From NCBI GenBank assembly GCA_002269645.1, contig NIVC01003209.1, positions 47,186-111,185 on the forward strand: a DNA stretch of 64,000 bases, written 5' to 3'. The notes under the pieces were generated by a model that did no database searches, was not told the origin of the DNA, and saw only the letters and a program-made list of their open reading frames with translations. The translations under genes were made by a program, and so were the position numbers. This document shows, in pieces, positions 1-64,000 of the stretch; the first letter of the stretch is position 1, and each line of letters starts with the position of its first letter. This DNA is from Macrostomum lignano. Lineage: Eukaryota.

Positions 1-415
1 TTTTGAAGTTCATGATTTTTCTATAAAATTTAGGTTTTCGGTATTCTTTATGAAGAACCTTTGCCTCATCAGAACCTAGCCCACTACCACTTAACAACAA
101 ACACTCAACACAATTATTTCCACGTTGATTGTAATTAATTCCTAAACCAAATTTAACTTTAGACTGTAGAATCTTTTTAACCATCCACCTAGTTAATCTT
201 TGGCTCACTGATAATCCTTGTAAATTATCTAATCCTTGAATCATTTTTTGATCTGCTTCATGTTTTAATTTTAATGCTTCCTCGGGTGAGTTCTTGTCAG
301 CATCTCTGTATGCTAAGTCATGATAATATGTTAGCCAATCAATACCGTTAATGGGAATTGAATCGGCTTTTGGAGTACTGTCAGGATTTAATCTCAAATC
401 CAATCGCGTCCCCGG
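1..415 (-). CDS. Exon 2 of PLA2-integrase fusion (runs off the window start)
   Basis: PGTRLDLRLNPDSTPKADSIPINGIDWLTYYHDLAYRDAD contains the PLA2 catalytic HD motif. It continues through HEADQKM and SKVKFGLG, then in frame into EAKVLHKEYRKPKFYRKIMNFK, which resembles the ELHKxxRK start of Polinton retroviral-like integrases. No stop before base 1. Confidence 0.85.
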
Positions 416-752
416 TAGTTTGCCCTCAATCTTTCGAAAGAGGCTGGAGCACACCTTAAGCGGATAAATTACCGCCCACCTCCGTCTGCTCTCTGAACCT
501 TCTCCATATCATATCAACCTATGACTTAGGAGCTTGGCTGCGCATTGACACCATCAGCCCATTGGGCTGCGGACTATGTCCGATGTCTTCAAGCTTGTTA
601 CCTTTGGGAAGAGGAGTTACCTCTGTTCCTTCAAAAGATTTCTCAATTGAAGTGGTACTTGAAGCTGTATGACGGGTTTCACGCAATTTGAAGATGTCGC
701 CACAAATAGTGACTAGCAGTAGCTTTGCTTCTACCACTCAGGCCACGGGTTA
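416..752 (-). ncRNA. Group I self-splicing intron, IC1-like, 337 nt, no internal endonuclease ORF
   Basis: P1: exon CAGGU pairs with IGS GCCUG (743-739), giving a U.G pair at the 5' splice site. P3: CAUCUUC (696-690)/GGAGGUG (483-477). P element AAAUUGCGUGAAA (689-677) and Q element AAUGCGCAGCCAAG (546-533). P5abc with GAAA tetraloop (642-639) and GGUAACAAG A-rich bulge. R element GUUCAGAGAGCAGAC (498-484). P8: GGCGG/CCGCU. S element UAAGGUGUGCUCC (458-446). P9.0: AG/CU. P9: CCUC/GAGG. Removing it restores the PLA2 reading frame. Confidence 0.92.
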
Positions 753-881
753 ACCTGTGAAGTTCATTGATGGTAGGTGTAACTCACCTGTATACCTCCC
801 AGTAGTAAAGATTGGTGGTAAGCTTGTTAATCCTTTTTGTAAGTCTAAAAATCCTCCTTCAAATACTAATTGATTGCTCAT
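753..881 (-). CDS. Exon 1 of PLA2 (parvovirus/adintovirus-type phospholipase A2)-integrase fusion
   Basis: ATG at 881 in an AAAAATG context. Translates MSNQLVFEGGFLDLQKGLTSLPPIFTTGRYTGELHLPSMNFTG, then an immediate TAA. ELHLPxxNFTG is the first half of the viral PLA2 Ca-binding loop. Absent from the supplied ORF track. Confidence 0.85.
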
Positions 882-968
882 TTTTAGTGACTAAAAAACA
901 ATTCTCTATCAATTTAATAATTTCTAAATATTGATCACCATATAAAAAATTTAAACCAAATTCCCCAC

Positions 969-1367
969 TTAACAAAGTAACACCATTATCAAATACCTTT
1001 TGTACGGGGTTTTTAGTAGTATTATTAATTTAGTATTATTAGTAATATCAAATTCGGGATTAACATATTTAAATTCTAATAACTTTTGAATATTTCTAAA
1101 TCTACTTGATGAATTATCTGTATTATCAGAAGATTTTAACTCTAACGCAATTTTTCTTTCGGTATGAATTAAATCAATTTTATTTACTTTTTCAAAACCA
1201 AAATGTTTAATAGCTAATAATTCATAAAGATATCCAAGTCTCATTTGAATTGTTTTAATACGGTTTGCAATTATTAATTCATCTTGAAATATTTTATTTA
1301 GTATTCTGTCAGAATCAACCTTATCACAAATAGGTTTACAAAGACAATCTTTTATCGTATTTTCCAT
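969..1367 (-). CDS. Putative PD-(D/E)xK (restriction-endonuclease-like) nuclease; C-terminal part of the 969-2066 ORF, probably a separate gene starting at 1367
   Basis: QMRLGYLYE...IDLIHTERKIALELKSSDNTDNSSS fits a D-x(n)-E-x-K active site and resembles the Eco47II-like ExKxxxNTxNSS motif. An internal AAAAAAATG start at 1367 follows an almost A/T-only linker. Confidence 0.55.
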   Translation of the reverse strand: MENTIKDCLCKPICDKVDSDRILNKIFQDELIIANRIKTIQMRLGYLYELLAIKHFGFEKVNKIDLIHTERKIALELKSSDNTDNSSSRFRNIQKLLEFKYVNPEFDITNNTKLIILLKTPYKRYLIMVLLC

Positions 1368-2066
1368 TTTTTTTAAAAAATTTTTAAAATTTAAATTAAT
1401 TCCTGTATGTCCTGCAGCTTTCGCAGCAGCTAAAACAAGTTTTCGCGGAGTTTTAAATCCTTCACCAACAGCTGGTTTGTTATTTATAGAATCAACAAAC
1501 CTTTTATACAAACTAGTATTTTTAGCAGCTTTCACTCCCAACTCATCATAAAAAATTTTAGCACTTACTAATTCGTCCCTACTATATAAATCAGGGTTAA
1601 ATCTTACCCTAGGGTTCATAATAATATTATATGCCCCACCCAATTCTCTATATAGCTCATTCCGATTTTTATCAATCCCACCAATTCGATAATTATCATT
1701 ACCTAAATCTGTCACAGCAATACTACGTGGCGCATCTCTTGGAAATTGTTCAACTCCGCCCCTTTCTCCAGCCCTAATCTCTGCAACTCTCAATAGTGCT
1801 TGATCAACATCATAAGTAGGCGGCTCATCCAAAATTTCATCCTCTTTTGGCTCCGTATTCTTAGCAATTTTTTCAAGAAGGTCTTTATCTGTTTTTTCTA
1901 GTTCACTAATTTTCCCCGTTATAGGATTAACAAAAAGGGCAGCAAATTTCTCACCAGCTAGCTGTATTCCTAACTTTCTTTTTTGTAAGTTTCTAACAAA
2001 ATCAGAATATCTTTGGTTCTCTTTATAAATCGCTAACTCTCCATCAACATCCATAAATTGACTCAT
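1368..2066 (-). CDS. Hypothetical Polinton/adintovirus protein (N-terminal part of the 969-2066 ORF)
   Basis: Long open frame with viral-like composition and an AAAAAATG start, head-to-head with MCP. Function not recognised with confidence. Confidence 0.6.
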
Positions 2067-2100
2067 TTTTTAACATAAAAAACTTTTTTAACTTTAAAAA

Positions 2101-3582
2101 ATGGCCGAAACAAAAACCATATGGAGTGATAAATTTCATTTCAAAAAGCATCGCCAGTATATTAATGAGATCAGGGCAAGAGATATAAATTTTACTCAAC
2201 CAACAAGCGATAATTCAAACAATTTTACTACGGGAACCATAACTTTTGACATCGGCGCAACCAACAGCATATTGGATATGAAAAATGCGTTTTTCCGCGT
2301 TAGATGGCTGTATACCAGAAATGATGGAACTGCTCTTGCAGCTGTTGATATTGCAGATCGTTCTGGTATTATTATAGAAAACGATTGGTTTTATAAATGT
2401 TTTTCACAAGCCCAACTAACAGTTAATGGAGCCGACGTTGAGACAGCATCAAACCCAGCAGAGATTAATGGAGTTTTGAAACATTTAAATTATACTTATT
2501 TATCAAAACAAGTTGGTGATAGTGTTGGATGGATGCCGGATAAGGGTAATGGACAAGCGGTAGTGTTCCCCAACGTACAAAACGCAGCTGGCGCAGATAC
2601 CGCAGCTCTTATTGCTTATCTTAATACCAATATAGTTCCAGTTGTAACTACAATGACTAACACAAAAGATATTAACACTGGTTTTATAGATCGTCAGAAT
2701 AAATTCCCAGTCGCGGTTTTAACCACAGCAACTGCATATGAACAGGACTTTTCAATCTTCCCACTATTTGGGTTCTTCTCACCAAATCGGGTATGGAAAG
2801 GATTAAAATTTGGTATTCAGTTGCAAATATCTGGTGGATATCAGCCTAGGATACTTTATGGAAATTCGATTTCAACCGATATAGCAGTTCGTATAGCTTC
2901 AATTCAATTAGCAGTACCAACTATTGAGGTAACAGCCCCACTTTTAAAACATATCAACGATCAGTTAATGCTTGATCAGGAAGTATTTTATTTGAATCGT
3001 CGGCACTTTATGCGAACTATTAATAACAATCAGGATTTTTTCCAGTGGCAGATAATGCCAACAAGCCGTCGGGTGAGATATATTTTTGTTTGGTTTAAGA
3101 TAACAAATAGAAGGAGTAAAAGAGCAAACGGGGATTTATATTGGCTTCAATCAGGAGACGTAGCAGCACAGGCAGCCACCGCAACCGACAATGCGGTTTC
3201 AGCTATTAACGAGTTTAATGTCCAGGATATTCGCCTAGTGGTTGATGATCAATATTATCCAGTTGCAAGACCTCTTAATCTAAACATAGCAAATAATAAT
3301 GTTAATGATTTTATAAAATATTATCAGGATTATGTCAAAAATGAAGCGTATGCTGTTCCTCAGTACACACCAACGGAGTTTCTAAACATTCACCCAATAG
3401 TTGTTTTTGATCTAACCGCACAGAAAGAAAATGTATCCAACGATGGTTTGAATTATATGTTGGAGATTAATAAAACCGGTAATCAGGCATTAGATGCCCA
3501 CGTGTTGTTTCTAGAGGAATTTATGTCAATTGCTAAAGCAGACGGCACCATTGTTAAGGAAGCACCCATAGATAAAAAGTAG
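2101..3582 (+). CDS. Major capsid protein (double jelly-roll, hexon-like)
   Basis: 493 aa, beta-rich. C-terminal RLVVDDQYYP and HPIVVFDLTAQKE motifs resemble Polinton/adintovirus MCPs. Lies beside the ATPase and minor capsid genes. Confidence 0.8.
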   Translation: MAETKTIWSDKFHFKKHRQYINEIRARDINFTQPTSDNSNNFTTGTITFDIGATNSILDMKNAFFRVRWLYTRNDGTALAAVDIADRSGIIIENDWFYKCFSQAQLTVNGADVETASNPAEINGVLKHLNYTYLSKQVGDSVGWMPDKGNGQAVVFPNVQNAAGADTAALIAYLNTNIVPVVTTMTNTKDINTGFIDRQNKFPVAVLTTATAYEQDFSIFPLFGFFSPNRVWKGLKFGIQLQISGGYQPRILYGNSISTDIAVRIASIQLAVPTIEVTAPLLKHINDQLMLDQEVFYLNRRHFMRTINNNQDFFQWQIMPTSRRVRYIFVWFKITNRRSKRANGDLYWLQSGDVAAQAATATDNAVSAINEFNVQDIRLVVDDQYYPVARPLNLNIANNNVNDFIKYYQDYVKNEAYAVPQYTPTEFLNIHPIVVFDLTAQKENVSNDGLNYMLEINKTGNQALDAHVLFLEEFMSIAKADGTIVKEAPIDKK

Positions 3583-3601
3583 TTAAATTATATCCTTAAA
3601 A

Positions 3602-4369
3602 ACGGTAAAAGCAAAACACGATAAGATATTTCCAAATGATCCTTTTCTTTGTTTAGTAATTGGTGGGTCTGGCAAAGGAAAAACCCACTTTGTTTATGAC
3701 GTGTTAACAACCGACGGAATGTTAGACTATAATAATTTAATAATTTATACTAACAAACCCCGAATTAAATATTATGAATTTCTTAAACATGGATTAAAAA
3801 ACAAATTAAAAAAAGATGTCTTGTTTAGAATGTTAAGAGCATATGAGCAATATGAGGATGATGACGAACCACGATTTAATCTAGCAGACATTGAGGATTT
3901 ATGTAAAACAATGGCACAAGAGCCGGAAAATAATGCTAACAACCCCCCAACTGTTAAAATATCAACCCGATTATCCTATGATCAAATTCCAGAACATGAT
4001 AAAACACTAATTATTTTTTACGATTGTATTAATGATGGCGATCAAGAATTGCAAAAAGAAATTTTTGTTAGTGGTAGAGGAGATGGAATTGGAGCATTTT
4101 ATCTTACTCAATCCTTTAGAGAATTAGAATCGATTATAAAAAAGAACGCAAGTTGTTGTGTAATGTTTGATTTAGATAACTATGATCTACAAAATATACA
4201 TGCGAGATTTAATCCTGGGTTGGATGTAAAACCATTCAAAAGCATGTGTAAAAAAATTTGGGATGATAGTCAATACAAACACATATATATCAACCCTAGG
4301 TTAGAAAGGAAAAATCGAATCTTAAAAGATCTGATACACTATAATGAGGACGAGGATGATCGGACGTAG
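3602..4369 (+). CDS. A32/FtsK-like DNA packaging ATPase; start codon appears as ACG
   Basis: The frame stays open upstream of the listed ORF and includes Walker A CLVIGGSGKGKT (3650-3685), Walker B-like LIIFYD and the GRxxxIxxFYLTQS motif. There is no in-frame ATG upstream of Walker A; AAAAACG at 3602 matches the AAAAATG context of neighbouring genes. Confidence 0.88.
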   Translation, partial: TVKAKHDKIFPNDPFLCLVIGGSGKGKTHFVYDVLTTDGMLDYNNLIIYTNKPRIKYYEFLKHGLKNKLKKDVLFRMLRAYEQYEDDDEPRFNLADIEDLCKTMAQEPENNANNPPTVKISTRLSYDQIPEHDKTLIIFYDCINDGDQELQKEIFVSGRGDGIGAFYLTQSFRELESIIKKNASCCVMFDLDNYDLQNIHARFNPGLDVKPFKSMCKKIWDDSQYKHIYINPRLERKNRILKDLIHYNEDEDDRT

Positions 4370-4414
4370 TCCGCGAGCCACTGGCACGATTAAGGTAAGT
4401 TTCCCACTATAAAA

Positions 4415-5210
4415 ATGGCTACAAATTTGGATACTATAAAACAATTGGTAGATCGAACGAGTTCAAAATTTAGTACAACCTTACAGTTTATAATGACAAG
4501 TAGTGAGCAGCGGATTCAATTGCGCGATCCGATAAAACTCGATCAAACCCTAAGTTATCAAGTTGGTTTGATACTATTTTCGGTTTTTAACATGCCCCAA
4601 TTAATTAATTCAACAAATAATCAATTTAGATATTCTAAAGATTCAGGAAGATTCAGGAGCCAATTGGACAACATTTAGCGTTAATCCGGGTGCTTATAGC
4701 TATACCGATTTGAATGCTTATATAGAGGGAGAATTAACAGCTAATGGTGATTGGGTAGCAGGCGCAATTGTTATAGGGGTTGATTTACCATCTGGTAGAT
4801 TCACACTATCCCTAGGATCCGGATATCAGGTTGATTTTACAATTGCATATTCACTCAGAACCATACTAGGATTTAATTCCCGAATAGTTACCACATCAAG
4901 CACCGGCGATACAGTGGGAAACATTGAGGGTGGAGTCAACACAATTAATATAACAACCGACATATCAAACGGTAGTTATATAACAGATGATAAAGGGGTT
5001 TTGGTTCAACGTGGGATTATTTATACAATCCCGTTTCTTGCGGTTCCAATTGGAGAGAAAATGATTGTTGCACCCCAAACCCCAATATATTATCCTTTAA
5101 ATCAATATAGCGTTCAATCAATTTATATTAGGATCGTAGACGAAAGCGATAAGTTAATAAGTTTTGGCGGACAGTCAATAACAGTAATTTTAAGAATAAA
5201 ACAGGTTTAA
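4415..5210 (+). pseudogene. Minor capsid protein (penton), frameshifted
   Basis: PIKLD..YQVGL...NNQFRYSKDSG motif. A 10-bp tandem duplication AGATTCAGGA (4639-4648, 4649-4658) breaks the frame; deleting one copy gives SKDSGANWTTFSVNPGAYSYTDLNAY and joins the two ORFs. Confidence 0.8.
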
Positions 5211-5220
5211 CACTGTAAAA

Positions 5221-5394
5221 ATGGGTAACAACACCGCTTTAAAAAAACAATCAGATAAAGTTCAAAAGGCAAAAGATAATTATGAAATAGAACTAACAAA
5301 ATTTAAACAACTTCAAGCAGAAAAAATTCGAAAGGAGTTGTTAAAACCCACGGATACTAAACTAACTAAAACCAAGAGTTTTTCAGGAACATAA
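5221..5394 (+). CDS. Small basic 57-aa viral protein (MGNNTALKK...)
   Basis: AAAAATG start and exact fit between the penton and protease genes. Gly2 could be myristoylated (inference). Confidence 0.5.
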   Translation: MGNNTALKKQSDKVQKAKDNYEIELTKFKQLQAEKIRKELLKPTDTKLTKTKSFSGT

Positions 5395-5395
5395 A

Positions 5396-5866
5396 ATGAC
5401 TATGAGTTGGGGCGAGTTCAAAAAAAGATATGGAACAGACACAACAAGCAATATTGAATTAACAAATTGGGCGAGACAATTAAAAATAAAACCATTTAGA
5501 TGCGTTATGCGGGATGAGATAAAAGACTTACCAAGATATGGATCTTTCATTGTTAATATAGAAACGACAAAAGAAAATGGTGTTCATTGGTCAGCAGTTT
5601 ATTCAAAACCTAAACTTGTTTATTTTTTTGATTCATATGCACTTCCTCCACTACAGGAAATAAAAGACAAATTTAATCATACTAAAAATCGTTTATGTGG
5701 AGATTATCACGAACAGTTTCAAACCTTTGACAAAAGTTATTGTGGACAAGCGGCGTTATATTTTTTATATCGACTTTCGAATGAAGCTCGTGTAAACCCA
5801 GAAGTATTTAAGACTATCATACAAAGTATGCGACCCTACGGGGCGATTTTAGACTCTATAAAATAG
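5396..5866 (+). CDS. Adenain-like cysteine maturation protease
   Basis: Catalytic pattern GVHW...FFDSY...Q...YCG (His-Asp-Cys with oxyanion Gln), typical of Polinton and adenovirus proteases. Confidence 0.9.
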   Translation: MTMSWGEFKKRYGTDTTSNIELTNWARQLKIKPFRCVMRDEIKDLPRYGSFIVNIETTKENGVHWSAVYSKPKLVYFFDSYALPPLQEIKDKFNHTKNRLCGDYHEQFQTFDKSYCGQAALYFLYRLSNEARVNPEVFKTIIQSMRPYGAILDSIK

Positions 5867-5876
5867 GCAGTAAAAA

Positions 5877-7860
5877 ATGTTATTTTCTGGAACACCCTCA
5901 TGGAATGGAACAACAAGTACTGGTGGTGGTACATCTGGCGGAATAAGTGTTACATTCGGAGATAACCGATATATTAATGAAGATGAAGGTTATAAAAAAA
6001 CTGAAATTGATACTAAACTAAATTTAAAACGGAATGTTGCAGATTCCTATACCAAAACTCAAATCGACGATTCATTAAATCTGAAAAGAGATATAAGTGA
6101 TTCCTATACCAAAACCGAAGTCGATAATTCATTAAATTTGAAACGCAATACAGCCGATTCCTATACCAAAACCGAAGTTGATAATTCATTAAATTTGAAA
6201 CGCAATACCGCTGATTCATATACAAAACAGAAGTTGATAATGGGTTAAATTTAAAAAGAGATATAACTGATTCTTATTCTCGAACTGATTCTGATTCGCG
6301 TTATGTTCAAACCACCGCAACCGGAACCTTAGATATGGATAACAACCGAATTATAAATGTTTCAATTACAACTAGTAATTCGGTAGTTGATAAGAACTAT
6401 GTCGATAATCAGGTTGCTAGTCGTAATGGTAATATTAATATGAATAATTTTAAATTAACAAATTTATTATTTGGGTCAGAGGACGCAGACTCGGTGACTC
6501 TAGGCCAAGTAAATGAGCGAGCTAATGCGACAGACGCCGATATTTTTGCCACACCGCTTACATCAAATACTTCAAATCCTGATGTTGTTCTTACAGCATC
6601 CGAAAATACCAACGATGCTTTTCGAGTTGGAGATGGAAGCCTTGCGACACAATGGTCACCAAATACCGGAACCACAACCAATATGGAAATTCAATTTGAA
6701 TTTTTAGGATATAATCGAAGAATAAATGAATTAAGAATTACAGGCAGCCCAACAATTGATATCCCATCTGGATGGTCGGTGCGCGCAAAAAATGCTGCTG
6801 GCGACGCATGGACGGTATTAGGAACGTCGGGATCACCAATTCAAGCAACTTCATTTGCGTTAACTAATTTAACGGTTAATTTTTGGAAATATTATAGCGT
6901 TTTATTCCCAACTGGTGGGACAGTTACGCAACCTATCGAAGTTCGCTTAATACAATTATTTGAACACCGGGTTGAAATTCAAGATCTTAATTGGCCGAAT
7001 CAAATACTTTCTGCAACCCCGCGAGCATACGTAGATCAGTTAGCAACCACAACTTCAAATGGTAGAATGTCTGCAGGTGATAAAAATAAATTGGATAATA
7101 TTCCCGCGATTGATGCTGCATTATTCGAGACAGTAATTTGCAATTGGACTGGATATCAAAATCCAACAACCGCCGGAGATATATATCCAGTTGGTTCTTT
7201 AATTGGCGACGCTTCTTATATCGATTATCAAAATGGCGCTAGAATTACTCGTGAAACCTCAGGTGTAAGTGGTGCTTTACAATTCAATTTCACACATTTT
7301 CAAAATATATCGGCGTCTTTCTTTTTCCGAGTTGCTTATTCTACAGGAGGTGGTGCAGATGCCGTTTGGTTTTATGCATATTGTCACGAACGCCCAACAA
7401 CCGAAAGTGGGGCAGGTTTAGCAACAGACGCCGGATTGATAGTTTTTGCAAGTGAGTGGCATGATAAATTTGGCCTACTTTGGAGTTCTAAAAAATCAGA
7501 CGGATCAAGCCGCGCGGATGTTAATACTGACGCGGATCAAACGGTAGACTATGCAAATATTGATAACGGCGATTGGCATTTATTTGAAATTAATATTCTT
7601 AATCAAAGGGTTTGGTATCGATTAAATTCATACAATGTTTCAACAGATGCTTATACTCTAATTGGGCAAAATGTTTTACTTATGATAGTGTGAATTGGGG
7701 AACTTTAGATAAATCTGGAACCCTTATGGGTTTTGGTGGTCGAACCGGAGGATCGGATGCTGCACATTTTATTCGTGGCGCTGCCGTTTGTGGTAGCTCA
7801 TCGTTTGGTTATGTTTTTCCATCTACTGGTTATTTAGAAAAACCACCCGTAGCAATATAG
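5877..7860 (+). pseudogene. Fibre/spike-like structural protein: 19-aa repeats, discoidin (F5/8 type C)-like domain and L-type lectin-like domain; two frameshifts
   Basis: About five SYTKTEVDNSLNLKRNTAD repeats and MDNNRIINV..VDKNYVD shaft-like motifs. ASEN..AFRVGDG..ATQWSP..WKYY is discoidin-like. GGADAVWF..DGDWH..GFGGRTGG is lectin-like. One-base loss in an A run near 6225; second frameshift near 7655. Confidence 0.65.
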
Positions 7861-7912
7861 GGTGAGGACTTCGTCCGTCCGCCTGTGGCAATATAAAATA
7901 TTTCTATATAAA

Positions 7913-8239
7913 ATGGCTTTTAGTAGAACCCCATCGATGCGGCAAAATAATGTTATTATTCCCATTCCTAAACAAGAACCGATTATAAAAACTTTTAAAT
8001 CTCATACCAAATTTTTATTTAGTACTGTGAATGTTTAGGATAATAAAAAGCTTCAAGAATTAATTAAACTATTAAAAAATCATATTATATTACAAGAGTT
8101 TTGGAAGATTGGATTTAAATGGGAGAAAAAAGAAAGAATAAGTCCGATACAATATCTATTGAGCTCAGGACAAATCCCCAAAGAGCGCGGGGAATTCATT
8201 TTGGTGCTATTAAAAATAGACGAAAATGTCAGTGTCTGA
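7913..8239 (+). pseudogene. Viral hypothetical ORF with one internal stop (TAG 8036-8038)
   Basis: AAAATG start; the frame stays open after the TAG until TGA at 8237-8239. Confidence 0.45.
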
Positions 8240-8620
8240 AGCAGATAAAAGGGAGCGGGACCATTTTAATCAGCGCAAGGGTCACATGTTAATTAATGTT
8301 GATCGAATAAATTATGATTATGATTTATATAGTAAAAAAGTAAGAAGAGTTTCAAACCATATCAGAAATATGGATTTTTTCAATATTGGTTTTGGAAGTT
8401 TATCGATGTTATGTGTAATCGTTTTAGGTATTTTACAGTCTGTTCCAACTCTTAATTTATCTCAATTATTTTTAGGTATTTCAATTGGTTCAATATCAGG
8501 TTTTGAATTAATCAGAAACTTATCAATACTTTTAGCTATTAAATTATATCTTAAAAAACGAAAGGAAAAATATAAGACCTATAAGACCCATATTATCTTT
8601 AACAAAATTTACTGCTGTAC
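8226..8620 (+). CDS. Viral membrane protein, probably truncated by unrelated downstream DNA
   Basis: Two hydrophobic segments followed by basic KKRKEKYK. Composition changes after ~8620. Confidence 0.5.
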
Positions 8621-8748
8621 CTGCCAAATCAAAAAGCCCCTCACCTCGGTATTCAACTGGGTCTCCTACCTGCAATTCATTCAGATTTTGTATATGCGTA
8701 ACGTGTGCCATTTTTGTCTATTTTTAGTAACAGAAAAAAGATTGTCTG

Positions 8749-8846
8749 CATTCCATTTAGACCAGATTTTAGACCAGATTTTTGAAAACGAAAACCAAAA
8801 CGATAGCCTGGTTTCGTTTGGTCTAAAATCTGGTCTAAATGGAATG
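8749..8846. repeat. Palindromic/hairpin element
   Basis: 28-bp perfect inverted arms CATTCCATTTAGACCAGATTTTAGACCA / TGGTCTAAAATCTGGTCTAAATGGAATG, with inner arms AAACGAAAACCA/TGGTTTCGTTT. Confidence 0.8.
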
Positions 8847-8998
8847 TTGGGTGGGTAGGTGAGCTGACTATAAATACGAGCTAGCTTCTATTCTTTCTCT
8901 ACCAAAACTTCCAGACCCTTCGCGCCTGCGGCGCGTCGGCGGGTTATAGAGTGTTTATGTGTGTTGGGGAGAGTTGGAAGTGTTGGAAGTGTTGGGTA

Positions 8999-9234
8999 CG
9001 GTACAAAATTGCCAGCAAACCAAAGCGAGCGACGAGAGCGTATTCTCATAATTCAAAGAGAATTAATCGTTGTAAGTGTGAAATGAGTTGATTGACCGAA
9101 ATGAAGCGAGGATGAGCGAAGCGAGTTGAGCGAAGTGAAGACGAGCGATAATGAAGGGAAAACGAGTCATTTCACACTGATAAAGGGTAAAATTGATTGA
9201 ATTATGAGAAGGGTTTGCTGGCCATTTTGTACCG
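8999..9234. mobile_element. MITE, Tc1/mariner-like (TA target)
   Basis: 23-bp TIRs CGGTACAAAAT(T/G)GCCAGCAAACC flanked by TA on both sides. Confidence 0.8.
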
Positions 9235-9624
9235 TATATACTACTAACGCACATACCCTAACGGATGCTAAAAATTGAACAATTATGTCAATGCGGAATA
9301 AAAATGCAATATTCACTCCAACGCGAAAATTTTACAACTTTTTTTTGAATTTAGAAAATATTGTTGAAATCGAAAATAAATATTTTGATAGCAAAATGCG
9401 ATTTAATATATAGGGGAATATATAAAGCACCGGGCTGGAACTCGGAAACCACAACTGATTAAAACTCGAAAAGACAGCGGATTTGAATCTTAAAAAACGA
9501 ATTAGACGCAAAAAATACTCAGCCAAGTGACACGCAAAGGCAGCTCTGCTGGAACAGCGCACAAATGCACAACTCAAGCACAAACTGCGCAGGTCGCAGA
9601 AATCGTCAAAAAAGATTGTCAGAC

Positions 9625-12600
9625 TCACACTAGGACCCAGCCATCGTCAAGAACTTCGCTGCTGCAGTCGCTGGTCGCCTCACTCCGCGCCGGGTCGGGA
9701 GCGCGGGGCTGGTGCGCACGTTTCAGCTTGTTTGCGTGGACCACCCGACCGGTGTCGCCGTCCTTGTAATCGATAGGACGAACCAGGTAGTTCACCGGCG
9801 ACGTTCGCTGCAGCACCCGGAACGGGCCGGTCCAGGGCGCCTGGTGTTTCGGAGCCAGTCCAGTCGTCCTTGAAAGCGCCGCCGGCGGAACGAAAACCCA
9901 TACGAGGTCGCCCACCCGGAATCTGCACCGCTTGGCCTTCCGGTCGTAGTACCGCCGCTGGCGTCGTTGTGCCGTCGCCATCAATCGCCGCACGGAGTCG
10001 TAGGCGCGAAGCAGCTGGTCGCGGTTGTTGGCGGCGAACTGGCCGACTGTCATTGGCGGCTCCGGTGGCCGGTAGACGACGTCAACTGGAAGCGTCATTT
10101 CCCGGCCAGTCAGCAGGCAGTGAGGAGTAAACCCGGTTGTAGCATTGACGCTGCTGCGGTAGGCCAGGAGACAATGCGGCAGCACTTCTTCCCAGTCCTC
10201 CGGCTGAACTGACTGCAGGTGGCAGCGGAGCATCTGGTGCAGAGTGCGGTGGAACCTTTCTACTAGGCCGTCGCACTGCGGATGGTAGCCGGATGTCCGC
10301 GTCTTCTGAATCTCCAGCAGCCGGCACAGGCTCCTGATGACCTTTCCGTCCACGGCCTTGCCACGGTCGGAGTGCAGAATGTGCGGGGCTCCGAAACGCG
10401 TCACCCAGTTGTCGAACAGTGCCTTGACGATGGTGGCCGCTTTCTCGTCGGGGAGTGGCACCAGCTCGACCCACTTGGTGAAGTAGTCGACAATGGTGAG
10501 CAGCCGATCGTTTCCCCGCCGTGACAGTCCAACTTTGACCACGTCGATGCCCACGCGCTGCATAGGAAATCCACTGGCCATAGTCTGCAGTGGAGCTCGG
10601 CGCTGACTCGGTGTCTTAGCGCGCTGGCACACTTGGCAGGACCTTACCGCTAGGCGAACGCTCTCCGCCATTTTCGGCCAGTAGCAACGCTGCTTGAGGG
10701 CTGCCAAGGTCTTGTCCTCGCCCAGATGCCCAAGCTCATGGACCTCCTCGATGAACTCCTGTCTGCAGCGCGGAATCACAGGCACCGGCTTGGACTTCAC
10801 CAGCTTGTTCAGGGCGCCGTCGACGAAACACAGTTCGCCGATCTTCTGTGCCAGAATTAGGCTCTCAGGCGACAGTCGGTCACGTCTGCTGGCGCTGAAC
10901 CTTGTCTTGCCGTTTGACAGCAGGCGAAACACCGGGCCGATGTCTAGATCACGGAGCTGCAGTTCACGCAGTGACTGAGACGCATCTGACAGCGCCTCGC
11001 CTTCCTTCGCTGATTTCGTCTTCGCTGGAGTCCTCGCTCTCGCTTGGCCGCGGTTGAAGCTGCTGCTTCCGCCTTGAGGTGCCCTGACGTTCCGGCTCGG
11101 CGTTGGTCTGGGCAGCCGCAGAGGTAGCCGGCGCTGGTTTGGTTGCGTTGGTTTGCACGGAGTTGACTCTGACTGTGTCGACCCGGCCAGCAGGCTCCGC
11201 TATTGGCACTGGCGCCTCGACCGTCGGCTCCGTCTGGCAGGCGGCTGTTGAAGTCTCGGCTGGCGCCACCGCTGTCGTCCCTGGCCGACACACTCGACAC
11301 TGGCTGGTGCACTTTTGCTCTCGCCGAGAGAGGGCGTCTGCGTTGCCGTGTTGGCGGCCTCGGCGAAAGACGACCTTGAAGTTGAACTCATCGAGCAGCT
11401 GCAGTCATCTGGCCAGCTGGCCTTCGAGCTCTTTGAATGCCAGCAGATAAATGAGCGCCTGGTGATCCACTCGAACGGTGAAGGCGCGCGGCAGCAGGTA
11501 GCTCCGGAACTTCTTAACAAACTCGACAACAGCCAGGAGCTCGCGCCGCGTCACGCAGTAGTTGCGCTCAGCTCTTGACAGGGCGCGGCTGGCGTAGGCG
11601 ATAACCCGCTCTTCGCTCGCCTGCACTTGCGACAGCACCGCGCCGATTGCGCAGTCACTTGCGTCGGTGTCGAGGATGAATTCGGAGCCCGACTCGCTCA
11701 TGTCCGGGAACGCCAGGATCGGAGCTGACAGCAGCGCTTGCTTCAGCTGGTTGAAGGCCGCCTCGGCTTCTGGCGTCCACTCGAAGGGCGTCGGCAGTGT
11801 AAGGCGGCGCAGAGGCTCGGCGATCTTGGCGTATTCGCGCACAAATCTTCGGTAGTAGGAGGTCATGCCGAGGAAGCTCTTGACGTCCTTCGAGCTCCGG
11901 GGCACCGGCCAGTCCCGCACAGCCGCGGTTTTGCCCTCATCGACGGTGATGCCGGTCTTGCTGACGCGGTGGCCCAGGACTAACATGCTGGTATTTGCAA
12001 ATCGGCACTTTGACGGCTTGAGGCGCAGGTTAAACTCGCGCAGTCGCTCCAGAACTGAACGCAGCCGATCGTTGTGCTGGCCGATGGTCTGGCTCATCAT
12101 GATGACGTCGTCAATGAACACCAGACAGGCCTGCCACGTCAGTCCCCGGAGCACCAGCTGCATGAGCCGCTGAAAGGTGGCTGGTGCATTCCGTAGTCCG
12201 AACGGCATCACGTTGAATTCAAACAGGCCTTCATGGGACACAAATGCCGTCTTCTCCTTGTCCCGGTCATTCATCTCGACTTGCCAGTAGCCACTTTCGA
12301 GATCCAGCGCTGAGAAGTAGCTGTTTCCTTCGAGGGCATCCAGAGTGTCATCGATGCGGGGCATCGGGAATGCATCGGGCTTGGTCACCGCGTTCAGCAG
12401 GCGTTAGTCCAAACAAAATCTGGCCGACCCGTCCTTCTTGCGAACCAGAACTATCGGAGAAGCCCAAGGTGACGACGATGGTCGGACGACTCCCTTTGCC
12501 AGCATCTCGTTGACAAGCTCCTTCTGCTGTGCGATCGCTGTGGGAGCCAGCGCCGCAGTCCTTGGCGAATTGGCCTGGCGTCGCCTGTCTCGATCTTGTG

Positions 12601-13548
12601 CTTCAACAACTGCGTGCGGCCTGGGTTGCTGGGGCTCGCGAAGACGTCGCTGAACTCCAGCAGAAGTCGTTGAACTTGATGCCGCTCCTCGGTTGGTATG
12701 TCATCGGCTATTTGCACCTGGTCCTGCCAGGTCGTTGCAGTAGTCGGATCTGCCTCGCTGCCATCACCAGATCCTCCGGCTTGCAGATGCGCCAGGGCTC
12801 GGCCAGACAGCGGGTTGAAGTTGCCGACGATGTCGCCCTCCTTGATCTCGACTGTCTCATCTCTGGTGTTGATTACAGCAACCCCCATTCCGTGGTCAAC
12901 CAGCTTGGACACGCTGCGGCCGATCATCACTTTGGCCGCCTTGCTGCCGCAGACAACGCCTGGTGCCTCCGAGTTCGTCCACGCTGCCGCGCTCGCTGGC
13001 CGCACCGGAATGATCCAGCCATCGCCTGGCTGCAGTCGAACCGTGGCTGCCGCTGCCAGCTTGCAAGTCTGGGCCGCCTGCCTGGATGTCCGCATTGGCA
13101 AGGTGACGCCGAGGCCGTTAAACTCGAGAATGCCTGATCTCAGGTGGATCGAAATGTCAAATTTGTTTAGGAAGTCGCAGCCCAGAATTACCGGTGCGCT
13201 GAGGCAGGTCACTGCCAGGAATCTGTGTCGAAAATGAAGCGGACCAAGAAAAAAACTTATCTCAATTTCGCCCAGCACTGTTGCTTGATTGCCGCCCACG
13301 CCATAGATGGTTGTTGAGCTGGGTCTCAGCTGCCGCCTGAGCCTGGCCGAGTGCACGATGTCGCCGTTGATGCAGGAGATCTCGGCACCGGTGTCGATCA
13401 TGCACGGCCGGCGTTTTCTGAGCATGCGCGAGGTGATGAAGCGCACTTGGTCGGGCTGGCAGCTGGGGCGTGGGGGCTGGGCCGAACTGCTTAGTGCTGA
13501 GAGGGCCGGTGCTGGCCCATTGGACCAGCCCCCCCAACGTTTGGGCAC
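9625..13548 (-). pseudogene. pol: Gypsy pol (protease, RT, RNase H, integrase) with premature stops and frameshifts
   Basis: PR IDTGA; RT LVFIDD; RH DTDASD and VDHQAL; IN HxxGH-CxxC, GIDVV, HSDRG, GLVERFHRTL and GPF motif. In-frame stops near 12404 (D*R) and 11405 (AR*LQ). Confidence 0.92.
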
Positions 13549-14821
13549 CTCCGGCGGATGTGGCCAGGCTGATGGCAGCCGTAGCAGATGGGCACCGCCC
13601 TAGGCTGCTGCTGTTGATGTGCAGCGGCGTCAGCTGATCTCCATGGTGGCGCTGGGGCTGTCTGCGCTCGATGAGCCGCTGGCTGGTGATGTTGTGTCGT
13701 CTGTGGCCCATGCTGCGGTCGGGTTTCTGTCGGTGTTGACTGAGCTGGTGCCGCTGGAGCTGACGCCTCGGCGCTGTGGTGCTGCGACTGGGAATTCATT
13801 ATCTGCCGGGTCTCGCGCACTTGCTGGGCATAGTGCAGGGCCTGATCCGGTGTAGTAAGAGGCAGCTGCATATTAAGCAGCCGCTCCGTCACGTAGTTGT
13901 CGTTCAGCCCTTGAATGAACCGCTCAAGCACAGTCTGCTGGCGACAGTCTTGAGCACCGAGCTCTGGGTAGGCCTTGAACGCGAGTCGCTGGAGGGCAGT
14001 CAGAAAATCCTCGAACCTCTCGTCCCTGCCCCGGCACAGCTGTGAAGCTCGCGCCGAAGTAGCGCAGTGCTGGTGGCACCGCCATGACGAGCGCGAAGGT
14101 GCTGCAGGAGATCTTCATAGCGGGCACCTGGCAGGAACTGCAGTGAAGTCCCAACGGGCTGTCCATGCTGCGCGCACAGTTGGTAGAGCCAGACCTCGTA
14201 GGTAGCGAATGCTGGTCCCAGGTAACTGCTGAGCGTGTTGATCTTGCTGTAGTCACTCAGTCCTTGGTGCCGGCTTAAATACGAAGACACTCGACCCAGA
14301 AAGTCATCGAACGGTTCGGATCCGTTGAAGGGCGCCGGCTTTGGCACCGACGGAAGCTGGATTGCTTGTTGATATACCGGTGCGCACAGGTTGCGGGCGC
14401 CAGCGCCAGGGTGAGTTCCGCCTTGGAGCAACGGAGCCCATGGTTCGGCCATACGGTGCACAGGTCTTGGTGGATGTGTCACTGCAGCTGCCGCAGCTAC
14501 CGCGGAAGGCCTGGTGTCCAGCAGGAATGAGTCTCCCGTCTCCATGTAGTTCGTTGATGGTTGGCCGGGCCCGGGGGGCACTGGCACTTGAGACTGACAG
14601 CAGCGTGCTTCATCGACAGAGATTTGCACAGGATCGAGGTCACGAAGCTCTTGATAGCGCCGCCAGTTCGCCTCCCGTTCGGATTCTGGCTCACTGGTTG
14701 ACGAAGAGGTGTAAGCCGTAGCCGCAGCGGTCGGACGTAAAATATCGCGATTTCTCAGTCTTAGCCGTTGAGGCTCTTCTGCCTCACGTTCTGACCACAT
14801 GATGATCGATGACAGGTGCAA
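13491..14821 (-). pseudogene. gag: Gypsy gag with CCHC zinc knuckle, frameshifted near 14000
   Basis: PAPFNGSEPFDDF major-homology-like region; CYGCHQPGHIRRRC knuckle. Confidence 0.85.
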
Positions 14822-14853
14822 CCTTCGGTCTTTTATTGCTATGAAGAAATTCG

Positions 14854-14870
14854 TCCTGGCGTGGTCGCCA
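14854..14870 (-). promoter_or_regulatory. Primer-binding site of the Gypsy element (probably tRNA-Arg)
   Basis: TGGCGACCACGCCAGGA on the minus strand, 2 nt from the LTR end. The tRNA identity is from recall and is tentative. Confidence 0.75.
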
Positions 14871-14872
14871 AA

Positions 14873-15104
14873 TGTAGCAAGAACGGAGGCAGGACACTAA
14901 ATTTGACTTTGAGCCTTTACCGCCCAATCACAAGCTTGCACAGCTGCCCGCTTACTAGGCACACTAAAGCATAGCCAGTAACAGTTCGAGCTATGATTCA
15001 GCGTTTATTGGACTCACCATCGAGCTAAGGCGATGAAATTCAGCTGATATAAAGTTACGAATATAAAGTATTGAACGAAACGAAAATATACGAGTATTAT
15101 TACA
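14873..15104 (-). repeat. Gypsy 5' LTR (~232 bp)
   Basis: Ends TGTA...TACA; abuts the PBS. The outer boundary is inferred from the terminal dinucleotides only. Confidence 0.65.
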
Positions 15105-15190
15105 TTGCGATTATTATTATTACTTTGCTTTACTTAACACACGCCTCGAGTTGGCACCAATTTAAATTACGAAATTAAGGTTACTTATAC

Positions 15191-15958
15191 CGGTTAAAGT
15201 CAAAACTGGGGAGTCAGAAAATGTAGAAAAAAATTTGTTGTTTCAATTAGTAATTTTTTATACAATTTTTTATATTTCCGTTAAGTGGTCTCAAAAAACA
15301 TTTTTAAAGCACAAAATACACCTCTTAATAAATTTCCTACCTATTTGTTAATCTTTACTTTTACGGAACTGTACGAACGCAGAATCAGAAACTAAATATG
15401 GTATTCTAAAAATAAATGTTTTATACAAACCCGTTAAAGTAGTTTTTATCTGAAAAAAATTAGGTAAATATTGCAATAGATATTTTTTAAATAACTATTA
15501 AGCTGGATTTTGTTAAACTGCTTACTTTGTTTACGTCGCGCCTGTTTGTGTTCTGAAATACTCTCTTTAATTTACGGTTAAAGTCAAAACTGGGGAGTCA
15601 GAAAATGTAGAAAAAAAATTGTTGTTTCAATTAGTAATTTTTTATACAATTTTTTATATTTCCGTTAAGTGGTCTCAAAAAACATTTTTAAAGCACAAAA
15701 TACACCTCTTAATAAATTTCCTACCTATTTGTTAATCTTTACTTTTACGGAACTGTACGAACGCAGAATCAGAAACTAAATATAGTATTCTAAAAATAAA
15801 TGTTTTATACAAACCCGTTAAAGTAGTTTTTATCTGAAAAAAATTAGGTAAATATTGCAATAGATATTTTTTAAATAAATATTAAGCTGGATTTTGTTAA
15901 ACTGCTTACTTTGTTTACGTCGCGCCTGTTTGTGTTCTGAAATACTCTCGTTAATTTA
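15191..15958. repeat. Head-to-tail duplication of a 384-bp AT-rich unit (2 near-identical copies)
   Basis: CGGTTAAAGTCAAAACTGGGGAGTCAG starts at 15191 and at 15575. Confidence 0.9.
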
Positions 15959-18900
15959 GTTATCAGTTTCATGTTAATAAGTACTTTATTATTGATGTTT
16001 GGCCTGGTTCTTCTTACGGATGTGAAATATCAGCAAACTTTTTTGGATTGAATTAAATATGAGATTTAGATATTGATTACTGACTTCTGTATTTCAAGCA
16101 TTGCAAACGTCTAGCATCAATTTTCTGCTTATCTAATTTATGAACAATAATCGATCGAGGATTCTAGATATATGCTTTATTTTATAAGCCACGGCTTATG
16201 AATGGGCAAATGACTCATGAGACTGAGGTTTAGATAATTTTACTGAATAGAATGACAAATAAATGTGTCTATCAAGTTTTTTTATAAAATAGCTTTATCC
16301 ACCCACGCTCTTGTTTAACTATATTTTTGTTCTGAGGCATAATTTGCAGTCTAGTTCAGATTGCTATTTATATTTAACTGTCCGTGTCTTAGGCCTATTT
16401 GATTTTTTGCAAATGACGTAGTAATAAAAAATATAATGTAAATATAAAATTTTGTACAGCTTTACAGCTTAGAATTACTTCGAAACTGATATATGCTTTT
16501 TTTACAAAAGCCATTGGGCCTTAGCTAAGTGATAATCTACCTTATGATTACTGATAATGATACTGTTTATTATAGCCATCACTATGCACTTTTAAGTATA
16601 TATATAATTTAAATTGCTAAATAATTAATAAGTAGCAAGTAAAACAGGTAATAACTTTTTTTAAACTTTAACTTTCTAGTTTCATATAATTTGCAATGTA
16701 AAAAGCTATATAAAATGTGACTTGCACTATTCTTTAAAATGTATAATTGCAATATGTTTTCATTTGCATTATTTGTTACATTTATTTCATTTAAAACTCA
16801 CATTATGAGCTTTAAGAACTTAGAACATGTTAAAAGTTAAAAATGCAAAACCTGATATATTTGCTTTTTAAAAAATTAGAATATAGCATTATTTTATTAT
16901 ATATTTTATTGTTTACAAACTGGCTTTAAATGCCTAGCAGGAGTGTTTACTTTTATACTATTGTATATTTAATATACCAATAAATTCTTAACTTGCTTTA
17001 GTAGAAGTTTTTTAGACTTAAATGTAAGTAAAATATGTTAAATGTTTTTCACTTTAATGCATGCCATGCCAGGACTTCTTTGGGAGATCTTCTCAGCTGC
17101 ATTTTATGATATGCCTTTCATTCTGAGCTCTAAACCTGAGGCCTTACTTAAACAATGAAACTGGTGGACTTGCTGTATGTTACCTTTACATTTGGTTGAG
17201 TGAGTCTAGTGCTTTCTCCATGAACCAACCTGATCTGTCTGAGCAACCTGTTGCAATGTTGGCGACTCCTGCACCTAGCAGACCACTTCTGCCCACAACT
17301 GGTTCAGGTGCTGCGCTGCTACTTTTGGATTCTGGCACCCAAGATTCTGGTGGCTATGTGGCCTACATTTTCTCTCAGACCACAAGACACACCTTTTTAG
17401 AACCTTATGTTTTATAGTGTATTTTATTGTATGGGCCTAGTGGCTATACCAAAAATCTTGTTTTGCATTTAAGTTAATAAAACTTCTGCTTCAGGAATTT
17501 ATTACTTGTGCCTAAAAATTCTAAAACCTATTTCTGTTGCCTGTTCATCTCTTTCACTAAATCAAGAGGCAATAAGAGCTTCATTTAGAGCTCTGTGAGA
17601 TTCACATTTGTATTGAAACTGTTTGGATAGGAGCATAACCATGCCCCCCACCCAGATATCTTTTTTACCCTTCTTGAGGTAGCCATATTGATTTTCTGTT
17701 CTGGTCTGTGCAGACTGCTCTATACGTCCATGGCCATAGATTAAAATATTTGAGCTGATGCTGCTTTATTAATAAAACTTTTTATTATCAGATCAATGTG
17801 TTTGGGAAGTCGTGTTTTAAATCGTTTCGCGCTTGTTCTTGCAGTCTATCAATTGTGGGTCTGTAAGCCAAGCATATACCCATAAACTAATACGTGGCTG
17901 CTGGCAGCCACACATCACAGGTACATAGCTGGTTGAGCTTAAAAAGCACTTATTAATTGTATAAGGAGTATGCTATAGTTAAAATAAAAGCATCCTAGCT
18001 TTCAAAGCTAGAACGTTACAATGCTACCACGCTGAAGAGGGCTCGTACTCTCATGCCAGAGCGAACGCAGAAAAGTTATACAAAAGAGGCCAAATTGCAA
18101 CGTAAAAGTGAAAATAAGACAGCACATACTGCCAGTGTTCTCAAACTCTGCTCGAGCAGCTCAGATTGGCCCTGCTGAAACTGAAGTGCAGCATACTGCC
18201 AGACTGTGCTCAAAATCTGCTTGTGTCGAACAAAGCTGAGTGACAGAGTCCAACTTGCAGCGATGCGCCAGACTGGATTCTGATCGACTACCCGCCGAAC
18301 ATAAGAGGTGGGGTTCTCTACAATGGTTGTCAATTATGTCGACACAAGTTGTTGCTGCGTGTAGCGATTTGTAGCGATTTTTATTTTCATTCCGTTTCCG
18401 AACAGCTGAAAGGTACATCTGTGGAGATGAACATTTTATTATTAGAGAGATAATGAGTGAACGCTTTGTCTGTATTTTTTGCTGTCTTCTTTCTATTCCA
18501 ATAGGATTCTAGCACCATGCAGATTTCAAGATATTAAATTATGAGTTCCAAGTTATTTAAGCATGATTACATAGTCTGTTACAATGCTATAACCTTCATG
18601 ATGCCCCAAAATTATTGATCCTAGGTAAATCTGATGTCAGTTAAGCAGACCAATGAATTTAAAGTAAATTTAAAGTCAATCAGACCTGATTATTTGGTGT
18701 TAGTAAGTGAAATCTGATTAATCTGGTGATCTTAGACTAGAATTGCTAGTCATAAAAAATTTTAAGTGATGGTCAATAAAAAGATGTTTAAAGTAATTTT
18801 TACAAAATTTACCTCAACTTATTCAGTATGAAATAAGCATAATAACTATCATTAAAAATAACTAAAGTCTAATTCATTACAAATTATACATTAAATGGCA

Positions 18901-21900
18901 ATAAAATTATATTAGGTTGTCCCTGCTGCAAAGCCAAAAAAATGCTTCTTTATAGGGTTCTTTGCAGTGCCTTGATGAAATGTCTAAGCTTTTCATTGTA
19001 CATGCTCCACACAGTAGGCTTCCGGAGAAAAAAATCATGACAAAAACTAACATTTATGGCATTTAAGAGCCAACAAAGAGTACCATTTAGTAAAGAAAAA
19101 AATGCTTCAAGCTTAATAGGTGTGTAATAACATATTTCAATTCTAAAAGCTGGCAATTATTCATTTTGATGTAACAGACTACTGGAGAAAATCACTTTGT
19201 GCTCTCTAACTATTAAAAAGTATTTTTATATTGTTATAGAATGTTATACAATAAGTAATATATTAGGCTTTTTCAATAAAAAGCATCGATTTTATGCTAA
19301 ATTATTTTCTAAAATGTAAAAGTGAATAATCCAATTGGATACATCAATTTAGATTAGTTTTTAACATATTCTCATATGAGCATATAGGTGGGATGTCATA
19401 ACCAATGTTTACTACCAAAACGAAGAATATTCGAACTACAGTAAGGTTCATACAAATAAAGCATTACTCATGCATGCATTTAATGCGAATTAACTCAAAA
19501 CTTTCACCATCTATATTAATTCCTACATTTTTAGCCCTTATTTGTAAATTATATAGAATTTTTTTCACACGTGTTTAACGTGGTTGAATTTCCGCCAAAA
19601 AAATTATCGCCGAAAAGGACATATTTTGTCTTTTAGAGGAGCGAAAAAGACTAATTTTACTTAGATTATAGTAAAATTATTTATAATTCACAGTTTAATG
19701 CAAGATTTAATTGGCCATACTCATTAGAAAACAGATACAATTTGGTATTAAAAAGTTTGAATGGTGTAAACTCGCGATGCCCTCGTTTTGACTTTGCCCC
19801 ATACATTATGCGAAGTGGTAGGACCTGACACATTTTATGCCATGCCATTTTCATTGCTTCCTTTTCATTTCATAAGCGCAAAGTTGCGAATAGTCACAAG
19901 TGTGTGTTGTTCTATTTCAATGCATATTCGTAACTATCCTAATTTCTACTTGACCTGTCCATGTAAATAAAAACAGACTATTTACCAATACGAATTTCAT
20001 ATTGTTTTTGATTTGGTCTTAGGAAAGCTATCAATTTTTAAGCCAGACTAACTAAATTAAGACTAACGAGACCAAGTCAGTATTTTTTTCATCAAGTCAG
20101 TATCAGTCGCTATTTAATATGGATTGTTAGTCTAACTAACTAAAGGCCCTAAGTATTTTACTAGGCATCTATAATGTAAAATAGAATTATTTTATTTTCA
20201 CTTATTTGATATTCTTTTTTATTTTACATCCATTATACTAAAAATTTTATTTTTCTATTTTCTAATATTAACTACTTTTACACCATCATCCTTAATCCTG
20301 ACACACAATGCACATAAGATAAAAATTTATTACCTAAGCCTCTAATACTAGTAAATAATTCTCTTCACAAAGCTTTAAAAATGGCAATTTTTTATTTTAC
20401 TGCTTTACCTCTACCTATAAAATTGAAAGCTTTATAATGATCTGAAATTTTTACATTTTCAATTTTAAATATAATTTATTAATAGCTTTATATTCAGTCA
20501 TAATTTAAGTTGATATAGTTGAGTACAATTTCTATTATTCTTATACATTAGTAACTTACTTTAGTTTTTGTCTTTTTTATGCAAATATTCAAAGTAAATA
20601 GTAGCTTGCACTTATGTATGCCTAGTTATCACATTTTTATTCAATTTTTAATTTACTTTATAAGTAAACAAGCTGTTGAAACCCGCGGATTTTGAACCCG
20701 GGAAACTCCAATCCCCGGAACTATTTTTGCATGTATTGAGATTAAACTCAAACAAAAACATTTATTAGTTGGGATAGAGTTAAACATGAAATAGAGTACA
20801 TTCGTGTAAAATTAGGATTTGAGGCAAACATTGATATTGTTGGCTGGGTGCTGCGCAGAATGTCAGGAAAACTCTGGCCTCTACCTCTGACTCTCCCTAT
20901 GTCCCTTGCATTCTTTGAAACTTCTATCTTCTCTTCTGTTTTCTCACTTCTCTCTTTTTTCTTGTCTCTTCTCTCTCCTCTCATCTCTTCTTTCTTCTCT
21001 CCTCTGTCCCCTCTTCTTTTGTCTCTTCCCTCTATTCGCCCTAGTAACACACTTCGTCGCGGCAACGTCGCGTATTGGTCGCGTTGGGTCGCGAAAGTCG
21101 CGGCCTTTATTGGTGAAACTTTGACGTCGCGAAAACGTCGCGAAAACGTCGGAAATCAAAGTACCAAAAAACGTTGGAATTTAACTTAATCAACCTGTTA
21201 TACCTTTGATCAGACAGTATATATCAACTGCAATATGTACTGCCTCTGAATTCAGTAGATGGAAATAGAAAATGGTAGCCATGTAAATGGCAGTGTGCAT
21301 GAACAAAAAATCTTTATATGTTTAGAGCAATTAAAATAGTTGGAATTATTATATGTGCAGCAAAAAAACTTAGATGCCCCGAATATAGCGACAAACTTAG
21401 GCTGCGCTAGTTATTTATGAAACCTTTAATTGTTTAATTATTCAGTATCTAAGATACTAAAAATGACTTTTTTCAGAAGCACGTAATATAGTTCACTAAA
21501 TTACGTAACAACTTATTTATATGCAAATTATTAGTGGTTTTAAAACCATATTTATTAACTTGGGTTGTTTTTTTTATGGGAGTTACTCTTTCGTGGCATG
21601 CGTTTGTTAAACTAACTGTTCCGTGTTTAGCAATTCAAAACCAACAGATGTAAAATAAGTTTCTTGAAGTCCAAGAATTCAAAGAATCGCCTTATTTTTG
21701 TTGTGATGACAGATGAATAACCGAATGCCGAATGCGTTCTTGGCTTGTGGATGCAATGCGCTTCAATTCATTTCATTTATATATTTGTATTTATATCTGA
21801 ACAATCTATGTAGTCAAGGTAATTAATATATATTCTAAATAATGTCTATATCTTTTATTGAATTAAAACTGGATCGACTGGAACTCTGGAACGGCTATGC

Positions 21901-23709
21901 AACCCTACAACTACAACTACTACGGCGCACAGAAGAACTAACACCAAAACACAGCGCATTCGCGTTTGAAATACGATAGGAATTAGCATACAGTAAAACA
22001 ATAGTAGTAAAGTACGTACAGTAAGAATCGCGGAAATAGAAACTCACTACTGAATAAATACTAACTAAATAATATTCAAGAATGCCGGACACATAATAAA
22101 AAGTGCGGAGATTTAATTGATACATAAAAATACTTTACACAGAGCGTCTCTCGGCGTGCCACTGTCACGATCAACCTGCAGTTGTCAGTGGACTCGTTGC
22201 GGACTGTGTGCTTAATAAATTGAATAGTATACGCTTAATTCCCAAGTGTTTAATCATCAGCAGGTTGAAGCATTCATGAGAGTTCAAGCAGACAACTGAA
22301 ACAATTTAGTTATGTTTGAGTTTTTGCTGTTTTGAACAATTGCTTTGAATGAACCAGTATTTGTGCGCTATTATTCAGCATATTTTTCTTGACCTGGAAT
22401 TTAGTGTGTAACGACACACAGAATATATCCTGTAAAATATTTTACATGTTTGACCAACACAATACCTTAAAGTGCAAGTGCAATCTTTTATGCTGGCTGC
22501 TAGGTGGCGAGTTAAAGTTTATAAGCAATTAGCATTTTAATTCAGTATAAGGGTATTATTTATCATGTGACCTCACTTTTCTAAATTTGCATAGGCCTAT
22601 CATGTTTATGATAGAATTTTTGCACTTTTGGCCCCACCTTTGTGGCTTGAAGTCAATCTATATATCTATATCAATATTTATGGTATAACATTGTTAGTTG
22701 CAAATTTCATTAAATAATATTGTTTATTGTGCACAAAAAATTAAATTACTGAGTAATTCACAAAACTGGGATGCGTGCCCTGCATTCAGGATTCAGTGTC
22801 ATCATATATTAAGTTGTTCCATCATATATTATATAAATGTTTATTGGCAAATATTATATTGGCAATCTTAAAATTTGAGACATTGGGACAAACATTTTTC
22901 TTTAAAATGCACATTTAAAAAAGTTATGCATAGAAATTGTCTTATCTTTATATTAGATGTTCAATTTACCAAAAAGTAGAAGAAAAGCTAAATATAGACA
23001 ACATGAAGCCATCAGTATATTGGATATTAAAAATGACTGCTGCATTATTCTTAATTATACTTTGTTACAAAACAATAACATTTTTAAACTGCTTCAAAAT
23101 ATTCTGATATCTAAATAGAATTCAACAAAGAAGAACTCCCTAGTATTTTACAATCATTGTTTATGTTAGACTTTCTATAGAATAGTTTACTGTGTAAAAT
23201 GCTAGTAATGTATCAAGTCTCTCTATATGATTTACAATTAAGTCAATATAAAGAAAGCAGCAGAATGACCATCTGCTTATATAGTCATTAACTTATATTG
23301 CAAAGCAAAGAGTAAAATTTTGATATTATTCAGATTTCTAATTATCAGATTAATTAAAGTTGCCTTTCATATTCAAAGATCTGCTTTAAAGCTCAATGTT
23401 CTTAGTGCTGTTAGCACCTCATTAATTAAATTAGTAATCACATTTCATTTCATTGTTTTATTTCATTTTGCAGCAATTTGATATTTGCTTTTCTTGGAAT
23501 ACTATATTGGCTAATTTTGTATAAGTGCCTGCTGACTTAAAAAGCTTTGTATTTGGAATAATTAATATCTAGCAAAATAGCAGTTTTATTCAACTTGCCA
23601 AATTGACACTGGTTCAAACTTTGTCATAGTTGAAACTAATCATCATATTGGTAAAATAATCCTACTGGTAAACTGCTCTAATCACAATCCAACTGGCTTA
23701 AAAATTACA

Positions 23710-26700
23710 ATGTACAATGTATCAAAGAGAGCCCAACAACGAGGAATCAAAAGGAAAGTAAATGAATTTTTAACAGAACTAAAGGCTAGTTCAACAAGCA
23801 CAGCACAAGAAGAATATGATAAAAACCCTCAACTAGATGCGTCAGAGCATGAGATCAGCACTTTTTTTGCTAGTGAAGGGATTCTTGATGAAACCAGCTA
23901 CAATTATGATGATACCATTGGCGAATGCAGTGATGATGAGTTCTGTGACAATCAGCCAAAGACTGACATCGCCCAAGAAATCAGGAATTGGGCTGTCTTG
24001 TATAGAATTCCTGGCAATGCACTATCTGCACTATTAAAAATCCTTGTGAATTTTTTCCCATCCTTGCCATTGTCATCAAGAACTCTTCTCAAGACTCCAA
24101 GACACACAACATTCACTGCAATGGGCTCTGGAAAGTTCACTTACTTCTTCGGGTTGCAAGACCTTGTGAACCAAGTGCTGTCTTCATCTGAAAAGCCTCA
24201 GCTTCAAATCAACATTGATGGCCTACCAGTTGGAAGCAACTCGAATAAAGAATTTTGGCCAATTCAGGCTTCCATTGGAAAAGACCCGCCAGCTATAATA
24301 GGTCTGTACTGTGGAGAGCAAAAGCCACCTCTTGAGGAATATTTGAAGGATCTGATTGTTGAGCTGCAAGGTCTTGAAGACTGGTTCGACATCAAGTTCA
24401 TATGCGACGCTCCAGCTCGTGCATTCATTAAATGCATCAAGGGACACGGCGGATATTCCTCATGCGAGCAGTGTACTGCTTATGGCAGATATGTTGGCCA
24501 CGTAATTCTGGAAGACGTTGATGCCCCATTGCGCACGGATGACTCGTTCAGGCAACAGATTGATGAGGAGCACCATACCGGAACAAGCCCCCTGATGGCT
24601 TTGAAGATCAATATGATTACAGCTTTCCCACTGGACTACATGCATCTTGTATGTCTTGGGGTGATGAAGCGGCTGTTGTTGCAATGGGTTGGCGGTCGAC
24701 TGCCAAATCGACTGTCTAATCAGCACGTATTGCAAATTTCTGGTCATATCCTGAATGTTGCCAATTTCATTCCATCGGAGTTTGCTCGAGAACCGAGACC
24801 ACTGAGTGAATGCCGGCGTTGGAAAGCGACTGAATTCCGGTCATTTCTACTTTATTCAGGAAAAGTTGTACTGAAATCAGTTCTGCCCTCCAAGCTGTAC
24901 AAGCATTTCTTGCTGCTGAGCGTCGCTATTTTCTGTCTTTGTAATCCTGAAAGGTGCATTCAGCTGGCAGATTATGCTGCAGAACTCCTTCGGATGTTTG
25001 TGTCCGACTGTGCAAAATTTACGGTGACAATTTCATGAGTCATAATGTGCATTGCCTGCTCCATCTACCATCCTGTGTCAAACACAACGGGTCTCTTGAC
25101 AGTTTTTCTGCCTTCAAGTTCGAAAACAATATGCAATCCATCAAAGCAAAACTCAGAACCAGCAACTTACCATTCGAGCAAGTTTGCAACAGAATTCACG
25201 AAGAAAAAAGCATCAACGTGAATCGATCAGCCGCCAAGTCTACAAAATACATTGGCCTGCATTGGTCAGGTCCGTGTGATAAATAGGCAATTAGATAATA
25301 GCATGCACGGTAAGCAATTATTTAGGCCCTAGACAAACCTACTTGGAGCGCTCGGAGATTTTAAAGCTATTAATCCTAATCGCCTATCGCCGGTCGGCGA
25401 GTTCTACCAGTCTTCTCCAATAGCCGCAGATACAGTACAAGAAAATAAAGAACACGAGGAAACACAAACCGAAAGATTTAGAGAGTGATAATCCTATTTC
25501 AAGAATAACCAACTTGATTGACGGTTTAATTTGATTAGCCGATTTACAAGATTTAGACAAACGACGCGGATAACTAGAGTTGACAAAACGACAATAACGG
25601 TTAATAAATATGATTATATACGCACTGACAAGCGGATCTTAGCTTGAAGAAGAAAAAGGAGGCACCGAACACAGGACCACGGAGAAGACTCCTAACCCCT
25701 GGCCTAAGCCAGAACCTACTCTCAAACGAGAGCCCTGCCGAACCGACCGTTCAACGGAGTACCGACTAAGTTCTATCGGCACTGCCCTTCAGTGTAACAC
25801 TGGGGCCCTCGGGGTCGAGGCCGCGTACTTGATCAGATCCGACAGTCTCTATCTAACCGCGCTTGATAGCGACGACTTCAGACAGGAATTTGCCGTAGAC
25901 GTTACGCCACAAGACTACTGCGGTTGGGCGGGAACAAAGATACGGACCGGGGTGATGAAATCAAAACGCCTCAAAGCGCGAACCACAAGAGGAGGAAAAA
26001 TCGGGCCACCGGCCGGGAACTGGACAAGACAAACCGGGGAAAAGGAGAGAAGCGAGATCCGATTGCCAAAACACACTTTCATATATAGTCAGAGTCACAA
26101 CCCCTCAAAACTCCCCTCAAGCCGGGTGGTGGTCGTCTGGCCGGCCGCTTGCTTAAGCCGAATTGAACTGTGCCCGCGGCGCCGGGTAGAACTGAAACTT
26201 GCCGCGTGCCAGGGTCCAGGCCGGTTCTGATTGGCTGACCGCGCAAAGCTGGGGTTCGCAGACAAACTCAACCCTCCGCTGAGTCACCGATGGCGTCTGA
26301 TTTCTAGCCTGTTTACGCAAAATTGATTCTAACTAACAAGGAAAAAAAGTACACCAAAAACGTATGACTAACTAAAGCAAAATAACAATTCAATAACAAT
26401 ATAGAAACTAATGCAGTCAATTTACAACAAAATACACGCAAAGATGCTCACACTACATCCGCTTCCGAATATTCCCCCTTCGTGCATTGAGCAGTACAGA
26501 GCGATCATTTCGAGCAGGTTCAGACTGTCCAGTGCCGTAAATGATTCCTTTATTGAATGCTCAGAAGGCTGCTACTATAGAATCGTGAATGTCCTGCAGG
26601 TGGAGAATGAGTCCAGCTTGGTGTGTCGCCGATTCAAAACCAAAGAGTCATTCTTCGCATACCCTGTTGAATCAGAAAAGATGGGCATCCATCTTGTGTC

Positions 26701-26809
26701 GAATTTAGATTTAGTTAACCTCTACACACTACGAATTACAGAGGTGAAGAGAAAGTTCTACGGACTGCCCGTCGACAACAAGGTTGTCCTCACACCCATG
26801 TTTCTGTAA
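23710..26809 (+). pseudogene. CACTA/EnSpm-type DDE transposase, with a frameshift near 25015 and a solo-LTR insertion
   Basis: NIDGLP..EFWPI, CDAPARAF..GHGGYSSCEQC, LDYMHLVCLG, WKATEFRSFLLY and HNVHCLLHL..SAFKFEN motifs. Removing 25275-26461 restores HWSGPLPNIPPSCIEQY. Confidence 0.9.
25275..26457. mobile_element. Solo LTR (1183 bp) nested in the transposase
   Basis: Ends TGTG...TACA with a 4-bp TSD TCCG (25271-25274, 26458-26461). The host reading frame is restored on removal. Confidence 0.85.
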
Positions 26810-26822
26810 AACATCGTTGCAG

Positions 26823-28364
26823 ATGCACTTTTGCGTTGTGGAATTTGCGGACAAGTCAGTTGAATATGTCAGCGAGGCCTGGCTCGTAGGACGTACCCGC
26901 TGTTACTGGCCACCGATAACTGTAGCGAGGGCCATTAAGTTAAGGTCGAAGCACGCTGCACCGAATTCAGAATGGGAGCTACATGACATTAAAATTTTGT
27001 CGATGACAACCAACGAATGTACGGCACGCCGACGACTCAACCGGGCATCATGCGGCGCAGAAGAGCTGACAACCGATGCTGAGGCAACAGCCAACAGGAA
27101 GCGCACTCAACCGATCCGCTTAATCGATGGGCCTGCTCAGCAAAACAAAAAAAGAACAAAGACGGCAAGGATCGTGGCAGACTCAGATCTAGAGTCATGC
27201 GATGGATATGACGATGATGCTGATCTGCCACCTCCATTGCCAAATTTTCGTGAGTACGCACATTTGAAGTTCGATCTTTGAATTGGCTAAAACAAATTTG
27301 GGTAAATCAAATGTTTTAAAACTGTTCATTCTTCTGCAGCCCACATTAATGAGACGCCCCGAGCAGCGAGAGGCGGACGCGAAGAGTCAGTGGGATCGTC
27401 CAGCTGTGCAGCTGTTCTGTTTGAGGCAGCGCATTTGAATTCGTGCAGGCAGGATGACGCTGCGCAGCAGACGCAGACGCCGGCTGCTGCTGCCTACCCC
27501 GCTCAACAGTCGAACCAGACTCCCCTCTCGAATGCTTTGGGAATAACGCCGGCAAACAGGCCGCTCTCAGCTGTGCGACCTCCCGCTCCACCGTCAGCTG
27601 CTGCCTCCGCTGCCGCAAGTGAACCCAGACTGGCAGTTGCGCCAGATTGTGCTGCAGGCGCGAGCACGCGTAAGTGTTCACAGATTCATTTGAAATGCTG
27701 TTGTTGTGAGAACTAAAATCATGCACGTGTACACCAATGCCATTTTTGCTAAAGTACAAGAGCACTGTAGTGTGATACCCATGATGAAAATTCCCGCCTT
27801 GATGTTTCAGCATTCGAGAAGATTGTTATGAGGGAACTGGCAGCCATCCGTCAATACGTTGAACGGGTTGAACGCACGGTCTCCGCGATCGCGTCACGAA
27901 AGAGCGTCGCGGCTCCGAATCTGCCTGTCAACTTGCCGTGCTCGGCAGAAGACATGGCAGAACTAGTCCAGCATCTGGAAGAAAATCCAGCGGATGCAGA
28001 AGCGCTCGTGAGTGCATCGGCGTTCCTGTTTTTCTTCAATTCTTCTGTTGCGTGTAAAATAAAAAAAATTAGACAATTTTGCGTAACTGCTTCACTTGCA
28101 TTACAGGAAGGACAGATGGCCTGCATTGGTGGCGGCAGCACCCAGGATGCAGTGCGTCGCATTTTGCGCCGGCTGCTGGCTCCGCCGGCTATGGCGAGTT
28201 TTAGTTTCGCAGGACGGCGAGAGAAAGCGGCGTTCAAGGACAGCATCCTGTGGACAATCGTGCGAGGTGCAACGCTACGCAGCGTCAAGGCGAAGGAGAA
28301 GGAGATAGAAGCCGCTGTAAAGGAGGTGCTAAAGCATGCAAATGACCCGAATCGCGCTCGTTAG
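26823..28364 (+). CDS. Spliced transposon accessory gene with a C-terminal DUF4806/BEN-like domain; join(26823-27249,27340-27669,27811-28007,28107-28364)
   Basis: Three GT-AG introns (GTGAGT, GTAAGT, GTGAGT donors) whose phases give one continuous frame. N-terminal FCVVEF..WL..CYWPP and C-terminal GGGSTQDAVRRILRRL..FSFAGRREKAAF motifs are typical of CMC-associated ORFs. Confidence 0.75.
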
Positions 28365-29442
28365 CTTCATATTTGAGGTCCCCTGGCCGCGGGAAAAATC
28401 GGCTCCCGAGCCTTGTCAGTTTGTTTCGATTTATTCATGCAGAGTAGGCTGGAATGGAGAAACTTAGATATAGAAAAATGGGGCGGGAAATTAGCTCTTT
28501 CCCTACCTAGTCATCAGATCCCTCCCCACCAAAATTTTAGATTCTAAGACAAACAGGGGTCGCAAAAACCCGTTCTTTATACCAGTTTTCAGTAATTTTT
28601 AAAAAAAACGGTGAAAACGGTAAAACTGCTTTGTTGGCCTTTTTTGGCTTAAATTATTTCAAGTGTTATATTATTATGTGTTATATTATATTTATTTACT
28701 ATATACTGGGCGTTTATTTGCCAATTAAATTGGCTGTTTATTCTAGGAAACAAAAAATTAATAAAATAATTAAATGCTGCGTTGCTCTCATTTTTCTCTA
28801 CTCTAATTACTTTTATCTACTATAATTTTACTCTAATTACCATACATCGCTACGTTCTACTATTCATTACCCAGTTCCCAGTTGGTATTATGTTCCTTTT
28901 GTTTGCTATAGCTTTTATTATCTCTTATTGCATAAAATTGCGTACTATATTTTTCCAGCGGCTGACATATAGCTGTACAATCCTGGTGCGAGTCGACCTT
29001 CGCCAATAAAATATCACCCAGTATCTGATATAAGAAAGTTTATAGTAAAACCGGTAGGAAACTGGTAAAACTGCCTATTTTTTAGCATTTTGGCTTACAT
29101 TATTGCAGGTATGCGTGCTCACGAGCGTGTATGTCAGTACGTGTGCATGACAAATTATCTTGGTGTGCAATTGCTGCTGTGAATTACAGCATTTAAACCT
29201 CATAAATTTTTAAACAGCATTTAACGTGGCGATCACCTCTGTGAAACTGCATTCAAATCAAGAAGTAAGAAAGTAACCGCGGCCAACTGTAAACTAGTCG
29301 CGTAAAGGTCGCGTAATGGTAATAACGTGACGTCGCAAAGTGAAGTGTACGCGACGTCGCGTGGCGCGACACTTGACCCCTTCCCGCGACGTAACTTTGC
29401 GACGTTTACGCGACGTTGCCGCGACGAAGTGTGTTACTAGGG

Positions 29443-30990
<1,548 letters not shown>

Positions 30991-30998
30991 GCCCGCAG

Positions 30999-32681
30999 CA
31001 GTGCTGCCACTACCTGCGTTTTTACGTTTTTTTAGCTCTGGCTCTGCGTTATGCGATAATTTTTTCACCAGACGTAATATCTGCGTTTTTTATTATTTAC
31101 ACCGTACCCATCCTTTTTCATGATTATAAATAATAAGCCCAGTTGGCAGTCAAATTTTGACTATGTTTCATACTTGTCTTTTTAATTTTAAGTAACGTTT
31201 TTAGCATCTAGCAGTCAGCACAGTGATCATTTGTTTTATTTAATGCTGTCACTCTCACTTAAAGCACGAATTAATTAATCCTTTCGATGACAGCCAGCTG
31301 CGAGTCGGCGAGGAGACTCAAATTCTACTCCGCGACCCAGGAAGACGAGAATCTCAAAACGCACTATTCTTTCTTAAGGTTCGTGCATTCTATCAAGCCT
31401 TTGCTGCCTACCTAGCAACTGAACTTCCATTTAGGAAGTTCATTCTACGGCGCCTGCAAGTTCTCAATCCAGGCAAACTGCTTGACGAAGAGAGTCCCGA
31501 CCTTGCTGTTGCGCTGGCCAAGCAGCTGCCAACAGTAATACGCCAGAACGAACTTGACTCTCTTTGTCAAGAAGTTCAGCAGCTGCGTCTTCAAGGGCAC
31601 CTTGTCGAAAGCTACCTAGCACCAGCACTTTTCTGGCGTCAGGTCGCCAATAAGAAGAACATCTTCGACGAGCCAGCGTTCCCCTTGATGACTAAGTTAG
31701 CACAAGCTGTCATGACCTTCTTCCCCGCCAATGCCGATCCAGAACGTGCTATAGGGAAGTCAAGTGACATCGATGATAATTCAAAGCAAAACGCAATGGC
31801 TGACACCACTCGTCTAGCTCATCTTCGAGTTCATAGCTTCCTTTGCTCAACTCAGCAACTGTGCAACGATGCGAACATCAGTCGGAACCTGATTGATCTC
31901 GGGATCAAAGCACGAGCCAAGTATTTCGCCCACCAGGCAGAAAAGAAAAAGCGTAAGGCAACAGAAAAGGCTCAGGCAGCTGCTGCAGCGCAAGCGGCCA
32001 AGGATGCTGAGGCAGCAAAGCGCGAAATGCAGCGCCTAGAGCAAGCAACGAAGATTCGCCAGCGAGAGATGGCTGCTCATGACCTCGAGCAGGAAGCCAA
32101 TCGAAAGGTCACCGAAGCAGAGTTGGCGCTGCAGAAGGTCGCTGAGCACCTAAAGCAAGCGCAGCGTGAGCGGGAGGCTGCCCAGAAAGCCAAAATGGCA
32201 GTGGAAAAGAACCGCCAAATGCTAGACCAACGTGCTTTTGATGGGGGCGGAGCTACGAAGCGCAAGTCCTCTAGTCAAGCCAATGTGGACCAAGAATCCA
32301 TCGCCGAGAAGCTTCCACCAGCAAGAAGCCCTGTGACCATGACAATGTAGTACAATAAATTGATCTGACTGTCTATGACGGATAAACTTTCACATTGTTC
32401 TTTAAGTACAAGCAACTTTTTAGCAATCAATTTTTTATTAAAGTCAATTCATTACAGCTATTTTTTACCGTTCATTATTCTACTGCACTGTGTTGTGTTT
32501 TTTGTTTGTTGTGTTGCCTATCTGGAATCAAGGAAAAAATTAAATAGAAAATCCGAATTTAGCGTTAAAAATTTCTACATTCAAATATCTTTTAGTGACG
32601 GGAGGTAAAAACAATCATAATTTTAAAATGCGTTTTTTTCCTTGTGCGTTAATTTTTTTACAATATAGAGTGGCAGCACTG
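30999..32681 (+). mobile_element. hAT transposon, internally deleted (1683 bp)
   Basis: 13-bp TIRs CAGTGCTGCCACT and 8-bp TSD GCCCGCAG. Retains only a C-terminal transposase remnant. Confidence 0.9.
31290..32350 (+). pseudogene. hAT transposase C-terminal remnant (dimerisation domain) with a charged coiled-coil tail
   Basis: FYQAF..YL..ELP and FWRQV..FPLMTKLAQAVMTFFPANADPER motifs. Confidence 0.7.
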
Positions 32682-33263
32682 GCCCGCAGCCATGAGCTTG
32701 ATTCTTTATCTGGCCTTTGAGGTAAAAATCTGCCGATCCCTGCTTCGAAAGCCAGTTTTTGGGACGTAGTTGTTATCATTTCTCATGCTTTAATCACGTC
32801 ACCTTTCTGGCCAATTAGTAGCCCTGAGAGGAATCTCCAGCTCCACGAACACCACCACAGTCTGCAGCAGTCTAACAACCAAGGACATACGCATTTCTTA
32901 GGAGCCATTTAAATTTTAAAGTACCTTATGCGAAACTTAATGTTAAAAGTTTCATGGTGTAACTAATTTAGTAGGATTGCATCGTAATCAGTTATTTATT
33001 AATTTTTCGCTATTTTTACAAATACGCTCGTACAAACCATCCCGCTGCCCGCATCGCCTTGGTTTGCCGCTGCTGCAGACTGTCCATACAGAGGACAGTG
33101 GTTTGAATCTCTCACTAAACTGTCAAGGCTAAACTTAGCCTCTCCACGCGCGGGGGTGCAGAGAAGGCTATTAAAAAGTTATTCCAAAACACTGTACATT
33201 TGCTATGTACATTCAGCCCTATCGCCTGACCCTTCGTCTGGCTCTGGGGCAATGAGTGAGTGA

Positions 33264-33383
33264 GGGGTCTACGACAATTGACTGCCACAATTTGACTGCC
33301 ACAATTTGACTGCGGTCAATTTGACTGCGGACGGGTGCCACAATGCCGCAGTCAAATTGTGGCAGTCAATTGTCGTGCACCCG
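33264..33383. mobile_element. Small palindromic MITE (PIF/Harbinger-like)
   Basis: Long inverted arms GGGTCTACGACAATTGACTGCCACAATTTGACTGC / GCAGTCAAATTGTGGCAGTCAATTGTCGTGCACCC, flanked by TGA. Confidence 0.65.
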
Positions 33384-36300
33384 TGAGTGAGTGGCACAAA
33401 CAACAGAAAAAGCAGACAAACTTCACATGCTTACAGTTTCTTTTTCGATTGAGTTACAGAGTTGAAACTTTACATTTAGATAGAGAATGAGTCAATGAAG
33501 AATTGTGTCAAGTTTAAAGTCAATCGCTTTACGTGGAGCAAACTTATGGCAGCTGAAAGTTAGTCAATTTTGAAACCCCTTTTACACATCTGGGCCCAGA
33601 TTGGGAAAAAGAGGCAGGCGGGCGGAGGTTGGGGTGGTTGCTACGCTGAAAAAAACAGCCTAACTTTAAAAGTGCACAGCACCGCTCAGGATTAACTTTG
33701 AGACTCGAAATTTTACATGATTGTGCAAAAATAGTTGCAGATTGTCTGTGTCAAATTTGAAGAGAATCGGTAGAAGTGGAGCGGCGCTATAGAGAATTAA
33801 GTGAAAATGGAAAATTGTCTACACACAGACAGACAGAGTTTTGATTTTTATATGTAGAGACGAGTGGAACTCCTCCTTCGGAGGAGAAAGGGGAAGAACT
33901 CCCATCACCGGAATTCCATTCCTTGAAATATCCATCAACTGAAATTCCATGTCTTGAATCCCATCTTCCAAATCGTCTCCAAATTCTTTACAAAATCTTT
34001 GAAAGACCATAGCTCAAAGACTCTCACGTCTCTCATATCTCCTCTCTCTTCTATTCGCTATTATCGTGACTCTCTTCTCTCTCCTCTCTCTCATCTCATC
34101 TCTACCCCTACTCCCTTATTTATCTCTTCTCCCTCGTCTTTCGTCTGTACCCTCTCCTGTCTCTTGTCTCCTCTCTTCTCTCATATATCTCCTCTTCACT
34201 TCTGTCTCCTGTCTCCTCTCTTCTCTCATATATCTCCTCTTCACTTCTGTCTCCTGTCTCCTCTCTTCTCTCTTATCTCTCCCTCTTCTCTCCTCTCTCA
34301 TATGTCATCTCTCCTTACTTATCTATCGTCTCTCTTAACCCTCTCTCTCTTCTCTTTTCTCTCCTATCTGCTTCTCATTTCTCATATCTCATATACGCTC
34401 TCACACTCTACTTTCTTGTCTCCCATCTTTCTTTCCTCCTTACCACTATCCCCTGTCTCTTCTCTTCTCTCTTTTCTATCCTCTCCATTCTCTCTTCTCT
34501 CCTCTCCTTTCTCCTTTCATCTTCTCCCCTCTCTTCTCTAATCTCTAATCTCTTCTCTCTTATGTTCTCACTCATCTCTTTTCTCATCGCATCTCTCATC
34601 TCTCCTCTCCTCACTACTTTCCTTCTCTTAACTCTCTTATCTCTGATCTTTCATCTCTTTCCTCTCTCCTCTCTCTCTTCTCCTCTCGCTTCTCTCTCTC
34701 CTCTCTCTCCTCTCATCTATACTACCTTATTTATATCTTCTCCCTGGTCTTTCGTCTCTACTCTCTCCTGTCTCATTTCTCCCCTCTTTTCTCCTCTCTT
34801 CTCTCTCCCCTCCTCTCTCATCTCTCATCCCTCATCTCACTCCTTCTTTCTTATCTACTCTCCCCTCTTTTCTATGTACGCTCTTATCCCTCATCTCTAT
34901 TCTCTCTCCTATCATCTCTCTTGTCTCCCTCTGCTATCTCATATCTCCCCTCTCGTCTCCTCTCTCCTCTTCTCTTCTCTCTCCTTCGTTCCCGCCTTAC
35001 TCCCCTCTTCTCTCCCATCTGTCATGTCTAATCTCTCGTCTCATTTCTACTCTGTTTTCTATAATCTCATCTCATCTCTCTTCTCTTTTCATTCTTCTCT
35101 TTACTCTCTTCTCTGACTGATTGAAGATGCCAATTCCATCAAGATCCTCTCCGCGAAGCAGAAAAATCCTGTCCGTGCAACTGAAAACCATCGAAATCCT
35201 CTCCGTGAAACTGGACTCCTTCGAAATCCTCTCCTTGAAACTTAAATCCATCAAAATGGTCTCCATAAAACAGAAATCAATCATAAATTATCTCCGCGAA
35301 ACAGAAATCCTCTCCGTGAAGCTGAACATCATCGAAATCCTCTCCGTGAAACTGACCATCATCGAAGTCCTTTCCACGAAACTGAACACCATCGAAATCC
35401 TCTCCACGAAACTGAACACCATCGAAATCCTCTCCACGAAACTGAACACCATCGAAATCCTCTCCACGAAACTGAACACCATCGAAATCCTCTCCACGAA
35501 ACTGAACACCATCGAAATCCTCTCCACGAAACAGAAATCCTCTTCGTCAAAATTAAAACATTGAAATCGTCTCCGCTAAACTGGACTCAATCGATTTTTT
35601 TCCGTCAAACAACTCAACTCTCCGGATTCATTGGTTAGGGTTAGGGTTAGGGTTAGGGTTAGAACTACGCACAGCTTCGTGTTAAAAGGCACTGATAAAA
35701 ATATTAAAATAATTGAATCAATTCATTGCGCAACTGATTTCACAGTCAGTCAGTCAATCTAAATCAACCCTCCAATACACAGCAGCAGTGAGAAGTTGAA
35801 CCCTCCCCCCAACTTTATATATTACGTCTCGCAAAACTGATTACAATTTTTGCAAAAAGTTAAAAGTATGGGAATAGTTTTCCCAATGAAAAGCTTTTAG
35901 TTTTCATATATAAAGCAAACAACTTATATCCTCGAACTCTGCGTTGCAAGATCTTTCCAGCAATATAAGTTTCTCCTATCAAAGTTTAAAACTCGAGGAA
36001 CAGTTAGCGTTTGAAACTTAACGATTTCCCGACTGCTTGCTAGAGAAGCTCGCAATTCATTGAATTTCACTGCTAAGCTAATACACAGGGATGCCTATGG
36101 AGAAAAAAGGCGCCAATAATAAAACCAATTGAATCTCGACACAGTCCTGATTCCTATCTATCTGTTTACACTGTACAACTGCTATGTACACTCAGCCCAA
36201 GCCCAACCCCCCTTTCTGGGGGAAGCATTAAATTTAACTGAACCCCCCCCCAACACGCGGGGGGTTTTATTTCCACTTGCACCCACCACCCCTCAATACA

Positions 36301-39300
36301 CAGCGGCCCGCGGGCGGAGGTTGGGGTGGCTATTTTTACAAACTGGCTGCAGCCCCAAGCAGAGTGGCCAAAAAAGGTTATTGGGGGTTAAAAAAGCAGT
36401 TTTCTGCTTTTTTAGGGATGTTAAAATTGGAAAATTAAAAATTAAAAAAGCCTAAAGCCTGCTCCGGAAAATTTGCAGTTTTCCCATATAAGTTTCAACG
36501 CTGACTTGGCAGAATTCTAGGAGCTCACTTGCTACATACATACATACAGACAGACAAACATCGCACCAGTTTTAGTATAAGGACGAGGCCAACTCCTCCT
36601 TTGGAGAAGAAAGGGGAAGAACTCCCATCACCGGAATTCTGAAGGGGAAGAACTCCCATCAGCTGAAATTTCATGAATTGAATCCCATCTTCCAAATCAT
36701 CTCCAAATCCTCTACAATCTATCAACTCCCATCTCTCATCTCTTGCGCCCTGCGCTCTGATTTTTTTTTTACTCTCTTCTTTCTCCTCACTAATTACTCC
36801 TCTCTACACTTTCATCTCTCTCATCTCTGATCTTTCATCTCTCTTCTCCCTCCTCTCTCCCTTCTCTCGCTTCTCTCTCTCCTCTATTCCTAATCTTCTC
36901 GCTTATCTCTTCTCTCTCTTTTCTCATCTCTACTCCCTTATTTATCTCTTCTCCCTCGTCTTTCGTCTGTACCCTCTCCTGTCTACTCTCCTATCTTCTC
37001 TCTTATCTCTCCCCTTTTCTCTCCTCTCTCATATCTCATCTCTACTCACTTATCTATTGTCTCCGCTCTACTTTCTCTCTTCCCTTTTCTCTCTTCTCTC
37101 TTGTCTCCTCTCCTCTCTTTTCTCTCCTCTCCATTCTCTCTTCTCTCCTCTCATCTCCCCTCATCTCTTCTCTAATCTCGAATCTCTCCTCTCTCATATC
37201 TCTTCTCTACTCACTTATCTATTCTCTCTCCTCTGCTCCCCTTTTACACTTTCCTATATGCTCTCACTCTCATCCTCTCCTTTCTTATCTCCTGTTTTTT
37301 ACACTCCTTTCTACCACCTGTCTCCTCTCGTTTCTCTCCTCTCTGCACTCACATCTTTACCCTCTTCTTTCTCCTCACTACTTTCTTCTCTTAAATCTCT
37401 GATCTTTCATCTCTCTCCTCTCACCTCTCACCTATCTCCTCTGTTTCCTCTCTTCTATTGCCTCTGTACGCTCTTATCCCTCATCTATTCTCTCTCTCCT
37501 ATCATCTCTCTTGTCTCCCTTTGCTATCTCATATCTCCCCTCTCATCTCCTCTCTTCTCTTCTCTCCTTCGTCCCCGCCTTACTCCCCTCTTCTCTCCCA
37601 TCTGTCATGTCTAATCTCTCCACTCATTTCTACTCTGTTTTCTACCATATCATCTCTCTTCTCTTTTCATTCTTCTCTTTACTCTCTTCTCTGACTGATT
37701 GAAGATGCCAAATCCATCAAGATTCTCTCCGCGAAGCAGAAATCCTGTCCGTGCATTTGAACACTATCGAAATCCTCTCCACAAAACAGAAATTCTCTCT
37801 GTTAGGGTTAGGGTTAGAAATTAGAACTACGCACAGCTTCGTGTTAAAAGGCACTGATAAAAATATTGAACTAATTGAATGAATTCATTGCGCAACCGAT
37901 TTCACAGTCAGTCAGTATCAGTCTCAGTTAAAGTTAACAAAAACATTGCGCAATCTAAATCAACCCTCCAATACACAGCAGCAGTGAGAAGTTGAACCCT
38001 CCCCCCAACTTTCTCTATTACGTCTCGCAAAACTAAGTACAATCTTTGCAGAAAGTTAAAAGTATGGAAATGGTTTTTTAAATGCTGTGCTTTTTCTTTT
38101 CATATATAAAGTAAACAACTTATATCCCCGAACTCAGCGTTGCAAGATCTTTCCAGCAATATAAGTGTCTCCTCTCAAAGTTTAAAACTCGAGGAACAGT
38201 TAGCGTTTGAAATTTACCATTTCCCGACTGCTTGCTAGAGAAGCTCGCAATTCATTGAATTTCACTGCCAAGCTAATACACAGGGCTGCCTATGGAGAAA
38301 AAAAGGCGCCGATAATAAAACAAAATGAATCTCGACACAGTCTATCTATTTACACTGTACAACTGATATGTACACTCAGCCCAAGCCCAACCCCCGTTCT
38401 GGGGGAAGCATTAAATTTAACTCAACCCCCCCAACACGCGGGGGTTTTTTTGCATTGAACGCAGAACACGCGCACCCACCACCCCTCAATACACAGCGGC
38501 CCGCGGGCGGAGGTTGGGGTGGCTATTTTTACAAACTGGCTGAAGCCCCAGGCAGAGTGACCAAAGAAGCTTTTTTAGGGATGTTAAAATGAGAAAATTA
38601 AAAATTAAAATAGCCTAAAGCCTGCTCCGAAAAATTTGCAGTTTTCCCATATAAGTTTTGACGTTGACTTGGCAGAATTGTAGGAGCTCACTTACAACAT
38701 ACAGACAAACAACACGTGAGTTTTAGTATATTGACGATGACGAGTGGAACTCCTCCTTCGGATGAGAAAAGGGAAGAACTCCCATCACCGGAATACCATT
38801 CCCTGAAATCCATCAGCTGAAACTCCATGACTTGAATCCCATCTTCCAAATAATCTCCAAATCCTCTGTAAAGCCTTTTTGCTCTCCTCTTTGCCCTTTC
38901 TTCTCTACAGTGTAGTCTCTTATCTCTTCTCTCTAATCTGCTTTCCATCTCTAGTCTTTCATCTCTGCTCTCCCTTCTTTGCTATGTTATATCTAGTCTC
39001 TCCTCTCAACTCTACTCCCTTATGTATCTCTTCTCCCTCGTCTTTCGTCTGTACCCTCTCCTGTCTCTTGTCTCCTCTCTTCTCTCATATCTCTCCTCTT
39101 CACTTCTGTCTCCTGTCTCCTCTCTTCTCTCTTATCTCTCCCTCTTCTCCCCTCTGTCATATGTCATCTTTACTCACTTATCTATCGTCTTTCTTTACCC
39201 TCCCTCTCCTCTCTGCTCTCATTTCTCATATCTCATATACGCTCTCACACTCTACTTTCTTGTCTTCCATCTTTCTTTCCTCCTTTCCACTATCCCCTGT

Positions 39301-39850
39301 CTCTTCTCTTCTCTCTTTTCTCCTCTCCTTTCTCCTTTCATCTTCTTCCCTCTCTTCTCTAATCTCTAATCTCTTCTCTCTTATGTTCTCACGCATCTCT
39401 TCTCATCACATCTCTCATCTCTCCTCTCCTCACTACTTTCCTTCTCTTAACTCTCTCATATCTGATCTTCCATCTCTCTCCTCTCTCCTCTCTCTCTTCT
39501 CCTTTCGCTTCTCTCTCCTTTCTCTCCTCTCATCTCTACTATCTTCTCCCTGGTCTTTCGTCTCTACTCTCTCCTGTCTCCTTTCTCCCCTCTTTTCTCC
39601 TCTCTTCTCTCTCATGTCTTCCCTCCTCTCTCATCCCTCATCCCCTCATCTCACTCTTTCTTTCTCCTCTTCTCTCCCCTCTCTTCTATTTCCTCTGTAC
39701 GCTCTTATCCCTTATCTATTCTCTCTCCTATTATCTCTCTTGTATCCCTTTGCTATCTCATATCTCCCCTCTCATCTCCTCTCTCCTCTTCTCTTCTCTC
39801 TCCTTCGTTCCCGCCTTACTTCCCTCTTCTCTCCTATCTGTCATGTCTAA

Positions 39851-42800
39851 TCCATATACTAAAAATGAGTTGTTTGTTTGTACGCAATCGATTATCTCCC
39901 AAATGGCTGAACCGATTTTGTTCGAATTTGCACTGTTCGATCAGAAATTTTCCCGGGACGGTACATGCATCTTGGCTAAGAAATTGCTAAATGCTAAAGG
40001 GATTAAATATTCGAAAAACATGCTTTTTTGCAAAGGTCAAGCAAACTTTTCGACTTGAAATGCATTGTAAGAATGCTAGAGAAAAAACTGACTGACTGAA
40101 TTCCGATTGTGATAAAGATTGCATCACAACAAGTTGAAAACAGTGCCGAACAAATGCACACAAAACTTGAATGAAATTGCGTAACCATATTGCCAACTTA
40201 AATTGAGACTGATTCTGGCTGACTGAGAAATTGATTATGTCATAATTTTTTACTCCAATTGACTTGCTGTAAGAATTGAATTATAAGGGCCACAATTCAT
40301 GTTCTCCAATTGAAAAGAGATAGCCAAGATGCGAACAGACTGGACTGCTACTGTAGCGACCTGGGTTCGAATCTTAGTAGTGCAAAAAAGATTTTTTTAA
40401 TTAAAACACCTAAAAAACACAAAACTACTAAACATAAAAGAAGCGCAATGTGAAACATAGAAGAGCCACCATGTCGAACATTAAAGAGCCACCATGTCGA
40501 ACATAAAAGAGCCAACATGTCAAACATAAAGAGCCACCATGTCAAACATTAAAGAGCCACCATGTCGAACATTAAAGAGCCACCATGTCGAACATAAAAG
40601 AGCCAATATGTCAAACATAAAGAGCCACCATGTCAAACATTTAAGAGCCACCATGTAAAACATTAAAGAGCCACCATGTCAAACATAAAAGAGCCAACAT
40701 GTCAAACATAAAGAGCCACCATGTCAAACATTTAAGAGCCACCATGTAAAACATTAAAGAGCCACCATGTCAAACATTTAAGAGCCACCATTTGAAACAT
40801 TAAAGAGTCACCATGTCAAACATAAAAGAGCCAACATGTCAAACATAAAGAGCCACCATGTCAAACATTTAGGAGCCACCATGTCAAACATTAAAGAGCC
40901 ACCATGTCAAACATTTAAGAGCCACCATGTTAAACATTAAAGAGCCACAATGTAGAATATTAAAGAGCTACCATGTCAAACATTTAAGAGCCACCATGTC
41001 AAACATTTAAGAGCCACCATGTCAAACATTTAAGAGCCACCATGTCAAACCTAAAAGAGCCACCATGTCGAACATAAAAGAGCTATACCATGAAAAACAT
41101 TAAAGAGCCACTTTCTCGAACATTAAAGAGCCACCATGTCAAACATTTAAGAGCCACCATGTCAAACATTTAAGAGCCACCATGTCAAACATTTAAGAGC
41201 CACCATGTCAAACCTAAAAGAGCCACAATGTCGAACATAAAAGAGCTATACCATGAAAAACATTAAAGAGCCACTTTCTCGAACATTAAAGAGCCACCAT
41301 GTCAAACATTTAAGAGCCACCATGTCAATTATATATGTGTCTTTATGTCAAACATTAAAGAGCCACCATTTCGAACATTAAGGAGCCACCATGTCAAACA
41401 TTTAAAAGCCACCTTGTCAAACATTAAATAGCCACTTTGTCGAACATTAAAGAGCCACTGTGTCAAACATAAAAGAGCCACTGTTTCAAACAAGAGCCAC
41501 CAGGTTAAACATTAAAGAGCCACCATGTCAAACAATAAAGAGGCACCATGTCAAACATAAAAGAGCCACCATGTAAAACATAAAAGAGCCACCATGTCTG
41601 ACATTAAAAAGCCATCGTTTCAAACATAAAACAGTTGCCATGTAGAACATAAAACAGGCACCATGTCAAACATAAAATTTACACAATTTCAAACATAAAA
41701 GTAAGCGAATTTTAAAGGAGCCACTATAATGCTAAGGAAATTGTCGCACTAGCTACTTATTGTCTGGTGGATGCTTGCTATTTGGGGATGCTATCTATGT
41801 AGGGGATGCTTGCTATCTGGCGGATGCTTGCTATCTGGGGGATGCTTGCTATCTAGGGGATGCTTGCTATCCGGGGGTTGCTTGTAATCTGGAGGATGCT
41901 TGCTATCTGGGGGATGCTTGCTGTCTTGGGATGTAAGAATTGAGTTATAAGGACAGCAATTCATGTTCTCCAATTGAAAAGAGATAGCCTAGATGCGAAC
42001 AGACTGAACTGCTAATGTAGCGACCTGGGTTCCAATATTAGTAGTGCAAAAAGATTTTTTTATTAAAACACCTTAAAAACCAAAAATGTTACACATAAAA
42101 GAAGCGCAATGTCAAACATAAAAGTCGCACCATGTCAAACATAAAAGAGTCACCATGTCAAACATAAAAAAGCCACCATGTAAGACATAAAAGAGCCACC
42201 ATGAAAGATATAAAGGAGCCACCATGTAAGACATAGAGCCACCATGTCGAAGATTAAAGTGCTACCATGTCAAACATAGAAGAGCCAACATGTCAAACAT
42301 TAAAGAGCTGTTATGTCAAACACAAAAGAGCCACCATGTCAAACATTAAAGAGACACCATGTCAAACATTAAAGAAACACCATGTCAAACATGAAAGAGC
42401 CACCATGTCAAACATTAAAGAGCCACCATGTCAAACATTAAAGAGCCATCATGTCGAACATAAAATAGCCACTATGTCGAACATAAAAGAGCCACCATGT
42501 CAAACATATACGTGACTCCATGTCAAACATTAAAGAGCCACCTCGTCGAACATAAAAGAGCCACCATGTCAAACATACACGTGACTCCATGTCCAACATT
42601 TTAGAGCCGCCATGTCAAACAATAAAGAGCCACAATGTTAAACATAAAAAAGCTACAAAGTCAGACATATGCGTGACTCCATGTCAAACAGTAAAGAGCC
42701 ACCATGTCAAACATTAAAGTGACTGCATGTCAAACATTAAAGAGCCACCATGTCAAACAATAAAGAGCCACAATGTCAAAAATAAAAGAGCCAACACGTC

Positions 42801-45367
42801 AAACATATACGTGACTCCATGTCAAACATTAAAGAGCAACCATTTCGAACATAAAAGAGCCACCATGTCAAACATCTACGTGACTCCATGTCAAACATTA
42901 AACATACAAGAGAGACAACATGCCACACAATGAAGCCACTATGTCAAACATATACGTGAGTGCATGTCAAACATTAAAGAGCAACCATTTCGAACATAAA
43001 AGAGCCACCATGTCAAACATCAATGTGACTCCATGTCAAACATTAAAAATACAAGAAAGACAACATGCCACACATAAGGGAGCCACTATGTCAAACATAT
43101 ACGTGACTGCATGTCAAACATTAAAGAGCAACCATTTCAAACATAAAAGAGCCACCATGTCAAACATCTATGTGACTCCATGTCAAACATTAAACATACA
43201 AGAAAGACAACATGCCACACATGTGTGTGTGTGTGTGTATGTGTGTGTGTGATCGATTTTAGCAAAAACGGCTCAACCGATTTTGTTCGAACTTGCACTA
43301 TTCGATCAGAAATTTTCCTGGTACGGTACATGCATCTTGGCTAAGAAACTGCTCAATATTAAAGGGATTAAATATTCGAAAAACATGCTTTTTTGCAAAG
43401 GTCAAGCAGCTATTTCGACTTGAAACGCACTGTAAAAATGCTAGAGAAAAAACTGACTGACTGAATTCCGATTGTGATAAAGATTGCATCACAACAAGTT
43501 GAAAACAGTGCCGAACAAATGCACACAAAACTTGAATGTCAAACATTAAAGAGCCATCATGTCGAACATAAAATAGCCACTATGTCGAACATAAAAGAGC
43601 CACCATGTCAAACATATACGTGACTCCATGTCAAACATTAAAGAGCCACCTCGTCGAACATAAAAGAGCCACCATGTCAAACATACACGTGACTCCATGT
43701 CCAACATTTTAGAGCCGCCATGTCAAACAATAAAGAGCCACAATGTTAAACATAAAAAAGCTACAAAGTCAGACATATGCGTGACTCCATGTCAAACAGT
43801 AAAGAGCCACCATGTCAAACATACACGTGACTGCATGTCAAACATTAAAGAGCCACCATGTCAAACAATAAAGAGCCACAATGTCAAAAATAAAAGAGCC
43901 AACACGTCAAACATATACGTGACTCCATGTCAAACATTAAAGAGCAACCATTTCGAACATAAAAGAGCCACCATGTCAAACATCTACGTGACTCCATGTC
44001 AAACATTAAACATACAAGAGAGACAACATGCCACACAATGAAGCCACTATGTCAAACATATACGTGAGTGCATGTCAAACATTAAAGAGCAACCATTTCG
44101 AACATAAAAGAGCCACCATGTCAAACATCAATGTGACTCCATGTCAAACATTAAAAATACAAGAAAGACAACATGCCACACATAAGGGAGCCACTATGTC
44201 AAACATATACGTGACTGCATGTCAAACATTAAAGAGCAACCATTTCAAACATAAAAGAGCCACCATGTCAAACATCTATGTGACTCCATGTCAAACATTA
44301 AACATACAAGAAAGACAACATGCCACACATAAGGGAGCCACTATGTCAAACATATACGTGACTGCATGTCAAACATTAAAGAGCAACCATTTCGAACATA
44401 AAAGAGCCACCATGTCAAACATCTATGTGACTCCATGTCAAACATTAAAAATACAAGAAAGACAACATGCCACACATAAGGGAGCCACTATGTCAAACAT
44501 ATACGCGACTCCATGTCAAACATTAATCATAAAAGAGACACCATGCCACACATAAGGGAGCCACCATGTCGAGCATATACGTGAATCCATGTCAAATATT
44601 AAAGAGCCACCATGTCGAACATAACAGAGACACAATTTCAAACGTAAAAGGGCCGCCATGTCAAACATAGAAGAGTCACCATGTCAAACATTAAAGTGCT
44701 ACCATGTCAAACATTAAAGTGCTACCATGCCAAACATAAAAGAGCCACCATGTCAAACATTAAAGTGCTACCATGTCAAACATAGAAGAGGCACCATGTC
44801 AAACATAGAAGAGCCACCATTTCAAACATAAAAGAGACACAGTTTCAAACATAAAAAGAAGTGTCATGCCAAACAAAATGGAGCCTCTATAAAGCTAAGG
44901 AAATTGTTGCACTAGCTACTTGTTCTCTGGTGGACGAGATAAGAAAACTGTTATGGCACAAGATGAGAAAACTATCATTGCACGAGACGAGAAAACTGTA
45001 ATTTCATTAGATGAGAAAACTATTATTGCATTAGCTTAGACGACTATTATTGCACAGGATGAGAAAACTATGATTGAACTAGGGGGATCATTTTAAAACC
45101 GACTGAGGGATCATTGCAAACCTGACTGGGGGATCATTGCAAACCTGATTGGGGTATTGTTGGTAGATTCTTAGAAACCGATTCTGCAATGTGGATTACC
45201 AATTTTATAAATAAATGGTACGAAAGTTTTCTAAGTGTACTCATACTTTAAGACACCATGCTTATTGTTACCAATGACGCCATACTAATCGCTACCAGAA
45301 TTTAAATAAATCTCTTGCTCTTGCTCTTTCTTATCGGCCGCCCCGAAGGGGGGCACTAGATTGCTAG
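39851..45367 (+). mobile_element. Non-autonomous Helitron (5.5 kb) carrying satellite arrays
   Basis: 5' TC, 3' CTAG, and a GC hairpin GCCCC-GAAGG-GGGGC (45340-45354) shortly before the end. Inserted between A and T with no TSD; the empty site GTCTAA|TCTCTCCACTC is intact in other array units. Confidence 0.85.
40440..44880 (+). repeat. ~21-bp satellite (AAAGAGCCACCATGTCAAACAT) in two blocks with higher-order duplications
   Basis: Well over 100 degenerate copies. A separate 21-bp repeat (GGATGCTTGCTATCTGG) lies at 41760-41925. Confidence 0.92.
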
Positions 45368-45718
45368 TCTCTCCACTCATTTCTACTCTGTTTTCTACCA
45401 TATCATCTCTCTTCTCTTTTCGCTCTTCTCTTTACTCTCTTCTCTGACTGATTGAAGATGCTAAATCCATCAAGATCCTCTCCGCGAAGCAGAAATCCTG
45501 TCCGTGCAACTGAAAACCATCGAAATCCTCTCCGTGAAACTGGACTCCTTCGAAATCCTCTCCTTAAAACTGAACACCATCGAAATCCTCTCCACGAAAC
45601 AGAAATCCTCTCCGTCAGAATTAAAACATTGAAATCGTCTCCGCTAAACTTGACTTAATCGAATTTTTTCCGTCAAACAACTCAACTCGCCAGATTCATT
45701 AGGGTTAGGGTTAGGGTT

Positions 45719-48700
45719 TGTTGAAGTTTGCTTCTTTTAATTAAGTATATTTTATCAGTTTGAACAAAAAAAATACACAAGATGAAAAATTGAGCAGTTT
45801 GGGGGGCACTTAAAGTATTAGCGTATTTGCGATATGAACTAACAACCATAGATATATCGGTACGATACTGTATTGAATATTTATTGAACTTTCTAGAAAG
45901 GGATACGCACAGCTATTTGCATTAACAATATTAATCAATATTATGTATCTGACAATTACTATATAAAGTACTAAAAGTACGAGCTATATACTATAAACAA
46001 CACTCCCACTTAATTGTCAGAAACTTATCATTGGAAGATTTAAGTTAATCGCGGTAGATTACTCAGTAGTCTCTGATATTAAAAATGGATGACAATGACA
46101 TTAGTTACTTCAGTTACTCCAGTTACTTCAATTCATATCCATACACTTAATACCAAGCATTGATCGCAGATTTTCAAACTGATGCCTGGGAATTGGCTTT
46201 GTTAGAATGTCCGCCAGCATTTCCTTTGTCGGACAGTATTCCAGTTTCACAGTACCAGCTTGAATAGCATCTCGAATAAAATGATAGCGGATGTCAATAT
46301 GCTTTGTCCGCTTGTGTCGAATCGGATTTTTTGACATTGCAATGGCTCCTTGATTGTCTTCCTTAATTACAGTTGACCCAGTGACATTGGCACCCAAATC
46401 GCTTACAAGTCGACGAAGCCATATTGCCTCCTGTGTCGCAGACGCAAGGGCCATGTACTCAGCTTCTGTCGTTGACAACGCCACCGTGGTTTGCTTTTGA
46501 CTTAACCATGTTACTGCTCCACCGGCCATAATGAAAACACTTCCAGTGACTGAGCGTCTGCTATCCAAGTCCGACGCCCAATCAGCGTCTGAGTAGCCAA
46601 TGATCTCGTTACTTCCAGACTTCTCATATTTCAGAACGACGTCCGATGAGCCTTTCAGGTATCGAAGAATTCTCTTGGCAGCGGTGAGATGAGCCTCAGT
46701 TGGTTTGGAATTGAATTTCGATACTGCTCCCACTGCTTGAGCAATGTCTGGCCGTGTAGCGATCGCTGCGTACAATAGGCTGCCTACAATTGATTGATAG
46801 GCCTTTGGATCCACGAATTTGCTGTAGCCATCGTTTTCAACGAGCTTGACGCTTGAATCCATTGGGGTTGTGGCTGGGTTTGCTTCCAACATTTTAAACT
46901 TCTTCAGTAGTTGCATAATGTATTGCTTCTGATGAAGTTGAAGAAATCGTCTCTCTGAGTCAATCACTATTGTCACTCCTAAACAGTAATGAAGCTCTCC
47001 CATATCTTTCATCTTGAATCGTCGAGTGAATTCCTCCTTGATACTCTGCATTTCATCCATAGTATCAGTAGCCATCACCAAGTCGTCAACATAAACCGCA
47101 ATGATTGACGTGTTTCCAAGTTTGCGAGTGAACACACATGGGTCTGTTCCACTTTCCTTGAATCCAATCGAGATTAGGTAATCACAGAGGGTCTTGTTCC
47201 AACACCGGGGTGATTGCTTTAGACCATATAGCGATCTTTTCAGCTTGCAGACTAAATTCTCTTCGTCGCATTTAACGTATCCGGGTGGTTGATCCATGAA
47301 GATTTCTTCTGTTAAATGTCCGTTTAGAAATGCAGTGACCACATCCATTTGATGAATGTGCATTTCTCGTTGAGTTGCGAATGCCAGTATAGTACGGATT
47401 GATGAGAATCTTACCACAGGAGAAAACGTCTCGTCATAATCCACTCCAGGTTGTTGAGAATACCCTTTGGAAACCAGGCGTCCTTTGAATCGTTCAATGT
47501 TTCCGCAGCTGTCATGCTTCACTTTGAATACCCACTTGCAGCCAACAGTCTTTCGTCCTTCTGGAAAAGGAACTAATTCCCACGTATCATTTTCTATCAG
47601 AGAGTTGTATTCCGAGTCTGTTGCTTCTTTCCATTCCTTCGCATTGTCACAACTCCAAGCCTCGTCAATCGATCTGGGTTCCAAAATCTCCATGGCTCGA
47701 AAAGCACGATGTTGTGGCTCTGTTGTACTTAGGCTAGCTACTTCGAAGTTCTCATTGTATTGAAAACGCTCTGGGGTTTTCCTTTGTCGCGTGGTCGTTG
47801 GCAGAATTTGTTGGATTTCAGTTTCAATTTCTTCATTCGGAGTTGTTCGGCTGTTGTGCTCGTCGAGGTTGACTTCCATATGTGAATTTATCTTTTCATT
47901 GTTCTGCTGGAAATCATTCAACTTTCCGAAGTCTCCCTCATTGAAGATGACATCGTAACGAACAACTGTTTTCCTAGTTCTTTCGTCAAACAATCTGTAG
48001 CCCTTTTGATTGTCACTGTAGCCAACGAACCTTAGCTTGGTAGTCTTCTTATCAAGTTTTTGTCTCTCTACTGTAGGAATGTGAGCATAAGCTACACAGC
48101 CAAACGTTCGAAGATGTGAGATGTTTGGCTTTCGTCCACACCATCTTTCGTAGGGTGTCATCATTGGCGCTACCGAGTTCGTCGGGACTCTGTTGCGGAT
48201 ATACGCGGCTGTGTTGATGGCTTCTGCCCAATAAGCATTGCTAAGACCAGCATGAGTTATCATTGTTCTAGCAGATTCGATGGAGTACGGTTCATTCTTT
48301 CAGCAACACCGTTCTGTTCTGGTGTGTGGGCTACCGAAATTTCGTGTCGAATTCCTTTTGCAAGTAAAAACGCAGAAAATTCTTTGGACATGTACTCTCC
48401 TCCACCATCAGTTCGGAGAACTTTTATTGTTTTTTCAGTCTCATTTGTCACCTGCGCTTCGAATTCCTTAAACTTCTGGAAGACTTCAGACTTAGTCTTC
48501 AGAAAATAGACCTTCACAATGCGAGAGAAGTCATCGATGAAAGTCGCAAAAAATCGATTCCCGCCAAACGACTGCGTCTGCATTGGTCCACAAATGTCAC
48601 TGTGCACAAGTTGCAGTACTTCTGATAAGCGAATTTCTCCCACTGATTTGTGATTCTTTCGATGCGCCTTTCCTTCAACGCACGCTTCACAGAAATTCAT

Positions 48701-50489
48701 ATCACTCACAATGGAAGTGTCAGTACCCTCGACGTACCTTTTCTTGAATAGTTGTTCGAGTTGATTTCTGTGGAGATGTCCTAGACGATGATGCCACAAA
48801 TTGGCAGTTTCGAGCTCTGACTTTGTAGTCGTTACTGCAGCTGTAGCTAAGTTGCAATCTACATCACACTCAAGTTGATACAATCGATCAACTAGTGTTC
48901 CAAAGCCTACTAGCTTCCCTGTTTGGTTTCGAATCCAGCACCTAGTGTGACCAAACTGAATGACATTGTTCTTAAGTGTAGCCGCACGTACACTGAACAG
49001 ATTGCAGGCTAGTCTAGGTACGAAAAGTACAGATCCAAGTACTGCGTTAGAACGCTCACCACCAGGGAGTCTCGTGACGATGTTCACTCGTCCAGTTCCG
49101 TAAGCTTGAACTGTTCGCCCGTCTCCGAGCCCTACATTTTCCGGTTCATCGAATTCAGTGTAGTCTTTTAGAGCATTCCTTTGACAGGTCATATGTCTTG
49201 TCGCACCAGAGTCAATTATCCACCGTGCAGTTGTGTCCTGAGGACCAGTTTCTTCAGAGGTAAGAAATGTAGCGGCACTATCGGCTATCTCGTTGTCCAG
49301 GTTCGGATTCGAATGACTCGTACTTTCTGCAGTTTTAGCTTTATGCAGAGTCGATTTTGAGTTTTGCTGCCTGTTGCTCACGTTGAACCTGCACTCTCTA
49401 CTGAAGTGTCCTTCCTTGCCACATGTTTAGCACTTAATTGGTCTGCGTCCCTTAAATTTGTCAACACGAAGAGCAGATTCCGAATCACGGGATTCGTATT
49501 TCATAGTTTCACTTCGTTTCATTTCTTCATTAAGCAGTGCTTGTTGAACCGTCAGCAAAGTCAGCTCCTCTTCCTTTTGGGTCTCCAGAGCCGTAACCAG
49601 ATGACTGTAGCTGTCAGGTAGACTGCTAAGAAGAATCACAACCTGGTCTTCGTCAGACACAGCAGCATTAATGGACGCCAGCTTGTCAGTTAACTCCTTC
49701 AGACAGCGAATGTGCTCCTGAACTGGAGTCCCATCAGTCATCTGCAGTCTAAATAGTTTTTTCTTCAAAAACAACTTGTTGGCAGTCGAGTCACGTTCGA
49801 AATGACCACATAAAATTTGCCACATCTGCCTCGGATCATCATCGCATGTAGTCACAAGGTAGATGTACTCACTGCTGAGAGACAGAACTATCATTGCTGC
49901 TGCTCGCTGTTGCTGTTCCTTGAATTCATTGCGTCGTGCTTCATTTGCGTCTTGCTGAAGAACATCTTCTCCGGTAGCTATGCCCCAGAGTCTTCTTGCG
50001 ATTAAGCAATGTTTCATTTGGATTTTCCACGTCATCCAATTGTCCTTCGTGAGCTTCTCTATGTGCCATTTTTCTTCGCTTGCAGCCATAGCAACGTAAC
50101 TGATCGACCGAGCGATCAAGTTTCCAGACGGCACGAACAACCAGATTACCAGAATGATCTAGTACATCGAAGTACTCGCAGTGGCCTCGGCTGGGCCCAT
50201 AACCTGTTGAAGTTTGCTTCTTTTAATTAAGTATATTTTATCAGTTTGAACAAAAAAAATACACAAGATGAAAAATTGAGCAGTTTGGGGGGGCACTTAA
50301 AGTATTAGCGTATTTGCGATATGAACTAACAACCATAGATATATCGGTACGATACTGTATTGAATATTTATTGAACTTTCTAGAAAGGGATACGCACAGC
50401 TATTTGCATTAACAATATTAATCAATATTATGTATCTGACAATTACTATATAAAGTACTAAAAGTACGAGCTATATACTATAAACAACA
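45719..50489 (-). mobile_element. Ty1/Copia LTR retrotransposon, full length and recent
   Basis: LTRs 45719-46002 and 50205-50489 appear identical except for one G in a homopolymer. 5-bp TSD GGGTT. PBS GGTTATGGGCCCAG (50204-50191), the copia-type half-tRNAiMet primer site. Purine tract AGTGGGAG next to the 3' LTR. Confidence 0.96.
46128..50140 (-). pseudogene. gag-pol: Copia gag-pol polyprotein with one premature stop and one frameshift
   Basis: Knuckle C*TCGKEGHFSREC (TAA at 49427-49429); PR WIIDSGAT; IN HSDICGP, TDGGGEY and QNGVAERMNRT; 1-nt deletion near 48285; RT AVYVDD; RH YSDADWA and EDNQ. Confidence 0.94.
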
Positions 50490-51372
50490 GGGTTAGGGTT
50501 AGAACTACGCACAGCTTCGTGTTAAAAGGCACTGATAAAAATATTGAACTAATTGAATCAATTCATTGCGCAACCGATTTCACAGTCAGTCAGTCAGTAT
50601 CAGTCTCAGTTAAAGTTAACAAAAACATTGCACAATATAAATCAACCCTCCAATACACAGCAGCAGTGAGAAGTTGAACCCTCCCCCAACTTTATCTATT
50701 ACGTCTCGCAAAACTGAGTACAATTTTTGCAGAAAGTTAAAAGTATGGAAATAGTTTTTCAAATGCTGTGCTTTTTCTTTTCATATTTAAAGCAAACAAT
50801 TTATATCCCCGAACTCAGCGTTGCAAGATCTTTCCAGCAATATAAGTTTCTCCTCTCAAAGTTTAAAACTCGAGGAACAGTTAGCGTTTGAAACTGTCTG
50901 ATTTATAGCATTGAAGTATCGAGTGTACGTTCACTGCCTGCTTGCAAGTTGATGCATTGAATTTCAATGTCCAACAAATACACAGAGCTGCCCATTGAAA
51001 GGCAAGAAAACTTATCAGTAGCCATATCATTGCGCAATTATCTTTACAGTCAGCCAGTCAGCCAGGGTCCAAGTGTACACACGCAGCCACTGAGAACGCT
51101 CCCACCCCCCACTGGAGAGAAAATACACTACAGAGATAGGGAAAAGTTGTGGCGCAATCACTAAAAATTCATGCATTTTTTCAGCTCCAAGCAGAAAGAA
51201 GGGACAATTAAGATTATCAAAGGTCAAGATTCAAGTTTTCTGCTTTTTTGAGGATCTTAGAAATTAAAATTTCAAAATTAAAATAGCCTATAGCCGACCT
51301 CGGATAATTTCCAATCTTCCCATATAAGTTTCAACGCTGAGTTGCCACTATTCAAGGAGGAGTTGTCGAAAT

Positions 51373-51416
<44 letters not shown>

Positions 51417-54400
51417 ACGCGTCAACTTTAGTATATATAGAAGATAGATAGAAAGATAGATAGATATAGAGAGTGGAACTCCTCCTCTGGAGGAGAAAGG
51501 GGAAGAACTCCCATCACCGGAATTCTGAAGGGGAAGAACTCCCATCAGCTGAAATTCCATGAATTGAATCCCATCTTCCAAATCATCTCCAAATCCTCTA
51601 CAATCTATCAACTCCCATCTCTCATCTCTTGCGCCCTGCGCTCTGATTTTTATTTTTACTTTCTTCTTTCTCCTCACTAATTACTCCTCTCCACTCTTTC
51701 ATCTCTCTCATCTCTGATCTTTCATCTCTCTTCTCCCTCCTCTCTCCCTTCTCTCGCTTCTCTCTCTCTCTCCTCTATTCCTACTCTTCTCGCTTATCTC
51801 TTCTCTCTCTTTTCTCATCTCTACTCCCTTATTTATCTCTTCTCCCTCGTCTTTCGTCTGTACCCTCTCCTGTCTACTCTCCTATCTTCTCTCTTATCTC
51901 TCCCCTTTTCTCTCCTCACTCATATCTCATCTCTACTCACTTATCTATCGTCTCCGCTCTACTTTCTCTCTTCCCTTTTCTCTCTTCTCTCTGCTTTCAT
52001 TTCTCGTATCTCTTATACGCTCTCACCCTCTCCTTTCTTATCTACCATCTTTCTTCCCTCCTTTCTACTTCATCACCTGTCTCCTCTCCTCTCTTTTCTC
52101 TCCTCTCCATTCTCTCTTCTCTCCTTTCATCTCCCCTCATCTCTTCTCTAATCTCTAATCTCTCCTCCCTCATATCTCTTCTCTACTCACTTATCTATTC
52201 TCTCTCCTCTGCTCCCCTTTTACACTTTCCTATATGCTCTCACACTCACCCTCTCCTTTCTTATCTCCTGTTTTTTACACTCCTTTCTACTACCTGTCTC
52301 CTCTCGTTTCTCTCCTCTCTGCACTCTCATCTTTACCCTCTTCTTTCTCCTCACTACTTTCTTCTCTTAAATCTCTGATCTCTGATCTTTCATCTCTCTT
52401 CTCTCACCTCTCTCCTCTCTTGCCTCTCTTCTATTGCCTCTGTACGCTCTTATCCCTCCTTTCTTTTCTCTCCTGTCTCCTCTCTGCTATCTCATATCTC
52501 CTCTCTCATATCCTCTCCCTTCATCTCCTCTCTCCTCTTCTCTTCTCTCTCCTTTGTTCCCGCCTTACTCCCCTCTTCTCTCCCATCTGGCATGTCTAAT
52601 CTCTCCACTCATTTCTACTCTGTTTTCTATCATCTCATCTCTCTTCTCTTTTCATTGTTCTCTTTACTCTCTTCTCTGAGTGATGAAGATGCCAAATCCA
52701 TCAAAATCCTCTCCGCGAAGCAGTCTGTGCAACTGAAAATCAAAATCGTTTCCATAAAACAGAAATCAATCATAAATTATCTCCGCGAAGCAGAAATCCT
52801 GTCCGTGTAACTGAAAACCCATCGAAATCCTCTCCGTGAAACTGGACTCCTTCGAAATCCTCTCCTTGAAACTTAAATCCATCAAAATCGTCTCCATAAA
52901 ACAGAAATCAATCATTAATTATCTCCGCGAAACAGAAATCCTCTCCGTGAAGCTGAACATCATCGAAATCCTCTCCGTGAAACTGAACACCATCGAAATC
53001 CTCTCCACGAAACAGAAATCCTCTCCGTCAAAATTAAAACATTGAAATCGTCTCCGCTAAACTGGACTCAATCGAATTTTTTCCGTCAAACAACTCAACT
53101 CTCCGGATTCATTGGTTAGGGTTAGGGTTAGGGTTAGGGTTAGGGTTAGAACTACGCACAGGTTTGTGTTAAAAGGCACTGATTAAAATATTGAACTAAT
53201 TGAATCAATTCATTGCGCAACTGATTTCACAGTCAGTCAGTCAATCTAAATCAACCCTCCAATACACAGCAGCAGTGAGAAGTTGAACCCTCCCCCCAAC
53301 TTTATCTATTACGTCTCGCAAAACTGAGTACAATCTTTGCAGCAAGTTAAAAGTATGGAAATAGTTTTTCAAATGCTGTGCTTTTTCTTTTTATATTTAA
53401 AGCAAACAACTTATATCCCCGAAGTCAGCGTTGCAAGATCTTTCCAGCAATATAAGTCTCTCCTCTCAAAGTTTAAAACTCGAGGAACAGTTAGCGTTTG
53501 AAATTTACCGATTTCCCGACTTCTTGCTAGAGATGCTTGCAAGTTTATTCATTGAATTTCACTGCCCACCTAATACACAGGGCCGATAATAAAACCAATT
53601 GAATCTCGGTACAGTTCTATCTGTTTACAACAGCTATGTACACTCAGCCCAAGCCCAACCCCCCCGTTCCGGGGGAATCATTGAATTTAACTCAACCCCT
53701 CAACTCGCGGGGGGTTTTATTTGCATTGAACGCAGAACACGCGCACCCACCACCCCTAAATACACAGCGGCTCGCGGGCGGAGGTTGGGGTGGCTATTTT
53801 TACAAACTGGCTGAAGCCCTAGGCAGAGTAGCAAAAGAAGGTTATTGGGGGTCAAAAAGGCAGTTTTCTGCTTTTTTGAGGATCTTAGAAATTAAAATTT
53901 CAGAATTAAAATAGCCTATAGCCGACCTCGGATAATTTCCAATCTTCCCATATAAGTTTCAACGCTGAGTTGCCACTATTCAAGGAGGAGTTGTCGAAAT
54001 GACAGACAGACAAACAACGCGTGAACTTTAGTATATGTACGAGTGGAACTCCTCCTTCGGAGGAGAAAGGGGAAGAACTCCCATCACCGGAATTCCATTC
54101 CCTGAAATATCCATCAACTGAAATTCCATGTCTTGAACCCTATCTTCCAAATCGTCTCCAAATTCTTTAGAAAACCTTTCAAAGACCATAGCTCAAAGAC
54201 TCTCACGTCTCTCATATCTACTCTCTCCACTCTGTGCTATTATCGTGACTCTCTTCTCTCTCCTCTCTCTCATCTCATCTCTACCCGTACTCCCTTATTT
54301 ATGTTTTCTCCCTCGTCTTTCGTCTGTACCCTCTCCTGTCTCTTGTCTCCTCTCTTCTCTCATATCTCTCCTCTTCACTTCTGTCTCCTGTCTTCTCTCT

Positions 54401-57400
54401 TCTCTCTTATCTCTCCCTCTTCTCTCCTCTTTTATATGTCATCCCTATTCACTTATCTATCGTCTCTCTTAACCCTCTCTCTCTTCTCTTTTCTTTCCTC
54501 TCTGCTCTCATTTCTCATATCTCATATACGCTCTCACACTCCACTTACTTGTTTCCAATCTTTCTTTCCTCCTTTCCACTTTTCCCTGTCTCTTCTCTTC
54601 TCTCTTTTCTATCCTCTCCATTCTCTCTTTTCTCCTCCCCTTGCTCCTTTTATCTTCTCCCCTCTCTTCTCTAATCTCTTCTCTCTTCTCTCTTATGTTC
54701 TCACTCATCTCTTATCATCGCATCTCTCATCTCTCCTCTCCTCACTACTTTCCTCTCTTAACTCTCTTATCTATTTCATCTCTCTCCTCTCTCCTCTTTC
54801 TCTTCTCCTCTCGCTTCTTCTCTCGCTTCTCTCTCCTATCTCTCCTCTCATCTCTACTACCGTATTTATATCTTCTAACTGGTCCTTCGTCTCTACTCTC
54901 TCCTTTCTCCTTTCTCCCCTCTTTTCTCCTTTCTTGTCTCTCCTGTCTCCCCTCCTCTCTCATCCCTCATCCCCTCATCTCACTCTTTCTTTCTCCTCTA
55001 CTCTCCCCTCTCTTCTATTTTCTCTGTACGCTCTTATCCCTAATCTATTTTCTCTCCTCTCTCCTCTTTTCTTCTCTCTCCCTCTTCGTTCCCGCCTAAA
55101 TCCCCTCTTCTCTCCAATCTGTCATGTCTAATATCTCCACTTATTTCTACTCTGTTTTCTATCATCTCATCTCTCTTCTGCTTTCATTTTTCTCTTTACT
55201 CTTTTCTCTGACTGATTGAAGATGCCAAATCCATCAAGATCCTCTCCGCGAAGCAGAAATCCTGTCCGTGCAACTGAAAACCATCGAAATCCTCTCCGTG
55301 AAACTGGACTCCTTCGAAATCCTTTCCGTGAAACTGAAAACCATCGAAATTCTCTCTTTTAAACTGGACTCAATCGAAATTTTCTCCGTCAAAAAAAATA
55401 AATATCAGGATTCATTGGTTAGGGTTATTGTTAGGGTTAGGGTTAGGGTTAAAGCTACACACAGCTGCGTGTTCAAATAAAAAATTGAACCAATTGAATC
55501 AATTGATTGCGCAACCGATTTCTCAGTCAGTCAGTATCAGTCTCAGTTAAAGTTAAGAAAAACATTGCGCAATCTAAATCAACCCTCCAATACACAGCAG
55601 CAGTGAGAAGTTGAACTCTCCCCCCAACTTTATCTATTACGTCTCGCAAAACTGAGTACAATTTTTGCAGAAAGTTAAAAGTATGGAAATAGTTTTTTCA
55701 ATGCTGTGCTTTTTCTTTTCATATTTAAAGCAAACAATTTATATCCCTGAAATCAGCTTTGCAAGTTCTTTCCAGCAATATTAATTTTTTCTCTCAAAGT
55801 TAAAAACTCGAGCAACAGTTTGCGTTTGAAAGTTTCTGATTTAAAGCATTGAAATATAAATTGTACGTTCACTGCCTGCTAAAGAGGCCCGCAAGTTTAT
55901 GCATTGAATTTCAAGGTTCAACAAAACACAGGGCTGCCTATTGAAAATTAGAACACAAATCTTTGCGCAATTGTCTATAAAGTCAGCCGGTGAGCCAGGG
56001 TCCGATTGTACACATGCAGCCATTTAGAACGCCCCATCCCCCCACTGGAGAGAAAATACACTGCCAAGGTAGCAAAATTTTATGGCGCAATCACTTAAAA
56101 TTCATGCAAATTTTCAGCTCCGAGCAGAAAGAGGGGACAAAAAGGATTATCAAAGGTCAAGATTCGAGTTTTCTGCTTTTTTTGAGGATCTTAGAAATTA
56201 AAATTTTAGAATTAAAATAGCCTATAGCCGACCTCGGATAATTTCCAATCTTCCCATATAAGTTTCAACGCTGAGTTGCCACTATTCAAGGAGGAGTTGT
56301 CGAAATGACAGACAGACAGACAGACAAACAACACGTCAACTTTAGTATATACGAGTGGAACTCCTCCTCTGGAGGAGAAATGGGAAGAACTCCCATCACC
56401 GGAATTCTGAAGGGGAAAAACTCCCATCACCGGAATTCTGAAGGGGAAGAACTCCTATCAGCTGAAATTCAATGAATTGAATCCCATCTTCCAAATCATC
56501 TCCAAATCCTCTACAATCTATCAACTCCCATCTCTCAACTCTTGCGGCCTGCGCTCTGATTTTTATTTTTACTCTCTTCTTTCTCCTCACTAATTACTTC
56601 TCTCTGCACTTTTATCTCTCTCATCTCTATCTTCCATCTCTCTTCTCCCTCCTCTCTCCCCTGCTCTCTCATCCCTCATCTCCTCATCTCACTCTTTCTT
56701 TCTCCTCTCTTCTATTGCCTCTGTACGCTCTTATCCCTCATCTATTCTCTCTCCTATCATCTCCAATCTGTCATGTCTAATCTCTCCACTCAATTATACT
56801 CTGTTTTCTATCATCTCTTCTCTCTTCTCTTCTTTTTTTTTTCTTTACTCTCTTCTCTGACTGATTGAAGATGCCAAATCCATCAAGATCCTCTCCGCGA
56901 AGCAAAAATCCTGTCTGTGCAACTAAAAACCATCGAAATCCTCTCAGTGAAACTGGACTCCTTCGAAATCCTCTCCTTGAAACTTAAATCCATCAAAATT
57001 GTTTCCATAAAACAGAAATCAATCATAAATTATCTCCGCGAAACAGAAAGCCTCTCCGTGAAGCTGAACATGATCGAAATCCTCTCCGTGAAACTGAACA
57101 CCATGGAAATCCTTTCGTGAAACTGAACATCATCGAAATCCTCTCCACGAAACAGAAATCTTCTCCGTCAGAATTTAAACATTGAAATCGTCTCCGCTAA
57201 ACTTGACTTAATCGAATTTTTTCCGTCAAACAACTCAACTCGCCAGATTCATTAGGGTTAGGGTTAGGGTTAGGGTTAGGGTTAGAACTACGCACAGCTT
57301 CGTGTTAAAAGGCACTGATAAAAATATTGAATTAATTGAATCAAATCATTGCGCAACCGATTTCACAGTCAGTCAGTATCAGTCTCAGTTAAAGTTAACA

Positions 57401-60400
57401 AAAACATTGCGCAATCTAAATCAACCCTCCAATACACAGCAGCAGTGAGAAGTTGAACCCTCCCCCAACTTTATCTATTACGTCTCGCAAAACTGAGTAC
57501 AATTTTTGCAGAAAGTTAAAAGTATGGAAATAGTTTTTTAAATGCGGTGCTTTTTCTTTTCATATTTAAAGCAAACAACTTATATCCCTAAACTCAGCGT
57601 TGCAAGATCTTTCCAGCAATATAAGTCTCTCCTCTCAAAGTTTAAAACTCAAGGAGCAGTTAGCGTTTGAAATTTACCGATTTCCTGACTGCTTGCCTGT
57701 GAGGCTCGCAATTTTGTACATTGAATTTCACTGCCAAGCTAATACACAGGGCCGATAATAAAAAAGCTAACCAATTGAATCAATTGATTGCGCAATATAT
57801 TTCTGTGTTAGTCAGTATAAGTCTCAGTTAAAGTTAACACAAAGTTTGCGCAATCTAATCAACCCTCCAATACAAAGCAACTGACCCCCTTCCTATACAC
57901 AGCGCCAGTTAGAAGTCGAAACCCCCAACTTTATCTCTCACCTCTCGCCAAAATGAGTACAATCTTTGCAGAAAGTTTAAAGTATGGAAATAGTTTTTGC
58001 AATGCAGAGCTTTTAGTTTTCATATTTGAAGCAAACAATTTATATCCCTGAAATCAGCTTTGCAAGTTCTTTCCAGCAATATAAATTTTTTCTCTCAAAG
58101 TTAAAAACTCGAGCAACAGTTTGCGTTTGAAACTTTCTGATTTAAAGCATTGAAATATCGATTGTACGTTCACTGCCTGCTAAAGAGGCCCGCAAGTTTA
58201 TGCATTGAATTTCAAGGTTCAACAAAATCACAGGGCTGCCTATTGAAAATTAGAACACAAATCTTTGCGCAATTGTCTATACAGTCAGCCAGTGAGCCAG
58301 GGTCCGATTGTACACAGGCAGCCATTTAGAACGCCCCATCCCCCCACTGGAGAGAAAATACACTGCAGAGATAGGGAAAAGTTGTGGCGCAATCACTTGA
58401 AATTCATGCAAATTTTCAGCTCCAAGCAGAAAGAGGGGACAATTAAGATTATCAAAGGTCAAGACCGCCGTTTTCTGCTTTTTGAGGATCTTAGAAATTA
58501 AAATTTCAGAATTAAAATAGCCTATAGCCGACCTCGGATAATTTCCAATCTTCCCATATAAGTTTCAACGCTGAGTTGCCACTATTCAAGGAGGAGTTGT
58601 CGAAATGACACACACACACACAGACAGACAGACAAACAACGCGTGAACTTTAGTATATGTACGAGGCCAACTCCTCCTTCGGAGAAGAAAGGGGAAGAAC
58701 TCCAATCAGCGGAATTCCATTCCCTGAACTCCATCAGCGGAATCCCATTTTCCAACACCTCTCCGCGCAACAGAAATCGTCTCCGTGAAACTGAACACTA
58801 TCGAAATCCTCTCCGTGAAACTGAACACCATCGAAATATTCTCCGCGAAATAGAAATCCTCTCCGTGAAACTGGACTAAATCGAAATTTCTACGTCAAAT
58901 AGCCCAGCTCTCAGAATTCATTGGTTAGGGTTAGGGTTAGGGTTGACAGCTGCGTGTTGAAAGGCGCCGTAAAAACATTGAACCAATTAAATTGCGCAAC
59001 TTATTTCTCAGGCAGTCAGTATCAGCCTCAGTTAAAGTTAACAAAAAGATTGCGCAATCTAAATCAACCCTCAAATACACAGCAACCGACCCCCCTTCCA
59101 ATACGCAGTGCAGCTAGAAATTGAACTCCCCCCCACCAACTATTGGGGGTCGGTCGAACCCCCATTGAACTCCAAAATGAGCACAATCTTTGCAGAAAGC
59201 TAAAAGTATGAAAATCTTTTCTTGAATGCTGTGAATTTAATTTTCATATTTAAAGCAAAAAACTTATATCCCCGAACTCATTGCAGCAAGATCTTTCCAG
59301 CAATATAAGTCTCTCCTCTCTAAGTTCAAAACTCGAGCAACAGTTAGTGTTTGAAACTTTCTGATTTTAAGCATTGAAATATCGAGTGTACGTTCACTGC
59401 CTGCTAAAGATGCTCGCAAGTTTATGCATTAAAATGCACTGAATTTCACTGTGCAAAAAATACACAGGGCTTCCTGTTAAAAAACAGAACACAAATAGTT
59501 GCGCAATTGTCTATAAAGTCAGTCAGTGAGCCAGGGTTCAAGTGTACACACGCAGCCACTGAGAACGCGACCATCCCCCACTTGAGAGAAAATACACTGC
59601 CAAGATAGAAAAATTTTATGGCGCAATCACTAAAATTGATGCAAATTTTCAGCTCCAAGCAGAAAGAGGGGACAATTAAGATTATCAAAGGTCAAGACCG
59701 CCGTTTTCTGCTTTTTTGAGGATCTTAAAAATTGAAAATGAAAGATTAAAATAGCCTAAAGCCATCCTCGGAAAATTTGCAGTTTTCCCATATAAGTTTC
59801 AACGCTGACTTGCAAGTATTCTAGGAGGAGTTATCCAACAAACACACACACACACAGACAAACAACGCACCAGTTTTAGTATTAAGACGAGTGGAACTCC
59901 TCCTTCGGAGGAGAAAGGGGAAGAACTTCCATCACCGGAATTCCATTCCCTGAAATATCCATCAACTGAAATTCCATGTCTTGAACCCTATCTTCCAAAT
60001 CGTCTCCAAATTCTTTAGAAAACTTTCAAAGACCATAGCTCAAAGACCTCACGTCTCTTATATCTACTCTCTCCACTCTGTGCTATTATCGTGACTCTCT
60101 TCTCTCTCCTCTCTCTCATCTCATCTCTACCCGTACTCCCTTATTTATGTTTTCTCCCTCGTCTTTCGTCTGTACCCTCTCCTGTCTCTTGTCTCATCTC
60201 TTCTCTCATATCTCTCCTCTTCACTTCTGTCTCCTGTCTTCTCTCTTCTCTCTTATCTCTCCCTCTTCTCTCCTCTTTTATATGTCATCCCTATTCACTT
60301 ATCTACGTCTCTCTTAACCCTCTCTCTCTTCTCTTTTCTTTCCTCTCTGCTCTCATTTCTCATATCTCATATACGCTCTCACACTCCACTTACTTGTCTC

Positions 60401-63400
60401 CAATCTTTCTTTCCTCCTTTCCACTTTTCCCTGTCTCTTCTCTTCTCTCTTTTCTATCCTCTCCATTCTCTCTTTTCTCCTCCCTTGCTCCTTTTATCTT
60501 CTCCCCTCTCTTCTCTAATCTCTTCTCTCTTATGTTCTCACTCATCTCTTATCATCGCATCTCTCATCTCTCCTCTCCTCACTACTTTCCTCTCTTAACT
60601 CTCTTATCTATTTCATCTCTCTCCTCTCTCCTCTTTCTCTTCTCCTCTCGCTTCTTCTCTCGCTTCTCTCTCCTATCTCTCCTCTCATCTCTACTACCGT
60701 ATTTATATCTTCTAACTGGTCCTTCGTCTCTACTCTCTCCTTTCTCCTTTCTCCCCTCTTTTCTCCTTTCTTGTCTCTCCTGTCTCCCCTCCTCTCTCAT
60801 CCCTCATCCCCTCATCTCACTCTTTCTTTCTCTCTACTCTCCCCTCTCTTCTATTTTCTCTGTACGCTCTTATCCCTAATCTATTTTCTCTCCTCTCTCC
60901 TCTTTTCTTCTCTCTCCCTCTTCGTTCCCGCCTAAATCCCCTCTTCTCTCCAATCTGTCATGTCTAATATCTCCACTTATTTCTACTCTGTTTTCTATCA
61001 TCTCATCTCTCTTCTGCTTTCATTTTTCTCTTTACTCTTTTCTCTGACTGATTGAAGATGCCAAATCCATCAAGATCCTCTCCGCGAAGCAGAAATCCTG
61101 TCCGTGCAACTGAAAACCATCGAAATCCTCTCCGTGAAACTGGACTCCTTCGAAATCCTTTCCGTGAAACTGAAAACCATCGAAATTCTCTCTTTTAAAC
61201 TGGACTCAATCGAAATTTTCTCCGTCAAAAAAATAAATATCAGGATTCATTGGTTAGGGTTTTTGTTAGGGTTAGGGTTAGGGTTAAAGCTACACACAGC
61301 TGCGTGTTCAAATAAAAATTGAACCAATTGAATCAATTGATTGCGCAACCGATTTCTTAGTCAGTCAGTATCAGTCTCAGTTAAAGTTAACAAAAAGATT
61401 GCGCAATCTAAATCAACCCTCCAGTACACAGAGACCGACCTCTTTTCAATACGCAGTAGCAGTTAGAAATTGAACGCCGAACTGTTGGGGGCATTGAACC
61501 AAAAAATGAGTACAATCTTTGCATAAAGCTAAAAGTATGGAAATAGTTTTTTTGATGCTGCTCTTTTAGTCTTTATATTTATAGCAAACAATTTATATCC
61601 TCGAACTCAGCGTTGCAAGATCTTTTCAGCAGGATAAGTATCTTCTCTTAAAGTTTAGAACTCGAAGAGCAGTTAGCGTTTGAAAGTTCCCGTTTTAAGG
61701 CATTGAAATATCGAGTGTACGTTCACTGCCTGCCAAAGAGGCTCGCAAATTTATTCATTCATTACACAGGCTGGCTATTACACAGGGCAGCCTATTGAAA
61801 GGCACAGATAATAAAACAAATTGATGGCGCAACCGATTTCACAGTCAGTCAGTATCAGTCTCAGTTAAAGTTAACAAAAACATTGCGCAATCTAAATCAA
61901 CCCTCCAATACACAGCAGCAGTAAGAAGTTGAACCCTCCCCCAAACTTTATCTATTACGTCTCGCAAAACTGAGTACAATTTTTGCAGCAAAGTTAAAAG
62001 TATGGAAATAGTTTTTTCAATGCTGTGCTTTTTCTTTTCATATTTAAAGCAAACAATTTATATCCCTGAAATCAGCTTTGCAAGTTCTTTCCAGCAATAT
62101 TAATTTTTTCTCTCAAAGTTAAAAACTCGAGCAACAGTTAGCGTTTGAAACTTTCTGATTTAAAGCATTGAAATATCGATTGTACGTTCACTGCCTGCTA
62201 AAGAGGCCCGCAAGTTTATGCATTGAATTTCAAGGTTCAACAAAATCACAGGGCTGCCTATTGAAAATTAGAACACAAATCTTTGCGCAATTGTCTATAA
62301 AGTCAGCCGGTGAGCCAGGGTCCGATTGTACACATGCAGCCATTTAGAACGCCCCATCCCCCCACTGGAGAGAAAATACACTGCCAAGGTAGCAAAATTT
62401 TATGGCGCAATCACTTAAAATTCATGCAAATTTTCAGCTCCGAGCAGAAAGAGGGACAATTAAGATTATCAAAGGTCAAGATTCAAGTTTTCTGCTTTTT
62501 TGAGGATCTTAGAAATTAAAATTTCAGAATTAAAATAGCCTATAGCCGACCTCGGATAATTTCCAATCTTCCCATATAAGTTTCAACGCTGAGTTGCCAC
62601 TATTCAAGGAGGAGTTGTCGAAATGACAGACAGACAGACAAACAACGCGTCAACTTTAGTATATACGAGTGGAACTCCTCCTTCGGAGGAGAAAGGGGAA
62701 GAACTCCCATCACCGGAATTCCATTCCCTGAAATATCCATCAACTGAAATTCCATGTCTTGAACCCTATCTTCCAAATCGTCTCCAAATTCTTTAGAAAA
62801 CTTTCAAAGACCATAGCTCAAAGACTCTCACGTCTCTCATATCTACTCTCTCCACTCTGTGCTATTATCGTGACTCTCTTCTCTCTCCTCTCTCTCATCT
62901 CATCTCTACCCGTACTCCCTTATTATGTTTTCTCCCTCGTCTTTCGTCTGTACCCTCTCCTGTCTCTTGTCTCCTCTCTTCTCTCATATCTCTCCTCTTC
63001 ACTTCTGTCTCCTGTCTCCTCTCTTCTCTCTTATCTCTCCCTCTTCTCTCCTCTTTTATATGTCATCCCTATTCACTTATCTATCGTCTCTCTTAACCCT
63101 CTCTCTCTTCTCTTTTCTTTCCTCTCTGCTCTCATTTCTCATATCTCATATACGCTCTCACACTCACTTACTTGTCTCAATCTTTCTTTCCTCCTTTCCA
63201 CTTTTCCCTGTCTCTTCTCTTCTCTCTTTTCTATCCTCTCCATTCTCTTCTTTTCTCCCCTTTCTCCTTTTATCTTCTCCCTCTCTTCTCTAATCTCTTC
63301 TCTCTTCTCTCTTATGCTTCTCACTCATCTCTTATCATCGCATCTCTCATCTCTCCTCTCCTCACTACTTTCCTCTCTTAACTCTCTTATCTATTTCATC

Positions 63401-64000
63401 TCTCTCCTCTCTCCTCTTTCTCTTCTCCTCTCGCTTCTTTTCTCTCGCTTCTCTCTCCTATCTCTCCTCTCATCTCTACTACCGTATTTATATCTTCTAA
63501 CTGGTCCTTCGTCTCTACTCTCTCCTTTCTCCTTTCTCCCCTCTTTTCTCCTTTCTTGTCTCTCTGTCTCCCCTCCTCTCTCATCCCTCATCCCCTCATT
63601 CTCACTCTTTCTTTCTCCTCTACTCCCCTCTCTTCTATTTTCTCTGTACGCTCTTATCCCTAATCTATTTTCTCTCCTCTCTCCTCTTTTCTTCTCTCTC
63701 CCTCTTCGTTCCCGCCTAAATCCCCTCTTCTCTCCAATCTGTCATGTCTAATATCTCCACTTATTTCTACTCTGTTTTCTATCATCTCATCTCTCTTCTG
63801 CTTTCATTTTCTCTTTACTCTTTTCTCTGACTGATTGAAGATGCAAATCCATCAAGATCCTCTCCGCGAAGCAGAAATCCTGTCCGTGCAACTGAAAACC
63901 ATCGAAATCCTCTCGTGAAACTGGACTCCTTCGAAATCCTTTCCGTGAAACTGAAAACCATCGAAATTCTCTCTTTTAAAACTGGACTCAATCGAAATTT

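Follow-up and report, generated by a model that had tools for sequence, protein, structure and literature searches.

Group I introns end in G almost without exception, a regularity that is not a defining feature, as the available text of two sources already records departures from it (PMC8146996, PMC6545197). The locus studied here raises the question of what it means when such an intron ends in A. The window, which is the whole stretch of 64,000 nucleotides of Macrostomum lignano DNA that was analysed, contains a 337-nt group I intron on the minus strand (752-416). This intron lies in an integrated Polinton, where it interrupts the PLA2-like/integrase gene, and at its last position A416 stands in place of the terminal G. 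A preliminary description of the sequence had offered three options: a decay mutation or assembly error, a natural terminal-A variant, or use of G413 as the true terminal base. The reading we prefer, with a probability of roughly 0.6, is that the terminal A is a tolerated natural allele and likely the 3' splice site, placed by the predicted P9.0 and P10 pairings and probably used less efficiently than a G.

The intron and its boundaries

The intron matched the Rfam model RF00028 at 425-761 (E 1.5e-11; gathering score 50). This match was absent from a faster whole-window scan at the gathering threshold and was recovered by a covariance-model search; the introns of sister copies scored 54.8-85.2 bits against the same model. 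Judged from the fold, the intron appears to be IC1-like with a P5abc extension. Subgroup IC1 is marked by a P5abc extension with an A-rich bulge, by P2/P2.1 and by P, Q, R and S motifs of its own type; of these marks, the helices were observed. The features of the gene and its intron are as follows.

753..881, minus strand: exon 1 (PLA2-like/integrase gene), 43 codons beginning with the ATG at 881; natural intron-less ORFs have a homologous N-terminus
416..752, minus strand: group I intron; RF00028 50.7 bits, helices kept across copies, fold z -2.4
739..749, minus strand: internal guide; P1 pairs exon bases 757-753 with 743-739 (U753-G743 wobble), P10 strand 749-744
555..584, minus strand: 30-nt insert that forms a double hairpin and separates P5a from P5, among the aligned loci found in the window copy only
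446..493, minus strand: P7, 493-487 with 451-446, the P3 3' strand and P8 lying in between
417..445, minus strand: P9.0 enclosing P9; A445-U417 and G444-C418, i.e. 445-444 with 417-418
416..416, minus strand: terminal intron base, A and not G, placed by the fold and by intron-less alleles; the majority state in the genome
1..415, minus strand: exon 2, PLA2-like domain; the frame leaves the window and goes on into an rve integrase domain

Exon 1 closes with the codon GGT, and its last base, 753, is the U of the U-G pair of P1. In the alignment P1 was paired in 211/215 cells of the 43 A rows, and the U-G pair at the 5' splice site was present in 43/43 A rows and 19/19 G rows. Removal by the spliceosome through the GT at 754 was ruled out by the reading frame. 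The intron ends in C418, T417 and A416, and exon 2 opens with CCG GGG at 415. The proposal that P9.0 (AG at 445-444 with CU at 418-417) places the intron end at A416 held in all its coordinates. It agrees with natural intron-less alleles, six among 146 loci (L071, L096 and L097, and L102, L104 and L105 of a divergent family), in which the exons are joined directly at exactly the intron site; the terminal base is thus fixed at 416 by these alleles and not by the fold alone. P10 had been said to favour the same site, and indeed P9.0 and P10 both indicate 416. The G-binding pair of P7, G491-C447, was seen intact and unchanged, as described before, with A492 bulged.

The host element

The element that carries the intron is a Polinton, with terminal inverted repeats, a 6-bp target duplication, an rve integrase and a packaging ATPase. 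Its other features in the window are listed below.

890..1367, minus strand: Eco47II-like endonuclease ORF, free-standing and frameshifted in the window copy; match below the cut-off (E 0.002)
2101..3582, plus strand: putative major capsid protein, assigned from its size and position; no family match
3587..4369, plus strand: A32-type packaging ATPase (PF04665, E 5.8e-5)
8913..9245, no strand: terminal inverted repeat on the right, 333 bp; identity with the left repeat, which lies outside the window, is 99.4%

The target-site duplication was found at 9246-9251, just beyond the right repeat. On the natural intron-less L071 the PLA2-like domain matched PF08398 (E 2e-7), and the rve integrase domain matched PF00665 with E values from 1.1e-6 (on L071) to 1e-7. 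The fusion of the two domains is common in metagenomes, where 366 homologues were found. Beyond this genome, the exon-2 protein was encoded by none of the viral contigs, and the 16 scanned of 80 metagenome loci gave no Rfam match. Candidate ORFs for a double jelly-roll capsid and an adenain-like protease had no family or PDB match.

The window copy itself is an 11.3-kb internally deleted Polinton that has several broken frames and lacks PolB, whereas sister copies have PolB matches (PF03175) at about 10-11 kb from the intron. The earlier remark that this viral copy bears other lesions agrees with the internal deletion and with frameshifts in other genes. Although it has no PolB, the window copy is flanked by a clean target duplication from its integration, which suggests that complementation occurs; the integrase could be supplied in trans.

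The terminal base across the genome

Exact patterns over the last 33 intron bases were found genome-wide 79 times with a terminal A (window included), 26 times with G and 0 times with C or T. A DNA search for copies gave 173 candidates, of which 40 were scored and 30 fetched; of these 30 closest copies 24 end in A and six in G. We classified 142 of 146 loci (four remained unclassified) into 104 distinct haplotypes, namely 64 with A, 23 with G, 11 with a second intron type and six intron-less, in a sample that includes all 26 G matches but just a portion of the A matches. Wnt genes occur in 2-4 near-identical copies, so that the raw counts are too high, though we see no reason for a bias toward A; the Wnt family, which marks the host as an animal, has 86 matches in the genome, and three Wnt-bearing contigs also carry the intron.

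The terminal A is therefore a common natural allele and the majority state, and only purines occur at this position. This is the check on other genomic copies that the preliminary description had called for, and it showed that the A is not private. Internal deletion and frameshifts in other genes of the window copy would fit a private decay mutation or assembly error, and such an origin had been called plausible. It is refuted by the 79 of 105 pattern-matched copies that end in A on many contigs, by the A in most of the closest copies and by A-type ends in contigs of the runs X3, X5 and X19 (three studies, one of which may be the source of the assembly), and we regard it as practically excluded. 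The census instead supports the natural variant.

Integrity of the copies that end in A

The two classes were compared by aligning 43 introns that end in A with 19 that end in G. In the A rows the core helices were paired in 301/301 (P3), 257/258 (P4), 129/129 (P6) and 258/258 (P7) cells, and P7 was paired in 114/114 cells of the G rows, so that the core is kept as well in A as in G introns. P2 and P9 showed double-sided changes, and P3 showed changes of the wobble type. Exon 2 was open for at least 380 codons in 37/57 A and 13/21 G haplotypes. No in-frame ATG lay upstream in 56/57 A haplotypes, and the first Met was codon 58 in 47/57; because a start codon is missing there in most copies, codons 1-58 are translatable only after splicing. 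In this first part of exon 2 piN/piS was 0.10 for 50 A haplotypes and 0.067 for 17 G haplotypes, after 11 of 90 with indels were dropped. The 18 bases after the terminal A came in 19 versions, 16 of which encode PGTRLD. Exon-1 length was a multiple of three in 46 of the 49 A haplotypes scored (eight were unscored), despite inserts of 30 and 60 bases. Overall, the A-copies were no more decayed than the G-copies.

On the intron tree, whose support is weak and in which two partial rows have long branches, the terminal base changed between A and G 13 times as compared with a shuffled mean of 16.1, and A and G were intermixed. Linkage to the terminal base faded within about 10 bases (r2 0.6 at +3, 0.34 at +6 and 0.06 at +10), so that the clean exons and helices of A-copies may come from G-ending or intron-less copies by recombination. 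Conservation in the A-copies could then be borrowed through fine-scale mosaicism, which weakens the argument from selection. Variants restricted to A-copies had synonymous to non-synonymous ratios of 11:7 when shared and 15:27 when single (Fisher p 0.09); if the neutral share is taken to be 0.24, p was 0.0009. The synonymous lean of the shared variants is suggestive only.

This mosaicism speaks for an alternative in which A is a null or near-null allele. The intron would then persist by shielding the DNA from a GGNCC-type endonuclease, and the integrase would be made from an internal start codon or be provided in trans by copies that end in G, have the second intron type or lack the intron; the clean integration of the PolB-less window copy, which points to complementation, also fits. 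We consider this reading unlikely. C and T were never seen at the terminal position, and the decay of A-copies was no greater than that of G-copies; these results and the couplings described next weigh against it.

Couplings of the terminal base

P9.0 was intact in 64/64 A haplotypes as compared with 15/23 G haplotypes, and when only distinct local haplotypes were counted in 27/27 and 8/14, respectively, a contrast that may stem from about three mutation events. The first codon of exon 2 was CCG in 6/64 A and 22/23 G haplotypes (6/27 and 13/14 distinct local haplotypes). A polymorphic site six bases upstream was unlinked to the terminal base (12/64 A, 4/23 G). Nominal p values for these couplings overstate their strength, because the mutation events are few and the copies related. 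That P9.0 is unbroken in every A haplotype, and that the terminal base is coupled to position +3 and not to -6, would be unexpected for a null allele.

According to the accessible part of one source, P9.0 and P10 both contribute to the definition of the 3' splice site (PMC6155759). The simplest reading of the couplings is redundancy, in which P9.0 may lapse when the intron ends in G and not when it ends in A. The G at +3 may be avoided after A as a competing site, or CCC may give an unbulged P10. Compensation for the A by a stronger P10 was unsupported, as the predicted mean P10 energy was weaker in A-copies (-5.7 kcal/mol) than in G-copies (-7.0 kcal/mol). We also looked for a P7 change matching the terminal base and found none. 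P7 was identical in A and G rows, and a switched-pocket, adenosine-specific ribozyme was rejected for this reason; the identity indicates tolerance of A and not a switch to adenosine.

The same counts bear on the possibility that a downstream G is the true terminal base, G413 in the window copy, which would leave a product in frame and one residue shorter. The window copy does have a G at +3, and for this copy the proposal could stand. The Pro that would be lost is variable, since several of the 26 homologue rows have changes of the A or A/N type there, and the second intron type at the same site seems to have shifted its 3' end downstream. As a general explanation it failed, because the +3 G is mostly missing from A-copies and the next G, at +4, is out of frame in 51/57 A haplotypes. 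With P9.0 and P10 pointing to 416, and with the rarity of CCG after A suggesting that this route is disfavoured, we find a downstream terminal G improbable.

GGNCC sites and the endonuclease

In window positions 1-9245 the word GGNCC occurred once as compared with 14.4 expected and a minimum of six in 60 shuffles, and in 16.4 kb of a sister copy it did not occur at all. One GGNCC lies exactly at the exon junction of intron-less alleles. Eco47II cuts GGNCC. A homologue of the Eco47II type was found within the intron of the divergent L103 (E 4e-6, above the cut-off), and the endonuclease was present in 15/57 A, 3/21 G, 3/9 second-type and 0/3 intron-less copies, unsorted by terminal base. The depletion of the word in the element and its place at the intron-less junction favour the null allele as a rival, as the intron would protect the DNA at any splicing rate. 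Since such protection is independent of splicing rate, it also favours the tolerated allele, for which a low output suffices.

How A-ending copies may splice

If the terminal A is a tolerated allele, the first step of splicing would use free guanosine as usual. In the second step the A would fit the G pocket poorly, and exon joining would probably be slower but accurate. The A-copies would for this reason need P9.0 to be unbroken, and a G at the third base of exon 2 would mostly be avoided in them. The intron may persist because it splits a GGNCC word predicted as the target of the family's endonuclease, and modest splicing could then be enough for its spread.

A bolder form of this account takes the terminal A to be the main working allele, with the G pocket unchanged and the end defined through P9.0 and a matching first codon of exon 2; A and G would be settings of integrase output, and the intron would shield the DNA. 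We hold this form as tentative and would expect it to fail rather than hold. If true, coexisting and recombining A and G versions would act as high- and low-output settings of an integrase, in a nuclear, virus-borne ribozyme of an animal.

Inosine is a weak substitute for guanosine. Rescue of the A by a host factor, for example by A-to-I editing that makes it G-like, would bring splicing under host control. The A sits between two short helices, and group I introns needing host factors are known from the available portion of a published source (PMC3679873), but genomic G-copies mask editing in unphased contigs, and we rate host rescue as very improbable.

Joined exons were sought in sequencing runs. 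Among the 32 of 163 pieces listed for the runs X3, X4, X5 and X19 none bridged the intron-less junction of L071, and none was listed over window positions 1-1000 for the runs X1, X3, X5 and X6. The runs were assessed as contigs only, with RNA type guessed; because the sequenced material may have been DNA and integrated copies may not be transcribed, the missing joined exons are evidence neither way. Contig ends at 752-753 were rejected as a trace of splicing, being due to variants at 782-783.

Comparison with known introns

The closest likeness is with the hexacoral intron ND5-717, also a group I intron in an animal protein gene without terminal G. In the available text of two reports, ND5-717 ends in A and its exons are perfectly ligated in vivo with lower efficiency, more than 70% of the precursor is unspliced in mushroom corals, and the intron has been suggested to escape 3' hydrolysis and circle formation (PMC6545197, PMC8146996). 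As described there, ND5-717 is mitochondrial, obligatory, vertically inherited and huge. The Polinton intron, in contrast, is nuclear, viral, compact and optional, A and G segregate, and splicing is predicted.

By its title, a study by Raghavan et al. in 2007 (J Bacteriol 189:6572) reportedly dealt with a self-splicing group I intron of Coxiella burnetii without the canonical terminal G. Coxiella introns sit in bacterial rRNA, whereas the Polinton intron sits in an animal protein gene; the portion of the literature available to us places them in the 23S rRNA (PMC4990558).

RF00028 introns of 309-376 bp occur inside protein genes of endogenous Polinton-like viruses, which in the accessible sections of the source are those of Rhodomonas, Paulinella and Desmodesmus only, in a short gene beside the capsid gene (PMC12220804). 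Here, by contrast, the host is an animal and the gene is the PLA2-like/integrase gene. In partly available texts, group I introns in nuclei are described as restricted to rRNA genes (PMC3679873) and those in Polinton-like viruses from protists only (PMC12220804), and in the literature searched we found no report of such introns from an animal nuclear genome.

Introns in RNA polymerase and capsid genes of giant viruses from IMG/VR (contigs L129, L132-L136 and L138) have the same unusual P7 and J8/7 and a similar P5abc, and such introns are a likely source pool. By reading frame they end in G in L129, L132, L133 and L138 and in A in L135. Because giant-virus introns with the same P7 mostly end in G, this P7 variant is not an A-specific adaptation. 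The A-ending intron of L135 lies in an RNA polymerase gene and has the same P7 variant, and its same-site relatives in L133 and L138 end in G.

The terminal A itself was already known; what is new is that A and G segregate within a single viral population and show testable couplings to the sequence around them. The published cases consulted of 3' end finding without a terminal G are fixed, single-state introns, and no mutational study of the terminal A was found in the literature searched. The dozens of natural A and G haplotypes with the same core and exons are ready-made pairs, with the predictions that A needs P9.0 and avoids a G at +3. Should A-copies splice, a polymorphism in a ribozyme would determine how much of a viral integrase is present in an animal nucleus.

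Other introns and modules in the neighbourhood

A second group I-like intron was found at the same 5' site in L089-L095, L101 and L106-L108 (e.g. L089:1712-2045). It had no Rfam match, its core is presumably IE-like by its motifs, and it has P2, P2.1 and P5abc pieces in common with the first type. Its modelled P10 favours a 3' site that ends in G and lies eight bases further on; with this site the PLA2 loop would lose its Pro-Gly codons. In L101:873-2039 the P8 of a second-type intron is interrupted by about 830 inserted bases, which seem to be a further mobile element. The divergent Polinton family of L103 has at the same site an 880-nt, G-ending intron (L103:1195-2074; 85 bits). The Eco47II-like ORF of this intron lies in P2.1, whereas its homologue in the window copy is free-standing upstream of exon 1.

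Double-hairpin modules of 30 bases were seen at three places: at 555-584 of the window, in P5c of L035 and others, and at the start of exon 1 in many copies, where they are in frame and stackable, giving 30 or 60 bases. In appearance these modules resemble a very small palindromic mobile element. In the viral contig L131, seven or more group I intron matches stand in tandem within 2.3 kb, with very little sequence between them. Finally, a Gypsy-type LTR retrotransposon with RT, RNase H and integrase frames adjoins the Polinton end at about 9600-14000 of the window.

Follow-up and report, generated by a model that had tools for sequence, protein, structure and literature searches.

A Polinton in the nuclear genome of Macrostomum lignano carries a group I intron in its fused PLA2-integrase gene. 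Its insertion point is the boundary of the Gly and Pro codons in the calcium loop of PLA2, where it splits a GGN|CC sequence. We propose that it is kept and spread by hiding this calcium-loop GGNCC from a nuclease of the same element family, itself predicted to cut GGNCC, and that it likely splices constitutively; we give this reading a probability of about 0.58. Observed directly are the intron and its borders, the gene fusion, intronless alleles, a nuclease gene beside or inside the intron, a near-absence of GGNCC, and selection on exons and RNA pairs. The window is the whole stretch of DNA that was analyzed (64,000 nt; contig NIVC01003209.1, positions 47,186 to 111,185), and coordinates without a locus name refer to it (Table 1).

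Table 1. Features of the Polinton copy and its PLA2-integrase gene.
Feature	Position	Strand	Remarks
Exon 2	1..415, plus 243 codons in the left flank	minus	PLA2 with His-Asp and Asp, linker, rve integrase with D-D-E
Last intron base	416	minus	A (canonical G); borders from intronless copies
Group I intron	416..752, 337 nt	minus	IC1-like, no ORF; RF00028; borders from intronless copies
P7	447..491	minus	491-487 with 451-447; non-canonical letters, G-binding G-C pair kept
30-nt insertion	555..584	minus	two hairpins at the P5 edge; private to the window copy among 12 aligned
P1	739..757	minus	guide 743-739 pairs with the last exon bases, 757-753; 5' splice site marked by a U-G wobble
Exon 1	753..881	minus	encodes the N-terminal 43 aa, up to the middle of the PLA2 calcium loop (NFTG)
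Free-standing Eco47II/EcoO109I-like nuclease gene	881..1367	minus	just upstream of PLA2-integrase; frameshift near residue 110
Probable double-jelly-roll major capsid protein, 493 aa	2101..3582	plus	homologue P0126 (E 6e-17) carries PF21738; no direct Pfam match
A32-like packaging ATPase frame	3586..4369	plus	no ATG ahead of Walker A here; sister copies match PF04665
Probable penton (split, two frames), cysteine protease, fibre-like genes	4415..7693	plus	ORFs without Pfam match
Sole GGNCC of the 11.3-kb element	8258..8262
Right terminal inverted repeat and 6-bp target-site duplication	8913..9251		333 bp, 2 differences from the left repeat, AGT-type end

From an ATG at 881 on the minus strand, 43 codons run in the same frame as the intronless copy L047 to ...MNFTG at 753. 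They are followed by an in-frame TAA (752-750), so that unspliced RNA would yield only a 43-aa peptide, as the sequence-only reading had noted. That reading also had the PLA2 frame run on into an integrase without a stop, and the continuation holds: from 415, exon 2 is open for 381 codons, 138 inside the window and 243 in its left flank, through the full DDE core. Beyond base 1 we met neither a stop nor non-integrase sequence, and the left-flank part matches rve PF00665 with 33 bits (cut-off 32.6). The predicted joined product of the window copy is 424 aa long. Its natural counterpart, the intronless L047, is a single 424-aa ORF in which the profile search found PF08398 (31.6 bits) together with PF00665. 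Both domains share one uninterrupted frame in 60 of the 120 homologues listed (the best 120 of 366), and all 60 retain the PLA2 His-Asp and Asp and the integrase D-D-E. Judged by these homologues, the PLA2-integrase fusion is old and usually intron-free. Gly-Pro stands at the calcium loop in 54 of the 60, with nothing inserted between the two residues. An integrase start independent of splicing was sought as well, but a Met precedes the rve core in 3/60 homologues, and no conserved separate start was found. Two further candidates for splice-independent starts, an in-frame GUG in the intron tail of the window copy and an internal Met within the PLA2 helix (53/60 homologues), are both without support. 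The private codon changes in exon 2 of the window copy comprise 15 non-synonymous and 10 synonymous ones, a ratio that counts against the proposal.

The intron matches RF00028 over 761-425 with 50.7 bits (cut-off 50; E 1.2e-11) in a targeted scan; the whole-window scan at the gathering cut-off missed it. Three copies of the gene elsewhere in the genome naturally lack the intron (L047, L050 and L051) and set its junction at 753|415. The P3-P8 core with its P, Q, R and S elements is present and all core helices form, as does a P5abc extension with P5a, a P5b with a GAAA loop, and P5c; the subgroup is IC1-like by its motifs. The U-G at the 5' splice site in P1 recurs in 12/12 aligned copies, and the G-binding G-C pair of P7 (491-447) is retained in 30/30. 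Helix pairing holds in 99.2% of cells across 12 copies, against 37-50% in slid controls, for a structure drawn on the window copy, which favours that copy. Two-sided changes affect 6 of 80 pairs in these 12 copies, four of the six being one P2 swap; compensatory pairs occur in P2, P3 and P9, and in A-ending copies too. Divergence in the intron is 0.05, compared with 0.17-0.31 at synonymous sites. By these comparisons the fold of the intron RNA is under selection. Of 92 matches, 69 open the intron with TAA, 18 with TAT and 5 with TAC (counted by eye), and a stop lies within five codons of the 5' splice site in all 30 copies examined, whether TAA opens the intron or not. On the sequence evidence, the window intron is group I by each feature examined save its terminal G; since G-ending sisters exist (20 of the 100 listed), the family is a group I member and the window copy a variant.

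Other readings of the borders were discarded. A 3' site at the G at 425, nine nucleotides upstream, would add three residues; it falls in the P9 stem, and no such insert appears in the intronless copies or in the 60 homologues. A spliceosomal reading (GT near 754, AG at 425) is out of frame. Five of the six matches of a pattern search, which was used toward natural intronless copies, proved to be chance.

The element itself is an 11,301-bp Polinton copy that extends from the left flank to 9245. The names penton, cysteine (adenain) protease and fibre-like at 4415..7693 are tentative, being given by position and motifs. Protein-primed PolB was found in a sister copy (PF03175, 67.8 bits) and nowhere within the 11.3-kb window copy, which is thus a non-autonomous member. 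Judged by its frames, the window copy is also partly decayed, with a frameshifted nuclease, an ATPase frame without an ATG and a split penton-like gene. The intron-bearing family numbers more than 100 copies in the M. lignano genome, which also contains Wnt genes, as befits an animal host. At most element genes an A-run lies directly 5' of the ATG (881, 1367, 2066, 2101, 4415, 5396, 5877 and 8226). This presumably resembles the gene starts of cytoplasmic DNA viruses, and may indicate transcription by a helper virus. To the right, the Polinton is adjoined by a GC-rich Ty3/gypsy-like retroelement (9300-14870; RT, RNase H, integrase), and a 312-bp repeat at 14873-15185 recurs just left of the Polinton (L031:7315-7626). 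ORFs at 23581-28364 and 31244-32350 resemble remnants of DNA transposons, the two examined being without Pfam match, and long CT-rich simple repeats lie past 29300.

Copies of this gene differ in what occupies the calcium-loop site. The three intronless alleles are intact, and L047 is 97-98% identical to intron-bearing copies over 60 nt on each side of the junction, a near-identity that fits exact intron loss or recent homing alike. A second intron type of ~324 nt uses the same 5' site (L054, L055, L057, L058, L083, L085, L086 and L089-L092). Its catalytic core differs (RF00028, 34.7 bits) and its P2 and P5abc are common with the window type, a combination that suggests that ribozymes have exchanged domains; joined at its in-frame 3' end, the exons would lack the Pro and gain one residue. 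A third type of ~880 nt, found at the same site in a sister element family, has a canonical core, a terminal G and an internal ORF. In this family (L059-L070, L094-L100) the ORF is Eco47II-like, lies in P2 of the intron and reads on through the ribozyme core, and all 3' ends that were read finish in G (16/16). Three intron types at one site point to the site, and away from a regulatory RNA.

The free-standing nuclease and the intron ORF of the sister family are ~67% identical. Both match PF09553 Eco47II, the intron-encoded form with 30.5 bits, above the cut-off. A PDB sequence search with the nuclease gave no match. For the predicted fold of an intact sister nuclease (pLDDT 86), the best structure was EcoO109I (Z 9.2, next 7.0; 162 residues aligned, rmsd 3.6). 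EcoO109I recognizes RGGNCCY. Homologues of Eco47II are linked with GGNCC in the accessible part of PMC10305163. By profile match and predicted fold, the element nuclease is therefore like Eco47II and EcoO109I; with 168 aa it is smaller than EcoO109I, its cutting is a prediction, and no partner methylase was seen in the element. The scanned element ORFs included no methylase family, several of them being without assignment.

In 12/12 sister-family loci read, the nuclease lies inside the intron, and in 9 it is intact. Three outside proteins contain the same nuclease with tails that read through an intron core. Eighteen nuclease loci were examined among 104 matches: 16 have the split site, two have no PLA2 gene and none has an unsplit site, although 0/16 nuclease-bearing copies against three intronless ones are too few for a test. 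The slot before the PLA2-integrase gene (881-1367 in the window; compared across L001-L058) is interchangeable and holds an Eco47II-like gene, an Endo VII/HNH-like gene or a 155-aa acidic ORF (L007). A back-translation search of viral and metagenome contigs found no related PLA2-integrase or nuclease loci.

A Gly codon followed by a Pro codon invariably gives GGNCC, and on these comparisons the calcium-loop Gly-Pro is the one GGNCC site that the family cannot lose. Elsewhere the sequence is nearly gone: the window element has 1 GGNCC where 12 are expected, three sister copies have 0 against 9.5-10.9 expected, and the junction of L047 is the only GGNCC in ~11.6 kb of element. When ORF codons were shuffled, the window copy stood at 1 against 7.8 expected (4/300 shuffles), and two PolB-bearing sisters and the sister family at 0 against 11.6, 16.2 and 10.3 (0/300 each). 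Under a shuffle of synonymous codons, the window copy was non-significant (1 against 3.2, 47/300), and the two sisters and the sister family gave 3, 2 and 2 of 300. The ORFs of all four sets lack Gly-Pro altogether, where 4.3-9.1 would be expected. As a control, GGNCC was counted in seven other PolB regions, limited to ORFs with a minimum length of 150 aa and a GC content no higher than 0.47; this filter nearly emptied two of the seven. Depletion also shows in two regions (3 observed, 10.4 and 12.7 expected), and five lack it or are too small. CCNGG is low as well in one sister copy.

We propose that the nuclease of the element family would cut GGNCC in rival genomes. Its carriers would survive without a methylase, as their other sites would be lost and the obligatory one masked by the intron. 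Intronless rivals, once cut, would be destroyed or else repaired from the carrier, which would amount to collaborative homing, and the intron-encoded nuclease of the sister family may be the composite end state. Splicing, at a terminal A as well, would restore the PLA2-integrase enzyme, and the ribozyme may derive from giant viruses. Inside the host nucleus, an enzyme that cuts a 5-bp site would be lethal if it were neither silent nor excluded, which counts against the GGNCC-cutting view. The fullest version of the proposal is a methylase-free restriction weapon in an animal provirus family: a 5-bp cutter with self-immunity by site purging, a giant-virus-derived ribozyme masking the unlosable site, and most ribozymes switched to a terminal A yet splicing. 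We put this version forward tentatively, at rather less than even odds.

The proposal depends on what the terminal A does. Among the 100 copies listed of 105, the intron ends in A in 80 and in G in 20 (counted by eye). A terminal G is a requirement for step 2 of group I splicing according to the available text of PMC3984707, and the A-ending introns might splice poorly or not at all. Such copies would then be non-autonomous passengers that receive PLA2-integrase in trans from copies ending in G or lacking the intron, and recent recombination would account for their clean exons. A- and G-ending copies do not differ in the P7 core, so that no compensation for the terminal A is visible at the G-binding site, and the readable sister-family introns all finish in G, as noted above. 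Trees of the copies disagree, indicating extensive recombination among them, and purifying selection on the exons may therefore partly predate the terminal A. The window copy, with no PolB and several broken genes, would suit a passenger. Contigs from runs guessed to be RNA, which may be DNA, bridge unspliced exon-intron borders, the A-ending 3' border included. No exon-exon joint was listed when contigs of 7 such runs (6 studies) were compared with the window and a majority-type copy, in assemblies that drop rare forms, so that the absence speaks neither for nor against splicing. A contig that stops at the 5' splice site is explained by a variant 30 nt upstream. Against poor splicing stands the condition of the exons. 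Exon 2 is open in 17/23 A-ending and 6/7 G-ending copies, and dN/dS in the PLA2 part is 0.052 in A-ending copies (10 distinct copies) and 0.054 in G-ending ones; exon 1 has 0.17 among A-ending copies. This equal purifying selection argues for splicing at A. At up to 6 codons (18 nt) from the terminal A, changes are exclusively synonymous in 22/23 copies, and four codons from it five different Arg codons are in use. The terminal A is preceded by CT in 80/80 copies, whereas the G follows CT, CA, CG or AT; an invariant CT is expected if A-ending introns need P9.0 pairing. With the majority of copies ending in A as well, we infer that A-ending introns splice well enough for protein, and we consider the passenger explanation unlikely. 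As a separate observation, A-ending introns mostly precede CCC and G-ending ones CCG, the window copy (A, then CCG) being an exception; the difference may reflect linkage, or avoidance of a competing in-frame G.

Even if the introns splice, masking is not the only possible reason for their presence. The intron could be an ordinary parasite, spread either with the help of the Endo VII/HNH-like gene of the slot or through reverse splicing at a conserved motif; the loss of GGNCC would then be otherwise caused, e.g. by use of the nuclease against other viruses, and its overlap with the insertion site incidental. Introns favour conserved motifs, partial GGNCC loss is seen in the two unrelated Polinton regions of the control, and the Endo VII/HNH-like gene fills the slot in most intron copies, so that it could be the homing agent. 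However, the same gene fills the slot in 3/3 intronless copies, which it should cut, the gene inside the intron is Eco47II-like and not HNH, and three intron types share the site. We regard this explanation as somewhat less probable again than poor splicing. The sequence-only reading had gone in another direction, with splicing gating both enzymes as a possible control point between entry and integration, and with functional introns retained by force of it. Part of this stands: an intron-bearing copy does need splicing for the fusion protein, and the fold is under selection. Any protein gene split by a group I intron ordinarily depends on splicing in this way. The control point does not follow, because PLA2 and integrase form one chain, which splicing turns on together, leaving no choice of entry versus integration; and for the retention, the nuclease and GGNCC provide a better explanation, one at the level of DNA. 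A regulated gate, perhaps throttled by a slow A-ending 3' site, would gain from the frame depending on splicing, from the terminal A being common, which may lower output, and from a ligand-controlled domesticated group I intron known in C. difficile (PMC3984707, in the portion available). It is opposed by the intact intronless alleles in the same genome, by the 60 uninterrupted homologues among the 120 listed, by the variable TAA at the intron start (69/92) and, again, by three different introns at one site. The homologues (60) tolerate no insert at the junction, so that no alternative splice outcome is supported, and a search of 1-1200 for an aptamer or other regulatory RNA gave no further convincing Rfam match. 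The switch is the least supported part of the sequence-only reading, and we hold it to be very improbable.

Six metagenomic viral contigs from outside this genome contain an exact match to 22 nt of the unusual P7/J8-7 core, two of the six being one record. Five of these contigs carry RNA-polymerase genes (Pfam-confirmed for one), and the three records with clear borders end in G; in the sixth, the core lies near a giant-virus capsid gene with several further introns. The RNA-polymerase genes (L119-L122, L124) encode the largest subunit, with an intron at the NADFDGD motif that has the same core and an ORF of 245-297 aa inside. In L123:1-5100, six RF00028 matches surround the giant-virus major capsid gene, and an HNH/NUMOD gene on the other strand flanks the shared-core intron. 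That giant-virus introns have this core too hints at a hitherto unknown helper virus of M. lignano.

Cbu.L1917 of Coxiella is reportedly a natural group I intron that, like the window intron, has A in place of the terminal G and retains splicing. It is a single bacterial rRNA intron, whereas the M. lignano family is multicopy and polymorphic with A in the majority. That Cbu.L1917 is spliced is stated in the accessible text of PMC4990558. In the portions available of PMC12220804, RF00028 introns 309-376 nt long interrupt, as here, a protein gene of an integrated Polinton-like element; these are limited to Paulinella, Desmodesmus and Rhodomonas and lie in a short gene before the capsid gene, and reports of RF00028 introns concern Polinton-like viruses of protists only. 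The present introns differ in their host, an animal, in lying in a PLA2-integrase gene, in their terminal A and in the linked nuclease. For Bodo saltans virus, as far as the available text of PMC5871332 goes, introns in essential genes are proposed to mask nuclease targets in competition, and ORF-less introns rely on trans-homing, both much as proposed here; its enzymes are HNH or GIY-YIG, whereas ours is a relative of 5-7-bp restriction enzymes accompanied by genome-wide site loss. Collaborative homing in phages, in the accessible part of PMC3984707, involves a free-standing nuclease beside an ORF-less intron, or a composite, and both states occur in this genome; the differences are a eukaryotic provirus, a short predicted site and cutting that is predicted. 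The Polintons and adintoviruses of PMC8502044, from the sections available, are alike in their parvovirus-like PLA2, rve integrase, capsid module and inverted repeats; there PLA2X is a gene of its own with a pX-like tail and no intron is mentioned for it in those sections, whereas here PLA2 is fused to rve. Our literature search found no report of a group I intron in an animal Polinton; supplements, the tables of PMC12220804 and the maps of PMC8502044 may list such an intron or fusion.

Nuclear group I introns have been described as confined to rRNA genes (PMC10964413, in its accessible part). This range is widened by a ribozyme that is under selection in a nuclear provirus of an animal, where it sits in a protein gene and is present in more than 100 copies. 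The natural A- and G-ending alleles, with their identical core, lend themselves directly to testing the strictness of the terminal-G rule. Should the nuclease cut GGNCC, the intron would be the immunity half of a restriction system.
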